A stretch of 64,000 nt of DNA from an uncultured Methanosarcinales archaeon. GTDB lineage: Archaea; Halobacteriota; Methanosarcinia; Methanotrichales; Methanotrichaceae. The translations under genes and the position numbers were made by a program. The notes under the pieces were generated by a model that did no database searches, was not told the origin of the DNA, and saw only the letters and a list, made by a program, of their open reading frames with translations. The stretch is from contig CAWJKV010000014.1 in NCBI GenBank assembly GCA_963843555.1, forward strand, positions 1 to 64,000, read 5' to 3'. Shown here one piece after another: positions 1 through 64,000 of the stretch. How positions within the stretch are numbered: the stretch's first letter is position 1; every line of letters begins with the position of its first letter.

Positions 1-198
1 GGTCAGCACCCTCGCCTCAGAATTTCAAGGTCGCTGGACAAAAGCACGCCGTCTTGGAGTTGCCTGGGAGATGATACGCCAATTGAAACCAAGTCGCTTC
101 GTCACTCATCGTTTCCCAATTCGGGAAGCAGCAAAGGCCTATAATATCCTTGATCAGGAGGCTGATCGGCAATCCAGATTTTGCTCACGTACCAATGA
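1..198 (+). CDS. 3' end of zinc-binding alcohol dehydrogenase-like oxidoreductase (partial, one frameshift near the end)
   Basis: Frame from nt 2 reads VSTLASEFQGRWTKARRLGVAWEMIRQ...VTHRFPIREAAKAY; the natural ending AIQILLTYQ* (TGA 196-198) is in a shifted frame. Confidence 0.6.
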
Positions 199-226
199 GA
201 TGTGGATAATAAATTGGAGAGGTGAG

Positions 227-616
227 ATGACGTATGCAATAGCTGTAAAGAGGGATTTTGTAGCTCAGCACTACTTGATAGGCGGAGATTGGGGGGAGGA
301 GAACAAAAGGCATTCCCATCATTATCAAATCGAAGTGCAGCTGGAAGGAGGCGATCTGAATCAGCATGGCTTTTTAGTTGATATTGTGGATGTAGAATCC
401 CATTTAGGAGAGTTGATGATTTATTATAGAGATAAAACTCTAAATGATCTGGCGGAATTCGCCGGATTGAATCCCAGTCTTGAACGGTTTGCATTTATCA
501 TTTGCAGGACGCTCTGTGATAAGATAAAGACGCAAGATGTTCGGGTTCTAACTGTAAAAATATGGGAAAATAATATTGCATGGGCGTCGTACAGGCTTGA
601 GAGAGGAGAAAATTGA
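227..616 (+). CDS. 6-pyruvoyl-tetrahydropterin / 6-carboxytetrahydropterin synthase family protein (QueD-like)
   Basis: ATG 227 after GGAGAGGTGAG; motifs F-x-A-Q-H, HSHHY, LNDL, NPSLE, IWEN typical of PTPS/T-fold. Confidence 0.85.
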   Translation: MTYAIAVKRDFVAQHYLIGGDWGEENKRHSHHYQIEVQLEGGDLNQHGFLVDIVDVESHLGELMIYYRDKTLNDLAEFAGLNPSLERFAFIICRTLCDKIKTQDVRVLTVKIWENNIAWASYRLERGEN

Positions 617-631
617 GGCACTAGAGGCTAA

Positions 632-1744
632 ATGCGCATCGGCCTGATGATATACGGCAGCCTGGATAGGCTATCTGGAGGCTACCTCTATGATCGCAAG
701 CTGGTGGAGTTTTTGAGAGGGTCACCTGGATAAAGTTGAAATCATCTCCTTGCCGGATCGTTGTTATGCGCACCATCTCTTGCATAATTTCTCCGGTCAA
801 TTGTTCCATCAGCTGGCAGGCCTCGATTGTGAATTGTTGCTTCAAGACGAACTGAATCATCCCTCCCTGATCATGCTCAACCGTAGACTGCGTAAAAAAT
901 CAAGCTATCCAATTGTATCCATCGTCCACCACTTGCGATGCTGCGAGGATAATCCTTTCTGGATAAATCAGATCTACCGTCTGGTTGAGCGCCAGTATCT
1001 ATCCAGCCTGGATGGTCTCATCTGTAACAGCCAGGCTACTCAAAGGATTGTTGCGGATCTATTATCTTCAAGTAAATTATCATCAAATGATTACAGGTCT
1101 CAAAATGATCACTGCCTTATCGCAAAACCCGGTGGAGATCGTTTGCATCCCCAGATCAGCAGGCCGGAAATCTGCAAGAGAGTGCAACTGGAGGGTGCCC
1201 TGCGTTTGTTATTCATCGGCAACATCATACCGCGCAAAGGATTGCACGTTTTGCTAAAGTCACTGAAAGGATCGCCAGACAATCAGTTCATCATCAATGT
1301 GGTGGGAGATACGGAAAAGGACCCCTCCTACTTTAAGTCGGTTTGCCGGCAGAATAGAGCGAGACGGCCTGGCTGGTGTTGTGTGTTTTCAGAGGCATAT
1401 TGAGCGACGATGACCTGGCCGGTTGCATGAAAGCGAGCCATCTGCTGGTTATTCCTTCCTTTTATGAAGGATTTGGCATAGCTTACCTGGAGGGCATGGG
1501 TTTTGGTCTTCCGGCCATCGGCACAAATTGCGGCGGGACAGGAGAGATCATCAGGCACGGGTTGGATGGCTTTCTGGTATCGCCCGGCGATTATGCCGAT
1601 CTGGCGGAATATTTGACGCGATTGGCGAAAAATCGGGAGCTATTATTGGAGATGAGCCTTGCTGCCCTGGATCGTTATCAAACTCAACCCACATGGGAGA
1701 ATTCTATGGAAAATATTCGAAGCTTCTTGCAGGGTTTGATTTGA
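632..1744 (+). CDS. Glycosyltransferase family 4, split by two frameshifts (~730 and ~1380)
   Basis: MRIGLMIYGSLDRLSGGYLYDRKLV start; GNIIPRKG and PSFYEGFGIAYLEGM GT-B motifs in successive frames. Confidence 0.8.
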
Positions 1745-2662
1745 TTGAAATATTCCTTCACTCGCTATCTTGAAGCCAAGAAAGGTATAGATGATCGCTC
1801 CTTAAATCGCCACGTTTGGGATGCACTGGTTCAAAGGCTGGGGATGATAAAATCCTCTCCTGATAAACCTGTACGGATTCTGGAGGTAGGAGCAGGAATC
1901 GGCACAATGATCGAGCGCCTGCTGGATGCAAGGCTGCTCAATTCCGTAATTTATGCCGCCATCGATATCAGTGAGGAGAACAAAATTCGGGCTCAAGAGC
2001 GGATGCGAGACTGGGCTGCCGGCCATGACATGCGATTCGAAGAGTCCTCTGCGGATAATTGGTGCGTAGCAGGGAGCGATAAGCGGGTCGATATCAGATT
2101 TAAAAATGAGGATTTTTTTGATTTTGCCTCTCATGAGAAGGGAAAATTTGATCTGATAATGGCCAACGCTTTTTTGGATCTTGTCGATATTCGGGCCACA
2201 CTCCCTTTGATGTCAGAGCTGCTCAAAAAGAGGGGGCTCTTTTATTTTACAATTAACTTTGATGGTTTGACAGTTTTAGAGCCGGCAATTGATGAAGAGC
2301 TTGATGATCTGATCCTAAATCTTTATCATAAAACCATGGATGAACGATTAGTGAACGGTAACCGATCCGGGGATAGCCGTTCGGGTCGTCATCTCTTCTC
2401 CTGCCTGAAAGAAGCCGGAATGCAGATCCTCGATGCTGGGGCATCGGATTGGGTGATCTATGCAGGACAGAATGGTTATCGTCAAGACGAGGCCTACTTT
2501 CTGCATTTTATAATAAATATTATAGGACAGGCTCTGCAAAACAGCTCAGAGCTGGACGCTCTCCGATTGAATGACTGGATCTGCAAACGTCATAACCAGG
2601 TGGAGAATAACGAACTGATCTACATAGCCCACCAGATTGATTTTGTGGGAATCATTGGCTGA
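1745..2662 (+). CDS. Class I SAM-dependent methyltransferase
   Basis: ILEVGAGIG motif I; FDLIMANAFLDLV; abuts the GT4 gene. Confidence 0.85.
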   Translation: MKYSFTRYLEAKKGIDDRSLNRHVWDALVQRLGMIKSSPDKPVRILEVGAGIGTMIERLLDARLLNSVIYAAIDISEENKIRAQERMRDWAAGHDMRFEESSADNWCVAGSDKRVDIRFKNEDFFDFASHEKGKFDLIMANAFLDLVDIRATLPLMSELLKKRGLFYFTINFDGLTVLEPAIDEELDDLILNLYHKTMDERLVNGNRSGDSRSGRHLFSCLKEAGMQILDAGASDWVIYAGQNGYRQDEAYFLHFIINIIGQALQNSSELDALRLNDWICKRHNQVENNELIYIAHQIDFVGIIG

Positions 2663-2749
2663 GCCTGACCTTCGGCGGTTTCATTCGTTTGCGGGCCGTT
2701 ACGAAGTCCAACCTGGCAAGATGTGTCCGCATATTTTATATATAAATCT

Positions 2750-3258
2750 ATATACTATGAATGTATGGAAGAATCCTATTTACCACTTTTGAGGAATTTG
2801 AGATTGCCATTGACACCCGCTCCAAATACTCTTTTTGCAACAGCATGAGGTCTTTCGCAGGCGATCTCAATTTGCTGATCAACCTGTTCCTTTCTTTATC
2901 AAGCTCTCCCAGAGGTGCATCAGTTGTCCTGCGCACCATGGTAAAGTCATCACCTCTGCAGGCACGCCAAAATATCCTCGATCTCGGATGACGACTTCGC
3001 CTTCGATTGACAGATCAACCCGGCTGTCATGCACCTTTGCTGTGGTGGTCTCGATTTCACGAATAAGGCCGTAATCGATATCGCTTTTTTGATGAAGCTT
3101 GTAGCCAAAATAGCTTTTCTTTCCTTTTTTCGTCCAGGTTCCATCTCGGCTGTGGCGAGTCTTGGCCACCCCGTCAGATGTTTTCTTTGATTTTCCGGGA
3201 TCCGCTTCAATAAATGTGGCATCCTGTATCGTTCCACGCTTGACCCTCAAACCCTTAG
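2750..3258 (-). mobile_element. IS5-family transposase fragment (pseudogene)
   Basis: GTIQDATFI, RDGTWTKKGKKSYFGYKLH, TTAKVHDS, DRGY motifs; frameshifted and truncated at both ends. Confidence 0.85.
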
Positions 3259-4100
3259 GGACTGACACGCATAAAATTAACAACTTTGTATTGTAGAACG
3301 TTGTCCATATATCATGGATGACAGCCGTAGATTATGGGCCCTTCATAAAAGCTCTATACTGATGCAGCCAGAAATCTCCGCAAGCCCGGTGGCAGTCGAA
3401 AAAGAGCAGAAATGAGCGAGCCAACCCTATTGATTGACCTTGAAGATATAATGAAAGAGAGCACCTCAGGTGATCCGATGAGTCATCTTAAATGGACTAA
3501 TAGATCAACCTGTGCTATAGCAGAAGAACTACAATTAAAAGGTCAAAAAGTTAGTCACGATGCAGTGAGACGGCTATTGAAAGAGAACGGTTATTCGCTT
3601 CAAGCTAATAGAAAAACATCAGAAAGCAAATCAGGTCCGGAGAGAGATAGTCAGTTTCGTTATATTAATAATCAGCAGCCAACTTTAAAGATGCAGGAGA
3701 TCCTGTAATTTCTGTAGATGCAAAAGAAGAAAGAGCTCATTGGCGATTGTAAGAATTCAGGCAGGACTTGGAGGCCAAAGGGCCAGCCAGAACTGGTAAA
3801 TGTTTATGATTTTCCCTCAAAAGCGATTGGTGCTGCGATTCCTTACGGGATCTATGATCTAAAAAGAAACAATGGGGTCGTTAATGCCGGGAAAAGCCAT
3901 AATACTGCAGAATTTGCTGTTGAAAGCATCGGACAGTGGTGGAATTTAGCTGGATAATATAATTATGTGGACTGCAAAAATTTGCTCATTTGCCCCGATG
4001 GCGGGGGAATCATAGGATCGACCAAGACAAAAAGATGGCTAGAAATCGAGGCTCGAATAGATGAAAGAGATTATGAGACGGGGATAAAGATAGAAAAGAG
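3259..4100 (+). mobile_element. ISAzo13-family transposase remnant (degraded, deletions and frameshifts)
   Basis: GDPMSHLKWTNRS, GYSLQANRKT, RDSQFRYIN, KKKELIG, VYDFP, AIPYGIYD, HNTAEFAVESI..WW motifs; boundaries approximate. Confidence 0.85.
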
Positions 4101-4106
4101 CAGCTC

Positions 4107-5151
4107 TCACCGCTGTCTATCATGAAAACCATGCTCCTCGTCACCATCCTTATCCGCCGGTCGAACTGTCCTCCTTCTTCTGGCTACATTTGAGGACGAT
4201 GCTGATGGAATCCTGTTTTGGGGGGTGCTATTGCGATTGGTAGGACGGGATGATCCGCGATCTGCTTCATCACCAGCTTCAGTTGGCTCTCGAAGCTCTT
4301 CTGAGAAGGGTTCTCGAAGAGCCTTCCAAGATCTTTCACCGGCAAAAGCAGCATCAGCTTCTTCGAACCTCTCCACGGCCATCAGTGCCAGACCAATGCT
4401 ATTCCACGCCTTGACATAGTGGGGATCAATCTCAATGGACTTTTCAAAGCACCTAATGGCGTCATCATAGTTATCCCGGCGCCTGAGATGATTCGCCTTT
4501 ATTGTACCAGGCTTCGGAGTATTCTGGATCTATTTCTACAGCTTTTTCAAAACACGTCTCAGCTTCACTGTACAGCCCGAGCGAAGCGAGAGCAGCTCCT
4601 CTGTTATTCCAGGCCTCGGCGTTCTCTGGATCCATCTCTATCGCTATATCGAAGCAGTCCAGTGCTTCATCATATCTCCCAAGATTGGCCAGAGCAGCAC
4701 CCTTATTATTCCAGACTTTCGGCCTTTCAGAATTTATACTGAGAGTCTTATCATAATATTCGATAGCTTCGGGGTAATTGCCCAGCTTGCCAAGTATCAC
4801 TCCTTTATTGTACCAGGCCCTGGCATAATTCGGATCCATCTCGATAATTTTATCGAAGTATCGCGTGGCTTCATCAAACCTTTTCAGCTTGTATAGAACC
4901 ACTCCTATATTGTTCCAGGCATCTATAAAACCAGGATCTATGTCAAGAGCATTCTCAAAACACACCAGGGCTTCATGGTACCTGCCCAGACGGCAGATGG
5001 CCAGGCCTCTGCTATTCCAAAGCCCGGCATTAACCGGATCAATCTCGATAGCTTTACCGTAGGACTCAATAGCTTCTTCATACTTCCCATTTTTATACAG
5101 TTCATTGCCTTCTTCGACAAAAGGTGTCACGGCCAATATGCACCTCATCAT
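4107..5151 (-). CDS. Tetratricopeptide repeat protein (frameshift near 4480)
   Basis: Repeated 34-aa W-x-N-x-G...A...A-x-x-I-D-P units; TPR pattern continues (NYDDAIRCFEKSIEIDP) in another frame past the ORF stop. Confidence 0.85.
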
Positions 5152-5558
5152 TTGCTATTGTTGCGAAGCAGTTCTCTTTCAGCTTCATGATCGAGCACCT
5201 CTAAAGCTTTTTGGACCGAAAGCCACCTGACCCTATCTACTTCCTCTGATGGTTCGAATTTGCTTTCTCCAATCGGTTCCATGTTCCAAAATTGTACGAC
5301 TTTTGGTGTGCCTTTAACATTATAGCTGACTTTGCCGGCAAAGCTTTTCAATTGGACGCTATAACCCGTCTCTTCCTTGACCTCTCTAACGGCTGCATCC
5401 TTCCAGTCCTCTCCGGGTTCCAGCTTCCCTTTTGGAAGCGTCCAGTCTCTGTGGCGTGCTCGATGAATCACTGCAATCTCTCTGCCGTGGACAGAATCAC
5501 GCCAGACCAAACCTCCGGCCGCTCTAATTGTTTTAACGCCGTTATTTTCATCTGACAT
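5148..5558 (-). CDS. NUDIX hydrolase
   Basis: Nudix box LPKGKLEPGEDWKDAAVREVKEETG. Confidence 0.92.
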   Translation of the reverse strand: MSDENNGVKTIRAAGGLVWRDSVHGREIAVIHRARHRDWTLPKGKLEPGEDWKDAAVREVKEETGYSVQLKSFAGKVSYNVKGTPKVVQFWNMEPIGESKFEPSEEVDRVRWLSVQKALEVLDHEAERELLRNNSK

Positions 5559-5679
5559 CTCGGCAACCTCAACCAGACCCTAAATCGATGATCGACTATC
5601 TAAGTGATTCTCTGAAACAGGACGATTCTCTTATCTACATCATTAATGTAAATAGTTTTCTTTCAGGCTATCGACGACC

Positions 5680-5720
5680 GCAAACTACAAATATCTATAA
5701 CGATTATATAGATAGTTTGC
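5680..5720. promoter_or_regulatory. Imperfect palindrome overlapping TATA boxes between the nudix gene and the candidate ncRNA
   Basis: GCAAACT(acaaat)ATCTATA-acgatta-TATAGATAGTTTGC; TTATATA at 5704-5710. Confidence 0.5.
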
Positions 5721-5724
5721 CGCG

Positions 5725-6190
5725 TCTTGCGCTGAAGGAATGTGGGCAAGGCTTACCGGCTGAGCTCTTAAGGCTGAATGGTTCGATAGACGTGTCCCAC
5801 CATAGATATGCCATTCGAATCTCTGAGGACCTTAGAGGTGCTGTTTCAGGCAGCATCCGGAAAGCTATCGGATGGGCTGAGGATCAAACGACCGATAAAT
5901 GCACGCCGTAACGGGCGCAGCATGTCGTTGGTCAGCCTTTGGATCCGAAATCCCTGGTTTTGGCCCAGGACGCGGCACATTGCTCAAGCTGGTGCCGGGA
6001 GCGAGCGCAGGCCACACGTCGAGATGATGTCGGGTTCCCGTAAAAGGGACGCTGTGTGAGATTCCAGTGCTGTGCCGCCTCGCACTCGGCTTGATGTCGA
6101 GTTCTTGGACGCGGGTCAGGCCAACACTTCGGTGATTGGCCCCTCTGCAGAAGGGCGCTGTGGATCGGTGCTGGCCCGCCTGAGACTCGA
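5725..6190 (+). ncRNA. Candidate large structured non-coding RNA of unknown class
   Basis: Many nested helices (5770-77/5932-39, 5972-79/6071-78, 6111-19/6171-79 etc.), cUUCGg loop, upstream TATA, downstream T-tract, no convincing ORF; ends approximate. Confidence 0.65.
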
Positions 6191-6210
6191 TTATGCTTTC
6201 TTTTGATTTT
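6191..6210 (+). terminator. Archaeal T-rich terminator
   Basis: TTATGCTTTCTTTTGATTTT directly after the structured region. Confidence 0.5.
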
Positions 6211-6330
6211 GACCTATTCTCTTCATCAAGTTGGTGCTACCCCGATTTCTGGCGTGAAATTCCATAATTGAGAAACAATTTAAGGAATGATCACGTCTTG
6301 TATTCAGCCTGCGAATGAGGACGGTTCAAT

Positions 6331-6783
6331 ATGCAAATTGCAGTTGTGGGTGGCGGAGTATGCAGCCCGGATGTTCGGGAAAAGGCCGAGCGGCTGGGTA
6401 GACTTCTCGCTGAGGAAGGCCATATTCTGATCTGCGGGGGCCTGGGCGGCGTGATGGAGGCGGTTTGCCGTGGTGCCAGGGAGGCGGGCGGCGTGACTTT
6501 GGGCATACTTCCCGGCGGAAAGATTGATGCGAATAAATATGTCAGCATAGCCGTCGCCACTGGCATGGGCCATGCCAGGAATGTGATAATAATAGAAAGC
6601 TGCGATGCCGTCATTGCTCTTCCGGGCGAACACGGCACCCTGTCTGAGATCGCCCTGGCCTTGAAGATGAACCGGCCGGTCGTAAGCCTTGGGAGCTGGG
6701 ACATCGCCGGCACTCTGAGAGCAAATGACCCTGAAGAGGCATTGGAGCTTCTGGGCCGGGCCTTACGGTATCGCTCGAATTGA
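6331..6783 (+). CDS. TIGR00725 / LOG-like Rossmann-fold nucleotide-binding protein
   Basis: CGGLGGVMEA, TGMGHARN, PGEHGTLSEI motifs. Confidence 0.88.
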   Translation: MQIAVVGGGVCSPDVREKAERLGRLLAEEGHILICGGLGGVMEAVCRGAREAGGVTLGILPGGKIDANKYVSIAVATGMGHARNVIIIESCDAVIALPGEHGTLSEIALALKMNRPVVSLGSWDIAGTLRANDPEEALELLGRALRYRSN

Positions 6784-6836
6784 TGAAAGAATAGTTATAT
6801 TTGGGCTGACATCAAGGAGATCAGGGAGAGCTGGAA

Positions 6837-8207
6837 ATGAGATACTATAAACCTCGTGCAATGATAATAATAATGATCTTTTTCTTTTTATCATTTGTGG
6901 GGGCAGCGTCTGATCCTGCCCCTAAAGACGATGCCTATCACTACATGAAAAATGGCGTCGATGACCAACTCTACAATGAGATGTGGCGCTTCAATGGGGC
7001 GGATAATAAGACTCAATTCACGATCGCATTCCTCCTCAGCGACCCGGAAAACCTGACCTCTTCCAGAAAGATTCAGGTACAGGCTGTGGTTTGGCAGGAG
7101 GGCCAGCCTCCTCTTCAGGGCACTCACCAGAGCAAGGGATATGGAGGTGACAGGAACGCTCCCATGTTTGAAATAGATAAGAGCGGCTTTTCTTCTGAGC
7201 TGGCGGGCCCGAACCTCAATCTCTGGGGCGAAGTTTTGGACGAGACTACGGGCGAACCCATTGCCTGGGATCTGGTCTATGAGCCGACGGTCAGCCCCTG
7301 GTTCTCCATCCCGATCCAGCCGCATATCGGACACCTCAATGGAGATTGGATGAGGTGGCTGGTTTACATGCCTTCCGCCAATGTTTCGGGCTCGATCACC
7401 GTCGGCAACAGGACGCTTAACATCAGTGGCACAGGCTACCACGATCACTTTTGGGGGCGTTTTGCCTTGAATGATCCAGAGATCACCTGGGCCCAGGCCT
7501 CTGTCCCCAAAGATGGTTTCAGCCTGACCTGGGGCGAGATTCTCGGCGAGGAACGAAATGCATTCCTGGGAATAAAGAAAGATGGCAAGACCCACAAATT
7601 CTCAGCCAAGCAGATCAAGATAAATTATACAGACTTTGCATTTGACAATACCACGGCAGCAATTTATCCTGCCGGTTACAATATATCTGCGGAGAACGGG
7701 GAATTTATCCTCGATCTGAATGTCGCTGTGCAAAAGAGCGTGCCGACGATGGTTGACTATTCTGCCCCAATGCCCAGCCATCTGGCCTTCCAGCAGTACT
7801 CTCTATTACAGGGAACATTGAGATCGAAATCCGGTGACGAATACAGCTTCCGGAGCCCTGGCTTCTCGGGGTTCATGACGCAAAGGCTGCATCCCATATT
7901 TGGCAGGCTCAACATCACGGATCCAGCGGCTAAGGCTGCCAATATTACCCTCACTGCCACCAATGAGAGAACAGGTCAGGTGAAGGTGGCAAAAGTTGCT
8001 TCCAATACTTTTTACAGCGTAGATGCCAACTATCCCGATTACCTGGCCAACAGAGACGCCCCCTGGGTGGCTGATGGAGACAGGGTAAAGCTGGAGATGA
8101 AGCTGGATATGAACAAGAGCCAGAAGCCTGGGAACAGCACAGTCCTGTCAATTGACCTATCCCAAGATCGGCAGAAGGCGAACCTTAAAATTGAGAAGTC
8201 CGCATGA
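6837..8207 (+). CDS. Secreted lipocalin-like (AttH/CrtC-type) domain protein
   Basis: Signal peptide; NEMWRF and GTGYHDHFWG motifs resemble the hydroxyneurosporene synthase/AttH fold. Confidence 0.55.
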   Translation: MRYYKPRAMIIIMIFFFLSFVGAASDPAPKDDAYHYMKNGVDDQLYNEMWRFNGADNKTQFTIAFLLSDPENLTSSRKIQVQAVVWQEGQPPLQGTHQSKGYGGDRNAPMFEIDKSGFSSELAGPNLNLWGEVLDETTGEPIAWDLVYEPTVSPWFSIPIQPHIGHLNGDWMRWLVYMPSANVSGSITVGNRTLNISGTGYHDHFWGRFALNDPEITWAQASVPKDGFSLTWGEILGEERNAFLGIKKDGKTHKFSAKQIKINYTDFAFDNTTAAIYPAGYNISAENGEFILDLNVAVQKSVPTMVDYSAPMPSHLAFQQYSLLQGTLRSKSGDEYSFRSPGFSGFMTQRLHPIFGRLNITDPAAKAANITLTATNERTGQVKVAKVASNTFYSVDANYPDYLANRDAPWVADGDRVKLEMKLDMNKSQKPGNSTVLSIDLSQDRQKANLKIEKSA

Positions 8208-9175
8208 AATCTTTCTCCATTAGCATGGCAGGCAAGGCCCTCTGGCAGATGAGGGTTAAAAGAAGACCTTTTGTCCTCTCTCATGGCATAAATGCCAGGT
8301 GCAACCTGAGCTGCAGCTTTTGCGAGTACTGGAGGCGGCCGGGGGTTGAGATGAGTGCCGATGAGATCTTCAGGATGCTGGAGGAGGCAAGGAGCTTTGG
8401 CATCGGGGTCTATAACGCCTGGACAGTCGAGCCTCTGCTTCGCGAGGATCTGCCTGATATTTTGCGTCATGCCAGGTCTCTGGGACTTGTCACATCGCTC
8501 ATCACCAACGGCCGCCTGCTGGCACAGAGGGCGAAGGAGCTTGATGACCTCGATTACTTATCCGTCTCCGTGGACGGGATCAAGAGCTACCGGGAGCTGA
8601 GGGGCATGGATCTGCAGGATACCATTGCAGGCATCAAGGCGGCAAAAGAAGCTGGCCACGAGGTCCTCATGAACTGCGTGATCAACAGCAAGAATGTGTC
8701 CGAGCTGGAGGATCTGGTCCATCTGGCCGAGTCACTCGGGACAATGATCTCTTTTGAGCCGCTCCACGAATCATCGGGCATAGATGAGACGGTCTGGGGA
8801 ACTCTGGGAATCCGGGACCTCCCTCGATACGAGAAAGCCGTGCAGAGGCTGATCGAGCTGAAGAGGGATGGGGCTCCCATCATAAACTCCGAGACGTATC
8901 TGGAAATGATAAAAAACCTCCAACCAAGATTCAAGTGCCACGCCAGCGACATCATCCTCCATGTGGCATCGGACGGAACCCTGGAAAACTGCCGGGTTCA
9001 CCAGGAGCCCCTGGGCAATGTCTCTGAAGGCATTGCCAGGGTCTGGAAATCCTCTCAGGAGAGACGTAAAGAGACCGTTCGGGGATGCCAGGGCTGCCTG
9101 TTCTTCGGCTATGTGGAGAATAGCCTGCTTTACGAGTTCGTGCCCGAGGTGCTGGCACATTACAAGTGGATGTAG
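8204..9175 (+). CDS. Radical SAM protein with C-terminal Cys (SPASM/twitch-like) extension
   Basis: CNLSCSFC motif; ITNG, SVSVDG; C-terminal C...C...CQGC. Confidence 0.9.
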   Translation: MKSFSISMAGKALWQMRVKRRPFVLSHGINARCNLSCSFCEYWRRPGVEMSADEIFRMLEEARSFGIGVYNAWTVEPLLREDLPDILRHARSLGLVTSLITNGRLLAQRAKELDDLDYLSVSVDGIKSYRELRGMDLQDTIAGIKAAKEAGHEVLMNCVINSKNVSELEDLVHLAESLGTMISFEPLHESSGIDETVWGTLGIRDLPRYEKAVQRLIELKRDGAPIINSETYLEMIKNLQPRFKCHASDIILHVASDGTLENCRVHQEPLGNVSEGIARVWKSSQERRKETVRGCQGCLFFGYVENSLLYEFVPEVLAHYKWM

Positions 9176-9220
9176 AAATAATAATACTAGTATGCGAGCC
9201 TGGAGAGTGGTGATAAACCT

Positions 9221-10237
9221 ATGAACCTGTGCGAGTCCAGAACTATCTGGTGGGACGACGGCCTGTGGCTGATCGATCAGACTGAACTACCCGGGCAGCT
9301 CAAACCCATACGGATGGAAAGCGTTCGAGAACTGGTGGAGGCCATTCAGTCACTCGTCGTGCGCGGCGCGCCGGCGCTCGGAGCCGCAGGAGCTTACGGC
9401 ATTGCTCTGGCGGCAGAGAAGTCTTTTGCTTCTAACGCCTATGACATGATTTCAGAGCTGGAGACGGCGGCAGATATGATCAAAGGGGCACGGCCAACGG
9501 CCATCAACCTGTCCTGGGGAGTGGATCGAGCCTTGAAGGCAGCGATAGGCAGGGAAAATATTGACGACATTCGTGAGGCGGCTCTCTCTGAAGCTCAGGA
9601 GATCGCAGAAGAGGATATTCGCATCAACAAAGCCATTGGAAAGAACGGTGCCAGGCTTCTAGAGGATGGAGACTCTGTTCTCACCCATTGCAATGCAGGA
9701 AGGCTGGCCTGCGTAGGATGGGGGACTGCCTTAGGGGTTGTGCGCTCTGCAGTTGCCGCTGGAAAGCGCATTCATGTATATGCCAGTGAGACCCGGCCGC
9801 TGCACCAGGGTTCGCGACTGACTGCCTGGGAATTGGACCAGGACAAAATTCCCGTAACCCTGATTTGCGAGAGCATGTCAGGCAGTCTGATGCGTAAAGG
9901 CAAAATCGATAAGGTTATCGTGGGAGCAGACCGCATCACCGGGGATGTCGTCTTCAACAAGATCGGAACCTATAATCACGCTGTTCTGGCAAAATATCAC
10001 AAGATTCCTTTTTATGTGGCCGCTCCTCTGTCCACTTTTGACCGAATAAACGCGGAGGAGGACATTACCGTGGAGGAGCGCGACCCTGAGGAGGTCTGCA
10101 CCCTGGCGGGCATGAGGCTCGCGCCACAGGGCGTCGCCGTCTGCAACCCGGCCTTTGATGCCACGCCACTGGAGCTGATAACGGGGCTGATTACGGAGAA
10201 AGGCGTCTTCCGGCCGCCGCTCATGCCACCGATTTGA
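9221..10237 (+). CDS. mtnA: S-methyl-5-thioribose-1-phosphate isomerase
   Basis: VRGAPA, RPTAINL, THCNAG, ETRP, GADRI, NKIGTY, NPAFDATP. Confidence 0.93.
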   Translation: MNLCESRTIWWDDGLWLIDQTELPGQLKPIRMESVRELVEAIQSLVVRGAPALGAAGAYGIALAAEKSFASNAYDMISELETAADMIKGARPTAINLSWGVDRALKAAIGRENIDDIREAALSEAQEIAEEDIRINKAIGKNGARLLEDGDSVLTHCNAGRLACVGWGTALGVVRSAVAAGKRIHVYASETRPLHQGSRLTAWELDQDKIPVTLICESMSGSLMRKGKIDKVIVGADRITGDVVFNKIGTYNHAVLAKYHKIPFYVAAPLSTFDRINAEEDITVEERDPEEVCTLAGMRLAPQGVAVCNPAFDATPLELITGLITEKGVFRPPLMPPI

Positions 10238-10274
10238 GAGAAAGATAGTAAAAGAATGAAGTAGGATTGATCTC

Positions 10275-11030
10275 ATGAATGCAGAGCTGGCAGTGATCGG
10301 AGGCGTGGGCTTTTCCCTGGAAGGATTGAACGACGAAATTGAGACAATTTACGGAAGGGTTCCCATTATCCATACCAGGATCAAGGGCCAGAAGGTCATG
10401 TTCATCCCCCGCCACGGCGTAGTCCATCTGCCCCCTCATAAAGTCAACTACCGCGCCATTATCTCTGCCGCAAAAGAGAGTGGCGTAATAAGGGTTATCT
10501 CCATCAACACCGTGGGCAGCATGGGTGCGCATCCGGCAGAAAGCATTTTTTTTCCCAATGACTTTGTTGAGTTCACCAAATGCAGGCCCAATACCTTTTT
10601 CGAGGACAGGGCAGTGCATGTGGACATGAGCCAGCCCTACTGCCCGGAGCTTCGGAGTCATCTTGCCGAGGCGGCGCATACTCTGGGCCTGCAGGCCGCG
10701 GAGGGCGTCTATGTTTGCGCCGAGGGTCCGCACCTGGAGTCTCCCGCCCAGATCAGAATGATGAGCCAGTTCGGAGATGTGGTGGGCATGACCGGTTACC
10801 CTGAGGTTGTCCTGGCCAGGGAGGCACAGCTTTGCTATGCGTCCGTATGCATCATCACAAACTCCGCCTGCGGCATATTGGGCACAAAAAGCGTGATCGC
10901 CTCTGAGATCCCTGATCGGATGAAAAAGTGCCACGAGGATATTCGGGAGATAATCTACCAGGCGGCGCAGAAATTCGCTGCGGAAAGATCCTGCTCCTGC
11001 CAGAAATCCCTATCCGATGCGGCCCTCTAG
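10275..11030 (+). CDS. mtnP: MTAP-family purine nucleoside phosphorylase (methylthioadenosine/inosine phosphorylase)
   Basis: PRHG..H.PPHKVNYRA, HVDMSQPYC, EGP..ESPA, VVGMTGYPE. Confidence 0.88.
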   Translation: MNAELAVIGGVGFSLEGLNDEIETIYGRVPIIHTRIKGQKVMFIPRHGVVHLPPHKVNYRAIISAAKESGVIRVISINTVGSMGAHPAESIFFPNDFVEFTKCRPNTFFEDRAVHVDMSQPYCPELRSHLAEAAHTLGLQAAEGVYVCAEGPHLESPAQIRMMSQFGDVVGMTGYPEVVLAREAQLCYASVCIITNSACGILGTKSVIASEIPDRMKKCHEDIREIIYQAAQKFAAERSCSCQKSLSDAAL

Positions 11031-11062
11031 CTTCAAGGTGTCTTCAAGGGCGCGTGGCAGTC

Positions 11063-11445
11063 TTACATCACATCAATGAGAACGGTGCCCTGCTTTGAGT
11101 TACCGCTGGCGTCAGTCACATTCAGGATGATAACGTGGCCGCCTTTGCTGAGTTTTGAGGGATTCAGACTTGAAAGACTGGCTGGTCGAGAGCTTTCCAT
11201 CGACGTTGGAGCTCCAAACAAAACTCAAAGGTCTATTGCCTCCACTTACATCGGCGCCAAAACTAACATCTTTATTTCCCTGTAAGAGTGTCACCGGTTT
11301 TTGGGGAGGTTATGGTCACAGTTAGCGATTCCTGGCTTTTGTCCGCTGTGGTGGAGCTGCTTTTGACATCATTTGTTCCACTCTTCTGCTCCACGCACCC
11401 TGCAGATAAGAGAACAAAACTTAGTGCTATGATCATCCACTTCAT
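11063..11445 (-). CDS. Small lipoprotein with PKD-like C-terminal part (frameshifted)
   Basis: MKWMIIALSFVLLSAGC lipobox; FGADVSGG..WSSNVDG and GGHVIILNVTDASG..QGTVLIDVM* lie in different frames. Confidence 0.55.
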
Positions 11446-11540
11446 GCCTGAGTGAAGCTTCTAAAAGAATATAATTCCTTCTCTTAAAAGTAAAGCTGAC
11501 AGGGCGCCAAAACTCGCCCAATCGCTTTGCTGATGATACT

Positions 11541-12173
11541 TCAGGTTGAGGCTGTCGGTGCTTCGGGCGCGACTGGAGCCGCCTTTGCTATGGTGGGCTC
11601 TCCTCTGATCTCTGTCTTGCGCACTTCTACGCGCCTGAGGGGATAGATCATCTTGGCTTCTTTATAGATATCCAGAGAGACCTTGCCTCCCACGACATCC
11701 TGGATCAACTGGTTCAAGTCGAGGTTCTTCGACCTCTCCATAACAACTGTCTTGGAGAGCTCTCTTATGCTCTTGACCTGATTGGCCCGTGCCCTCTTTA
11801 CTGTGAAGCAACTGGGCTTAATGCGGACCTGGTAGCCGTCTGTGGTGGTTACATCCACAATGGAATCGATGCGGGATGTTCTTCTCTTGACCAGGGAGCG
11901 CACATAATCCGTGGTCATCTCGTGGCCCAGGAACTTCGTGTATGCCGAATCGCCGGCAACTCTGTCGACCCTGAACTTGAGCTTGGTGTTCTGCTTAGAG
12001 AAATTGTTTGTGAGATCTCCCAGAGTGGTCTCAATAATCCTTCCCACGACCCTTTCCGGATCGTTAGCAACCGTTTCGCCAAAGGGAACTCTGCCGAACA
12101 TCTCCGGACTTACAACCTTATACCATTGTTTGGCCTTTCTGCTCTCAGCCTTTCTTTGCGATCTTCTAGCCAA
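11541..12173 (-). CDS. rps3ae: 30S ribosomal protein S3Ae (eS1)
   Basis: KAKQWY, GRIIETTLGDL, GHEMTTDYVRSLVKRRTSRID, IYPLRRVEVRK. Confidence 0.95.
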   Translation of the reverse strand: MARRSQRKAESRKAKQWYKVVSPEMFGRVPFGETVANDPERVVGRIIETTLGDLTNNFSKQNTKLKFRVDRVAGDSAYTKFLGHEMTTDYVRSLVKRRTSRIDSIVDVTTTDGYQVRIKPSCFTVKRARANQVKSIRELSKTVVMERSKNLDLNQLIQDVVGGKVSLDIYKEAKMIYPLRRVEVRKTEIRGEPTIAKAAPVAPEAPTAST

Positions 12174-12265
12174 TAAACATCCTCCAAGGTAATATTAATC
12201 CGAACTCCGTTCAAGCTCACTGTATTTAAACCGATCGCCCAAAAAGAACGAGATGCCAGCAAACC

Positions 12266-14071
12266 CTAGTCTGCCGGCCAGACGTAGATGTATACGTAGT
12301 TGGACCAGTCATTACACTGGTAGATCAGGATGTGCCAGCCCGGTTCGTTGCCCTTAAACCATGTCTGGTACCAACCAGTTCCTTTGTTACCGAAGTTCTT
12401 GGCCTCGGGAGCGCAGAAGTTGCCGTGTGAACTCGTGCACATAGTCCATTCATAAGACCAGTAGACTCCGGGCTGGCTAATCTTAGACCAGAGAGGCAAC
12501 CATTCTTCACAGAATACACCGGCGACTGTGCCCAGCTTTCCCTGGCAAGTCTGGACATAGTACTCATTGCACTTGCAGGTAGAGGGTTTGGGATAGACGG
12601 CTTTATAGCTGTGCGGAGTATATCCGCTTGGCGGAGTCGGGCTCCCCGAGACCGTTTCTACAGGACAACCGCTCGGATAGGGACAGACGCTGCAAACGCC
12701 TTCTTTTACTTCCGTCGAGCTGGTGCAGGTGGTGCAGGTCTCCCTTGAAGCTGTCAGTGCCGGAGCATTTACAATTACCGGAGAATTTACAATTACCGGA
12801 GCATTTACAATTGCAGGATTGGTGGCCTGCAGCTGAGGTCCCATGGATGCCTGGTTATTGACCTGTCCAGGGTAGCTCGACTTTGCACTCCCTGAAGGAG
12901 GATAGCCCTTTTGTTGATCTGGATTATTCGCAAGGCCTGGATAGCCCGTCTGAATAGGATAGGTCGCTGCAAGGGCGCTGCTCTTCTGGGCGGGATGATT
13001 GTAATAATCCCCTTCTTTCGCCTGGCCTGCGATCGGCTTGTACATATTGTAATCAGGCATCGCAAGCCTCTCTGCATTGGGGTCCGGAGGAGTTGGTGCT
13101 CCTGAGGGCAATGATGCCTGTGTCAATGCAACCGGGTTGCTGACGTAGCCAGGATTGCCTGTTAATGGATTGCTATAACCTGGATTGCCTGCATAATTTG
13201 GACTGCTTTGTTGGCTTGGATTGCTCGGAGAGCCTGGATTACTGACATAGCCTGGATAATCTCCGGAAGGCTGCGACATCGCTTTGGGATATACATAGAT
13301 GTAGATGTAATTGGACCATAAACCACAGTTGTAGCAGAGGATATGCCAGCCCGGGACATCTCCCGAGAACCAACCTTTTTTATAACCCTTTTCAGTCCAG
13401 CCCCATCCTCGCACAGCGGGTGAGGACTCACCGGGATACCATTCATAGACGAAGAAGTTGCCGCTTGATTTGATATCCGCCCACAGGGGCAGATAGCCTC
13501 CATAGCTGCATCCTGCTTCTGTATTCAGGCCTGATGATGTCTGCACATAAAACCTGTTTGCGGAAGAGACCTGGCCCGGGTAGTACCAGTAGCTTGAACC
13601 AGTCTGTTCAGTTCCTGCGGACCCTGTGCCTCCACTCACCATTTTCCCGGGCGAGGAGGTTGATACGAAGTTCAAGCTCTCATCTGGAGTGAAGCTCTCT
13701 GCTGCTGGTGGCGAGAGCCTCAGCACTTCTGCCGTCAATTGCTCCTGGATTGGCCCGTTGGTCAAGGGAGCAGGATATGCTGATTCTGATCCCTGAGGGC
13801 TCACAGATGCCTGCTGGTCAATGTACGGATAATTGTTCTGCTGCGGTTGTGAATAGCTGTCCTGGGTTGATAAGCCACCCTGATAGGGTACAGCCATATT
13901 TGCTCCCATCGACGTCTCTAATCCCGACAACTGGGGAGAGGCTGTGCCTGCCAGACTCTGGGCTGGTTGAAGGTAGGTGCTCGTATCACTGACACTCACA
14001 TCGCCAACTGCTCCCAGGGCGACGTTAATCATAACTATAAACGCAACCATTAATTGAAGATAATACTTCAT
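12266..14071 (-). CDS. Secreted Pro/Ser/Gln-rich, Cys-rich protein with an internally duplicated ~100-aa domain
   Basis: Signal peptide; two copies of LPLW...YEW...WF.G..PGWHIL...WSNY.YIYV. Confidence 0.8.
   Translation of the reverse strand: MKYYLQLMVAFIVMINVALGAVGDVSVSDTSTYLQPAQSLAGTASPQLSGLETSMGANMAVPYQGGLSTQDSYSQPQQNNYPYIDQQASVSPQGSESAYPAPLTNGPIQEQLTAEVLRLSPPAAESFTPDESLNFVSTSSPGKMVSGGTGSAGTEQTGSSYWYYPGQVSSANRFYVQTSSGLNTEAGCSYGGYLPLWADIKSSGNFFVYEWYPGESSPAVRGWGWTEKGYKKGWFSGDVPGWHILCYNCGLWSNYIYIYVYPKAMSQPSGDYPGYVSNPGSPSNPSQQSSPNYAGNPGYSNPLTGNPGYVSNPVALTQASLPSGAPTPPDPNAERLAMPDYNMYKPIAGQAKEGDYYNHPAQKSSALAATYPIQTGYPGLANNPDQQKGYPPSGSAKSSYPGQVNNQASMGPQLQATNPAIVNAPVIVNSPVIVNAPALTASRETCTTCTSSTEVKEGVCSVCPYPSGCPVETVSGSPTPPSGYTPHSYKAVYPKPSTCKCNEYYVQTCQGKLGTVAGVFCEEWLPLWSKISQPGVYWSYEWTMCTSSHGNFCAPEAKNFGNKGTGWYQTWFKGNEPGWHILIYQCNDWSNYVYIYVWPAD
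12761..12813. repeat. 18-bp tandem repeat x3 (encodes A/P-IVNAPV-IVNSPV-IVNAP)
   Basis: ggagcatttacaattacc ggagaatttacaattacc ggagcatttacaattgc. Confidence 0.85.
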
Positions 14072-14337
14072 ATACCCCCACTCCTGACTAACTTTAGTCT
14101 GTTGCTTTATTCTTTTAGAGCGTTCTATCTATTTAATACTTGCTTAGGAACGAGTGCAAGAAGCCATCTAGTTTATAATAATAATATTTAGTCCTTTAAT
14201 TCACCTGCAAAAATAGGCAAATAAGGCGAAGTTTTCTCATCTTGACAAAAATGGAAAGTTTTTTCTTTAGGGCTAATTTTCAAAAAAATTAGATATCCTT
14301 GGATACTGGCGGGAGATTGCGATTATTGCTGCATTAG

Positions 14338-15109
14338 CTACTCTTTCTTGCTCCAGTTGTTTCTGACCATCTCTGCTAGACGCGGATTATCAAATTGATT
14401 GTAGATATCCAGGTCTGTGGTGAAGCCTACAAATGGATCTATGGTGCCCTTTTCAAGGTTCGTCACCCAGATTTGAATGCCTTTATCCTCTGCAGCCTGC
14501 CCTTTCTCCCGGAAGAACTGCACAAAGGGCTCCAGTGTCTCGCTGCTGGGCACCAGAATTATGCTGTCCAGTCCAGGCTCATTCCTGCATTTATCGATAT
14601 TAACAGCCTTTACGCTCGTAAAGACGAAGGCCTTAGCCTTATGGTCCCGTGTCGAGAAGGTGAGTTCAGACGGGCTCTCTGCAGTGAGACTATACCCGGC
14701 GTTATGCATGAAATCCTTTAATAAATCGCTCAGGCTCTGGCGAAGGATAATTTTCAGCTCTGGAAGAGATCGAAGAAACCTGGCTTGCTGCATCGGCAAA
14801 GTCCTGCTTGCTGTACTTTTTTGTGTGCAGGAAATGGAAGATACGCCCGTCCATTTGAGTGTAAGTATCGAGCTTGGGCAGATCGAAGAAGACCGGCTCC
14901 TTGCTCATGATGCTGGCAAAGATCCCGGGAGCAATGATCTCGCCCCCCACCATCTTCTTTAGCTCCGAGGCATCCTGATCGCTCAGCTTTGCAGTTCGAA
15001 CCACATCATAGGTGCGAAGGAGAAGCTCACACCTGGCTATGATCTCCCTCTCGCAAAGCAGTTCCCTAAGAGGGCCTGTAATTTTGTCTATCCCCATTCC
15101 GATTTCCAT
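14338..15109 (-). CDS. Conserved hypothetical protein, one gene split by a frameshift near 14780
   Basis: Overlapping ORFs 14702-15109 and 14338-14799 read as continuous protein; downstream of mptA. Confidence 0.6.
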
Positions 15110-15116
15110 TCCATCA

Positions 15117-16070
15117 TCAATTCCTTATGCTGGCTAATTCAGCTCTCAATTCGCCCATCGTGGCAATTCTCTCTGCAAAAGCGTTATGCTGGTGGATGCT
15201 CTCCTCATTGATCTGTTTTAGAGTTACGGCAGCATCATCCGGAAGATCGGTGAATGCCTCTACCAGCTTCTGAGCCATGGTCCGGACGCAATCCTCCACG
15301 AACTTGGGATTTTTGTGCGCTCGCCTTACCACCACGGCTTCATCCGGGCGTTTTAAAAGCCCGTAAACCTTGGAGCTCATGGACTCTTCAATGATTTTGA
15401 TGATCCTGTCGATGGAAACGCAGCGCCGGTCATGAACTTCAACCGAAATGCTCCCTCTCCCCCTCTGGTTATGTGTAGCTAGAGGCAGCCTCTCCAGGAG
15501 GTCTGTGATAACCTCTTCAGATAAGCCTGTTTTTCCCAGCTCCTCGCGAGCCTGCTCTCTCATGATCCCCTGGGCGCAGGGACAGGCAGTCGTGCCCAGA
15601 ACCTCGGCGCCCACCGTCTTCCTCACATAACCGGAGGGGCCGGCTCTTGCCACAGCTTCGGCAAAGATGTCAACCACCTCCTGGCAAGTGACTCTGGTAA
15701 CCGGAGTCTGCCTGCGAACGATGTATTCGCTCTTCATTTTGACTTCTGCTCGGGATGCGTACTCATGCCGGGAGAGGAGTCTCTTGGCAATCTCTCCACA
15801 AAGCTCCTCGATCTCATAGACGGGGCAATTTATGGCTTCCTCCAAAACCTCATCTATAACCTCAAAGTTGCGGGAGAGGTTGGCCCCTTTGCGGTCCGAA
15901 GGAAGGTCGACGAAGACCTCAAAATTGGATATGAGAACTATTGGCCTCCAATCGTTTCCACGCTCAACTTTTATTAGCTTCTTGACGCCAGTCACTCCTA
16001 CTCTCGTCAGATTGAAGGGGTAATCGGGTTCGCAAGCCTGAATGTCTGGTAGTGTGTCCACTGGTTTCAC
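15117..16070 (-). CDS. mptA: GTP cyclohydrolase MptA (FolE2 family)
   Basis: [52 protein letters not shown]. Confidence 0.93.
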
Positions 16071-16297
16071 CTTGCGTTCGAATGCCTATCTTTGTCATTG
16101 AGCGATTCCGCCTCCAATTCGTCTACGCGGAGGAGGAGACTGTCCACTTCCTGAATCATCTCATCGAGGTTTTCATTGATCTTCTGGTGTCGCTCGTCCG
16201 ATAAAAGAAAAGACCTTTCCATCTCGGCCATCAATTGCTCATAGCCCATATCGAGCATCTCAACTATCATTCTCTCGATATCCTTCGAACCGGGCAT
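16067..16297 (-). CDS. Small acidic coiled-coil hypothetical protein
   Basis: Overlaps the mptA start by 4 nt; heptad-like composition. Confidence 0.6.
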
Positions 16298-16404
16298 GAT
16301 GGTTTATTCAAAATAGACGTATTTGAGACTTTGCTTTTCGGCCCGCCGAGAGAGTCAGTTATATCTATCCGTAAGGCCATCATTCTTGGAAAGGAGTTCT
16401 ACTG

Positions 16405-17052
16405 ATGATCAAGCGTTGCCCTCAACACGGATTTTTCAGGGAAGAGCACTGTAGGTGCGGCTCTGTGGGTCAGCTTCTTTTGGATGAGGCCAAGACGGAG
16501 CAGCTGGGCCGGCTGGTAGCAGGGGCCCTCAGGCATTTCCCCGCTGATCTGGGCCTGGAGATGGACTCTCGCGGCTGGGTAGATCTGGGAAAACTGGGGC
16601 AGGTAGTGCAAAGCAGGCACCGCTGGGCCAGCAAAGAATTGGTGATAGCGCTGGTAGAATCCGATTCAAAACAGAGATACGAAATCTTGAACGATAAAGT
16701 AAGGGCCAGATACGGCCACTCTGTGGACGTAGAGCTGGACCATCCGGAGAATGAGCTTCCTATGCTCTACTACGGGGCAAGCGAAGAAGAAGCTGACAGG
16801 ATCCTGGAGATAGGCCTTAAGTCTGCATCGCAAAGGTATGTTCATCTCTCCACGACTCCGGAGAAAGCCTGGCATGTGGCAACCTTTCGCACCGGCAATC
16901 CCAGAGTAATTCAGGCAAATGCAGCACTCGCAAAGATTACAGGAGTGAAAATGATGACCGTGAACGATGATATCGTCATATCAGAGACGATTCCAGCCAG
17001 GTTTCTCTCTATCCTCGCGGCCAGAGACATCCCCAAACAGGAAAAACTTTAG
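16405..17052 (+). CDS. kptA: RNA 2'-phosphotransferase (Tpt1/KptA)
   Basis: ALRH, KQRYE, RARYGHS, YVHLS motifs; N-terminal Zn-ribbon CPQH..CRC. Confidence 0.92.
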   Translation: MIKRCPQHGFFREEHCRCGSVGQLLLDEAKTEQLGRLVAGALRHFPADLGLEMDSRGWVDLGKLGQVVQSRHRWASKELVIALVESDSKQRYEILNDKVRARYGHSVDVELDHPENELPMLYYGASEEEADRILEIGLKSASQRYVHLSTTPEKAWHVATFRTGNPRVIQANAALAKITGVKMMTVNDDIVISETIPARFLSILAARDIPKQEKL

Positions 17053-17075
17053 TTAAAAACTGAGAAAACCAATAT

Positions 17076-17696
17076 CTAGCGGCCGAAGCGTCTCTCTCTT
17101 CGCTGGCAGTCTCTGATGGCGCGCAGAAAGTCAATCTTGCGAAGCTGCAGCCAGTTGACATCTGTAAAGTAGAGCTCGGAATAGGCTGCTTGCCAGATCA
17201 TAAAATCACTGAGCTGTTTTCCGCCTGCCCTTATCACCAGGTCTGGCTTCTGGCTGAATCGCAGATGGGATTCTATCATCTTTTCATCGATTTGATCGGG
17301 ATCCAAAGAACCACTTTCCACGTCCTGGAGGAGATCTCGAAACGCCCCTGCCACCTCGCGCTTGCCCCCGTAGCCCAAAGATACTACTACCTTAAGTCTG
17401 CCACCCAACCCCGTTTGCTGCACATCAATCGCTGTATGCAAGCTGATCTGTGCTGGAGAGTCGTTGAGAAATGAATTGATCTTCTGGCAGAGCATGGGCT
17501 CTTCATCATTTACATAGAGCACCAGGGATGTCAAACCGATAGATGCGCTCCAATCGATAAGATCCGTCAGTTGCTCCAGACCTTCATCGAACAGATCTCC
17601 AGAGGCAAGGACGACGGCCACGCAGCCGGGCAGATTGTTCTTGGCGATCTGGATTTCCAGGAGATGCTCGTAGAGGCCGTAGAGGCGGTGAATCAT
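17076..17696 (-). CDS. cis-prenyltransferase (UppS)-family protein, non-catalytic Nus1-like type
   Basis: YGGKRE, PDLVIR.GG, LSDFMIWQAAYSEL, C-terminal RRFGR; lacks DGNRR. Confidence 0.8.
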   Translation of the reverse strand: MIHRLYGLYEHLLEIQIAKNNLPGCVAVVLASGDLFDEGLEQLTDLIDWSASIGLTSLVLYVNDEEPMLCQKINSFLNDSPAQISLHTAIDVQQTGLGGRLKVVVSLGYGGKREVAGAFRDLLQDVESGSLDPDQIDEKMIESHLRFSQKPDLVIRAGGKQLSDFMIWQAAYSELYFTDVNWLQLRKIDFLRAIRDCQRRERRFGR

Positions 17697-17758
17697 TCAA
17701 ATCATCCGGTGTCTTTCATAGGCAAAGTATTTTTGCGATGAGATGGGTTTCGTAGGTC

Positions 17759-18976
17759 ATGCAACGGGAGGATGTCGCCAGGGCAATAATAGGACTGATG
17801 GCGCTGTTACTGCCTTATGCCGGAGCCTATACCATCCTTCCCCTGGCGGCCCTATTCCTCCTGGACCCGGGCACTCGCCTGCTTTCTGGGACCCTGGGCC
17901 TGCTTCTCATCATGAGGATGGCGCTATCCCTTGTGGACATCAACCTTCCTCTGTATGTCATCGCCATCTCTTTTGTAGCCTCCGCCTTCGCCCCACTGGC
18001 TTTCCGGAAGCTCGATTCGCTTGCGGGCAGCATAGTCTATCTCCTCATTACAGTGGCTCTAGGGTATCCCCTTGCGAGCCTGATCGCGGAGGGCAGCTTG
18101 TCCCCTGAACGAATCCTGTTCCTGGCCATCCTGGGTGGGCTTTCCGGTGCTTTTTTGTATCACGCTTCCAGGGAGCGCGACTTCACAGTGCCTTTCGGCA
18201 CGGCCATGGTGATGTGGCTCTTTTCCTTCGATTATCCGCTGCCAGATCCTTATCTCATTTTGCTCATCTGCACTTTCGCTCTCGTCCTGGGGGTCGGCGC
18301 CTACTGGGCCAAAGCTGCAGACTCGGATGCCGTATTGAGCGAGACCATAGTCTGCCTGCTAGTGATTCTATTTGGGGGCTTGACCTGGTTTATGCTTTTG
18401 CTGGCTTTCTATTTGCTGGGCGGCGGATTCACTCGCTATGGGTATGCACATAAGGCAAAGCTCGGCATCGCTCAATCCCATGGAGGCGTGCGCGGCTACA
18501 AGAATGTCTACAGCAACAGCCTGGTCCCTCTGGCTCTGGCCGTCTGCTACGGCGTTTACCGCAATGAGATATTCAATGAGATATTCATCTACGCCTTTAT
18601 CGCTTCTGTGGCAACGGCTGCCGGCGATACACTGGCCAGTGAAATAGGAGAGACCAGCCGTTCCAAACCGAGGATGATAACCACTCTAAAAGAGACGGAA
18701 CCGGGAGTGGATGGAGGTGTGACACCACTTGGCGAAGCCGCCTCGTTAGCTGGTGCCCTTATCATCGGGCTCCTGGCCATGGTAACGGGTATGACAGGCG
18801 CTTTTGGGATTGCAGCTGGTGTTATTGGCGGATTTATGGGCACGAACTTTGACAGCCTTCTCGGGGCAACGCTGCAGAGAAGAGGTATTTTGAGCAATAA
18901 TGGCGTAAACCTGGTGGCGACTGGCTTCGGGGCTCTGGTGGGTGCAGTTCTCTGGTATATCCTGCAAATTATTTAG
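17759..18976 (+). CDS. DUF92 / TIGR00297 membrane protein
   Basis: RGYKNVYSN, DTLASEIG, PGVDGGVTPLG, DSLLGATLQ, NNGVN. Confidence 0.88.
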   Translation: MQREDVARAIIGLMALLLPYAGAYTILPLAALFLLDPGTRLLSGTLGLLLIMRMALSLVDINLPLYVIAISFVASAFAPLAFRKLDSLAGSIVYLLITVALGYPLASLIAEGSLSPERILFLAILGGLSGAFLYHASRERDFTVPFGTAMVMWLFSFDYPLPDPYLILLICTFALVLGVGAYWAKAADSDAVLSETIVCLLVILFGGLTWFMLLLAFYLLGGGFTRYGYAHKAKLGIAQSHGGVRGYKNVYSNSLVPLALAVCYGVYRNEIFNEIFIYAFIASVATAAGDTLASEIGETSRSKPRMITTLKETEPGVDGGVTPLGEAASLAGALIIGLLAMVTGMTGAFGIAAGVIGGFMGTNFDSLLGATLQRRGILSNNGVNLVATGFGALVGAVLWYILQII

Positions 18977-18998
18977 GGATAAAGGACCATTAGCAAGT

Positions 18999-19832
18999 AT
19001 GATGATCTTCGGTATCTTTGGGGATCCAATAGAGCACAGCCTCTCTCCAGTCATGCAGAATGAGGCACTGCGGGCTTTGGGCCTGGACGCCAGATATCAT
19101 GCCTTTCGCGTAGCAAGGAATGGATTGAAGGATGCCATTCGCGGCGCTGCCGCTATGGGCTTTGGCGGGCTCAATCTGACCATCCCTCTCAAGGAAAAAG
19201 CGCTGGAATTGGACTTCTTGCAAGCGGATGAGCTGGCAATGGCTATAGGCGCGGTGAACACGATATCCTTTGAAAACGATAGCGATCAAGGGAATCGGAT
19301 CCGGGGCCACAACACGGATGGATGGGGCGCGCTGCTGGCCCTGCAGGATGCCAAAGTTCGCGTCGACGGCCGCAGGGTTCTCTTGATTGGGGCAGGAGGC
19401 GCAGCGAGGGCCGTGGCTTATACTCTGGAGAAGGAGGGTGCAGAGATCTCCATCGCGAACAGAAGCCTCCCAAGGGCTCATGAGCTGGCCGTCTCTGTAG
19501 GAGGAATGGGCTTTTGTCTATGCGATTTGGAGAAACTGGTCTTGCAGGCGGACATAATAATAAACGCCACATCAGTAGGCATGCGAGCTGGAGACTCCAG
19601 GCTCTTTGATGGCCGGCTCTTGAATAGCCGTCAGGCGGTCTTCGATATCGTCTACAACCGGGATACCGAACTCCTCCAGGATGCTCGCGCCGCAGGATCT
19701 GTGGCTATCGATGGGGTGATGATGCTTGTCTATCAGGGGGCGAAGGCTCTGGAGATCTGGACAGGGAAGAAGGCTCCGGTGGACGTAATGGAAAGGGCGG
19801 TTCGAGAGGCTTTGGCGCGGGGAGGAAAGTGA
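18999..19832 (+). CDS. aroE: Shikimate dehydrogenase
   Basis: GDPIEHSLSP, NLTIPLK, GAVNT, NTDG, GAGGAA, MLVYQG. Confidence 0.95.
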   Translation: MMIFGIFGDPIEHSLSPVMQNEALRALGLDARYHAFRVARNGLKDAIRGAAAMGFGGLNLTIPLKEKALELDFLQADELAMAIGAVNTISFENDSDQGNRIRGHNTDGWGALLALQDAKVRVDGRRVLLIGAGGAARAVAYTLEKEGAEISIANRSLPRAHELAVSVGGMGFCLCDLEKLVLQADIIINATSVGMRAGDSRLFDGRLLNSRQAVFDIVYNRDTELLQDARAAGSVAIDGVMMLVYQGAKALEIWTGKKAPVDVMERAVREALARGGK

Positions 19833-20743
19833 TGTTGCAGGAAGCGATGGGAGAATGGCGCATACTGATACTGGGAGGAACGGGAGAGACGGGTTCATGG
19901 TTCGCCCGCTATTTTAAAGAGAAGGGCTTCGATGTTGCGGTCTGGGGTCCGAGCGGGAAGGTCGAGGTCGCGGAGCGTCTGGGAGTGCGCTACGCCCATG
20001 ACATGATGTTGGAGGTGGAAAGGAGCGACATCGTTCTGGTCAGCGTTCTCATCGAGAAGACGGTGGAGGTTATCCGGATGGTGGCGCCTCGCATGCATCC
20101 GGGCAGCCTGATAATGGATGTGACCTCTATCAAGTCCGGGCCGGTGAAGGCCATGAAGACCTATGCCCCCAAGGGGGTGGAGGTGCTGGGCACTCATCCC
20201 ATGTTCGGGCCCACCATGTCCTCCCTCTCCGGCCAGACCATCATCTTCACGCCTGTGGAAGGGAAGACTGGAAAGTGGCTTTCTATCATTCAATCTCTCT
20301 TCGAGTCCGATGGAGCGCATATCGGGATCCTGGAGGCGGAAGAGCACGACGAGATGATGGCCGTGGTGCAGGCGCTCACCCACTTCGCTTACATCGGCAT
20401 CGGAGCGACGCTGAAGGCTCTGGACTTCGATGTTTTGAGGTCGCGCCAGTTCATGTCTCCGGTGTATGAGATAATGATCGACTTTGTGGGCAGAATCCTG
20501 GACCAGAATCCGGAGCTTTACGCCTCCATTCAGAAGAATCCGAAAGCGGCAGCAGTTCGCCAGACCTATGTGGCAGAGTGTATGCGGCTATGTGAAAAAG
20601 CGGATGCCGGGGATTTGGAGGGCTTCAAACAGATCATGAGGGATGCGGCCCAGCACTACGGTGGGACGCACGAGGCTCTGGAGAGATCGGACAGGGTGAT
20701 CAATGCCAGGATCAGGGGAGAAAATAAGGAGAAAGATGATTAA
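19829..20743 (+). CDS. tyrA: Prephenate dehydrogenase
   Basis: ILGGTG, DVTSIK, THPMFGP, EHDEMMAVVQALTHF. Confidence 0.93.
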   Translation: MMLQEAMGEWRILILGGTGETGSWFARYFKEKGFDVAVWGPSGKVEVAERLGVRYAHDMMLEVERSDIVLVSVLIEKTVEVIRMVAPRMHPGSLIMDVTSIKSGPVKAMKTYAPKGVEVLGTHPMFGPTMSSLSGQTIIFTPVEGKTGKWLSIIQSLFESDGAHIGILEAEEHDEMMAVVQALTHFAYIGIGATLKALDFDVLRSRQFMSPVYEIMIDFVGRILDQNPELYASIQKNPKAAAVRQTYVAECMRLCEKADAGDLEGFKQIMRDAAQHYGGTHEALERSDRVINARIRGENKEKDD

Positions 20744-20802
20744 ATCAAAAAAATGTAAAAAATTCATTGGATCTTATCTTGAAGCGAGCACAAAAAATGC
20801 GG

Positions 20803-20825
20803 TGGCGAAATATTGTCGTTCGCCA
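20803..20825. terminator. Hairpin between convergent genes
   Basis: TGGCGAA-N9-TTCGCCA. Confidence 0.35.
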
Positions 20826-20886
20826 TTCCTTGCGCCCCTCATCTCTTTTCGGTCATTCGTGAATGGATGTAACAGCAGTTCAACCT

Positions 20887-21873
20887 TCAACCGGATCTCG
20901 TCGATGTTACCTGGCCGTTGCTGGATGTGACCGTGGTTCCACTGGGGGAGCTGGTAGTTGTCTGAGTGGTTCCATCGGCGCTCGTCGTTGTTTGGTAAGT
21001 TCCATCAGAGGTTGTCGTGGTCTGACCAACGGGTGTAATGGTGGTCTGGCCGTTGGAGGTCGTAGTAGTGGTCACACCATTTGAAGTTTGGGAGGAGCTT
21101 GTGCTCGTGGTGAAGCTCCCAGGGTTTGAGGCTTTGCCGAGAACGAGTGGTGTCTGGGTTCCTGCCGGATAAATGCCCGCCGCTGCATTACCTGTAGCCT
21201 GGGCAAACGCATCCACAATGACCACATTGCTGGGCTGGTTGTTCACCACAAAGTAGAGCATGTGTCTACCAACCTGGTCGGCATTGAAGTTCATGGTATT
21301 ATAACCCGGGTTGAACTGATAAGTGTTGTACTTCGAACTGGTTGTACCGGTCTGAATTATCTCGTAGAAGCCCGCAGGCCCTCCAACTGGAGCATTAGCG
21401 ACCAGCTGCAGCCAGGTACCCACCGGGACTACTGCATATTGCGTCCAATTTGTTGCTCCCTGGATCCAGAGGTCGTTGGTCTTGGATGGCGCTATGGATG
21501 CATACTGGGAGTAAGGCAATCCCACACCGGCACCGTAGTACACACTGGAAGGCGTTTTCTCTGTTATATCGAACTTGGCAGGATTGCTTACTATCCCACC
21601 CACTACAGGCGTACCTGTGGTTGTATAATACTCTCGGTAGGGCGAGAACGTTGTGTCGCTATACGGTTGGCTGTAGAAGGAACCGCCCGTAGTGTACCAG
21701 GGGAAGTTAGGGACTGGCGTATCGAGCCACTGCAACATGCCAGCGAGGCCTGGATCATCTGTACGGCCATAATTGACATTTTCACCGCCCAGATAGTCCT
21801 GTCCAAATGCGATACCAATTAGCAAGCATGCTGAGAGCGCAGTCATACACAGCAAAATTTTGTTGTATTTCAT
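20887..21873 (-). CDS. Secreted protein with Thr/Ser-rich C-terminal repeats
   Basis: Signal peptide; LWIQG...GYNTMNFNADQVGRHML...SNVV domain; TTTTS.DG repeats. Confidence 0.8.
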   Translation of the reverse strand: MKYNKILLCMTALSACLLIGIAFGQDYLGGENVNYGRTDDPGLAGMLQWLDTPVPNFPWYTTGGSFYSQPYSDTTFSPYREYYTTTGTPVVGGIVSNPAKFDITEKTPSSVYYGAGVGLPYSQYASIAPSKTNDLWIQGATNWTQYAVVPVGTWLQLVANAPVGGPAGFYEIIQTGTTSSKYNTYQFNPGYNTMNFNADQVGRHMLYFVVNNQPSNVVIVDAFAQATGNAAAGIYPAGTQTPLVLGKASNPGSFTTSTSSSQTSNGVTTTTTSNGQTTITPVGQTTTTSDGTYQTTTSADGTTQTTTSSPSGTTVTSSNGQVTSTRSG

Positions 21874-22285
21874 TTCATCACCTATTTATTGCCTAAACCG
21901 GTTTCTTAGATTTATGATCCATCATTTTTGAATCCTCTTTCTGCAGGCTATGATTCATTCATTGGTAGGCAGTGAGGATTAAGAGTTGAATAAGAGTACA
22001 TTTTTATTGAATTCGGATTTGTTCTTGAATGATTTCAAACTCCTGTTCGCATGATTCGCAGGTTAGAACCATAAACCAAAAATACCATCCAATTTCCGTA
22101 TCATAATCCTTTTGAGATTTCAGTGCAAATAAGATGCCATTGAATAAAAAGCTTTTGGTATAAAAAAATTAAAGTGTCATAGAGTCTGCGCTTAAGAAGT
22201 GCAATAATTAAAGTTTGGGCTCAAAAATACAGACCTTCATTCCCATCAATGGGGTATAAATCTTAATAAAATTTTTGAGGGGTAT

Positions 22286-22588
22286 CTATCTTTCGACCCA
22301 CTCAAATCCCGGATCTTTGATCTTATTAAAATTCTTGATGATAACTGAGGCGTCGTTCCTGTTCAGCTTGGCGTCCATCATCTTCTCGCAGACACAACGC
22401 AGCGCCTTTTTTTCCTTTGTTAGAGCATCACTGTCTCCACTTTTGGAAGCCAGTCCGGAGCTCTCAAAAAGGTGCTCCTTCTCGTCCATATGAGTGGTCA
22501 TACCCCATTTTCCGAACATCTCCGCAGCATTATCCAGGAGATTTTGATCAAATGTCTCTGGAAGCTTGCAACCCTCTATCTGCCGCAT
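22286..22588 (-). CDS. Hypothetical protein (100 aa)
   Basis: ATG 22588 (MRQIEGCK...) downstream of GAAGGTGA; the ORF track fuses it to the upstream gene. Confidence 0.7.
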   Translation of the reverse strand: MRQIEGCKLPETFDQNLLDNAAEMFGKWGMTTHMDEKEHLFESSGLASKSGDSDALTKEKKALRCVCEKMMDAKLNRNDASVIIKNFNKIKDPGFEWVER

Positions 22589-22641
22589 AAATTCTTCTTT
22601 CTTCAAAATGATCACCTTCAAAAAATAAGAAAAGAATGGTT

Positions 22642-22967
22642 TTAGCGTCTTCTTCTCAGAGCTACGAAGGGTCACTGCCAGGAGCCCTGCTACGGCAAAT
22701 GCACCCTCGAAGCCAGGTGTCTGGGTCGTTGTCGTTGTTTTAGATGTAGTCGTTGGCTCGGTAGCGGGAGTTTCAGTTTTAGTTGTAGTTGATTGTGACG
22801 GCACCTGAACCAGGAACCGAGGTGGTCGTAGTTTCAGTTGTATTGACGGCTTCTGTGCCAGGAGCAGTGGTCGCAGTTGTTGTAGTTGATTGAGTTGCTT
22901 CTTCTGCTGCGCCTAGAGCCAGCAGCATCATTGTGGCAATTAGCATGGCCACCAATATCTTTTTCAT
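22642..22967 (-). CDS. Small Thr-rich PGF-CTERM surface protein (archaeosortase substrate), two frameshifts
   Basis: Signal peptide, Thr-rich linker, TPGFEGAFAVAGLLAV; shifted frame gives FVALRRRR*. Confidence 0.8.
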
Positions 22968-23017
22968 ATCAAAACCTCTCTTCTCTTATGATCTTTATTA
23001 ATAGCATCTGTTACCCC

Positions 23018-23254
23018 TTAAACATTATCCATGGTGTGTTTAGGGCAGGAAACACGTAAGCCTAAGTCTGCAAGCTGTAATATCGCCAGGTTGAATGAGC
23101 CTCCGAATATTAGCGTTATCACCGCCAGAATGATGAATACGATTATCAACCATTTTGCAATATCCATCGATATGCCTGCACCACGCACTCCCAATATACC
23201 AAGAATGAGAGCTATTACAAAGAACACTATCGCCAAATAAAGTAAGTCCGCCAT
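23018..23254 (-). CDS. DUF1328-like small membrane protein
   Basis: [22 protein letters not shown]....IAKWL two-helix pattern. Confidence 0.7.
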
Positions 23255-23317
23255 TTTTTTACACCTCTCTATATTTGATTGGTAGTTGTTCGCTTTCGAT
23301 TTTGACTCTCAAATTGT

Positions 23318-23608
23318 TTATTTCAGCGTATCGGACAGCTTTTTTTCTATGTCAGCTTTCGCTTTCTCCCCATCAGCTTTTGCATGGGCCATCGTATTCT
23401 CGATATCAGCCTTCCCCTTCGCAGCATCAGCCTTTAGGTCAGCCTTTGCATAAGCTACCTTCTTCCCGGCCTCATCGTGCTCGATATTGGCCTTGATCTT
23501 CTCCACATCAGCATTCACATCAGCCTTTGCATAGGCGACATCCTTCTCTATATCGGCCACTGCTTTCTTAGAATCTGCTTTTGCCTTCTCCACGGAACCG
23601 TCTGCCAT
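23318..23608 (-). CDS. Ala/Lys/Asp-rich repeat protein (LEA-like)
   Basis: Recurring AKAD 11-mer periodicity; DNA repeats such as catcagcctttgcata. Confidence 0.6.
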   Translation of the reverse strand: MADGSVEKAKADSKKAVADIEKDVAYAKADVNADVEKIKANIEHDEAGKKVAYAKADLKADAAKGKADIENTMAHAKADGEKAKADIEKKLSDTLK

Positions 23609-24121
23609 TTTTAATTCCCCATTACATGGATCTAAACCTAATATGATGTCATTGCATAAAAAGAGTTTGGTACCTAAATTGTAAGATATGTAAAATTATA
23701 AAAACAGGCTTCGATATGGAGAGAGACGCAAAAACCCGAATCTCCGAAACAGATGCCAAAGACTCAGATGGTACCCTTCAATCCAGAAGCTGCCTGCGAA
23801 TCTTTGCTATCGGTCAGGTGATAAGGTACCTCCTTGCTTTGTTATGAACAAGCAGCCTAATATGTTGTGCCGGGCAGGGCAATTCCGGGATCATGCCTCA
23901 ATATTTACAGCTTGAAATGTTGCGAAGACCTATTATATATCAAATGCATAGACCTAATCATGATATGCACTGCAGCGTGCAACTCTCTGGAGCCCGAACT
24001 CCCTTCATTGGTTAGAGTACGAGAGTTTAGGCCGCCTCAGGCATTGGCAATTAATCGGCACCAATTGTGCAACTAAAACCCAGGAGTCATAATCATAAGC
24101 CAAAATACATTTCTCAGGAGC

Positions 24122-27100
24122 TTGAATCGCCTCAAGGAAGGCGACGATGGGGATGCCTTCCTGAACAAGTTTAGTTATGAGCAGCCCCTAAATTCTGAGC
24201 TTTTCAGCACTGAACAGCTGAAAGAGCATGCTAAGATGCAGGCAGAACGGGATGAGATCGATCCAAAGCTCAATAAAGACCTGCTCTTGCCAAGACTGGA
24301 TGAGAACGAGCAGATCCTGCTACATGTCTATGAGCTTCTTACGGATGCTGTAGCATCAAACCTCAGAATCGCACCAGCTTCTGAGTGGTTACTTGATAAC
24401 TTCTACAGAATAGAAGGCCAGATTCGCATAGCCAGGCTTCACCTGCCTGCAAATTATAGCAAAATCCTGCCCCACCTGCTCAAGGGTCCGCTGGCAGGGT
24501 ATCCGCGAGTCTATGGCCTTGCCACAGAGCTGCTGCTTCATACTGATGGCAGGTTGGATGCAGAGCGCTTGAAAGGCCTCGTAGAAGGGTATCAGACAGT
24601 CAGCAAACTGAACCTGGGCGAGCTGTGGGCGGTTCCGATCATGCTCCGCCTGGCGCTGATAGAAAACCTGCGGCGCATATCTCTCTGCATCGCCAGGGCC
24701 AGATACGACAGAAACCTTGCCGGCAACTGGGTTGATAAGATAATTGAGGTTGCTGAGACCGCCCCTAAGGACATGATCGTTGTAGTGGCGGAATTGGCCA
24801 GATCAGATCCTCCATTATCCGGCGCCTTTGTTGCTGAATTTGCCCGGAGGCTGGAGGGACAGAGCATAGCATTTGCCCTGCCGTTAACGTGGATCGAAGA
24901 ACGTCTATCTGAAATGGGAAAGACCACCGGGCAGATGATCCAGCAGGATATCCAGCGAGGGGCTGCTGATAAGGTCTCCATAGGCAATAGCATCGGAAGT
25001 TTCCGTTTTCTTGAGTCTATGGACTGGCGCGAATTCGTAGAGGGAAGCAGTGCTGTAGAAAAAGCACTCGATCAGGATCCTGCCGGCGTGTACAGCCAGA
25101 TGGATTTCGCAACCCGGGACCGCTACCGCCATACAGTTGAAAAGATCGCAAGAAATTGCAGGCTATCCGAAGAAGAAGTTGCGCATAATGCAGTAAAACT
25201 GGCACAGGAGAGGCTGGAGGCGTCAGGAAGTGAGGATCGATGCGCTCATGTTGGATTTTATCTGATAGATAAGGGGCTTGCAAAACTGGAGAGAACTGTC
25301 GGAATGAGACGGTCGCTAAATGAGTCCATCGTAAGGGCAGCTCTCCGATTCCCACTGCTCTGCTACGTAGGAGCTATAGTGCTGGTTACGGCTTTGACTG
25401 CGGCCGTTATGTTGATTCTCGCTCCAAAGCTCGGATCAAACGAATGGATGCTGGTCCCGGCATCAATATTGCTCTTGTTTTGCATGAGCAGCCCGGCAGT
25501 CGGCCTGGTGAACTTGCTGGCGACAATGCTTGTCAAGCCTCATATTCTCCCCAGAATGGATTTCTCCGGAGGCATTCCAAAAGAGTTGAGCACTCTGGTA
25601 GTAGTGCCTTCCTTGCTGACCGATCCTGAAAGAGTCTCTGATCTCCTGCTGGGTTTAGAAATTCGGTATCTGGCAAACCGTGACGAAAACCTTTGCTTCG
25701 GCCTTCTGGTAGATCTTGCCGATGCCGAGCAGGAGATTATGCCGGAGGATGAGCATCTATTGCTCTTGGCGCATAACGGAATTGAGGCTCTGAACGAGAA
25801 GTACCCCGATGGCATCTTCTTTCTCTTCCCCCGCCGGCGCAAATGGAACTCCCAGGATGAGATTTGGAGAGGTTATGAGCGAAAAAGGGGCATAATCGGT
25901 GAGCTCAACTCATTGCTAAGAGGCGGGTCAGAGGATAGCTTCTCTGGAATTACCGGCAATGTGTCGATTCTCCCCGGAATAAAGTACGTCATCACGGTTG
26001 ACGAAGATACCAAGATGCCTTACGACTCCGCCCGGCTTCTGATAGAGACTATGGCTCACCCTCTCAACCGCCCCAGGTTCGATGAGCATAAGAGATATGT
26101 CGCTGAGGGCTACAGCATCCTCCACCCCCGCCTCAGTGCAAGCATGCCTGAAGCAGACAGATCGAGGTTTGTCAAGCTCTTTGGAGGCGAGCCCGGCATT
26201 GATTCATACACGCGAGAGGTCTCGGATGTTTATCAAGACATTTTTGGAGAAGGTTCCTTTTCCGGCAAAGGGATCTATGACGTAGACGCCTTCTTGCAGT
26301 CTCTGGGTGAACGTTTTCCCGATAATCTGATCCTGAGCCATGATCTCCTGGAGGGCAGCTACGCCAGAGCGGCGCTGGTCAGCGATGTCCAGTTTTACGA
26401 GGATTATCCCTACCGCTACAGCTCAGACGTCAGCCGCAGGCACAGATGGATCAGAGGGGATTGGCAGATTGTAAACTGGCTTCTCGCGCGAGTGCCGGGC
26501 CCCGGAGGTATGATAGTAGATAATCCGATCTCAGGGTTATCACGATGGAAGATTATCGACAACCTTCGACGGAGTTTAGTGACTCCTGCCCAGATCTTTC
26601 TCTTGTCTCTGGCATGGTTGATATTGCAGCAGCCTGAGTTTTGGACATATATTGTGATAGGAGCAATTCTGGTTTTGCCGGTGCTGGCCAGCATTCGATC
26701 TATCCTGATTAAATCTGCCGAGATACCCATGGATCAGCATCTGCGTTCTGCCGGGAGATCGACTGCCAGACATCTGGCCCAGGCGGTGCTCAGCCTCACC
26801 TTTTTGCCCTATGAGGCTTTTTTCAGTCTGGATGCGATTGTCCGAAGCGCTGGGCGAATGCACTTTACTCATAAGCTGCTGCTGGAATGGAACTCTTCGA
26901 GCAGTTCCAAGAGTAATGGGCAAAGTGGTCTGGTGGGATTCTACCGGTCGATGTGGATAGCTCCAGCGGTTGCCATTTCCCTGGCAGTGTATCTTGCCTT
27001 CCTGCGAACTGATGTATTCAATTTTGTCTGGCCGCTGCTGGTATCCTGGAGCCTCGCTCCTGCAGTTGCCTGGTGGATCAGCCAGCCTCTTGATACGCCT

Positions 27101-30100
27101 AAAGCAAAACTGAAGGAGGATCAGACGATCTTCCTGCGCAAGCTTTCAAGAAAGACGTGGAGGTTCTTTGAGACGTTTGTCGGGCCCGAAAACCACTGGC
27201 TCCCGCCGGATAATTATCAGGAGAAACCACTCTCTGTGACTGCTACTGGTACATCGCCCACGAATATGGGATTGTCACTGCTGGCGAACCTGGCAGCATA
27301 CGACTTCGGTTATATCTCAACTGGGAAGCTGATAGAGCGAAACGCCTCCACCCTCGAAAATATGATGGGCCTGGAGCGGTTCCACGGCCATTTTTACAAC
27401 TGGTATGACATCAAGATGCTAGAGCCTATGCAGCCCAAATATATCTCAACTGTAGATAGCGGTAACCTGTCCGGCCATTTGCTGACTCTGCAGCAGGGTA
27501 TGAATGAGCTTTTAGACCAGAAGATCCTGCCTCCTCAGGCAATTGACGGTTTAATAGATACACTGCATATCCTGAGAGATGCCGTGGGAGGGAGTCCTGC
27601 AGAAGATGGCCGGGAAGAAATCGTGCGATCACATATTTTGGAGCAGATAGCCCGCTTCCAGATGGAACTCTCGTCGCCTCCGAGCACACTCTCTGCAGCT
27701 TGGCTACTGCTGGATCAGCAGATGAGGAATATCTCCGAGTTATTAGATCTCCTGAGCCCGAAAGTTAATGATGAAGTGAAGTGGTGGGCCCGGGCTTATG
27801 AGCGACAGCTCAGGGACCATCTGGATGATCTGACCCTCATGGCTCCGTGGCTACTATTGCCAATGCGGATTATGGTTCATCCCCTCGACGAGGAGGTCTT
27901 GATAGAAGCCTCGACAGAAAGAACAGGAATGCTGAGCCAATTGCAGGCTGAACTGCTCCGGCTTGAAAGCATTCCGAGCCTCGGAGAGATTTCAGAGATG
28001 ACACTTAAGCTGGTGCCCATGATAGACCAGATTCTCGGCTCAATACAGGGCATGGGCAAACAGGGCATGAGTCAAGAGGAGAGAGACTGGTTCCTCCAGC
28101 TTGGTCAGACGATCACTGAAGCAGGCAACCGAGCCGTTGATAGGAAAGCCTCGATCGAGAAGATTGCAGAGGAATGTGGCGACCTGGCGGAGATCGAATA
28201 CGACCTCCTCTTCGATGAGTCACGTAAGCTTCTGGCAATAGGCTATAATGTCAATGACTCCAGGCGCGATGAGAGCTGCTACGATCTTCTGGCATCTGAG
28301 GCCAGGCTATGCAGCTTTGTTGCTATCGCTCAGGGTAGATTGAAGCTGGAGCATTGGTTTGTCCTGGGTCGCAGTCTTACCAGCGCAGGAGGAGAACTGG
28401 CTTTGCTCTCCTGGGGAGGAACCATGTTTGAGTATCTTATGCCATTGTTGATCATGCCGACTTACGAGAATTCACTCCTCAATCAGACCTATAGGTCGAC
28501 AGTGGTGCGGCAGATCGAATATGGTAAGCAGCGAGGCGTTCCATGGGGCATTTCGGAGAGCGGCTATAATATTATAGACATCAACCAGATCTACCAGTAC
28601 AGGGCTTTTGGAGTGCCTGGCCTCGGTTTTAAGCGGGGATTGGCAAAAGACCTGGTAATAGCACCTTATGCTTCCGTTCTGGCGTTGATGGTCTCGCCAT
28701 TCGAGGCCTGCACTAATCTGCAACAAATGGCAAATAAGGGCTATCTTGGCGAATACGGCTTTTACGAGGCCGTCGATTATACTCCATCACGTCTTTCCCG
28801 GGACGAGACCAGCGCAATTGTGCAGTCATTTATGGCCCATCACCAGGGCATGAGCTTCCTCTCATTAGCCTACGTCTTATTGGACCGGCCCATGCAAAGA
28901 AGATTCATGAAAAATCCCATCTTCCAGTCTGTGGATCTGCTTCTCCAGGAAAGGGTTCCCAGGGCTGCGCCTTTCTATCCCCATGCTGCGGAGGTCTCAT
29001 CATCAATTTGGAGGACTGGCATGCCGGAGCGGCAAGAGGCCTTTAGGGCATTCACCGATCCGAACAGCTCCCCCTCTGATTTACATCTTCTCTCCAATGG
29101 CAACTACAAACTGATGATCACAAGTTCCGGTGCAGGGTATAGCCAGTGGAAGGATGTTGCAGTCAGTCGCTGGAAAGGTGACAGTACCCGTGACAATGAA
29201 GGGCAGTTCATCTATATCCGGGATCTGGACAATAATGAGGTATGGTCTGCGGGATACCAGCCTATCTGCAGAAATGAAGAGACTTATCAAGCCATCTTCC
29301 AGGGATCCAAGGCAGAGTTCAGGTCGAGGGTTTTGGATATCGATACCCATACGGAGGTTGTTATCTCGCCAGAGGACGATGTCGAGCTGCGGAGCGTCAG
29401 CCTTACCAATCTCTCATCGACCAGACGGACGATAGAGCTGACCAGTTATGCAGAGGTCGTTCTGACGACACCAATGGCGGATGCAACTCATCCCGCCTTT
29501 AGCAACCTATTCGTAGAGACAGAGATCGTGCGCAAGAGATCTGCCATCCTCTGCACCAGGCGACCGAGATCGAAGGATGATAAGACGCCCTGGATGTTGC
29601 ATCTGATAGCAGCCGAGAAAATAAATGAAGATGAGGTCTTCTTTGAGACCGATCGGAGCCTGTTCATGGGCAGGGGAAAAACCACTGCCAATCCCGATGC
29701 ATTGAATGGGAAAGTGGAGCTCTCAGACAGCGAGGGCCCCATTCTGGATCCAATTGTTTCTATCAGGTGCACTGTTGCGATCGACCCGGGTGAAAAGGTT
29801 AAGGTGAACTTCGTCACAGGCATCGCAGATACCAGAGACTCTGCTCTTGGGTTGATTGATAAATATCATGACCCGGGTCTGACTGAACGGGTCCACAATC
29901 TGGCCTGGACTCATGATCAGATGATAAAGCAGCAGCTCAATATCACTGAGAGCGATATACACCTTTATCTTCGCCTTGCCGGCGGCGTGATCTATCCCAG
30001 CTCAAACTGGCGGGCCAATGCAAGCATTCTCTTGAGCAATCAAAGGGGCCAGTCAGTTCTATGGGCATATGGTATCTCAGGAGATATCCCTATTGTCCTT

Positions 30101-32899
30101 CTCACGATTCGGGAGCGAGCTTACATCGATCTGGCGCGCCAGCTCTTGAGGGCTCATGCCTACTGGCATATTATGGGGCTGGCAGTGGATCTGGTTATCT
30201 GGAACGGCGACAGTTCAGGGTACCGGCAGCAGCTTCAGGACGAAATTATGGGCATGATATCCGTTAGCACTGACTCCCGGGACCGGCCTGGCAGAGTCTA
30301 TGTGATACACGGGGATGAGATATCCGAAGAGGCAGGGATCCTTTTGCAGGCCACTGCCCGAGCCGTCTTTTCCGATGATAGAGGAACATTCGAGGAGCAG
30401 CTCGATCGCAAGAATAGACTCTATGGAACAGCCCCTCTTTTAAATCCGGAAAAAATTTTGCGGGTCGAGGACTATAAGGCGGTTGAGTCGTCGGGCCAGG
30501 ATCTGATCTACTTCAACGGATTTGCCGGTTTTACAAAGGATGGAAGGGAGTATATAATCAGGATGGCGCCGGGACAGACGACCCCGGCTCCCTGGTCTAA
30601 TGTGATAGCAAATGCTCATTTCGGGACGGTGATCTCAGAATGCGGAGGAGCCTATACCTGGGGCGAGAACTCCCAGCAGTTCCGCTTAAGCCCCTGGTAT
30701 AACGATCCTGTAAGCGACTCCAGCGGCGAGGCTATGTACATCCGAGACGAGGAAACCGGCCAGTTCTGGTCCCCAACCGGGCTGCCCGCAAGGGGAGAGA
30801 CACCTTACACCTGCAGGCATGGACTTGGCTACAGCGTCTTCGAGCACAAAGAACTCGGGATCGCGTCTGAGCTGTGGATATATGTGGCATTAGACGCACC
30901 TGTGAAGTTTTGCAGGCTGGTTATCCGCAATGAGTCAATTGGTTCTCGCCGGCTATCCGTTACAGACTTTGTCGAACTGGTGCTGGGAGAGATGCGCATA
31001 AAGAGTGAAATGCACATAAACACAGAGATCGATTCAAGGACAGGAGCCATCTTTGCCAGAAATCCCTATAATACGGATTTTCCTGCAAGAGTGGTCTTCC
31101 TGGATGTCAATACCGGGGCAGACAGCTTCAGTGGCGATCGGGCCGAGTTCCTGGGCCGAAATGGCAGCCTGGTCAGTCCTGAAGCCATGGCAAGGGTTCG
31201 GCTCTCCAACAGAGTGGGCGCAGCCATGGACCCGTGCGCTGCCCAACAGGTTAAGATAGATCTCGAAGAAGGGCAGGAGAGCGAGATAGTCTTCATCCTT
31301 GGAACGGGACGAAACATGGATGATGCACGAAATCTGATCAAACGTTTTCGAGGATCAGGTCCGGCGCGTTCTGCTCTGGAGGCGGTCTGGAACTACTGGA
31401 ACCGCACCCTCGGCGCGTTGCGCGTGGAGACTCCGTATAGGTCTTTGGATGTGCTCACCAATGGTTGGCTCATCTACCAGACCCTGGCCTGCCGCATTTG
31501 GGCACGCAGCGGATACTATCAGTCGGGAGGAGCCTTCGGCTTCCGTGACCAGTTGCAGGATTCAATGGCTCTGATCTACGCAGAGCCTCAAATCGCGCGC
31601 GAGCACCTGCTACGATGTGCTGCCCAGCAGTTCCCGGAAGGAGATGTCCTGCATTGGTGGCATCCGCCATCGGGACGCGGCGTGCGCACGCATAGTTCTG
31701 ATGATCGTCTCTGGCTGCCGCTGGTCGCACATATCTACGTCACCACCACAGGAGATACGGGAGTGCTGGATGAATGCATTAACTTCATCGAAGGCAGAGA
31801 CCTTAAGCCTGATGAGGAAGCGAACTACGATCTACCCGTAAAATCAGAAGAGTGCGGAACCCTTTATGAGCACTGCATTCGAGCCATCAGGCGCAGCCTG
31901 CAGTTGGGACAGCACGGCCTGCCTCTCATGGGGACTGGCGATTGGAACGATGCCATGAACCGGGTGGGCTATCAGGGCAAGGGGGAGAGCGTATGGTTGG
32001 CTTTCTTCCTGTATGATGTGCTCAACAGGTTCAGAGAGATCTCTCTCATGCGAGGCGATAAGACCTTCGCCGATATTTGCACCAGCGAGGCTGCCCGTCT
32101 CCGCCAGTCGATCAGAGAGAACGGATGGGACGGCAAATGGTATTTACGGGCTTATTTTGATAGCGGAGAGCCCCTGGGGTCTTCGGCTAATGAAGAATGT
32201 CAGATCGACTCCCTCACGCAGAGCTGGTCGGTTCTCTCCGGTGCAGGAGATCCGGAAAGATCAAAGACGGCCATGATGGAGGTGGATCGCAGGTTGGTAA
32301 GAAGGGATGAATCGCTGATTATGCTCCTGACGCCGCCCTTTGATAAGTCCGACATGGATCCGGGTTACATCAAAGGATACATTCCGGGAGTGAGAGAGAA
32401 CGGCGGGCAGTACACTCATGCCGCCATCTGGGTAACAATGGCTTTTGCCGCCATGGGTGACAGCCTCCGGGCCTGGGAGCTGCTGGATATGATTAATCCA
32501 GTGAATCACGGCTCGACTCCGGAACAGGTGGCAGTCTACAGGACGGAGCCGTATGTCATGGCGGCCGATGTCTATGCTATGCCGCCGCATGTTGGGCGGG
32601 GCGGATGGACCTGGTACACAGGAGCGTCGGGATGGATGTACCGGCTCATTGTCGAGTCATTGCTCGGAATGAAGCTGGATGCTGACAAGCTGCATTTTGC
32701 ACCATGTATTCCTGTTGATTGGAAGTCGTTTATCCTGCATTACCGCTATCGTGAAACGTTCTACCACATTACTGTCGAGAGGACGGGGGAAGGATGCATA
32801 GTATCAAGCGTGACGGTGGACGGCCTGGCGCAGGAGGATAGGATGGTGCACCTGGTCGATGATCGGAAGGAGCATAATGTGGGGGTGAAGATAGGATAG
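24122..32899 (+). CDS. ndvB: Cyclic beta-1,2-glucan synthase (NdvB/ChvB/Cgs-like; GT84 plus cyclisation domain plus GH94 phosphorylase)
   Basis: EWLLDNFY, ERKRG, GKGIYDV, SHDLLEG, RRHRWIRGDWQ, LPPDNYQE, DLLASEARL, PWGISES, YQSGGAFGFRDQLQD, GDWND, ENGGQYTH, GRGGWTWYTG; SD AGGAG before TTG. Confidence 0.93.
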   Translation: MNRLKEGDDGDAFLNKFSYEQPLNSELFSTEQLKEHAKMQAERDEIDPKLNKDLLLPRLDENEQILLHVYELLTDAVASNLRIAPASEWLLDNFYRIEGQIRIARLHLPANYSKILPHLLKGPLAGYPRVYGLATELLLHTDGRLDAERLKGLVEGYQTVSKLNLGELWAVPIMLRLALIENLRRISLCIARARYDRNLAGNWVDKIIEVAETAPKDMIVVVAELARSDPPLSGAFVAEFARRLEGQSIAFALPLTWIEERLSEMGKTTGQMIQQDIQRGAADKVSIGNSIGSFRFLESMDWREFVEGSSAVEKALDQDPAGVYSQMDFATRDRYRHTVEKIARNCRLSEEEVAHNAVKLAQERLEASGSEDRCAHVGFYLIDKGLAKLERTVGMRRSLNESIVRAALRFPLLCYVGAIVLVTALTAAVMLILAPKLGSNEWMLVPASILLLFCMSSPAVGLVNLLATMLVKPHILPRMDFSGGIPKELSTLVVVPSLLTDPERVSDLLLGLEIRYLANRDENLCFGLLVDLADAEQEIMPEDEHLLLLAHNGIEALNEKYPDGIFFLFPRRRKWNSQDEIWRGYERKRGIIGELNSLLRGGSEDSFSGITGNVSILPGIKYVITVDEDTKMPYDSARLLIETMAHPLNRPRFDEHKRYVAEGYSILHPRLSASMPEADRSRFVKLFGGEPGIDSYTREVSDVYQDIFGEGSFSGKGIYDVDAFLQSLGERFPDNLILSHDLLEGSYARAALVSDVQFYEDYPYRYSSDVSRRHRWIRGDWQIVNWLLARVPGPGGMIVDNPISGLSRWKIIDNLRRSLVTPAQIFLLSLAWLILQQPEFWTYIVIGAILVLPVLASIRSILIKSAEIPMDQHLRSAGRSTARHLAQAVLSLTFLPYEAFFSLDAIVRSAGRMHFTHKLLLEWNSSSSSKSNGQSGLVGFYRSMWIAPAVAISLAVYLAFLRTDVFNFVWPLLVSWSLAPAVAWWISQPLDTPKAKLKEDQTIFLRKLSRKTWRFFETFVGPENHWLPPDNYQEKPLSVTATGTSPTNMGLSLLANLAAYDFGYISTGKLIERNASTLENMMGLERFHGHFYNWYDIKMLEPMQPKYISTVDSGNLSGHLLTLQQGMNELLDQKILPPQAIDGLIDTLHILRDAVGGSPAEDGREEIVRSHILEQIARFQMELSSPPSTLSAAWLLLDQQMRNISELLDLLSPKVNDEVKWWARAYERQLRDHLDDLTLMAPWLLLPMRIMVHPLDEEVLIEASTERTGMLSQLQAELLRLESIPSLGEISEMTLKLVPMIDQILGSIQGMGKQGMSQEERDWFLQLGQTITEAGNRAVDRKASIEKIAEECGDLAEIEYDLLFDESRKLLAIGYNVNDSRRDESCYDLLASEARLCSFVAIAQGRLKLEHWFVLGRSLTSAGGELALLSWGGTMFEYLMPLLIMPTYENSLLNQTYRSTVVRQIEYGKQRGVPWGISESGYNIIDINQIYQYRAFGVPGLGFKRGLAKDLVIAPYASVLALMVSPFEACTNLQQMANKGYLGEYGFYEAVDYTPSRLSRDETSAIVQSFMAHHQGMSFLSLAYVLLDRPMQRRFMKNPIFQSVDLLLQERVPRAAPFYPHAAEVSSSIWRTGMPERQEAFRAFTDPNSSPSDLHLLSNGNYKLMITSSGAGYSQWKDVAVSRWKGDSTRDNEGQFIYIRDLDNNEVWSAGYQPICRNEETYQAIFQGSKAEFRSRVLDIDTHTEVVISPEDDVELRSVSLTNLSSTRRTIELTSYAEVVLTTPMADATHPAFSNLFVETEIVRKRSAILCTRRPRSKDDKTPWMLHLIAAEKINEDEVFFETDRSLFMGRGKTTANPDALNGKVELSDSEGPILDPIVSIRCTVAIDPGEKVKVNFVTGIADTRDSALGLIDKYHDPGLTERVHNLAWTHDQMIKQQLNITESDIHLYLRLAGGVIYPSSNWRANASILLSNQRGQSVLWAYGISGDIPIVLLTIRERAYIDLARQLLRAHAYWHIMGLAVDLVIWNGDSSGYRQQLQDEIMGMISVSTDSRDRPGRVYVIHGDEISEEAGILLQATARAVFSDDRGTFEEQLDRKNRLYGTAPLLNPEKILRVEDYKAVESSGQDLIYFNGFAGFTKDGREYIIRMAPGQTTPAPWSNVIANAHFGTVISECGGAYTWGENSQQFRLSPWYNDPVSDSSGEAMYIRDEETGQFWSPTGLPARGETPYTCRHGLGYSVFEHKELGIASELWIYVALDAPVKFCRLVIRNESIGSRRLSVTDFVELVLGEMRIKSEMHINTEIDSRTGAIFARNPYNTDFPARVVFLDVNTGADSFSGDRAEFLGRNGSLVSPEAMARVRLSNRVGAAMDPCAAQQVKIDLEEGQESEIVFILGTGRNMDDARNLIKRFRGSGPARSALEAVWNYWNRTLGALRVETPYRSLDVLTNGWLIYQTLACRIWARSGYYQSGGAFGFRDQLQDSMALIYAEPQIAREHLLRCAAQQFPEGDVLHWWHPPSGRGVRTHSSDDRLWLPLVAHIYVTTTGDTGVLDECINFIEGRDLKPDEEANYDLPVKSEECGTLYEHCIRAIRRSLQLGQHGLPLMGTGDWNDAMNRVGYQGKGESVWLAFFLYDVLNRFREISLMRGDKTFADICTSEAARLRQSIRENGWDGKWYLRAYFDSGEPLGSSANEECQIDSLTQSWSVLSGAGDPERSKTAMMEVDRRLVRRDESLIMLLTPPFDKSDMDPGYIKGYIPGVRENGGQYTHAAIWVTMAFAAMGDSLRAWELLDMINPVNHGSTPEQVAVYRTEPYVMAADVYAMPPHVGRGGWTWYTGASGWMYRLIVESLLGMKLDADKLHFAPCIPVDWKSFILHYRYRETFYHITVERTGEGCIVSSVTVDGLAQEDRMVHLVDDRKEHNVGVKIG

Positions 32900-33268
32900 G
32901 ACTTCTAGAGGATGAAAGTTCGAAAGGAACTATCATTCTCATTCTCTTGTCGTCGGGAAAGATATTCCACTATCTACTTGAAAACTAATGAGAATCGTGT
33001 TGATCCGACAGTAAATCTTCCAATAACTCTTCTCTTCCCACCCGAGATCTTCGTGATCGGTCATCGCCCCACTTTGGAATCGCGATCGAGGCGTAGGTCG
33101 CATATTTATGGTTCGCGTCTTTGCGCCTTCAGGACCGTAGCCCGGGTTTCTGCAAATTAAATTTATTTAAAATTATAATATATTTGGCCCACTGCAACCA
33201 AGATTCATAGCAAGATATTTAGCTTAATATGAGAAAGTATCTAATGAAAATATAGGCACTTAAGAGGT

Positions 33269-33616
33269 GTGAAGATGATTGGAGTATGTCCTGGATGTGG
33301 AAAGCCTTTCCGAATTGAGCAGGCAAAAGGCGGAGAAGGATGGGTTTACTGCGAAGACGTATGCATCAGCCCGGCTGATATGCCCACTGGCCAGAGGACG
33401 ATGGCGGATCAAGCCACGAAATTGTACACTGACGGAAACATGAATGAGATGAAGCGAGAGGATTACATCAAGACGCATGGATTCGATCCCGAGCCGGTGA
33501 TGGATGCAGTCAACAAATGGCGTGAAGAGCAGATCATGCAATGGGCTGCCTCAATGGGAAAGAGCGGAGATGAAGTAGACCAGTGGATCAGAAGAATCAG
33601 TAAAAAGTTGCCCTGA
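33269..33616 (+). CDS. Hypothetical protein with N-terminal CxxC Zn-ribbon-like motif
   Basis: CPGC...CEDVC; SD-like GAGGTG. Confidence 0.65.
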   Translation: MKMIGVCPGCGKPFRIEQAKGGEGWVYCEDVCISPADMPTGQRTMADQATKLYTDGNMNEMKREDYIKTHGFDPEPVMDAVNKWREEQIMQWAASMGKSGDEVDQWIRRISKKLP

Positions 33617-33757
33617 AGCCAGAGCTTAACGCCGAGCAAGAAGATTTGCATCAATCTCGGTCGGTTTATTCCTTTTTTATGCATTTTTCCAAATTTGTCG
33701 TTTGCATGAACGAACGAGGAAAAGCTCATTTAATCGAATAGGATACTAACTATTAAT

Positions 33758-35122
33758 ATGGCCCATGAGAACGTCCCTCCCTGGCTCAGAGAAGTGAAGA
33801 GGACCCGCCCGGTTATTGCCCTCACTCGAGATATTGATTCGGATGTAGCCATTGTGGGAGGAGGAATATCAGGAGTCGCGACTTCTTACTTCCTTCTCCG
33901 CGATACGGGACTGAGTGTAGATCTCATAGAAAAAGGCAGAGTGGCGCACGGGGCCACGGGCCACAATGGCGGTCAGGCAGTGGCCGCCTTCGAGCGTCCT
34001 TTAACGGAGCTCTGCGAAAAATTCGGGGAGGAAAAGGTCTCGGAAGGGCTGTTGGCCATAATAGGTGCCTGGAAACTACTTTACTCCATGATCTCGGAGA
34101 CTGGAATCGACGTCACCCTCCAGGAGGTCAAAGCCCATATTGGCCTCTCTTCCCTCGAAGACGTCCTGATAACGCTCAAGGAAATGCAGCTCTCAGATCG
34201 GTTGGGCCTTCCCAGCGAGGACATATTTCTGGCAGAGGACATTGCAGGAGACATTCCCGGAGAATACCAATGCTTGTTTAAAAGAAGGCAGAGAAAGGAA
34301 ATTGATGAGCTGCTCCTGACACGAGATAGTGGCTATATCTCTGTTCTGATGGTCAGGACTGCTTTGATGAATAGCGCCCTCTTTTGCGAAGAACTGGTCT
34401 CATGGATGCTCGACAATTATCCCGGCAGGTTCAGTGTCTATGAGGATACTGAAGTGAAGAGGATCAAGGTAAGCAGGGGCTCGATCTGCGGCCAAGACAA
34501 CGGCGCCGATCTTGAGGCAGGCAAAAATGTGATCAATGCAAAGCATGCCATTATTTGCACCAATGGCTATAATTATCAGGAGATCGAGGGCCTGGATGAA
34601 TCGACAGGTATGGCCATTAAGGGTATAGTGGGGTTCATGGTCGGGTACATGGGCAGGAAGTTGAGGGATCCTGCAGCTTCGGTCTACTTAAGCTCAAGAA
34701 GATCCGGGCAGGAAGGCTACTTTTACATGAACCGGAGAATGTATATTGATGGCGCTAACCGGGAGCTTACAAGCGTGGGCGGGGCCGACCGTCCTCTGGG
34801 GTCGAATGAGATGTACCGCCCCGAGGATATCCCTGAGGCGGAAGAAGAGTATTCAAAGATCGAAGAATTCTATGGGAAGACGGTCATCGGCGTACCTGCA
34901 GATATGCGTCGGGACTTCTCCTGGCATGGTCTGATGGGCTATACATCCAGCGGAGTCAGAGTTATCGGAAGGGATCCCAATCACTCGTGCCTGGTCTACA
35001 ACATGGGCTGCAACGGCATAGGCTTATTGCCGTCCATCTACGGCGGAAAGAGAGTGGCGCAGATCATTAATGGTGAGGCTCTGGCTCCGTCTATCTTCGA
35101 CCCTATCCGGCCTCGTCATTGA
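33758..35122 (+). CDS. FAD-dependent oxidoreductase (DadA/PuuB-like)
   Basis: VAIVGGGISG, GATGHNGG, CTNGY, GCNGIG. Confidence 0.88.
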   Translation: MAHENVPPWLREVKRTRPVIALTRDIDSDVAIVGGGISGVATSYFLLRDTGLSVDLIEKGRVAHGATGHNGGQAVAAFERPLTELCEKFGEEKVSEGLLAIIGAWKLLYSMISETGIDVTLQEVKAHIGLSSLEDVLITLKEMQLSDRLGLPSEDIFLAEDIAGDIPGEYQCLFKRRQRKEIDELLLTRDSGYISVLMVRTALMNSALFCEELVSWMLDNYPGRFSVYEDTEVKRIKVSRGSICGQDNGADLEAGKNVINAKHAIICTNGYNYQEIEGLDESTGMAIKGIVGFMVGYMGRKLRDPAASVYLSSRRSGQEGYFYMNRRMYIDGANRELTSVGGADRPLGSNEMYRPEDIPEAEEEYSKIEEFYGKTVIGVPADMRRDFSWHGLMGYTSSGVRVIGRDPNHSCLVYNMGCNGIGLLPSIYGGKRVAQIINGEALAPSIFDPIRPRH

Positions 35123-35420
35123 AGGCTTTATCGTCCTTCATTCAGAAACCAGTCTTCATCACCGGAGGCCACATGGCCTGCTTCCCGAAGATCGGTAGCC
35201 CTGAAAAAAAGATTGCTGTAAGATGGCTGATCAAATGGTAAATCTATATGATGCGCCGCTCACGAATGTCCCTGTTTCATCATAGCCCAAAAAGTAGTTT
35301 TATTCATTTTTCGCCTCAATTTCAATTATTTACACTCCCCTATAAAGCCAGCTTACGGTCGGCTGGTATTCCAATTGCATTTGCTAATGTAAAAAAGTAT
35401 GCTTTGTTTGCACCTACTCA

Positions 35421-36014
35421 TTAAAAATAGCCCTTGCAGGCCTTTTGAACTAAGAAAAGCAAGAGCACTGCTACATCCTCAGTGCTGTAAACCCTCATTA
35501 GCCCTCGATCAAATAGGATAGTCGCTCCTCCTGGCAGCTCCTCATCCCCCATCCAGAAGAGGATTCGTGCGAATATCCCGGGAAAGGTGGCGACCTCTAC
35601 CGCGGTATCCCCTCCTTCAACCATTCTACCTTTGAAGCGCACCACCAGAATTTCTGTCAAATTCTCCGGATCCTTCTGGAAGCATTCCAATAGCGGTTTT
35701 ATGGTACTTTTCTGAAAGGCAGGCCAGAAGACCTGGCCGCCCTCGATCTCTTTGAAGGATATCCATTCGCCTGTAGGGTGAAAGCCATACTTTTGGAGGC
35801 CGATCAGGTAGTGAAGTATGAGAACTGCCTCCACTTCCCCGGCAGGAGAATTGGTGGCAACAGCCAGGACAGCTCTTTCATCAACTCTTACTTCGTAATT
35901 GTCTTCCAGGAGCAGTACGCTATATTTGGAGAATTCAGCCAGCTCTTTCAATTCGTCCAGGGCCTTATTTAATGAGATCTCGTAACCCATCAGATTCTCT
36001 GGGGGCGTGTTCAT
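35421..36014 (-). CDS. DUF3786-like protein
   Basis: ILHYL, GEWISFKEI.GG, FW.GDEE.PG.ATILFD, STED pattern. Confidence 0.75.
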   Translation of the reverse strand: MNTPPENLMGYEISLNKALDELKELAEFSKYSVLLLEDNYEVRVDERAVLAVATNSPAGEVEAVLILHYLIGLQKYGFHPTGEWISFKEIEGGQVFWPAFQKSTIKPLLECFQKDPENLTEILVVRFKGRMVEGGDTAVEVATFPGIFARILFWMGDEELPGGATILFDRGLMRVYSTEDVAVLLLFLVQKACKGYF

Positions 36015-36124
36015 ATTTTTCTTTTTTGGAGTGGAACGGCAGCGGTGAACCCGCGCAGCAAGCATCGGGAGTATTACGATAAAAATAAAAATTCAAGAAG
36101 TGAAATTATTAAATTTTGCCTTTA

Positions 36125-37684
36125 CTACTCAGAACCGCGAGGAACCTCCTGGTCCTTCTTTGGTATGCCAAAAAATGCCAATGCGGCGCAAACCAGGAAG
36201 ACAGCAGCTGCCACCAATAGCACTTCAGTCAACCCAATTTGATAAGCCTGCTGATAACCCCCCACCAATCCCTCCAGCTTAGACACCGGAATTGAATACT
36301 TTGAGGCCACTGAACCGACATTGCTTCCTAATATTTGCTTGAGAACCGTAGTAGCATTCTGAATCTGAGACTGATTTAGTCCAGCACCTCCTAAAATATG
36401 GTAGTAAGCATTCGTTCCGAATATGATGAATAGAGTATTCATTAGAGCAATTCCAAGGGAACTGCCTAAAGTCTGGCCAGCATTGTTGGCCGCGGAAGCG
36501 GAACCTGCCAGTTCCTTGGGCGGAACGCTCAGTGTCACGTTAGCCTGAGCAGTATTAGCAATTCCCAAGCCGAGACCGAACAATACCTCAGCAGCTATCA
36601 AGACCCAGAGAATTTCATCAGTAAGAGCTCGAGACATGAAGAGCAGGCCGAGCGCTGCAATGATGTTACCAAAGAATAAAATATTTCGGTTTCCAAACCG
36701 GCTTATGATCAAGCCGCCGAGTATACTGAAAGCAAATAAAGACATAGCCAACGGTATCATCGCCAGAGCAGATTTTTCGGGTGGTATCTTGAGCAGAATT
36801 TGCAGATAATTGGATATCTGGAAGTTAACACCGCTGATTCCCAAACCCATCAAGACATTCACAATCATGCTGACAGAAAAAACGCGATTAAGGAAGAGCC
36901 CAAATGGCAGGGCAGCATAATGTATTCGTGACTCCCACCAAAAGAAGGCACACATGATAGCCATGCCAAGGAAAATGGGTACCAGAACATTTTTTTGTAT
37001 GAAACCATTCAGCCCATTGGCCTCATTAATACCGTAGACTATTCCTATGAGGCCTGCCGCGCAAAGAAAGATGCCTACCCAATCCACTCTTTTCTGGGAC
37101 GCGGATTTGCTCTCAGGCACAATCTTCAGTACCAGGAGGAGCGCAACTAATCCGACCAGTATGGTAATAGAAAATGCGAATCTCCAGCCGTATGTCTGGT
37201 TCAGCCATTGAATGGCCAGTGTGGATAATCCAACGACAAGACCAGAGGACCCTCCAAAGATACCAATCGCTTTGGGACGCTCTTGCGAGCTAAAAGAAAT
37301 CACTATGATAGCCAGAGATAGGGGGCTAACCAAAGCACCACTGATACCAGCAAGTGCCTGGGCCCCTAACAAGAAATTAAAGGAAATTGCTGCAGCCGAG
37401 AGAATTGATGCGATTATTGAGCCTACCAGGCCTACTAAGAGCAATCGTTTTCTTCCATGGATATCCCCAAGGGTTCCGCCTCCCAGGATGAAGGCTGAAA
37501 GAACCAATAAGCCTATGCTTACAAGCATTCCAATCGAGGAGCTGGGTACACCGAAATTCTTCTGAATGGACGGTGCGATAAAGGCAATCATCGATAGACC
37601 GATGGCTGGCACCATGGCTGCCAGAGTGCATGCTGCCAGGATACGCCAGCGATTGGGATTTAGTTCAACAATATCGGATTGCAT
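36125..37684 (-). CDS. MFS transporter, DHA2/EmrB-like (14 TM)
   Basis: GGTLGDIHGRKR motif A; GWRFAF; long hydrophobic ORF. Confidence 0.9.
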   Translation of the reverse strand: MQSDIVELNPNRWRILAACTLAAMVPAIGLSMIAFIAPSIQKNFGVPSSSIGMLVSIGLLVLSAFILGGGTLGDIHGRKRLLLVGLVGSIIASILSAAAISFNFLLGAQALAGISGALVSPLSLAIIVISFSSQERPKAIGIFGGSSGLVVGLSTLAIQWLNQTYGWRFAFSITILVGLVALLLVLKIVPESKSASQKRVDWVGIFLCAAGLIGIVYGINEANGLNGFIQKNVLVPIFLGMAIMCAFFWWESRIHYAALPFGLFLNRVFSVSMIVNVLMGLGISGVNFQISNYLQILLKIPPEKSALAMIPLAMSLFAFSILGGLIISRFGNRNILFFGNIIAALGLLFMSRALTDEILWVLIAAEVLFGLGLGIANTAQANVTLSVPPKELAGSASAANNAGQTLGSSLGIALMNTLFIIFGTNAYYHILGGAGLNQSQIQNATTVLKQILGSNVGSVASKYSIPVSKLEGLVGGYQQAYQIGLTEVLLVAAAVFLVCAALAFFGIPKKDQEVPRGSE

Positions 37685-38070
37685 GTATCGTCTCGCTCCT
37701 CAAAAGCTTCCACTGCTGATCGGATGTTCCCAATTTTTCTTATGCCGGGTCTAGGCCCCTTCGACTGTGAGGCTGAATCGAATGGTTGAATAAAGCTATC
37801 ACCCTTTACCCAAGATGTATGCTCACTGCTGGTAGAAGAAATTTTCCTAATTTTGAATCTCATCTCAAGAATCAAATGCTATCGCGGTATTCCCAAGCCT
37901 TATGGTGCTCTAACGACATGGGAATTGCCAAAGTCAACAGCAAATCCTAAGTTCCAGATTTTTTCCATTTTGGTGGTGCAGTCGTGCAGTCACTATGACT
38001 CGAAAGAAAGTTATTAATGTTCAAAAATACTATAATATCTCAACAGATCAATATGGATGAGGAATGAAAT

Positions 38071-39117
38071 ATGAAATTAGGAAATATCTTGAAATTTGCC
38101 CTGTTTCTCCTGGTGATAGCAGTACCAATCGCTGGCGCTGAGAACGCCACAGAGAAGATCTGGTATATAAGCCCTGAAATGGCCTCCTGCACGGGTGTAT
38201 CTCCGCAAATGTGCCTGCAGGTCAAGGAAAATCCGCAGGAAAACTACACCCTATTTTACGGCGGGATAGAGGGATTCTGTTATAGGCCGGGTTATGAGTA
38301 TGAAATCAAAGTCAGAGAGGAGCCAGTTATAAATCCTCCGGCCGATGCGTCCTCCAAGAACTGGATCCTGGTTGAAGTGATCAGCAAGACAGGCGCTGTT
38401 ACAAGCTCAAACCTGGAAGGGGCTTCATGGTCTCTGGACACCTACCTCGACCAGGAAGGCAAAACAGAATGTGTGCTACCTTATACTGAAATTACTGCTC
38501 TATTCGAGTCAGGCCGGGTTTCTGGCAATGGGGGATGCAATAGCTATGGAGGCAACTACGTTAGAAAAGGGGATAATATTACAGTGGGCATGATTATTTC
38601 GACGTTGATGTTCTGTGCGGATAATATTTCGGACCAGGAATCGGAATATTTGCAAAATCTGCAGAATGCAGCCACATACAATGTCTCTGGCAATCTGCTG
38701 AGGATGATGAACGCGAATGGAACCATAATCCTAACTTATTCTGTAGTTCAGCCCCTGCCCCTATCGGGCACAAACTGGAGTATGCTATATTACAATAACG
38801 GCAAAGATGCCCTGGTTTCAGCCTTGGCAGGGATGGAGGTTACTGCCCACTTCAATGTCGATGGAAATCTAACGGGCTCGGCTGGCTGCAACAACTATGG
38901 GGCAAGTTATCAGGCCAATGGCAGCATGATCGAGATAGGGCCGGTAGCTACCACCCTCATGTATTGTTCTGAGCCAGAAGGCATCATGGAGCAGGAGAGC
39001 GAATACCTGACCGCCCTGCAGTCTGCAGCCAGCTACAGGATTGAAGGACAAGAATTGTCGCTCCTTTATGCAAACAATACCACAGCCATCACCTACAAGA
39101 ATGCTGCAGCCCTTTGA
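38071..39117 (+). CDS. Secreted DUF4377 plus two META (HslJ-like) domain protein
   Basis: CTGVSPQMCLQV, IEGF.Y.PGYEY, PPADAS; two GCN.Y...TLM.C META repeats. Confidence 0.85.
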   Translation: MKLGNILKFALFLLVIAVPIAGAENATEKIWYISPEMASCTGVSPQMCLQVKENPQENYTLFYGGIEGFCYRPGYEYEIKVREEPVINPPADASSKNWILVEVISKTGAVTSSNLEGASWSLDTYLDQEGKTECVLPYTEITALFESGRVSGNGGCNSYGGNYVRKGDNITVGMIISTLMFCADNISDQESEYLQNLQNAATYNVSGNLLRMMNANGTIILTYSVVQPLPLSGTNWSMLYYNNGKDALVSALAGMEVTAHFNVDGNLTGSAGCNNYGASYQANGSMIEIGPVATTLMYCSEPEGIMEQESEYLTALQSAASYRIEGQELSLLYANNTTAITYKNAAAL

Positions 39118-39497
39118 GGATGATCTGAGACTGGAAATCTGTCGATAATCCTTAGGCGCGACTGTGCGCAAAGGCTCGGAAGCTGACGCTTCCGGGCTCA
39201 AATTATCTTATGAGTTTTCTCAGACAGGATTGGATACGAATTGTGACATGAATTGAATAAATCATCCCTAAAATTCGTCAGAATTAGTGATCCTTAGCCG
39301 ATTCTTAATTCTTCATACTTTTATGAAAGCATCTCAAATATCTGTATATATGAATCATGATACTTTATAATGGCCAACTCTCAATAAGATGAAAGAACCA
39401 GGATCAAAAAACCTTTTCGACACCCATATCTTTGGCAACTCACAACCACGGTACTGGGAAAGATTTGGCAAGATACCAGTCTATAAAGGAGATAAAC

Positions 39498-41870
39498 ATG
39501 TCAAAGCAACCTGATAAACACCTGCGTGCACATCTGCCCATCCCAGAAGTGCCGAAGTCGGGCCTGACGACGTACGATGCCAAGGACCCGGACACCACGT
39601 ACCCGCCGATCGAGCCGCTTCGTCCGCCTGCTGGCGCGCCCAATGTGCTGATCATCCTGCTCGACGATGCGGGTTTTGGCTCGTCAAGCGCGTTCGGTGG
39701 GCCGTGCCACACCCCGACCTTTGAGAAGCTGGCAGCCGGAGGGCTGAGATACAATCGCTTCCACACCTGCGCGCTGTGCGCTCCCACTCGTCAGGCTCTG
39801 ATGACCGGTCGCAACCACCACTCTGTGGGCATGGGCAACATCACCGAGATTGCCACATCGGCTCCCGGCCAAAACTCGCTACGGCCCAACACAAAAGCGC
39901 CGATGGCCTTGACCCTGAAGTTGAACGGCTACTCCACAGCCATGTTCGGCAAGTGTCATGAAGTGCCGGTCTGGGAAAGCAGCCCCATGGGGCCGTTCGA
40001 GCACTGGCCTTCTGGCGGCGGCGGCTTCGAGTACTTCTACGGCTTCATTGGAGGGGAGAGTAACCAGTGGGATCCGGCGCTGTATGAGGGCCAAACTCCG
40101 ATCGAGCCGCCGGCAACGCCTGAAGAGGGATACCACCTGACTGAAGACCTGGCAGATCATGCCGTCAACTGGATTCGCCAGCAAAAGGCGCTGATGCCCG
40201 ACAAACCCTTCTTCGTATACTTTTCGACGGGTGCGACGCACGCCCCGCACCATGTGCCCAAGGAGTGGGCTGATAAGTACAAGGGCAAGTTCGCCCAGGG
40301 CTGGGACAAAGTGCGAGAGGAAACCTTCGCACGCCAAAAGGCGTTGGGTGTCATCCCGCAGGATGCCGAGCTGACACGACGCCACACTGAGATTCCCGGC
40401 TGGGAGGATATGCCTGCCGAGCTCAAGCCTGTGCTCGAGCGCGAGATGGAAGTGTACGCTGGATTCATGGAGCACACCGACTATCACGTCGGACGCGTGA
40501 TCGATGCCATTGAAGACCTGGGAGTTATGGACGACACGTTGATCTTCTGCATCATTGGAGACAACGGCGCCTCAGCCGAAGGAACATTGAATGGCGCGTT
40601 TAACGAGATGGCCAATTTCAACGGAATGGCCGCCCTGGAGACGCCGGAGTTCATGTTGTCCAAGATGGATGAGTTCGGCTCACCAGAGTCGTACAATCAC
40701 TACGCCGTGGGTTGGGCGCACGCCATGGACGCGCCGTATCAATGGACCAAGCAGGTCGCTTCGCACTGGGGCGGGACGCGCAATGGCACAATAGTGCACT
40801 GGTCTAAGGGCATTTCGGAAAAAGGAGGCCTGCGCTCTCAGTTTTGCCACGTCATTGACGTCGCCCCGACTATCCTGGAGGCCGCCGGGCTCCCTGAGCC
40901 GGTATCGGTCAACGGCGTCCAGCAGTCGCCGATGGAAGGCACGAGCATAGCATACAGCTTCAACGAGGCCAATGCCCCCGAACGGCATTACCTGCAGTAC
41001 TTCGAGATGTTCGGCAACCGGGGCCTCTACTACAAAGGCTGGAGCGCCGTAACCAAGCACCGCACTCCGTGGCTGATGGTCGGGCAGAAGATGGTGGCCT
41101 TCGATGACGATATCTGGGAGCTGTACGATGGCAGCAAGGACTTCACCCAGGCGAACGATCAGTCAAAAGAGATGCCGGATATGCTACATAAGCTGCAGCG
41201 TCTGTGGCTGATCGAGGCGACCAAGTACAACGTCATCCCGTTGGATGACCGGCAGGCCGAGCGCTTCTTCCCCGATATTGCCGGACGGCCAACACTCATC
41301 CAGGGCAATTCGCAGTTATTCTTCCCCGGGATGGGACGCCTGTCGGAAAGCAGTGTCGTCAACATGAAGAACAAATCGTTCTCCGTCACTGCCGAGATCG
41401 AGCTTGCCGGCAAAGTCGCCAATGGCGTGATCATCGCCCAGGGTGGCCGTTTCGGCGGCTGGAGCGTGTATGCCAAGGAGGGATTTGCCAGGTTCACCTA
41501 CAATGTGCTGGGCATCCACGAATTTCCGACCGAGGCGACGGAGCCGATTCCCCAGGGCAGGCATCAGGTGCGAATGGAATTTGCCTACGACGGCGGCGGC
41601 CTGGCCAAGGGCGGCAACGTCACGCTGTACTACGATGGCAAGGAAGTGGGCAAAGGTCGCGTGGCCGCCACCCAGCCGATGATATTCTCGGCGGACGAGA
41701 CGACGGATATCGGCTACGAGTCCGGCACGCCTGTCAGCCCCGATTACAGCACCAAGACGAGCAAGTTCACAGGCAAGATTCACTGGGTGCAGCTCGACGT
41801 GGGCAAGGACGATCACGACCACTTCATTGATCCCGAGGAGCGGCTGCGTATTGCCATGGCAAGACAGTAA
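39498..41870 (+). CDS. Arylsulfatase (Cys-type, formylglycine-dependent)
   Basis: PNVLIILLDDAG, CAPTRQALMTGRNHH (CxPxR), GKCH, THAPHH, GDNG; SD AAGGAG before ATG 39498. Confidence 0.93.
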   Translation: MSKQPDKHLRAHLPIPEVPKSGLTTYDAKDPDTTYPPIEPLRPPAGAPNVLIILLDDAGFGSSSAFGGPCHTPTFEKLAAGGLRYNRFHTCALCAPTRQALMTGRNHHSVGMGNITEIATSAPGQNSLRPNTKAPMALTLKLNGYSTAMFGKCHEVPVWESSPMGPFEHWPSGGGGFEYFYGFIGGESNQWDPALYEGQTPIEPPATPEEGYHLTEDLADHAVNWIRQQKALMPDKPFFVYFSTGATHAPHHVPKEWADKYKGKFAQGWDKVREETFARQKALGVIPQDAELTRRHTEIPGWEDMPAELKPVLEREMEVYAGFMEHTDYHVGRVIDAIEDLGVMDDTLIFCIIGDNGASAEGTLNGAFNEMANFNGMAALETPEFMLSKMDEFGSPESYNHYAVGWAHAMDAPYQWTKQVASHWGGTRNGTIVHWSKGISEKGGLRSQFCHVIDVAPTILEAAGLPEPVSVNGVQQSPMEGTSIAYSFNEANAPERHYLQYFEMFGNRGLYYKGWSAVTKHRTPWLMVGQKMVAFDDDIWELYDGSKDFTQANDQSKEMPDMLHKLQRLWLIEATKYNVIPLDDRQAERFFPDIAGRPTLIQGNSQLFFPGMGRLSESSVVNMKNKSFSVTAEIELAGKVANGVIIAQGGRFGGWSVYAKEGFARFTYNVLGIHEFPTEATEPIPQGRHQVRMEFAYDGGGLAKGGNVTLYYDGKEVGKGRVAATQPMIFSADETTDIGYESGTPVSPDYSTKTSKFTGKIHWVQLDVGKDDHDHFIDPEERLRIAMARQ

Positions 41871-42113
41871 GTCGCTCGGAGATGAGATGAAGAAACATAG
41901 AGGCATCCGCTCTGTTAAGTGGCGGAAGTCTCTTGTTTTATTTAGCAGCATCAACCAACCCCTGTAAGATTGTCCTCGGCCCGCTCATCGGCCATCGCCA
42001 GGATAGGGCTAGGATGGTCGCACCTGCTTAAATTTCGCAAGCAAAACATTTAACAGATGGATGGGCAGAAATTATGAAAGCAAAAAGGGAAAAGCGCTAA
42101 CGTCAGGACATAA

Positions 42114-43412
42114 ATGACAGATCCGGCATCAACCCCCTCCGCAGCTAAACAAGCAGCGAAAACCAAGTCGGATGATGTTCCAATCATCGCACTGTGGCAG
42201 ATCCTTCTCATAGCCCTGATTGTGGGGCTCTTTGCGGTGGTATGGCTCGTAGCGTACCAACTGCTAAACAGCTTGGTCTGGGAAAATGAATTTGTGACCG
42301 CCAACCGCTGGACGATCCCGGTGGGAACGATATTTTTCTCCCTGCTCGTCGGACTAGTTGTCAAGTATTTGCATGCTCCCAACCTTATCGAAGGGCGGGG
42401 TGCAGCGGAAGCTCTAGCATCCGGAGACATTTCTGGCTACAAGACTTTTTGGGGTGCACTGCTATCTTCCTTCTTTTCGTTACTATCAGGGGCAAGCGTT
42501 GGTCCTGAAGGTCCCATCGGCTTTCTCGCCGTGGACATTTCCGAATGGCTGGCGCTCAGGCTCAAGCTGCCCAAGGGAGCCTTCCTTTCGTCATGTTTGG
42601 CGGGTTTGAGTTCGGCATATAACGGGATTGTCGGCAATCCGGTCTTTTCCGCCGTCTTTGCGTCCGAGATGAGCGGCGGAAAGGGGGGACTCACCCTACT
42701 GGTAGCGAATCTGGCTGCCGGTGCAGTTGGTTTCCTGATCTTTGCCCTTCTGAAAGTCCCGGCCTTTGCAGGCTTTCTCGCCGTTCCTCATATTAGCACG
42801 ATTGAGCCAATCTGGGTGGCATGGGCGATTGCTCTGGGCGTGCTCGGTGCCCTGCTGGCAGCCTATATCGCCGTTGCCCTTCGTGTCACTGGCAGGATCA
42901 TGGGAGTGTTCAAGGATCGGATCATGCTAAGGATACTGTTTGCGGGAGCAATTATCGGCGGGGTCTGCTACTTCATCCCGGAGCTCATGTTCTCGGGTGA
43001 GTCGTCCATTCACACCATCATTGCAAGCGCAGCAACCTATGGGGTGCCGATGCTTTTGCTCTTTGCAGTTTTGAAACCACCTTTGCTAGCGCTGTCGTTC
43101 AAAGGGGGATATCTGGGCGGCCCAATTTTTCCCTCTCTCTTTACCGCCGCCATGCTCGGTCTAGCCATCAATCAACTTGTGCCAAGCCTGCCGCTAGAAA
43201 TCTGTCTCACCTGTGTTGAGGTTGGCGTGATCACATTGGTCTTAAAAGCGCCTCTGACAAGCATTCTGTTAGTGGCCATCGTAGCGGGTGGGGAAGCAAG
43301 CCTGGATGGGCTCATTGTGGTAGCGAGTGTAACGGCGATAATAGTGGGACAGGCATTTCAAGCGCTGATGATACGACGCGGTTCTGAGGCAGATGCTCCC
43401 GAAGCATCTTGA
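42114..43412 (+). CDS. CLC-family chloride channel/transporter
   Basis: GASVGPEGP and GYLGGPIFP signature motifs. Confidence 0.88.
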   Translation: MTDPASTPSAAKQAAKTKSDDVPIIALWQILLIALIVGLFAVVWLVAYQLLNSLVWENEFVTANRWTIPVGTIFFSLLVGLVVKYLHAPNLIEGRGAAEALASGDISGYKTFWGALLSSFFSLLSGASVGPEGPIGFLAVDISEWLALRLKLPKGAFLSSCLAGLSSAYNGIVGNPVFSAVFASEMSGGKGGLTLLVANLAAGAVGFLIFALLKVPAFAGFLAVPHISTIEPIWVAWAIALGVLGALLAAYIAVALRVTGRIMGVFKDRIMLRILFAGAIIGGVCYFIPELMFSGESSIHTIIASAATYGVPMLLLFAVLKPPLLALSFKGGYLGGPIFPSLFTAAMLGLAINQLVPSLPLEICLTCVEVGVITLVLKAPLTSILLVAIVAGGEASLDGLIVVASVTAIIVGQAFQALMIRRGSEADAPEAS

Positions 43413-43499
43413 AAAATGAGGATCGAAAATCAGGCCTTGGGTTCAACCTTCGATTTTGCTCAGCCATTGCAGATGGGATGGAGCGGAGGCACAAAGAAG

Positions 43500-43790
43500 A
43501 AGGCCAGCAGTTCTATCATATGCCTATTGGAAGAATGAGCTTGGCAAGTAAGCGGGAGGGAGAAGCGGGAGTCTGAGCTGGCCGAGGCCGTCGCACGGCT
43601 TGGCTGAAGGGGCCGGGATTCAGGAGCTCTCGAGACAGCAAAAGCTATCCACGAAGAAGGTCACAACCCATATCCTCAGGCACAGCCATTTGGTGAATGG
43701 GCTCGTAGCGGGCGTGCCTCTGTGCTTGATACAGAAGCATTGGGGCACAAGAGGTTGTCCACGACGGAGATATGCGCCAAAGTGACACTT
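43500..43790 (+). pseudogene. Tyrosine recombinase/integrase C-terminal remnant
   Basis: VTTHILRHS (HxxR) followed by LIQKH/LGHKRLSTTEI in a shifted frame; no N-terminus. Confidence 0.7.
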
Positions 43791-43880
43791 GCCCTGTTGA
43801 ATGAAGTGTATAAGATGCAGGAGTTGGCGCAGGTGAGGGACAAAACTATGCCAAAAAAAGGAGATGGGTATTAGCTACTT

Positions 43881-44609
43881 TTACACGCAGGGTAGCCAGT
43901 CAACGCTGATTGCGCCGCATGTGGAGTTGCCCCAGAGCTGGATGAACTTCTCGATGGAGAAGACGCCAGTCAGGTCTTCAACGCTGCGGCCATACTCGGC
44001 ATGGCGGCCCTTGAGCGCGTTGTCAGCCATGGGATCCCTTGAGATCCATCCGATGTGGGCAACACCGATTACGTTGCTGTTGAGGTTAGCCTCGAGAACA
44101 CCTGTGCAGCAGTTCGTCACGCCGTTATTGCCATAGCCCCTGGTCTTGACCTCGGTGGTCTTCTGCAGGTGCTCTGCATGGGTGTACATCTCAGTCAGCA
44201 CAGCGCCGATCCTGTAATTCTGGACGCAGAGTTTCTCGACCCACTTCTGGTCGTAGGTTCCGGTCTGGTAAGATACGGGCATGTACTCGAACTCAGCTTC
44301 CTTGGTGAAGTTGATGTAGTCCATGGGTGCGCCACCGGTTGGGTAAACGCAATTGGCTAGAACATTTCCATCCCTGCCGAGCTGCCTCTCGGCCTCGAGC
44401 TCAGTCCTCTCGGTGATCACGTTACCGGATCCGGACTCTTTCTCTACCAGCTTCTGGCCTGCAAAACCAGTCTGGGTTGAAACGATCATCTCTACATTCT
44501 TGTATCCAACGCCCTTGACCGATGCCTTTTCGTACATATAGTTGGCTGCACCGGCCATGCCTACTACGGCCATGGCGATAATAACCAAAACAGCTATTAG
44601 TTTTCTCAT
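43881..44609 (-). CDS. Secreted Cys-containing structural protein, possibly a sheath protein (MspA-like)
   Basis: Signal peptide, beta-strand-rich pattern, strong C/G-ending codon bias, C-terminal DWLPCV, SD AAGGAG; family assignment is from memory and unverified. Confidence 0.5.
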   Translation of the reverse strand: MRKLIAVLVIIAMAVVGMAGAANYMYEKASVKGVGYKNVEMIVSTQTGFAGQKLVEKESGSGNVITERTELEAERQLGRDGNVLANCVYPTGGAPMDYINFTKEAEFEYMPVSYQTGTYDQKWVEKLCVQNYRIGAVLTEMYTHAEHLQKTTEVKTRGYGNNGVTNCCTGVLEANLNSNVIGVAHIGWISRDPMADNALKGRHAEYGRSVEDLTGVFSIEKFIQLWGNSTCGAISVDWLPCV

Positions 44610-45913
44610 TTATTTCCCACCACTCCTTTACAGGAGGATCGAAGAGCTGCTCTTTGACAGCAACGAATGATCCCTCAGTGCATCACCCCGATAGGACAGC
44701 CGAATCCGAATTTAAGATGCGGGACCGTTCCACCAGATGAGATGGAACTCTTGCTCGACATTGTTTAACGCATCTGAATGCGTCAATGTCACCCTGTCCA
44801 GCGTGAGGCGCCTGATCCTGTAATTCCAATTAACCTTTGCGTGTGTCTTCCAGGCACACGCGTCTTGAATTCGGTTACTCACATATAAGCCTGTCGAGCA
44901 TGAAAAGGATGCGGAGTCCTGAAATTTATTTTGCATCCTTCCTAAACGTATGGTGTTTGAATTCATGTAATTCTCACAACCCTTACGACAATGACCCATT
45001 GCGAAATAAGCTTCCAGAAGCATTTTCCTCCGAAAGCCTCCTCTGGGTCGTGAATAAATTACGGTTGGTGTTACTCTATTGCAGAATCAGGATCAGTAGA
45101 TACTGATTTTCTCAGGATAGCACTTGGTGGGGCACGTTCATGGAATCACTATCTGTAAACGAGTTAAAGAAACTCCAACCTCACATTCGATTACTGCCCG
45201 CCTATGGGATCTACAGGTTTTGAATCTAAAAGAGAGGAATATATAATCCCATCTCAAATAAAACAAACCATGACGCAACTCCAGGCATTTTCTACCGGAT
45301 CCGGACTTGATATTGCTGCAAGTTCAGTCTATTTACACAGCACAGCGCAGTTGCGCCTCAATTTTATGGAAATATACTACGCCATCCTAAGATAATCTGG
45401 GACATTTTGCCGAGTGGATAATGGGGTATGGGGCCTGGCCAATCTTCAAATTGGCTAATTGCCTCCCCTCTTTTCGACCAGTATTCTTTGAGAAATGAAA
45501 GGAATCTTATGAGAAGCATTTGATGAGGACGTAGGAGGCAAAAGTCAGTGATATAGGTGGGAAAGAAATGAGATTCGACTTTTGCCAAGTACCATATACG
45601 ACAATTGCCGAAATATAAGGGTTTTGGTCCTTCCTAGTACAGCATGGCTGAAATAGGCCGACTTATGGAGGCAAGATTTGGCTAGAGATTCCAGTAAACA
45701 GATAGAATTAATGTGCATCGGCAATACATCCCTTATGACATCTTTATATATATAATAATTTCTTAAACCCTATGCAGAAGGCAATTATGCCAAGTCGGAA
45801 ACTCCATTTGACGGATTATCTGCGCTAACGCATTGAGTTGCTTGTACGACGGTGAGGTCCAGGTTTTTGAACTATGGCTTTGGAAAACCTAGGGATACTT
45901 CTCGACTACTCCG

Positions 45914-46192
45914 GTGGAATCGAGGAAAATATCGGACGAATTGTGGCTGCTATATAGACAAACATTGAAGCCGGCACGCAGGCCAAGGCTTCCTGTGGGC
46001 CACGATAGACGGCAGCCAGGCAGTTGTATACTACTCGATGATGTTTACGGAGGCGAGATCTGGGGTCAGCCTAGGAATTATGTAGCGGCAGAAGGTATCT
46101 TCTCTCTGACGTATCTCGATATGGCAGGCCTAATGCAACTCACTGAAATGGACAGTGAGGCCATCTCGGAGTTATACATAGATATTTTCTGA
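45914..46192 (+). CDS. Possible small hypothetical protein or remnant
   Basis: 92-aa ORF with GTG start, no recognisable motif. Confidence 0.3.
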   Translation: MESRKISDELWLLYRQTLKPARRPRLPVGHDRRQPGSCILLDDVYGGEIWGQPRNYVAAEGIFSLTYLDMAGLMQLTEMDSEAISELYIDIF

Positions 46193-46230
46193 GATCTAAT
46201 TTGAGAATGGTACTGCGCCCCAAGATCTTA

Positions 46231-46250
46231 TTATCGTCTTATAGCGATAA
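46231..46250. promoter_or_regulatory. ArsR-type operator (class A) next to TATA box
   Basis: TTATCG-N8-CGATAA immediately before TTTATAT (46252-58), upstream of arsR1. Confidence 0.7.
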
Positions 46251-46284
46251 GTTTATATCAGAATGGGTTTAGCATGCCTATATC

Positions 46285-46647
46285 ATGACCCAAAAATCTG
46301 TCTCGGATCTACGAGTCAAGATCCTTGATGCACTTTCAGACCCCACAAGGCTGGAGCTGTTGGAATATCTCTCCCAGGGAGAGCGTTGCGTCTGCGAGAT
46401 CATCCCTGCCTTTCAGAGATCCCAATCCACCATATCCAAACATCTGAACATCCTCCACGAAGCAGATATCCTAGATCGTAAGCTGGAGGGCAAGAGGACA
46501 GTTTACAGAATAAAAGATCCTCAAGTATTTGATCTGATCAGAATGGTGGACAGTATGGCTCTGAGGCAGATATCTCAGCTTAATGAAGCCGGAAAGATTC
46601 TGGAAAAATCCCTCAGCAATACTCAATTCTCGGCGCAACTTCAATAG
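46285..46647 (+). CDS. arsR: ArsR/SmtB transcriptional regulator 1
   Basis: ALSDPTRL, ERCVCEI, SQSTISKHL. Confidence 0.9.
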   Translation: MTQKSVSDLRVKILDALSDPTRLELLEYLSQGERCVCEIIPAFQRSQSTISKHLNILHEADILDRKLEGKRTVYRIKDPQVFDLIRMVDSMALRQISQLNEAGKILEKSLSNTQFSAQLQ

Positions 46648-46660
46648 GTGTTGATCTCAA

Positions 46661-47743
46661 ATGGATACATACACGATTATGGCGGCTCTGCAAGCAGGCT
46701 TCGCAACATTGCTGGAATATCTATCGGCACACGTTTTGACCTGCCTGATTCCCGCATTCTTCATAGCCGGCGCCATTTCCACACTCCTGCATAAGGAGAC
46801 AGTGCTTAAATATTTCGGAGCTGACGCGCCCAAATGGCTTTGCTACAGCGTGGCTGCCACTTCAGGAACGGTCCTGGCTGTATGCAGCTGCACCATCCTG
46901 CCCATGTTTGCAGGAATAGAAAAGAGAGGCGCAGGAATCGGCCCAGCCACGGCCTTTCTCTTCTCGGGTCCAGCCATCAACATCATGGCCATAATACTCA
47001 CGGCGCGGGTCTTGGGCCTGGATCTGGGAGTAGCCAGAGCGGTAGCGGCGGTCACCATGGCGGTCGTCATCGGCCTCATCATGGCTGCCATATTCCAGAA
47101 ATCTGAAAAAAAATGTGAATCTAAACCCGCTGCAACCGCCCAGATAGATTCCGACTCTGAGTCGAAGAGCCGTCCCGGCTATATCACAGGCTTATTCATG
47201 GCCATCCTGGTGGCCATATTGCTCGTGGCCACCTCCAGCTTCTTCGCATTATTGCCTAAATCGATAATCGTAGGAGCACTGGTATTATCAGCCGTTTTCC
47301 TGATGAAGACCTACTACCTGCCCGAAGAGAGAGATGAGTTCCTATCCGAGACCTGGTGGCTGACCAAGAAGATCTTTCCCCTGCTGGTAGTGGGCACATT
47401 CCTCACCGGCGTTATCGGTTACTTCATGCCCATGGAATGGATTCGCGCCGTCTTTGGCACCAGCAGCTTTTCGGCCTGCTTTTTGGCCTCGGTCATAGGC
47501 GCTCTGCTCTACATGCCCACGCTGCTGGAGGTCCCTATTGTGGGAACTCTCTTCGGCTACAGCACCGGCGATACCGCCGCCGGCCCCGCGCTATCGCTCT
47601 TGCTTGCCGGACCGTCTTTGAGCCTGCCAAGTATGATAGTGATCACAAGGGTAATTGGTCTGAAGAAAGGAGGCGTATACATAGTTCTGGTTGTCATAAT
47701 GTCGACCCTGGCCGGCATGATATATGGAGCAATTGTTTCATAA
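46661..47743 (+). CDS. DUF318/ArsP-type permease
   Basis: LAVCSCTILP, GPAIN, YMPTLLEVP, GPSLSLP. Confidence 0.87.
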   Translation: MDTYTIMAALQAGFATLLEYLSAHVLTCLIPAFFIAGAISTLLHKETVLKYFGADAPKWLCYSVAATSGTVLAVCSCTILPMFAGIEKRGAGIGPATAFLFSGPAINIMAIILTARVLGLDLGVARAVAAVTMAVVIGLIMAAIFQKSEKKCESKPAATAQIDSDSESKSRPGYITGLFMAILVAILLVATSSFFALLPKSIIVGALVLSAVFLMKTYYLPEERDEFLSETWWLTKKIFPLLVVGTFLTGVIGYFMPMEWIRAVFGTSSFSACFLASVIGALLYMPTLLEVPIVGTLFGYSTGDTAAGPALSLLLAGPSLSLPSMIVITRVIGLKKGGVYIVLVVIMSTLAGMIYGAIVS

Positions 47744-47899
47744 TTAATAGTAGGGGTCAGAGGAAAATGAAGAACATTTGGAGAGGAAGTGTTGCGGGTT
47801 GCATCCGAAAACGGGCAGCAGGTGAAAATAGCATCTCTCTATTTTGCTGGCATGACCACTCTGCCACTGCAGATCAGCTCCGCCGGCTTGAAGGTGTAT

Positions 47900-48245
47900 C
47901 CAAAGAGGTTGAGCAGCCGTCAAGGTGAGCATCCATCTCTACAACCAGGCTGCAATGGATACAATCACCTGGGAGGATCAGCCTGAGTATAATCCGGAGG
48001 CCTTGAGAACCTTGAATATCCAGAGCCGGGCTGGCAGACCTGGGACGCAACAGCCTTCGTGAAAAAGGCGGCAGTGGAATGCAGCGAGGCTGTCCTTTCT
48101 CCATGGTATTGGTGTCAGAGGACTGATTTACCTGATGATTTATAACCTGGGCATAGTGCTTCCCGTGCTGCTCTTAGGAGTCGCCAAGGCTCTTGGCATG
48201 AGCCCAGTGAAGGTGGATAATTTCCGGAACCGTCACAATGATTTA
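47900..48245 (+). pseudogene. Degraded remnant, probably of a CcdA-like membrane gene
   Basis: Broken frames including EGLIYLMIYNLGIVLPVLLLG...GMSPVKVDNFR. Confidence 0.4.
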
Positions 48246-48322
48246 GGCGAAAGGAATGGGCTCAAGTTTATCCGGTAAATGGATATTGAGAATCGGAAAA
48301 TCAAACTCGTGAGGTGGATTAA

Positions 48323-48559
48323 ATGGTGAAGATCGAAGTATTGGGAACAGGCTGTGCCAAGTGCAAGAGCCTATTGAAGAACGTGGAGAAGGCGGTCTCG
48401 GAGTCTGGCATTCAGGCGGAGATCATCAAAGTGGATAGCATCCAGGAGATCATGGATCGGGGTGTGATGATGACCCCCGCGCTCTTTATCGACGGCGAGT
48501 CCAAAATGGTTGGAAAGACCGGCAGTGTGGAAGAGATAAAGAAGATGCTCAAGAAATGA
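48323..48559 (+). CDS. Small redox-active disulfide protein (MTH895-like thioredoxin family)
   Basis: IEVLGTGCAKC, GVMMTPAL.IDG. Confidence 0.9.
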   Translation: MVKIEVLGTGCAKCKSLLKNVEKAVSESGIQAEIIKVDSIQEIMDRGVMMTPALFIDGESKMVGKTGSVEEIKKMLKK

Positions 48560-48571
48560 GGGATTAATATC

Positions 48572-48952
48572 ATGGAAGAGAAAAAGAAATGCCTGTGCAG
48601 TTCCTCGGATGTACGTGTCGTAGCCTGCTCCGGAGCCTCAAATGTGGGACAGATCGCAAACCAGGCGGCAATCGAGCTGGCCAGAGAAAATGTGGCAGGA
48701 TTCTTCTGTCTGGCGGGAGTAGGAGCCCATATTAAAGGAATGGTCAAATCCGGGAAAGAAGCTGATCTGATGGTGGCCATAGACGGATGTCCTGTGCAGT
48801 GTGCTGCCAAGACTTTGCAGCATGCCGAAATCGAGCCTGCGATACAGGTAATTGTAACGGAACTTGGAATTGAGAAGTCTCATGATATCGCAATTGATGA
48901 AAAGGCCTGCTCTAAAGTTGTAGCAAAGGTAAAGGAAGAGCTGGCTGCCTAA
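48572..48952 (+). CDS. DGC-domain putative zinc-binding protein
   Basis: ACSGASNVGQ, FCLAGVG, IDGCPVQCA. Confidence 0.88.
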   Translation: MEEKKKCLCSSSDVRVVACSGASNVGQIANQAAIELARENVAGFFCLAGVGAHIKGMVKSGKEADLMVAIDGCPVQCAAKTLQHAEIEPAIQVIVTELGIEKSHDIAIDEKACSKVVAKVKEELAA

Positions 48953-48969
48953 AATATTGGTGGAAAGAA

Positions 48970-50073
48970 ATGAGTTTATTGAAATCAAAGCTGATGCTGA
49001 TTTGCATAATCTTCGGGATCCTATTGGCGGTCATAGCCCTTACACAGAACGCATATGCAGGAGCGGAATGTGCATCCTTGGGCGGTGGTTGCGACGACGG
49101 CGGCGACTGGAACCCCATGTCCAAGCTGGACGAGATTGGAAAGCCAACCACCAACAGTCAGGAGCAGACTGCGGCCAAGTGGCCGGAGAAGTCGAGGCAG
49201 ATGAGATGGAACATGAATGCTTCCACCCAGGAGGATGAAAAGAACACGGCTTCGGAGACTCCTGAGAAGGCTGAAGCGCCTGCTCAGAAGGCCATACCTG
49301 TAAAGGTTGCAGAGGATCCTGCAAGGATAGTACGCAGCCCTGAGGCAAAAACGATTCTCGCTCCACTGGACACGGTCACGGATGGTGATATTCTGTTGGA
49401 CGTGAGCGAAAACTCCAGCACGCATATTGCTGGGTCAGTGGTCATACCTTACATGGAGTTTGACGTGCAAGCTGGAGTTTTGAAACCCGCGCCTGAAATC
49501 TCCAAGATTCTGGGAGACGCCGGAATCTCTCGTGATGATTCCGTCGTAATCTACGGAGAATGCCTGCCCTGCGGAGGAGGTCCGTCTGTAGCGACTTACA
49601 TCTACTGGATGATGAAGAGTCTGGGTCATGAGACGGTGAAGGTTTTAGACGGGACGGCCGAAGACTGGGAGGCAATGGGACGGGACACCACGAAAGACGC
49701 CCAGATACTACCCAGCAAAATCTACAATCCCGTAGAAACAGCAAATTACACTGCAACCTATGAGTTCGTAAAGAGCGGCCAGGCGCAGATCGTGGACGCC
49801 AGGACTTTGCAGGAGTTTGGGTCCGGAAGCATACCGGGATCGATCAGCATACCCTATACCAGCGTGCTGAATGGGAAAAAGATCAAAGGCGAGGACCAGC
49901 TGAATAAGGTTTTTATGATTCTGGACAAAGACCAGCCGGTAGTTGTCTTCACCAACACGGGTATGAAAGCCTCTGTGGTCTGGTTCGCCCTGGAGATGAT
50001 GGGTTATGATGCCAGGCTCTACAATTACCAGGATTGGACGGTAAATCAGCCTTCTAAAGGCTATTTGGGATAG
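48970..50073 (+). CDS. Exported tandem rhodanese-domain protein 1
   Basis: Signal peptide; HIAGS, GISRDDSVVIYGECLPC, VLDG, VDAR, IPGS; C-domain loop FTNTG (no Cys). Confidence 0.85.
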   Translation: MSLLKSKLMLICIIFGILLAVIALTQNAYAGAECASLGGGCDDGGDWNPMSKLDEIGKPTTNSQEQTAAKWPEKSRQMRWNMNASTQEDEKNTASETPEKAEAPAQKAIPVKVAEDPARIVRSPEAKTILAPLDTVTDGDILLDVSENSSTHIAGSVVIPYMEFDVQAGVLKPAPEISKILGDAGISRDDSVVIYGECLPCGGGPSVATYIYWMMKSLGHETVKVLDGTAEDWEAMGRDTTKDAQILPSKIYNPVETANYTATYEFVKSGQAQIVDARTLQEFGSGSIPGSISIPYTSVLNGKKIKGEDQLNKVFMILDKDQPVVVFTNTGMKASVVWFALEMMGYDARLYNYQDWTVNQPSKGYLG

Positions 50074-50085
50074 TGTGGTGAAAGA

Positions 50086-51642
50086 ATGATATTAATCAAA
50101 TCAAATTCGTGTAGAGCGGAACCAGCGGAACGCAAGGGCTTCTCTGCAATAGCTAGTACGGTGCTCATTTACGGGGTCATTTCCATCCTTATGCATGGCC
50201 TGGTCTTGAGTGCGCCTGTCTTGGCAGGCACGGAAACGGGCGAGTTCTGCCCCACCTGCCCTGACTGGAGCGACATGGATGGCTGGCTGGCGAAGAAGGC
50301 GGCATATGATCAAGAACAACAGAACGTTAAGCTCAATGTCCAGCAGATCCTACCTGAGACTCAGAATGCAGATCCGGCTCCCGTTCAGAATACCAATGCA
50401 TCCGTCCAGAGAGACTATTCTCCAGCTCGGACATCCAGGTTTGCCGAGGCGCTCGTATCTCCGACAGAGGTCTCGCCTGAAGACGTTGTGCTGGACATCA
50501 GCCCCAGCGCTACAAAATACATAGACGGTGCTGTGAATGTCAACTACGAGGGCTTTATGGGCGAAGGCGGTCAGCTCAAGCCCATCTCAGAAATTGCCTC
50601 GTTGCTTGGCGATGCAGGCATATCCCGCAACGACTCTCTGGTGATTGCAGGCGAGTGTCTTCCCTGTGGTGGCGGTCCATCCCCGGCAGTCTTCACCTAT
50701 TGGCTGCTGAAGTACTTGGGGCATGAAAAAGTAAGAGTTCTGGACGGCAGCATCGAGGACTGGACGGCGGCCGGGCTAAATACCAGCAATAAGTCTGCCA
50801 CAAGGCCGAAGACGAACTACACTCTCCTGCTTATGCCGGAGCTTCTTGCTACCTTTGACTATGTCGTTAACGGCGGGGCCCAAATCGTGGACGCCAGGCC
50901 TGCCGTAGACTTCGGCATGGGTTCTATTCCCGGAGCCGTAAACATTCCCTATGAGAATGTGATCGAGAATGAGAGAATAAAGCCCGAAGAGGATCTGCAG
51001 AGGGCTTTCATAGAGCTGGAGAAGGACCGGCCTGTCGTGGTTTATACCAATGTAGGCGTTGAGGCCTCACTGGTATGGTTTGCTTTGACCCTATCTGGCT
51101 ACGATGCCAGGCTATACTCCTGGCGTGACTGGACTGAAAATCTGCCCAAGTTCGGATTCGAGCTGGAGAATGTTGAGGCCCAGCCCAACCCAGTTCAGTC
51201 CGGCTCGACTACGACTATAACGGCATCTTTCCAGGAGTCGCAGACTAATGCTACAGAGAATTCATCGCAAAACGGCGAGACCAAGCTCACGATTAAGGGA
51301 TGCTCTACCTGCGGATTTGAGGGTTTCGCTCTCGGCACCTCAGGCGCCTCCGGGGCCTCCGGGAATAATTCTGGGATAGTCCAACTTGGTTCATCCGGCA
51401 AGACATCGCAGGCAGGCGGGGTGCAGGCTGTCGATAGCGCCTTGCGCTGCACCGCCATAATTAACAGCCCTGACGGCACCGAGGTAGCAAGGACGAGCCT
51501 GCTGCGCACCTCCGCATACCAATATATGGGGATCTGGAATGCCAATGTGGCACCCGGGATTTACAAAGTGAGTATATCGGCCACAGCCTCTGGCAGCGCA
51601 AAGACCTTTGCAGATGTCCTGGAGATAGAGGTAACCCTTTAG
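50086..51642 (+). CDS. Exported tandem rhodanese-domain protein 2 with C-terminal Ig-like extension
   Basis: N-terminal TM; CPTC, GECLPCGGGP, VDAR, YTNVG loop, CSTC. Confidence 0.82.
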   Translation: MILIKSNSCRAEPAERKGFSAIASTVLIYGVISILMHGLVLSAPVLAGTETGEFCPTCPDWSDMDGWLAKKAAYDQEQQNVKLNVQQILPETQNADPAPVQNTNASVQRDYSPARTSRFAEALVSPTEVSPEDVVLDISPSATKYIDGAVNVNYEGFMGEGGQLKPISEIASLLGDAGISRNDSLVIAGECLPCGGGPSPAVFTYWLLKYLGHEKVRVLDGSIEDWTAAGLNTSNKSATRPKTNYTLLLMPELLATFDYVVNGGAQIVDARPAVDFGMGSIPGAVNIPYENVIENERIKPEEDLQRAFIELEKDRPVVVYTNVGVEASLVWFALTLSGYDARLYSWRDWTENLPKFGFELENVEAQPNPVQSGSTTTITASFQESQTNATENSSQNGETKLTIKGCSTCGFEGFALGTSGASGASGNNSGIVQLGSSGKTSQAGGVQAVDSALRCTAIINSPDGTEVARTSLLRTSAYQYMGIWNANVAPGIYKVSISATASGSAKTFADVLEIEVTL

Positions 51643-51827
51643 GGCCAGGATGGCTGGCCGGTCTTTATTTATTGCATCAAAGCTTGCCTTTCTCCACCGT
51701 ACAGACCACCGCTCCCTAGCCGCAGTTTTTCTGAATCCTTCATCTCTGATTATTTAAGATTCTCTGAAAATCAGAAAATCTCTTTTATTCCTACTCCATG
51801 CCATCGACCCAGCCAAAGCAATATTTC

Positions 51828-51847
51828 ATATCGATAAAAATTGATGC
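51828..51847. promoter_or_regulatory. Possible class A operator (weaker copy)
   Basis: ATATCG-N8-TGATGC. Confidence 0.4.
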
Positions 51848-51943
51848 GTAATTCTCAAAACAAATACGATTTTGGATTCTAAAATCAATTTAATGCGACG
51901 CACATCAAATCCTGGCAGAATTCAGATAAAGCGCAAGCATTAT

Positions 51944-51963
51944 ATATCGGCAAAGATTGATAT
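51944..51963. promoter_or_regulatory. Class A ArsR-type operator overlapping TATA box
   Basis: ATATCG-N8-TGATAT overlapping TTATATA, 14 nt before ATG 51978. Confidence 0.65.
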
Positions 51964-51977
51964 GATCTGCGATTATC

Positions 51978-52271
51978 ATGGGACTGAAAGATAAGATCTT
52001 CGGAGATAAGGCCAGCAGCGGTTGCTGCTGCGGCACGCGCATCGTCGGCCTGAGGCAGATCAACGTCGGGGGACGCAACACGGGAATTATGGGAATGGAC
52101 GAGACCTTCCAGGAATACTTTAAAAAGGGAAAGAAGCCCGAGGATTCTACCGGAGATGAGATGGTCGAGGATTTAAAGAAGCTCAATTTCATCGCCGAGG
52201 ATGCTGAGAAGATGTATAAAGAGGCTTTTTTGAGAGAGTATCAAAGGTTCTACGAATCCAGGAAGAAATGA
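51978..52271 (+). CDS. Small hypothetical protein with CCC motif
   Basis: SGCCCG; first gene of the arsR2 unit. Confidence 0.75.
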   Translation: MGLKDKIFGDKASSGCCCGTRIVGLRQINVGGRNTGIMGMDETFQEYFKKGKKPEDSTGDEMVEDLKKLNFIAEDAEKMYKEAFLREYQRFYESRKK

Positions 52272-52301
52272 ACTCCGCAGAAGGGAATGGTGACATCAAT
52301 A

Positions 52302-52716
52302 GTGACCGGCAAAGAAGGTTTGCGAGGATTCAAAGATCGATGAGGATGCAATATGCAGCCTGGCGAGGCTCATCGGAGACACGGACAAAGCCCGAGCCAG
52401 GACCAGGAAGCTCGCCTCATTGATGAAGAATATCGAGATGGAAGGCCCGGAAGGAGAGGTCGATGTCTTCAAGGCGGCTGCCGACCCCTGCCGGCTCAGG
52501 ATTCTTAAGCTTCTCAAAGAAGGAGAACTCTGTGTCTGCGAGATCATGACCGCCCTTAAAAAACCTCAATCCTCCACCTCCCATCATTTGTCCATTTTGA
52601 GAGAGGCGGGACTTGTCAAAGAGCGCAGAGACGGCAAATGGTCCTATTATCGACTTGCGGATGGAGCGGTCAATGAGATGGTCAAACAGGCCGGAGCACT
52701 AAAGAAAAAACAATAA
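52302..52716 (+). CDS. arsR: ArsR regulator 2 (true start probably GTG 52302, disrupted by a +1 indel; ORF track starts at 52420)
   Basis: FKAAADPCRL, ELCVCEI, QSSTSHHL; frame stays open upstream to 52306. Confidence 0.85.
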
Positions 52717-52722
52717 AAATTT

Positions 52723-53637
52723 TTGAAGGATATAAAAATGTTTTGGGAAGACTTAGCGGTAGCGGCGAATTTCTTCGTGGAAATCGCTGTAGAATTGATC
52801 GTTTTATTCATAGGCATAACCTTTCTCGTGGGGCTAATACAGGAGTACGTACCGGATGAGACCATAAAGAAGGTCCTTGGTGGGCAGCACAAAATTCTGG
52901 GCAGCATCCTTGGGGCTGGATTCGGCGCTCTTACGCCATTTTGTTCCTGCTCGACCATACCTCTCCTCCTGGGAATGCTCAACGCCGGCGTGCCCTTTGC
53001 ATCTGCAATGTCATTCTTGTTCGCTTCTCCGCTGCTGAACCCGGTGATAATATCATTGTTCGTCATTTTGATGGGATGGAAGATAACTGCGCTCTACTTT
53101 GCCGTCACCTTTGTGGGCGCAATTGCCATCGGTCTCTTGCTCGATAGCCTCGGCTTTGCCAGTCAGGTGAAATCCGTGGCCGCAGTACGAAGCTGCTGTG
53201 ACTGCCAGCAGGCAGCGGATGCGAAATCGAGGATACAACGCTCTGCTGCAAATGCATTCAGTTTATTCCGCCAACTCGTGCCCTATCTCCTGTTAGGCGC
53301 AGGCATTGGTGCATTCATTCATGGATTCGTTCCTACGGAGATCATCACCCGCTTCGCAGGGCCGGACAATCCCTTGGCCGTTCCTGTGGCCGCTCTCATA
53401 GGCATTCCCATCTACATCCGGGCCGAGACCATGATCCCCATCGGCCTGGTCCTCACGGAGAAAGGCATGAGCGTGGGGGCCGTCCTGGCACTGGTTATCG
53501 GCGGAGCGGGGGCGAGCATCCCTGAGCTGACGCTTCTATCGGCCATATTCGAGAAGAAGCTGCTGGCAGCCTTCGTGCTTACTATCTTCAGCATAGCGGT
53601 GGCTGCGGGATATCTGGCCAATTTGCTGGTAGCTTAG
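52723..53637 (+). CDS. ArsP-type (DUF318) permease
   Basis: TPFCSCSTIP, SPLLNP, CCDC loop, GAGASIP. Confidence 0.88.
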   Translation: MKDIKMFWEDLAVAANFFVEIAVELIVLFIGITFLVGLIQEYVPDETIKKVLGGQHKILGSILGAGFGALTPFCSCSTIPLLLGMLNAGVPFASAMSFLFASPLLNPVIISLFVILMGWKITALYFAVTFVGAIAIGLLLDSLGFASQVKSVAAVRSCCDCQQAADAKSRIQRSAANAFSLFRQLVPYLLLGAGIGAFIHGFVPTEIITRFAGPDNPLAVPVAALIGIPIYIRAETMIPIGLVLTEKGMSVGAVLALVIGGAGASIPELTLLSAIFEKKLLAAFVLTIFSIAVAAGYLANLLVA

Positions 53638-53740
53638 GTAAGAAATGCGACGATATTTCGCCAATGATGCCTGCTGGTGTCAGAAGGCGAAATAACTTCC
53701 TTTTATGAGTGAATATTTTCCGATGCTTCGAGCCATAACA

Positions 53741-53768
53741 TTCATATATGCACATTTGCACATGTATA
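53741..53768. promoter_or_regulatory. Class B operator upstream of acr3
   Basis: TTCATATATG-N10-CATGTATA. Confidence 0.65.
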
Positions 53769-53948
53769 AGAAAAAGGCCAAAAGCTAAATGGCAATGGCA
53801 GATGCATGATGAAATTCGGGCTCATTTGGGGAAACATGGACGGGTCTCTAAGCAAATCGTCGCAGAGGAGTTTCCTTGATGATCGCGCCAATAATTATAC
53901 GGCATGTTATGCCCCAACTCATTGGAATAGTTAAAAGAGGTCTTAATC

Positions 53949-55046
53949 GTGAACTCAAATAAAAAACTCTCATTCCTGGATACATATCTGACCCTTTGGA
54001 TATTTTTAGCCATGGCTCTTGGCATTGCATTAGGGTATTTCTTTCCAGCCGTTCCGAAGGCGATCACAGGGCTTTCCATTGGCACTACATCAATACCTAT
54101 TGCCATTGGATTGATCCTTATGATGTACCCTCCATTAGCGAAAGTCAGATATGAAGAACTCGGAAGAGTCTTCAAGGATACAAAGGTTCTGGGTCTTTCG
54201 CTTGTGCAAAACTGGATTGTCGGTCCCGTGCTCATGTTTGTCTTGGCGGTGATCTTCCTCCAAGACTATCCCCATTACATGTATGGTCTGATACTGGTTG
54301 GGCTGGCCAGGTGCATCGCCATGGTGATAGTCTGGAACGATCTGGCGGGCGGAGACTGTGAGTACTGTGCTTCCATCGTGGGTTTGAACTCTGTCTTCCA
54401 GGTTTTCTTCTACTCCATATATGCCTATATTTTCCTAACCGTACTGCCTTCAGCGTTGGGCATCGCTGAAGGAGTCGCAGTCAATGTGACCATGGGCGAG
54501 ATCGCAAAGAGCGTTTTCATCTATCTGGGCATACCATTCATTGCTGGTATTATCACCAGATACGTGTTGATCAGATCCAGAGGAAAGAGCTGGTACGAGA
54601 ACAAATTCATCCCTCGAATATCACCTATTACCCTCATTGCTCTGCTTTTCACCATCGTGGTGATGTTCTCGCTAAAAGGGGAGTATATTGTAGGGGTCCC
54701 ACTGGACGTAGTGAGAATCGCCATACCACTGACCATATACTTCGCATTGATGTTTTTCATAAGCTTTTACATGGCATACAAATCGGGAATCGATTACCAA
54801 AGAAGTACCAGTCTTTCATTCACCGCTGCCTCCAACAATTTTGAGCTGGCCATTGCTGTGGCAATAGGTGTCTTTGGCATAAGTTCCGGCGAAGCATTCG
54901 CAACAGTTATCGGACCTCTCGTGGAGGTGCCAGTAATGATCTTACTGGTCAGAGTAGCCCTATATTTGAAGGAGCGGTGGTATAAAAACAGAGAAGATGC
55001 GAGCTGCAATCTTGCTGCAAAATGCAAATCAATGGAGGTTAATTAA
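53949..55046 (+). CDS. acr3: Acr3 arsenite efflux transporter
   Basis: [50 protein letters not shown]. Confidence 0.96.
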
Positions 55047-55072
55047 TCCTAAGTCGACTCCGGCCACAACAT

Positions 55073-55100
55073 TCATATATGCGCATTCTCACATATATGA
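55073..55100. promoter_or_regulatory. Class B operator upstream of the CMD-ccdA-nosD-arsDA unit
   Basis: Perfect inverted repeat TCATATATG-N10-CATATATGA. Confidence 0.75.
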
Positions 55101-55202
55101 TGAAGAGACCAAAAGCTCAACTGCAATCGCCGAATGCGTGATAAAATTCGTGCCCTTGCGAAAACACTGCCTGTAGCTCCAATCAAATTGGAAAGAGGAG
55201 CA

Positions 55203-55469
55203 ATGAAAATGAACGAAAACACAAAAGAACTCGTTGCCATTGGGGCGTCTTTAGCCGCTCATTGTCAACCCTGCCTGACCTTTCATGTCGACAAGGCTAG
55301 AAAACTTGGAATTGGAGAAGATGAGATCAATGAAGCCATCGCTGTGGGGCGCATGATCCGGAAAGGGGCCATGTCGGCCATGGACAGGTTTGCCGAAAGC
55401 GTTGTTGCAGCTCCGGAAAACAAACCTTCCCCATGTTGCGACAATGCTGCGGGCAATTGCTGCAGTTAA
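55203..55469 (+). CDS. Carboxymuconolactone decarboxylase/AhpD-family protein
   Basis: KELVAIGASLAAHCQPCL..H; C-terminal CC pairs; SD GAGGAG. Confidence 0.85.
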   Translation: MKMNENTKELVAIGASLAAHCQPCLTFHVDKARKLGIGEDEINEAIAVGRMIRKGAMSAMDRFAESVVAAPENKPSPCCDNAAGNCCS

Positions 55470-55490
55470 CAGTAAGGAGGAGATAACACC

Positions 55491-56126
55491 ATGAAGAATG
55501 ACAATCGGGAGCCTACTTCATCTGCAAATCAGGCTGAAAGAGCATCAGAATGCGGACCGGGATGCAATTGCGGGGGAACCAGAATCGGCACAAAGGGCAA
55601 GGTGATCATTTGTCTGGTTGTCGCCATTGCTGCCGTAATCGTTTTGGCGAATAGCGTTATGCAGAAAGCGGAAACGGGCGCTGATGGGGGATTAAATGCA
55701 TTCACCCTAAACGTGCTGGCAGCCAAGAACGACACGGCCGAAAATACGAGTGAAGCGAATTGGGATGAGCCACTGGTATCGCTTGCATCCATCAGAGATT
55801 TGAGTTCCCAGAAAGACGCGTTCTTCATTTATCTGCCCGCCAAGGGTCAGAGCCCTAATGAAACTGTCAAGAAAGAAATCGAAGCCACAGCAGAGAAGGC
55901 GCAATCACAGGGAACAAGGATGGCAGTATTCGTACTGGATGAAGGCTCTCAGGATTATGCCCAGTTGACCAGTCAAGTGCCTGTTCCATGCGTGCTGGCA
56001 GCGATCAACGGAACTGGCAAAATCGCTGCCACCACTAAAATATCGGAAGCGGATCTGCTGCAATCTCTCGTGACGGCATCGCGACCATCAGGCTGCGCTC
56101 CAGGGGGCTGTGCTGTGCCATGCTAA
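55491..56126 (+). CDS. Membrane-anchored Cys-rich hypothetical protein
   Basis: CGPGCNC before one TM helix; C-terminal GCAPGGCAVPC; SD AAGGAGG. Confidence 0.75.
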   Translation: MKNDNREPTSSANQAERASECGPGCNCGGTRIGTKGKVIICLVVAIAAVIVLANSVMQKAETGADGGLNAFTLNVLAAKNDTAENTSEANWDEPLVSLASIRDLSSQKDAFFIYLPAKGQSPNETVKKEIEATAEKAQSQGTRMAVFVLDEGSQDYAQLTSQVPVPCVLAAINGTGKIAATTKISEADLLQSLVTASRPSGCAPGGCAVPC

Positions 56127-56144
56127 TAATTAGGAGGGATCTGA

Positions 56145-56861
56145 TTGGACTGGCTTCTATATCCTGCTGAATGGGCCAAGACCGCGCTAGAACAGGCAGG
56201 AATGGGCCCGATGGCACTGCCTTTGGCCTTTCTTTTGGGCCTGGCCAGCGCAGTGGCAAGCACCTGTTGCACCTTACCGGTGTTTGGCGCCATCGTCGGA
56301 TACGCCGGAATGCAAGAGGCAAACGATCGGCGCTCCAATCTGCTTGGTGCTTTCTTCTTCATGCTCGGCTCGATCATAGCTCTGCTGATTTTCGGGAGTG
56401 TCGCCGGGCTGATCGGTCAGGTCGCCCAGAGCGTCCTTGGAAATTACTGGAAGGTTTTCGCGGGAGTTGTTGCCATCATCGTCGGGCTCGGTGCCCTGAA
56501 TCTCCTTCCTCTCAAGATCCCAGGGATAAAGAACAGGGCAATAGAAACTCGAAAACGAGGATTTCTGGGAGCAGCGGCAGTCGGACTCATCATAGGCGGA
56601 GCGGTGAGCGTATGCTCTTTGGGCTGCAATCCCGGGATTTTCATCATCCTGGGTGTCGCTGTACTGCAGGGATATACGCTCTGGATGTTCGGCATTCTGG
56701 GTGCTTACGCTGTCGGCTTCAGCCTGCCTTTAGCTGCACTCATGCTGGGTGTAACTCTTGGCAAATCAGCTATAGGATTTAAAAAAGCGGACAGTGCGAT
56801 CCGACTTGTGGCAGGAGTCGTTTTGATCACGGTAGGCTTCTATTTCCTCAGCACGTTTTGA
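56145..56861 (+). CDS. ccdA: CcdA/DsbD transmembrane-domain protein
   Basis: Six TM helices; STCCTLP and CSLGCNP Cys motifs; YAVGFSLP. Confidence 0.75.
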   Translation: MDWLLYPAEWAKTALEQAGMGPMALPLAFLLGLASAVASTCCTLPVFGAIVGYAGMQEANDRRSNLLGAFFFMLGSIIALLIFGSVAGLIGQVAQSVLGNYWKVFAGVVAIIVGLGALNLLPLKIPGIKNRAIETRKRGFLGAAAVGLIIGGAVSVCSLGCNPGIFIILGVAVLQGYTLWMFGILGAYAVGFSLPLAALMLGVTLGKSAIGFKKADSAIRLVAGVVLITVGFYFLSTF

Positions 56862-56880
56862 ATAAGGAAGTGAAAATTAC

Positions 56881-57637
56881 ATGAAGAGCAGAATCGAAGC
56901 GGATCGAATAGAAAAATCTAATTATTCAAGCATTAAGCTGGGAAGTCTCTTAATTGTCCTGATACTCGTCATGGGCTTGGTCGATGCGGCAAAGATCACA
57001 GTAGGCCCATTGGATGAAGATTACCCGCAGATCCAGAAGGCCATCGATAACTCAAGCAATGGAGATGTCATTGAAGTTCATAGCGGAACATATCGGGAAA
57101 GGGTCAAAGTTGTCAAAGCTGTAAGCTTATTGGGCCTTGACACTGGCGATGGCTTGCCAGTGATAAATGCATCAGGATCGAGCAACTCGATAACCCTGAT
57201 GGCGAATGGATCTACAGTCAAGGGATTCAATCTCACCGGATCTGGCCACTGCGGATGCGGAAGTGCGGGGATACAGGTGGTATCCAGCAATAACATGGTC
57301 CTCGATAATATCATCTATAAGAATAAGTACGGGATATATGTAAAACCGGAGAATTTCAATAACACTTTTGTATCCAACCTCCTCCTGCAAAATGAGATCT
57401 CAGCCTATGACCCGGGCAATAATTCATGGAGTAGCAGCCCAAAGGCGGAAGGGCTGCAAAAATTAGTAGAGTTGGTGGTTGGAAAGCAGATGAAGGGCAA
57501 TCATTATAGCGATTACGATGAGCCGGATGAAGGCTGCAACGACACCAATGAAGGATGGATTTTGCGATATGCCCAGGAAGATAGATGGTGGAAATTCGGT
57601 CGATCTATATCCATCATTCTCTAAAGGGAACTCCTGA
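56881..57637 (+). CDS. Exported NosD/CASH beta-helix protein 1 (+1 frameshift near 57550)
   Basis: YPQIQKAID, VHSGTYRE, HCGC insert, GNHYSD; shifted tail KDGFCDMPRKIDGG..DLYP matches the paralog. Confidence 0.8.
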
Positions 57638-57661
57638 ACTACAAGGAAGTGAAAAAATTTC

Positions 57662-58168
57662 ATGAAAGCAGAGGAAACTGGAAAGAAGAAGGGACTGCTC
57701 GGCTCCATCCTGAAAACTATAACCGGAGCCGGCAGTTGTTGCGCACCTGGAAACGATTGTTGCAGTCCGAAAGACGCAAATGCAACCGTTGAAACCGAGT
57801 ATCATGGAGAGAGGGAAATATTGATAAAAATCTATGATCCGCCAATGTGCTGCTCCAGCGGCGTCTGCGGGCCAAATGTGAACAGCGCGCTGGTGGAATT
57901 TTCCGGCGCATTGAAATCGCTTGCTGAGCAGGGAATTGGCTTTGAACGCTGGAATCTATCCCAGCAACCGCAGGCATTTGCAGAAAATTTGCAGGTGAAG
58001 GTGCTACTGACCAAACTTGGCAAGGATGCACTGCCTTTTATCTTCGTTAACGACGAACTCAAGATAACTGGGCGTTATCCAAAGTCTGAAGAGCTCTTTG
58101 CCTTGTTGGGAATTGACGATAAGACTGTGAGATCCGAGGTTTGCTGTGCAGAAGGATGCTGCAAATGA
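57662..58168 (+). CDS. arsD: Arsenite metallochaperone with N-terminal Cys-rich extension
   Basis: YDPPMCCSSGVCGP, RWNLSQQPQAF, GRYP; extra CC pairs at both ends. Confidence 0.92.
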   Translation: MKAEETGKKKGLLGSILKTITGAGSCCAPGNDCCSPKDANATVETEYHGEREILIKIYDPPMCCSSGVCGPNVNSALVEFSGALKSLAEQGIGFERWNLSQQPQAFAENLQVKVLLTKLGKDALPFIFVNDELKITGRYPKSEELFALLGIDDKTVRSEVCCAEGCCK

Positions 58169-59922
58169 AAGAGCTAATTGCAGGCGTCCCCCGATTTCTA
58201 TTTTTCACCGGAAAGGGTGGTGTCGGGAAAACATCCATGTCCTGTGTCGTCTCCTTCGCGCTGGCCGATCAAGGAAAACGGGTTTTGTTGATCAGCACCG
58301 ACCCGGCATCAAACCTGGACGAGGTGCTGGAAACGCCCCTCACCGGTCGGCCCACACCGATCAATGGCCAGCCGGGCCTGTGGGCTATGAATATCGATCC
58401 GGTTCAGGCTGCCGCCGAATATCGGGAAAGGATTGTAGGACCTTACCGGGGGGTATTGCCGGAGGATGCAGTGCAATCCATCGAAGAACAACTATCAGGA
58501 GCCTGCACGGTTGAGATCGCTGCCTTCAATGAATTCACCCGGTTCATCGGCGATGACAAGGCCGCCAGGGACTACGATCATGTTGTCCTCGATACAGCGC
58601 CCACGGGCCACACATTAAGACTGCTCAGCCTGCCTGCTGCATGGAACGATTTCGTGATCGCTAATACCAGCGGCAGCTCCTGCCTCGGTCCTCTTTCCGG
58701 CCTCAAGGATCAACGTCTCATTTATGAGGCAGCGGTGAAGTCGCTCACAAATTATCAAAAGACGCTTCTTATTCTGGTCGCCAGAGCCGAAGAGATCACA
58801 CTCAGAGAAGCCGCCCGTGCCAGTGCGGAGCTCTATCTAATAGGAATGAAGAATCAGCACCTGATTATCAACGGTCTTTTTCAAACCAAATCATCAGACC
58901 CTGTTGCCGAAGCATTTTCCCGCAAAGCCGAAGAGGCCATGGCCTGCATGCCGGAGCGGTTGGCACGGCTGCCGCGTACTGTATTCGGCAACAATCCGCA
59001 GGGCTTGACAGGTATCAAAGCCATTCGAGATGCCGTTCAAGGCAAACCTGTCATCTGCGCCCCGGATGTTGTGGAGAAACTGCGAACAGGCAGAAGTCAT
59101 CTCCTGTCCCAGACGGGACGATGGAAAGAACTGCTGGATAGCCTGGAGGAGCGCGGGACAGGGCTCATTATGACCATGGGCAAAGGCGGCGTCGGGAAGA
59201 CCTCGATAGCTGTTGCCATAGCCAGAGAACTGGCCAATCGCGGGCATCCGGTCCATCTGTCCACCACCGATCCCGCCGCTCACATTGAGGATATGCTGGA
59301 TCGACCGCTCCCCAATCTTCAGGTCAGTCGAATTGACCCCAAAGAAGAAAACCGCAAGTATGTCAAGAACATTCTTGAAGGGAAGAAAGGATCGTTATCG
59401 GACGAAGATATGGCTTTGCTGGAGGAAGAACTTCGCTCTCCTTGTATCGAAGAGATCGCCGTTTTTCGAGCATTTGCCCATGCTGTAGCCCTGGGACAGG
59501 ATAACTTTGTAGTTCTGGATACCGCTCCGACCGGCCACACCTTGCTCCTGCTGGACGCCACTCAATCCTATCACCGCGAAGTGGCAAAGAATTCTGATGG
59601 TGTTGCCGATGATGTGTTAGAACTTCTGCCGCGTTTACGTGACCCGGAATTTACCAAAATTCTTCTGGTGACGCTGCCTGAGGCGACGCCTGTTCACGAG
59701 GCAGCGCGCCTGCAGGATGATCTTCGACGGGCGCAAATTGAGCCCTTCGCCTGGATCATCAACCAGAGTTTCGCCTTATCCGGAACCACCGACACGCTTC
59801 TTGCAGCTCGCGGCGTTAATGAATTGAAATACATTGATGAAGTAGCTTCGAAGCTCGCCAAAAACGTGGTCATTTTATCATGGCGACCCGACGAAATCAA
59901 AGGTGTTGAACCTGGGGATTGA
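58165..59922 (+). CDS. arsA: Arsenical pump-driving ATPase (two-domain)
   Basis: Two GKGGVGKT and two DTAPTGH; As-ligand Cys in SGACT, SCLGP, SPCIEE. Confidence 0.96.
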   Translation: MKELIAGVPRFLFFTGKGGVGKTSMSCVVSFALADQGKRVLLISTDPASNLDEVLETPLTGRPTPINGQPGLWAMNIDPVQAAAEYRERIVGPYRGVLPEDAVQSIEEQLSGACTVEIAAFNEFTRFIGDDKAARDYDHVVLDTAPTGHTLRLLSLPAAWNDFVIANTSGSSCLGPLSGLKDQRLIYEAAVKSLTNYQKTLLILVARAEEITLREAARASAELYLIGMKNQHLIINGLFQTKSSDPVAEAFSRKAEEAMACMPERLARLPRTVFGNNPQGLTGIKAIRDAVQGKPVICAPDVVEKLRTGRSHLLSQTGRWKELLDSLEERGTGLIMTMGKGGVGKTSIAVAIARELANRGHPVHLSTTDPAAHIEDMLDRPLPNLQVSRIDPKEENRKYVKNILEGKKGSLSDEDMALLEEELRSPCIEEIAVFRAFAHAVALGQDNFVVLDTAPTGHTLLLLDATQSYHREVAKNSDGVADDVLELLPRLRDPEFTKILLVTLPEATPVHEAARLQDDLRRAQIEPFAWIINQSFALSGTTDTLLAARGVNELKYIDEVASKLAKNVVILSWRPDEIKGVEPGD

Positions 59923-60022
59923 AAGTTTCATGATAAAATTGCCCTTGAAATGAAATGCCGATTCAATGGAGTTGTCAAGAAGGTAAGGAAGTGCTTGGAT
60001 CCAAGAATCCAGGAGGAATGTA

Positions 60023-60925
60023 ATGAGTTTACCAAAATCAAAGCTGGTGCTGATTTCCATAATCTGCGCGGCCTTATTAGCGGCCATGGCCCTGTTTTAC
60101 TTTACGGATGAAGGAAGCAAGGCGTCAGAGAACATTAAGGTTGTTGAAGATTCCAAGACGGCTCAGAATGCCGTTCCTGTAGACCAGGCAAGCGTGGTGA
60201 AGAGCGACGGGGCTAAACCGATTCTTGTGCCATTGGACAAGGTCAAAGATGCGGATATTCTCCTGGACGTGAGCGAGGATTCCAAAACGCATATCCCAGG
60301 CTCTGTGGTCATTCCCTACACGGAATTCGACATACGAGCGGGTGTTGTAAAGCCCGTTTCTGAAATCGCCAGGATTCTCGGAGACGCCGGAATCTCTCGT
60401 GAGGATTCAGTCTTGATCTACGGCGAATGCCTGCCCTGCGGCGGCGGTCCGTCCGTAGCGACTTACGTCTATTGGATTATGAAGAGTCTGGGTCATGAGA
60501 AGGTTTTGGTTCTCAATGGAACGGTTGAAGATTGGGAGGCAATGGGACGCGATAGTACGAAAGACGCCCGAAAACTCCCTGGCAAAGTCTACACTCCTGC
60601 AGAAACGGCAAATTACACTGCAACCTATCAGTTCGTAAAAAGCGACCAGGCGCAGATTGTTGACGCCAGGACCTTGCAGGAGTTTATGGCCCAAACCATA
60701 CCGGGATCGATCAGCATACCCTATGAAAGCGTGCTGGACGGGAAAAAGATCAAAAGCATGGACGAGTTGAATAAGGTTTTCGCGGCGTTGGACAAAGATA
60801 AGCCGGTGGCGGTTTTCACTTACACGGGTATGAAGGCCTCTGTGGTTTGGTTTGCCCTGAAGATGATGGGATATGATGCCAGGCTCTACAGCTACAAGGA
60901 TTGGATGGAAAATGAACAATCTTAA
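60023..60925 (+). CDS. Exported tandem rhodanese-domain protein 3 (paralog of 48970)
   Basis: N-terminal TM; YGECLPCGGGPSVATY; FTYTG loop. Confidence 0.85.
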   Translation: MSLPKSKLVLISIICAALLAAMALFYFTDEGSKASENIKVVEDSKTAQNAVPVDQASVVKSDGAKPILVPLDKVKDADILLDVSEDSKTHIPGSVVIPYTEFDIRAGVVKPVSEIARILGDAGISREDSVLIYGECLPCGGGPSVATYVYWIMKSLGHEKVLVLNGTVEDWEAMGRDSTKDARKLPGKVYTPAETANYTATYQFVKSDQAQIVDARTLQEFMAQTIPGSISIPYESVLDGKKIKSMDELNKVFAALDKDKPVAVFTYTGMKASVVWFALKMMGYDARLYSYKDWMENEQS

Positions 60926-60949
60926 AAGATATTACATCTCGATCCTGCT

Positions 60950-61312
60950 CTATTCAGATCTAAATACGGAAGCTGTATTCTGAGCTCCACAAGTTTTCTT
61001 TTTAGCCAGATCTTCCATAGACGACAGTTCGGTGCACAAGGACTCACAAAGACTTTGGAATAGGCTCGCTTCTACTTTATTTCCGGGATCACTTAGGGTA
61101 TAGTATATCCATAAACCCTCCCGCCTGGACTTCAAAAGGCCTGCACGACGCAGGATAGCAAGATGACGGGAAGCCTTTGTCTGCGAGATGCCCAGAGCGG
61201 CCTCGATTTGACAGACGCAAAACTCCCTCTTGTAAAGCAAGACTATGAGCCTCAGTCGCGTTTCATCGGAGAGTGCCTTAAATAACTCAACGTATTGTTC
61301 CGTTTGGTTCAT
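60950..61312 (-). CDS. arsR: ArsR regulator 3
   Basis: FKALSDETRL, EFCVCQI, SQTKASRHL; extra C-terminal Cys. Confidence 0.92.
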   Translation of the reverse strand: MNQTEQYVELFKALSDETRLRLIVLLYKREFCVCQIEAALGISQTKASRHLAILRRAGLLKSRREGLWIYYTLSDPGNKVEASLFQSLCESLCTELSSMEDLAKKKTCGAQNTASVFRSE

Positions 61313-61316
61313 CTAT

Positions 61317-61343
61317 TTACATGCAAATATGCGCATATATGAA
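61317..61343. promoter_or_regulatory. Class B operator directly upstream of arsR3
   Basis: Minus strand TTCATATATG-N10-CATGTAA, 4 nt from the ATG. Confidence 0.7.
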
Positions 61344-61392
61344 GCTTTTGGCGTTTTGAAGACGCATTCTCTGTTGGATTCCAGACTCATCT

Positions 61393-61841
61393 TTATTTCC
61401 TAAACGTATGTGATATCCAATCCTTTATCTCATCCCTCACTTGCCGGAAGACCTCAAGCTGCTCCTCCTCAGAGCCTGTGGCCAGGGCAGGATCCTCGAA
61501 GCTTCAGTGAATGACTTCTCTTGCTTTAGGAAATTTGTAGGAAGCTCAAACTCTGTGCTGCAGATCGGGCAGGCCTGTTTGGCCCGGTTGCAGACAGTGA
61601 CTGCCAGTTCAAATACTGTATCCTGAAATTCCATTGAAGACTTGGATTGCTGACCAGAGATATCGATGCCGATTTCCAACATGACCTGCACGGCGCGAGG
61701 ATCGACCGATGCGGCCTCGACTCCGGCGCTGTAAGCCTGGTATCGATCGCCGTACATGGCCCGCAAGAGGCCTTCGGCCATCTGGGAGCGGGCGGAGTTG
61801 TTAGTGCAGAGAACGAGAACCTTCTTCTTATCCTGGTGCAT
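61393..61841 (-). pseudogene. arsC: Thioredoxin-coupled arsenate reductase (LMW-PTP fold), frameshift plus in-frame TGA
   Basis: CTNNSAR (CX5R), TVC..AKQACP; tail PKAREVIH*SFEDP...FRQVRDEI in a shifted frame. Confidence 0.85.
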
Positions 61842-61974
61842 CGCAAGGGATGTCATCCATGTCTCAATGCTCATCAAAATAGATCAGCATTTTGCCCGTT
61901 CTGTTGCAGGAGGATTTTTGCAGTATTCTGGAGGCAGGTTACATTGAAATCCTTCCTTGCATAGACTATTGCAG

Positions 61975-62271
61975 ATGACCTGTGACGAGCAGGAGCTTTA
62001 TGATATCTTGCAAGAGATCGAGGCGCTCTGCACAATGCACGAGCGAATTACGCAGTCCTCCAAGTGCCGGGAGTTCAACCACCGCGCTGCCCTGCTGCTG
62101 CAAAGACTGGAAGACTCTGAATGCGATCGTCTGGCGGATAGGACCATGGACCTTCTGGCATCCTGCAATCCCAAAGACCTCTCTCAATGTGACAGCATCC
62201 AGCGTGCCAGGGATGTTCTGCAGAGGCTGAGGGAGATGGCCAGAGAGAACTTGAAAGAAGAAAAAGATTGA
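61975..62271 (+). CDS. Small helical Cys-containing hypothetical protein
   Basis: MTCDEQELYDILQEIEALC...; charged helical composition. Confidence 0.6.
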   Translation: MTCDEQELYDILQEIEALCTMHERITQSSKCREFNHRAALLLQRLEDSECDRLADRTMDLLASCNPKDLSQCDSIQRARDVLQRLREMARENLKEEKD

Positions 62272-62339
62272 AGAAACCAAATATCGTCTCTCGGCCCACT
62301 TGTCATTCAGGCGTTCTCTGCGTTTCCTGTTGTTATAGT

Positions 62340-63051
62340 TCAGTTTACCTTTGAGACGAATGGATAATGATCGATTGAAGATCCATCATCTATCTTCCTG
62401 GGCAGATCGCAGAATCCATCCTTATCGGTGTCATTGCAGCCTTCCTTTGGCTCGTCGTAATCGCCATAATGGTTTCCTTTCATCTGTTTTCCAGTAAATA
62501 ATTCCAAAAGCCCTTGTATTCCATCTGAGTTCTGGCTGCTGCTATTCCACGAATTGCCACCCTGATCTCTGGCTGCGATTTCATTCCCCCGCAGATCATT
62601 AGATACAAAGATGTTATTGACAGATCCCATCATGACGTATATGCCGTACTTATTCTTGTAGAAGACATTATCAGAGATCGTGTTGTTATTGGATTCAATC
62701 CGTATTCCCGCATTTCTGGAGCAAGCGCATCCGGTAGAGCCGGTCAGATTAAACCCCTTTACCGTAGATCCATTGGCTATCAGGGCGATTGCATTTCCAA
62801 ATCCTTCTGCATCTACAACTGGCAAGCCATCGCCTGTGTCAAGGCCTATTAAGCTTACAGCTTTGACAACTTTGAGCCTTTCCCGATATGTTCCGCTATG
62901 AAACTTCAATGACATCTCCATTACTTGAGTTATCGATGGCCTTCTGGATCTGTGGGTAGTCTTCGTCTAATGGGCCTACAGTAATTTTTACCGCTTGGGC
63001 CAGGTCAATGATCAATATTATTGTTAATATAATTAATAGACTTTTTCGCAT
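62340..63051 (-). CDS. Exported NosD/CASH beta-helix protein 2 (+1 frameshift near 62903)
   Basis: MRKSLLII..signal, KITVGPLDEDYPQIQKAID, then HSGTYRE, TGCAC insert; near-identical DNA to 56990-57240. Confidence 0.8.
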
Positions 63052-63195
63052 AAGTACTCCTCGCATGATACAAAAAAGGATAAATTTGTTCTATTTGAAC
63101 TTTTCTATCGTGTGTCAATTGGGTCAATTGCTTTTCCGATATGGGTATAAGCCCGGCGGGAGGAGTCTTCCTCACCGCGGGACATTTTTTCCACA

Positions 63196-64000
63196 TTACC
63201 ACATCTTGTACCCCAGGTACCTCACCGCATAGACGAGGCCGATCAAGATCACTGCCACTCCGAAGATCTTGGTCACATACTTTCCGGCATAGATGTACTT
63301 CTCGCCGATCTGCCCGCCCACAGCCCTGGAGAAGGTGGAAATGGGAATCACAGGCACGCCATGGCCCAATCCGAAGACGAAGAGCATCAGGCCTCCCACC
63401 AGGGGTGTCACGTCCTGGGAGATGAGCCAGATGAGCACCGGGAAGACCAGGGACACGGCGCAGGGTGCCCAGCCCAGGGCGAAGAAGACGCCCAGGGTGA
63501 AAGCTCCAATGAAGGCCGAATACTCGAAAAGGCCCATGGAGAAGTGAACCAGCCTCTCCATTATGCCCTTCTTTTGCACCGGCGAGTCATCTTCATCAGC
63601 ATCGGCTTTGCGGAAGGAGAAGTGCGACCTGACCGGCTCAATGATCTCGCCGATGGGCTTGATGATATTTATTCCCAGGATGATCATCAAGAGGCCGGCT
63701 GCCAGGTCAAAGAAGCGGGCCTGGCGGATGAAGACGCCGATGTCTGAGAGAAAGAGCCCCAGCACGAAGAAAACCAAGGCCATGCCCAGAGTGAAGGCCA
63801 CCCCGATCATGAAACCCTCTTTGGAGGCCGTTGCTGACTTCTTGAGGTACTCCTCTTTCCGGCGAGCAGTCATGACATAGGAGAACATAGCCAGGAGCAG
63901 AGCCACGGAGCAGGGCGAGAGGGAAGTTACAATTCCCAGGACGAACATGGTCAGGTAGTTCACGCCCTGGCTGGATGCGATTCCTTCGAATCCGGAAGCC
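63196..64000 (-). CDS. ccdA: CcdA-type protein (5' end lies beyond the window)
   Basis: SLSPCS and GWAPCA motifs, FGLGHGVP, six TM helices. Confidence 0.85.
   Translation of the reverse strand, partial: ASGFEGIASSQGVNYLTMFVLGIVTSLSPCSVALLLAMFSYVMTARRKEEYLKKSATASKEGFMIGVAFTLGMALVFFVLGLFLSDIGVFIRQARFFDLAAGLLMIILGINIIKPIGEIIEPVRSHFSFRKADADEDDSPVQKKGIMERLVHFSMGLFEYSAFIGAFTLGVFFALGWAPCAVSLVFPVLIWLISQDVTPLVGGLMLFVFGLGHGVPVIPISTFSRAVGGQIGEKYIYAGKYVTKIFGVAVILIGLVYAVRYLGYKMW

Follow-up and report, generated by a model that had tools for sequence, protein, structure and literature searches.

The window, a stretch of 64 000 nucleotides from an uncultured Methanosarcinales archaeon of the family Methanotrichaceae, contains between two protein-coding genes the gene for a folded RNA of ∼475 nt, a stand-alone large non-coding RNA. 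The features of the locus are as follows:

5148 to 5558, minus strand: NUDIX hydrolase gene (PF00293), a divergent neighbour outside the element
5676 to 5718, plus strand: promoter-like block of 43 conserved AT-rich bases, probably holding BRE and TATA elements
5686 to 5693 or 5692 to 5699, plus strand: TATA candidates, read from the sequence
5689 to 5717, no strand assigned: imperfect dyad with 11-bp arms and a 7-bp spacer in the TATA-to-start region, a candidate operator
5719 to 6195, plus strand: predicted mature RNA of ∼475 nt, of which the start could be at 5715 to 5719 and the 3′ end is a prediction
5719 to 5976, plus strand: domain 1, closed by helix P1 (5719–5729 with 5966–5976); variable, and absent from a minimal version
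5985 to 6093, plus strand: domain 2, a stem ending in four-way junction module 1 (6007–6073), from covariation
6056 to 6064, plus strand: T-loop-like loop of 7 nt, closed by a G-C pair, on arm 3 of module 1, from its sequence pattern
6096 to 6191, plus strand: domain 3, a stem leading to four-way junction module 2 (6113–6177), the duplicate of module 1
6197 to 6210, plus strand: T-rich tract after the last helix, a likely archaeal intrinsic terminator
6331 to 6783, plus strand: SLOG cluster 4 (TIGR00725-like) gene (PF18306), a neighbour outside the element

The two flanking genes lie side by side in just one of 29 other loci examined, that of genome G077, and 28 of 29 homologous SLOG-gene loci of other genomes have no RNA within 1.5 kb. 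Elsewhere in the window there are fragmented ORFs at 2879–3283 (minus strand) and 3412–4125 (plus strand), which we take to be remnants of IS5-type and ISAzo13-type transposases.

A sequence-only reading of the locus had proposed a stand-alone large non-coding RNA outside the RNase P, SRP, group II intron and tRNA classes. Our analysis supports this, and none of the testable observations that would speak against it was made: the RNA matches no known family in Rfam, its homologues carry compensatory changes, no overlapping ORF is conserved, and contigs from RNA libraries, although unstranded, cover the element. The structure was correctly placed on the plus strand, for which z is −3.0 (5725–6200) compared with −1.0 for the minus strand, and the sense strand has the lower z in 12 of 12 randomly drawn homologues, a rough measure with 12 shuffles each. 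The proposed 5′ start at 5725 has to be moved to ∼5719, because 5719–5729 pairs with 5966–5976; folding from 5719 gives a minimum free energy of −210.6 kcal/mol, with z = −4.65 relative to shuffles. This unconstrained fold is nearly equal in energy to our comparative model (−209.8 kcal/mol).

Sequence conservation across copies extends from ∼5676 to ∼6191, and thus includes the promoter-like block. Compared with its orthologue in G077 the RNA body has 25 differences and one gap in 476 positions, the block has none in 43, and the spacers on both sides have many changes and gaps. Within the block A5683, T5686 and T5698 are invariant in all 105 copies aligned. Strong matches to it in the window's genome occur solely at the six copies of the RNA described below, and we therefore reject a regulon common to protein genes; in the larger collection the block accompanies 137 of 205 copies. 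The TTATATA at 5704–5710 and the T-rich tract were both present as described. With a TATA box at 5704 the RNA would begin near 5733 and lack the covarying 5′ strand, so that one of the two upstream candidates is the more likely TATA element. The dyad may be an operator. Only two of its pairs exceed the expectation from independence among 117 blocks, 5695/5711 (72 against 52.9) and 5696/5710 (76 against 64.3), neither figure being corrected for kinship. At the other end of the gene, a 25-nt stretch around the 3′ end has a mean T fraction of 0.52 over 205 copies.

The overall fold is modelled as three domains. Its 67 pairs are kept in 94.5% of 1970 cells of an alignment of 30 copies that was not fitted to the model, a value equalled by none of 500 shuffles and to be compared with 33–44% for slid controls; 25 of the 67 have changed on both sides. 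In 50 more diverse copies, whose alignment was fitted to a model, 26 of 39 pairs have done so, and one-sided changes of the G-C to G-U type occur throughout most stems. Since shuffled and slid controls leave kinship in, we also counted changes on shared branches of the tree for 9423 pairs in 137 copies. The top two are both model pairs, 6053/6066, which ranks first, and 5903/5918, with six shared branches each against 0.5 expected, and at the P1 pair 5724/5971 seven of seven events are compensatory. The best pairs (p ∼1e-5) fail correction over all 9423 tests, and the scan gives no convincing loop–loop pair or tertiary contact among them. A plain G-test within clade A of the family was dominated by kinship noise and uninformative. 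Some 71% of positions are predicted to be paired. There is no conserved ORF: 100 of 105 copies lack an open frame, and the copy lengths modulo 3 split 26/43/36. Taken as a member of a functional non-coding RNA family, the element leaves us in very little doubt.

Ten of the stems listed in the sequence-only reading are complementary at their stated positions, as is its ATCCG/CGGAT pairing, yet most of the long-range pairs that it named are poorly kept across the family. In alignment A1 the pairs 5770/5939, 5965/6108, 6013/6058 and 5941/5953 are retained in 43, 57, 54 and 43% of cells respectively, while 5839/5855 (86%), 6036/6049 (79%), 5972/6078 (79%) and 6084/6102 (77%) fare better. The helix at 5972/6078 competes with the 5′ helix for one strand, and may be an alternative fold. 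The pseudoknot suggested between 5742–46 and 5796–5800 is likewise complementary, but its pairs are conserved in just 50–71% of cells, and on grounds of conservation we have rejected it along with several of the long-range stems. Taken together, the earlier set of pairs is formed in 65.7% of cells in the 30 unfitted copies, compared with the 94.5% of the revised model.

Helix P1, which closes domain 1, reaches 8 bp or more in 89 of 105 copies, where two shifted controls do so in 3 and 18 of 105, and its inner part has different sequences in the two large clades of the family. Two hairpins within the domain, at 5837–5857 and 5900–5922, covary. This is nevertheless the variable part of the RNA, with 21 of the 25 differences from the G077 orthologue, against four in domains 2 and 3, none of which breaks a pair. 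Of 18 changes at predicted paired sites 10 break a pair, all in domain 1, and the finer fold of this domain is therefore uncertain. Copies of clade B (L002–L005 and others) have a G-rich bulge just inside P1 whose sequence complements the 3′ strand of domain 3 (equivalent to 6174–6180 in the window). This could form an alternative closing helix; it is absent from clade A, and by eye its covariation is not clear.

At its conserved core the RNA has one four-way junction duplicated in tandem. In module 1 the junction arms are 96–98% paired and the closing helix 78%, and domain 2 as a whole is identical to that of the G077 orthologue; the helices of domain 3 are 92–99% paired. Neither junction has an unpaired linker, and the helices are in the same register in both. 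A profile made from module 2 recognizes module 1 with at least 5 bits in 88 of 105 copies, and recognizes neither domain 1 (0/105) nor any of three shuffles (0/105 each). The minimal version, found in two genomes of genus g11 (L282, at ∼1450–1670, and L292), is ∼215 nt long and places domains 2 and 3 alone behind a promoter-like stretch. From this it appears that the two modules are the core and that domain 1 is accessory.

Arm 3 differs between the modules. In module 1 its loop conforms to the pattern of a T-loop; a loop of this kind is found by pattern in 90 of 105 copies, and the loop has 7 nt in 80. Among those 80 there is U at position 1 in 60, A at position 5 in 78 and U at position 7 in 76. 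A T-loop motif on a junction arm, the mark of a tRNA-like RNA, is thus present as judged by sequence pattern. In module 2 arm 3 ends in a short loop (6161–6165) that usually contains GG.

How general is this RNA? The sequence-only reading treated it as a single gene, since one window alone cannot reveal that it is multi-copy and modular. In fact the window's genome (G000) has six full copies in unrelated spacers, together with fragments; the copies are 48–89% mutually identical, and three of them 88–89%. Degenerate or partial copies in the same genome are at G000:C16:78835-79131, C16:91311-91464, C2:181813-181898 and C18:103073-103175. Matches are present in 36 of 36 genomes tested from the same genus and in 0 of 24 belonging to other families. 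With a covariance model built on the 3′ part the RNA is found in 51 of 74 other Methanotrichaceae genomes and in none of 76 from four other families of the class, and a broader model finds it in 26 of 41 family genomes and 10 of 14 genera, with 1–13 matches per genome. The remaining 15 of the 41, and four genera including all the genomes of g10 (0/7) and g16 (0/3), gave no match, so the RNA looks dispensable. Outside the family one of 144 genomes matched weakly at the level of the phylum (G253, E 0.001), within coding sequence, and the broader model matched none of five further genomes in a search that had no positive control. There is thus no convincing match outside Methanotrichaceae.

Scanning one genome per species with a sequence pattern returned 83 loci, 73 of them with a profile match and nearly all of these labelled Methanothrix, Methanosaeta, Methanotrichaceae or Methanosarcinales; the other 10, all labelled bacterial, have no profile match and were discarded. 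A partial but real copy (L142 2486-2651, 78 bits) lies on a contig labelled Oscillospiraceae with Methanothrix-type flanks, and this contig may be misbinned. Of 125 metagenome loci, 76 of the first 80 matched. In a looser viral scan 25 of 26 loci had no real match to the model. A single viral contig (L068) carries a copy, and the plasmid and phage collections gave no match. The resulting collection comprises 205 distinct copies of the 3′ domain, with 137 single full-length matches and 29 split or truncated ones for which upstream sequence is available. A tree of 105 full copies divides into two large clades, with several deep branches besides; the window copy falls in clade A.

One copy seems to be ancient. 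Fourteen of 42 genomes, spread over four genera, have a copy no more than ∼4 kb upstream of glyS (coordinates compared by eye, and counting a weak match in G082 and one 4.1 kb away in G026). The gene often found between the RNA and glyS is presumably Hsp20-like, judging by its translation. The T-loop motif and the position of this paralogue upstream of the gene for glycyl-tRNA synthetase recall the T-box riboswitch leaders. Unlike a T-box, most copies of the RNA have unrelated neighbours, it is not a synthetase leader in all members, and it has no Rfam match; at glyS itself the two genes are set apart by the Hsp20-like gene or by several hundred bases, and glyS has a conserved upstream promoter-like motif of its own.

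The same features raise the possibility that the RNA mimics tRNA or its elbow, and acts as a decoy or hibernation factor on ribosomes, a synthetase or a tRNA-processing enzyme. Four-way junctions bearing a T-loop-like arm, the GG-containing loop on module 2 and the old copy upstream of glyS would all suit such a role, and GOLLD RNA is reported to bind ribosomes in pull-downs (10.1101/2024.12.08.627333). The details fit less well. ARAGORN and Rfam detect no tRNA in the element, ARAGORN finds neither tRNA nor tmRNA in the window, there is no conserved reading frame of the kind tmRNA carries, and CCA occurs near the 3′ end in just 7 of 105 copies. Position 3 of the tRNA T-loop is a C that pairs with a G of the D-loop; here it is A in 67 of 80. 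Nor are the copies enriched near tRNA genes, 8 of 205 having one within 1.2 kb where 5.5 are expected, and the glyS loci have in common a promoter-like motif of their own. We consider tRNA mimicry rather unlikely. The bacterial Y RNAs of the YrlA type and other tRNA-like RNAs also have a multi-arm junction with a T-loop-bearing arm. The present RNA differs from them in being much larger, in having two modules and in lacking an Rfam match, and we find no TROVE/Ro60 gene in the window's genome (82% complete) or in five near-complete relatives.

With so many dispersed copies among unrelated neighbours, three of them 88–89% identical in one genome, could the RNA be part of a non-autonomous mobile element? 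This might be MITE-like, similar to the omega RNAs of IS200/605 or the bridge RNAs of IS110, or retroposed; derivatives of this kind are likewise dispersed multi-copy genes of structured RNA with a sharply bounded conserved block. Copies are present in some species and absent from close relatives, many are truncated, the geometry of the dyad resembles that of tyrosine-recombinase sites, and an Xer-like integrase is next to four copies. Yet among the 205 distinct copies, drawn from sampled collections, there is no internal ORF of the size of a transposase or reverse transcriptase, and no ORF-bearing parent; in one copy, L235, ∼420 bases with a small ORF lie between promoter and body. The one clean empty site is imprecise: G077 lacks, at the corresponding position, both the C12 copy of the window's genome and 335 bases upstream of it, and there is no target duplication. 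Near G000 C5:233762, where four relatives have a copy, the window's genome has ∼8 kb of other DNA and a short remnant of the 3′ end of the RNA. Duplicated segments extend raggedly beyond the RNA, the glyS-linked orthologue is fixed, retroposition would lose the promoter block that so many copies retain, and just one viral contig, and no entry of the plasmid or phage collections, carries a copy. When flanks were compared all against all to look for precise empty sites, other repeats dominated the matches. Such ragged turnover without a transposase is that of a gene family and not of a precise transposon, and a mobile element seems to us quite improbable.

The neighbours of the 205 copies are mixed. 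Among the named clusters, which are 40 of 313, DUF1699 adjoins 18 copies, IS1634 four, the Xer-like integrase four and IS481 two. DUF1699 lies upstream of 20 of 97 copies, mostly in clade B (16/49 compared with 3/37), but we reject it as an obligate partner: every one of the 41 family genomes has it, whether or not the RNA occurs there, at 2–20 copies per genome, and in the window's genome it is beside no copy of the RNA. An atlas look-up of DUF1699 returned its own family alone. A cluster of the MC1 chromatin protein, DUF1699, the large RNA and a small RNA recurs in L068 (537-4163, the viral contig), L094, L122 and L145, accompanied in L068 by a TPR gene and an Xer-like integrase.

That small RNA belongs to a second repeated non-coding unit, which consists of a conserved promoter-like stretch of its own and a hairpin of ∼65 nt with a loop and a tail similar to the anti-Shine-Dalgarno sequence. 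The unit is found after the large RNA in 41 of 54 copies of clade B and 10 of 38 of clade A, is not beside the window copy, and has no Rfam match; examples are L002 at ∼1750–1850 (G000:C5:124169-124265), G000:C6:71881-71999, C5:340769-340849, C16:78693-78762 and C12:52875-52969. A third recurrent non-coding segment, with a GGAGGAG-rich end, is ∼200–300 bases past the large RNA in L017, L022, L025, L152 and others, and may be a further small RNA, encoded on the other strand.

In Rfam 15 the element has no match at E values up to 10 and, when the window was searched, none at gathering scores; a search with six loci that between them carry paralogues and the minimal version also left the element unmatched. 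Archaeal RNase P RNA (RF00373) and SRP RNA (RF01857) do not match, their P4 and helix-8 motifs each occurring in one of 105 copies, and the genome has its own genes for both elsewhere, at G000:C14:154896-155199 and G000:C3:25393-25707 respectively.

A catalytic function, either as an ORF-less derivative of an intron or as a wholly new ribozyme, would agree with the size, the multi-domain fold and the invariant junction residues, all of which are typical of large ribozymes. There is a precedent in the HYERs, described as ORF-less group II derivatives with nuclease activity (PMC12990946). By crude patterns a domain V-like element is found in 2 of 105 copies, a GUGYG 5′ end in 16, the RNase P motif in one, and a group I or hammerhead core in none; no joints are seen in RNA-library contigs compared with the element, and a repeated module takes the place of a single catalytic core. 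We give a ribozyme a small probability. Still less likely is a base-pairing guide or regulator, as an H/ACA-like guide or a large sRNA. ACA follows P1 in 50 of 105 copies, the paralogue-specific domain 1 could hold different guides, and the small RNA with anti-Shine-Dalgarno-like loops is often downstream, but about half the copies have no ACA, most of the RNA is sequestered in predicted pairs, and the minimal version does without domain 1 altogether.

The closest resemblance is to OLE, GOLLD, ROOL and raiA, large 'ornate' orphan RNAs of bacteria and phages, the first three of which have Rfam entries. These RNAs are also hundreds of nucleotides long, stand-alone and dense in covarying structure; GOLLD likewise combines a conserved 3′ part with a variable 5′ part, and raiA has a T-loop (10.1101/2024.12.08.627333; PMC12990946). 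The present RNA is unlike all four in being archaeal and chromosomal, in having no Rfam match, and in having up to 13 diverged paralogues and a core made of a tandemly duplicated junction module; unlike GOLLD it is tied neither to tRNA clusters nor to phages or prophages. We found no description of it in the open literature searched, and this family of large modular archaeal RNAs is apparently unpublished.

Is the RNA made? Part of the window stretch is present in 20 metatranscriptome runs from eight studies. When contigs of four runs from four studies were compared with 4400–7400, the listed pieces spanned 5731–6183, among them 314 nt with one difference and 406 nt with five, and some had at least 99% identity. 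The contigs are unstranded, give neither ends nor level, and may reflect DNA carry-over; a gap in them over the flanking genes and a high depth in run X4 were not used to rank expression. We infer that transcription extends from ∼5719 to the U-tract. It might be argued that the RNA libraries simply contain DNA, and that the element is a repeat whose symmetry acts in DNA and whose transcription is incidental. This is scarcely credible, given the one-sided G-C to G-U type changes in most stems, the bias of folding to the sense strand, the T-loop-like motif, and a promoter-like block and U-tract at opposite ends.

Among these readings we tentatively favour a structural scaffold, in which the RNA would be neither message, guide nor mobile element but a folded body binding protein or its own copies; reasoning by analogy, we put this at somewhat short of an even chance. 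Transcribed from ∼5719 to the U-tract, the paralogues would be switched together by a shared regulator at the dyad, probably in slow growth or stress, the link to stress being conjectural. In each junction the arms would be coaxially stacked, and a purine, either in the loop of module 2 or on another chain, could be captured by the T-loop of module 1 to give a compact or oligomeric particle. Domain 1 would be an accessory part that differs between paralogues. The family would spread through infrequent, imprecise duplications and losses, with a single ancestral copy remaining close to glyS. The docking, oligomers, partners and regulation in this scheme are modelled on raiA, GOLLD, ROOL and OLE, for which there are published reports of RNA-only oligomers and of an adenine captured by a T-loop (10.1101/2024.12.08.627333). 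An elaborated version, to which we would give a low probability, is a modular RNA machine of T-loop-docked homo- or hetero-oligomers, with paralogue-specific 5′ domains, one operator and a role peculiar to slow-growing acetoclastic methanogens.

Large structured RNAs of unassigned function are to our knowledge rare, and those that are well studied are bacterial or phage-borne. The present family adds an archaeal case, in the acetate-using methanogens that account for much of the methane derived from acetate. It also provides a tractable system, with more than 100 natural variants, a duplicated module, a family-specific promoter block and a natural minimal form of 215 nt, which in L282 and L292 offers the best construct for structural work. 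Several large structured RNAs have been reported to be RNA-only assemblies (10.1101/2024.12.08.627333), and the family bears both on the existence of such RNA-only scaffolds in archaea and on the way in which large RNAs grow by duplication of modules.
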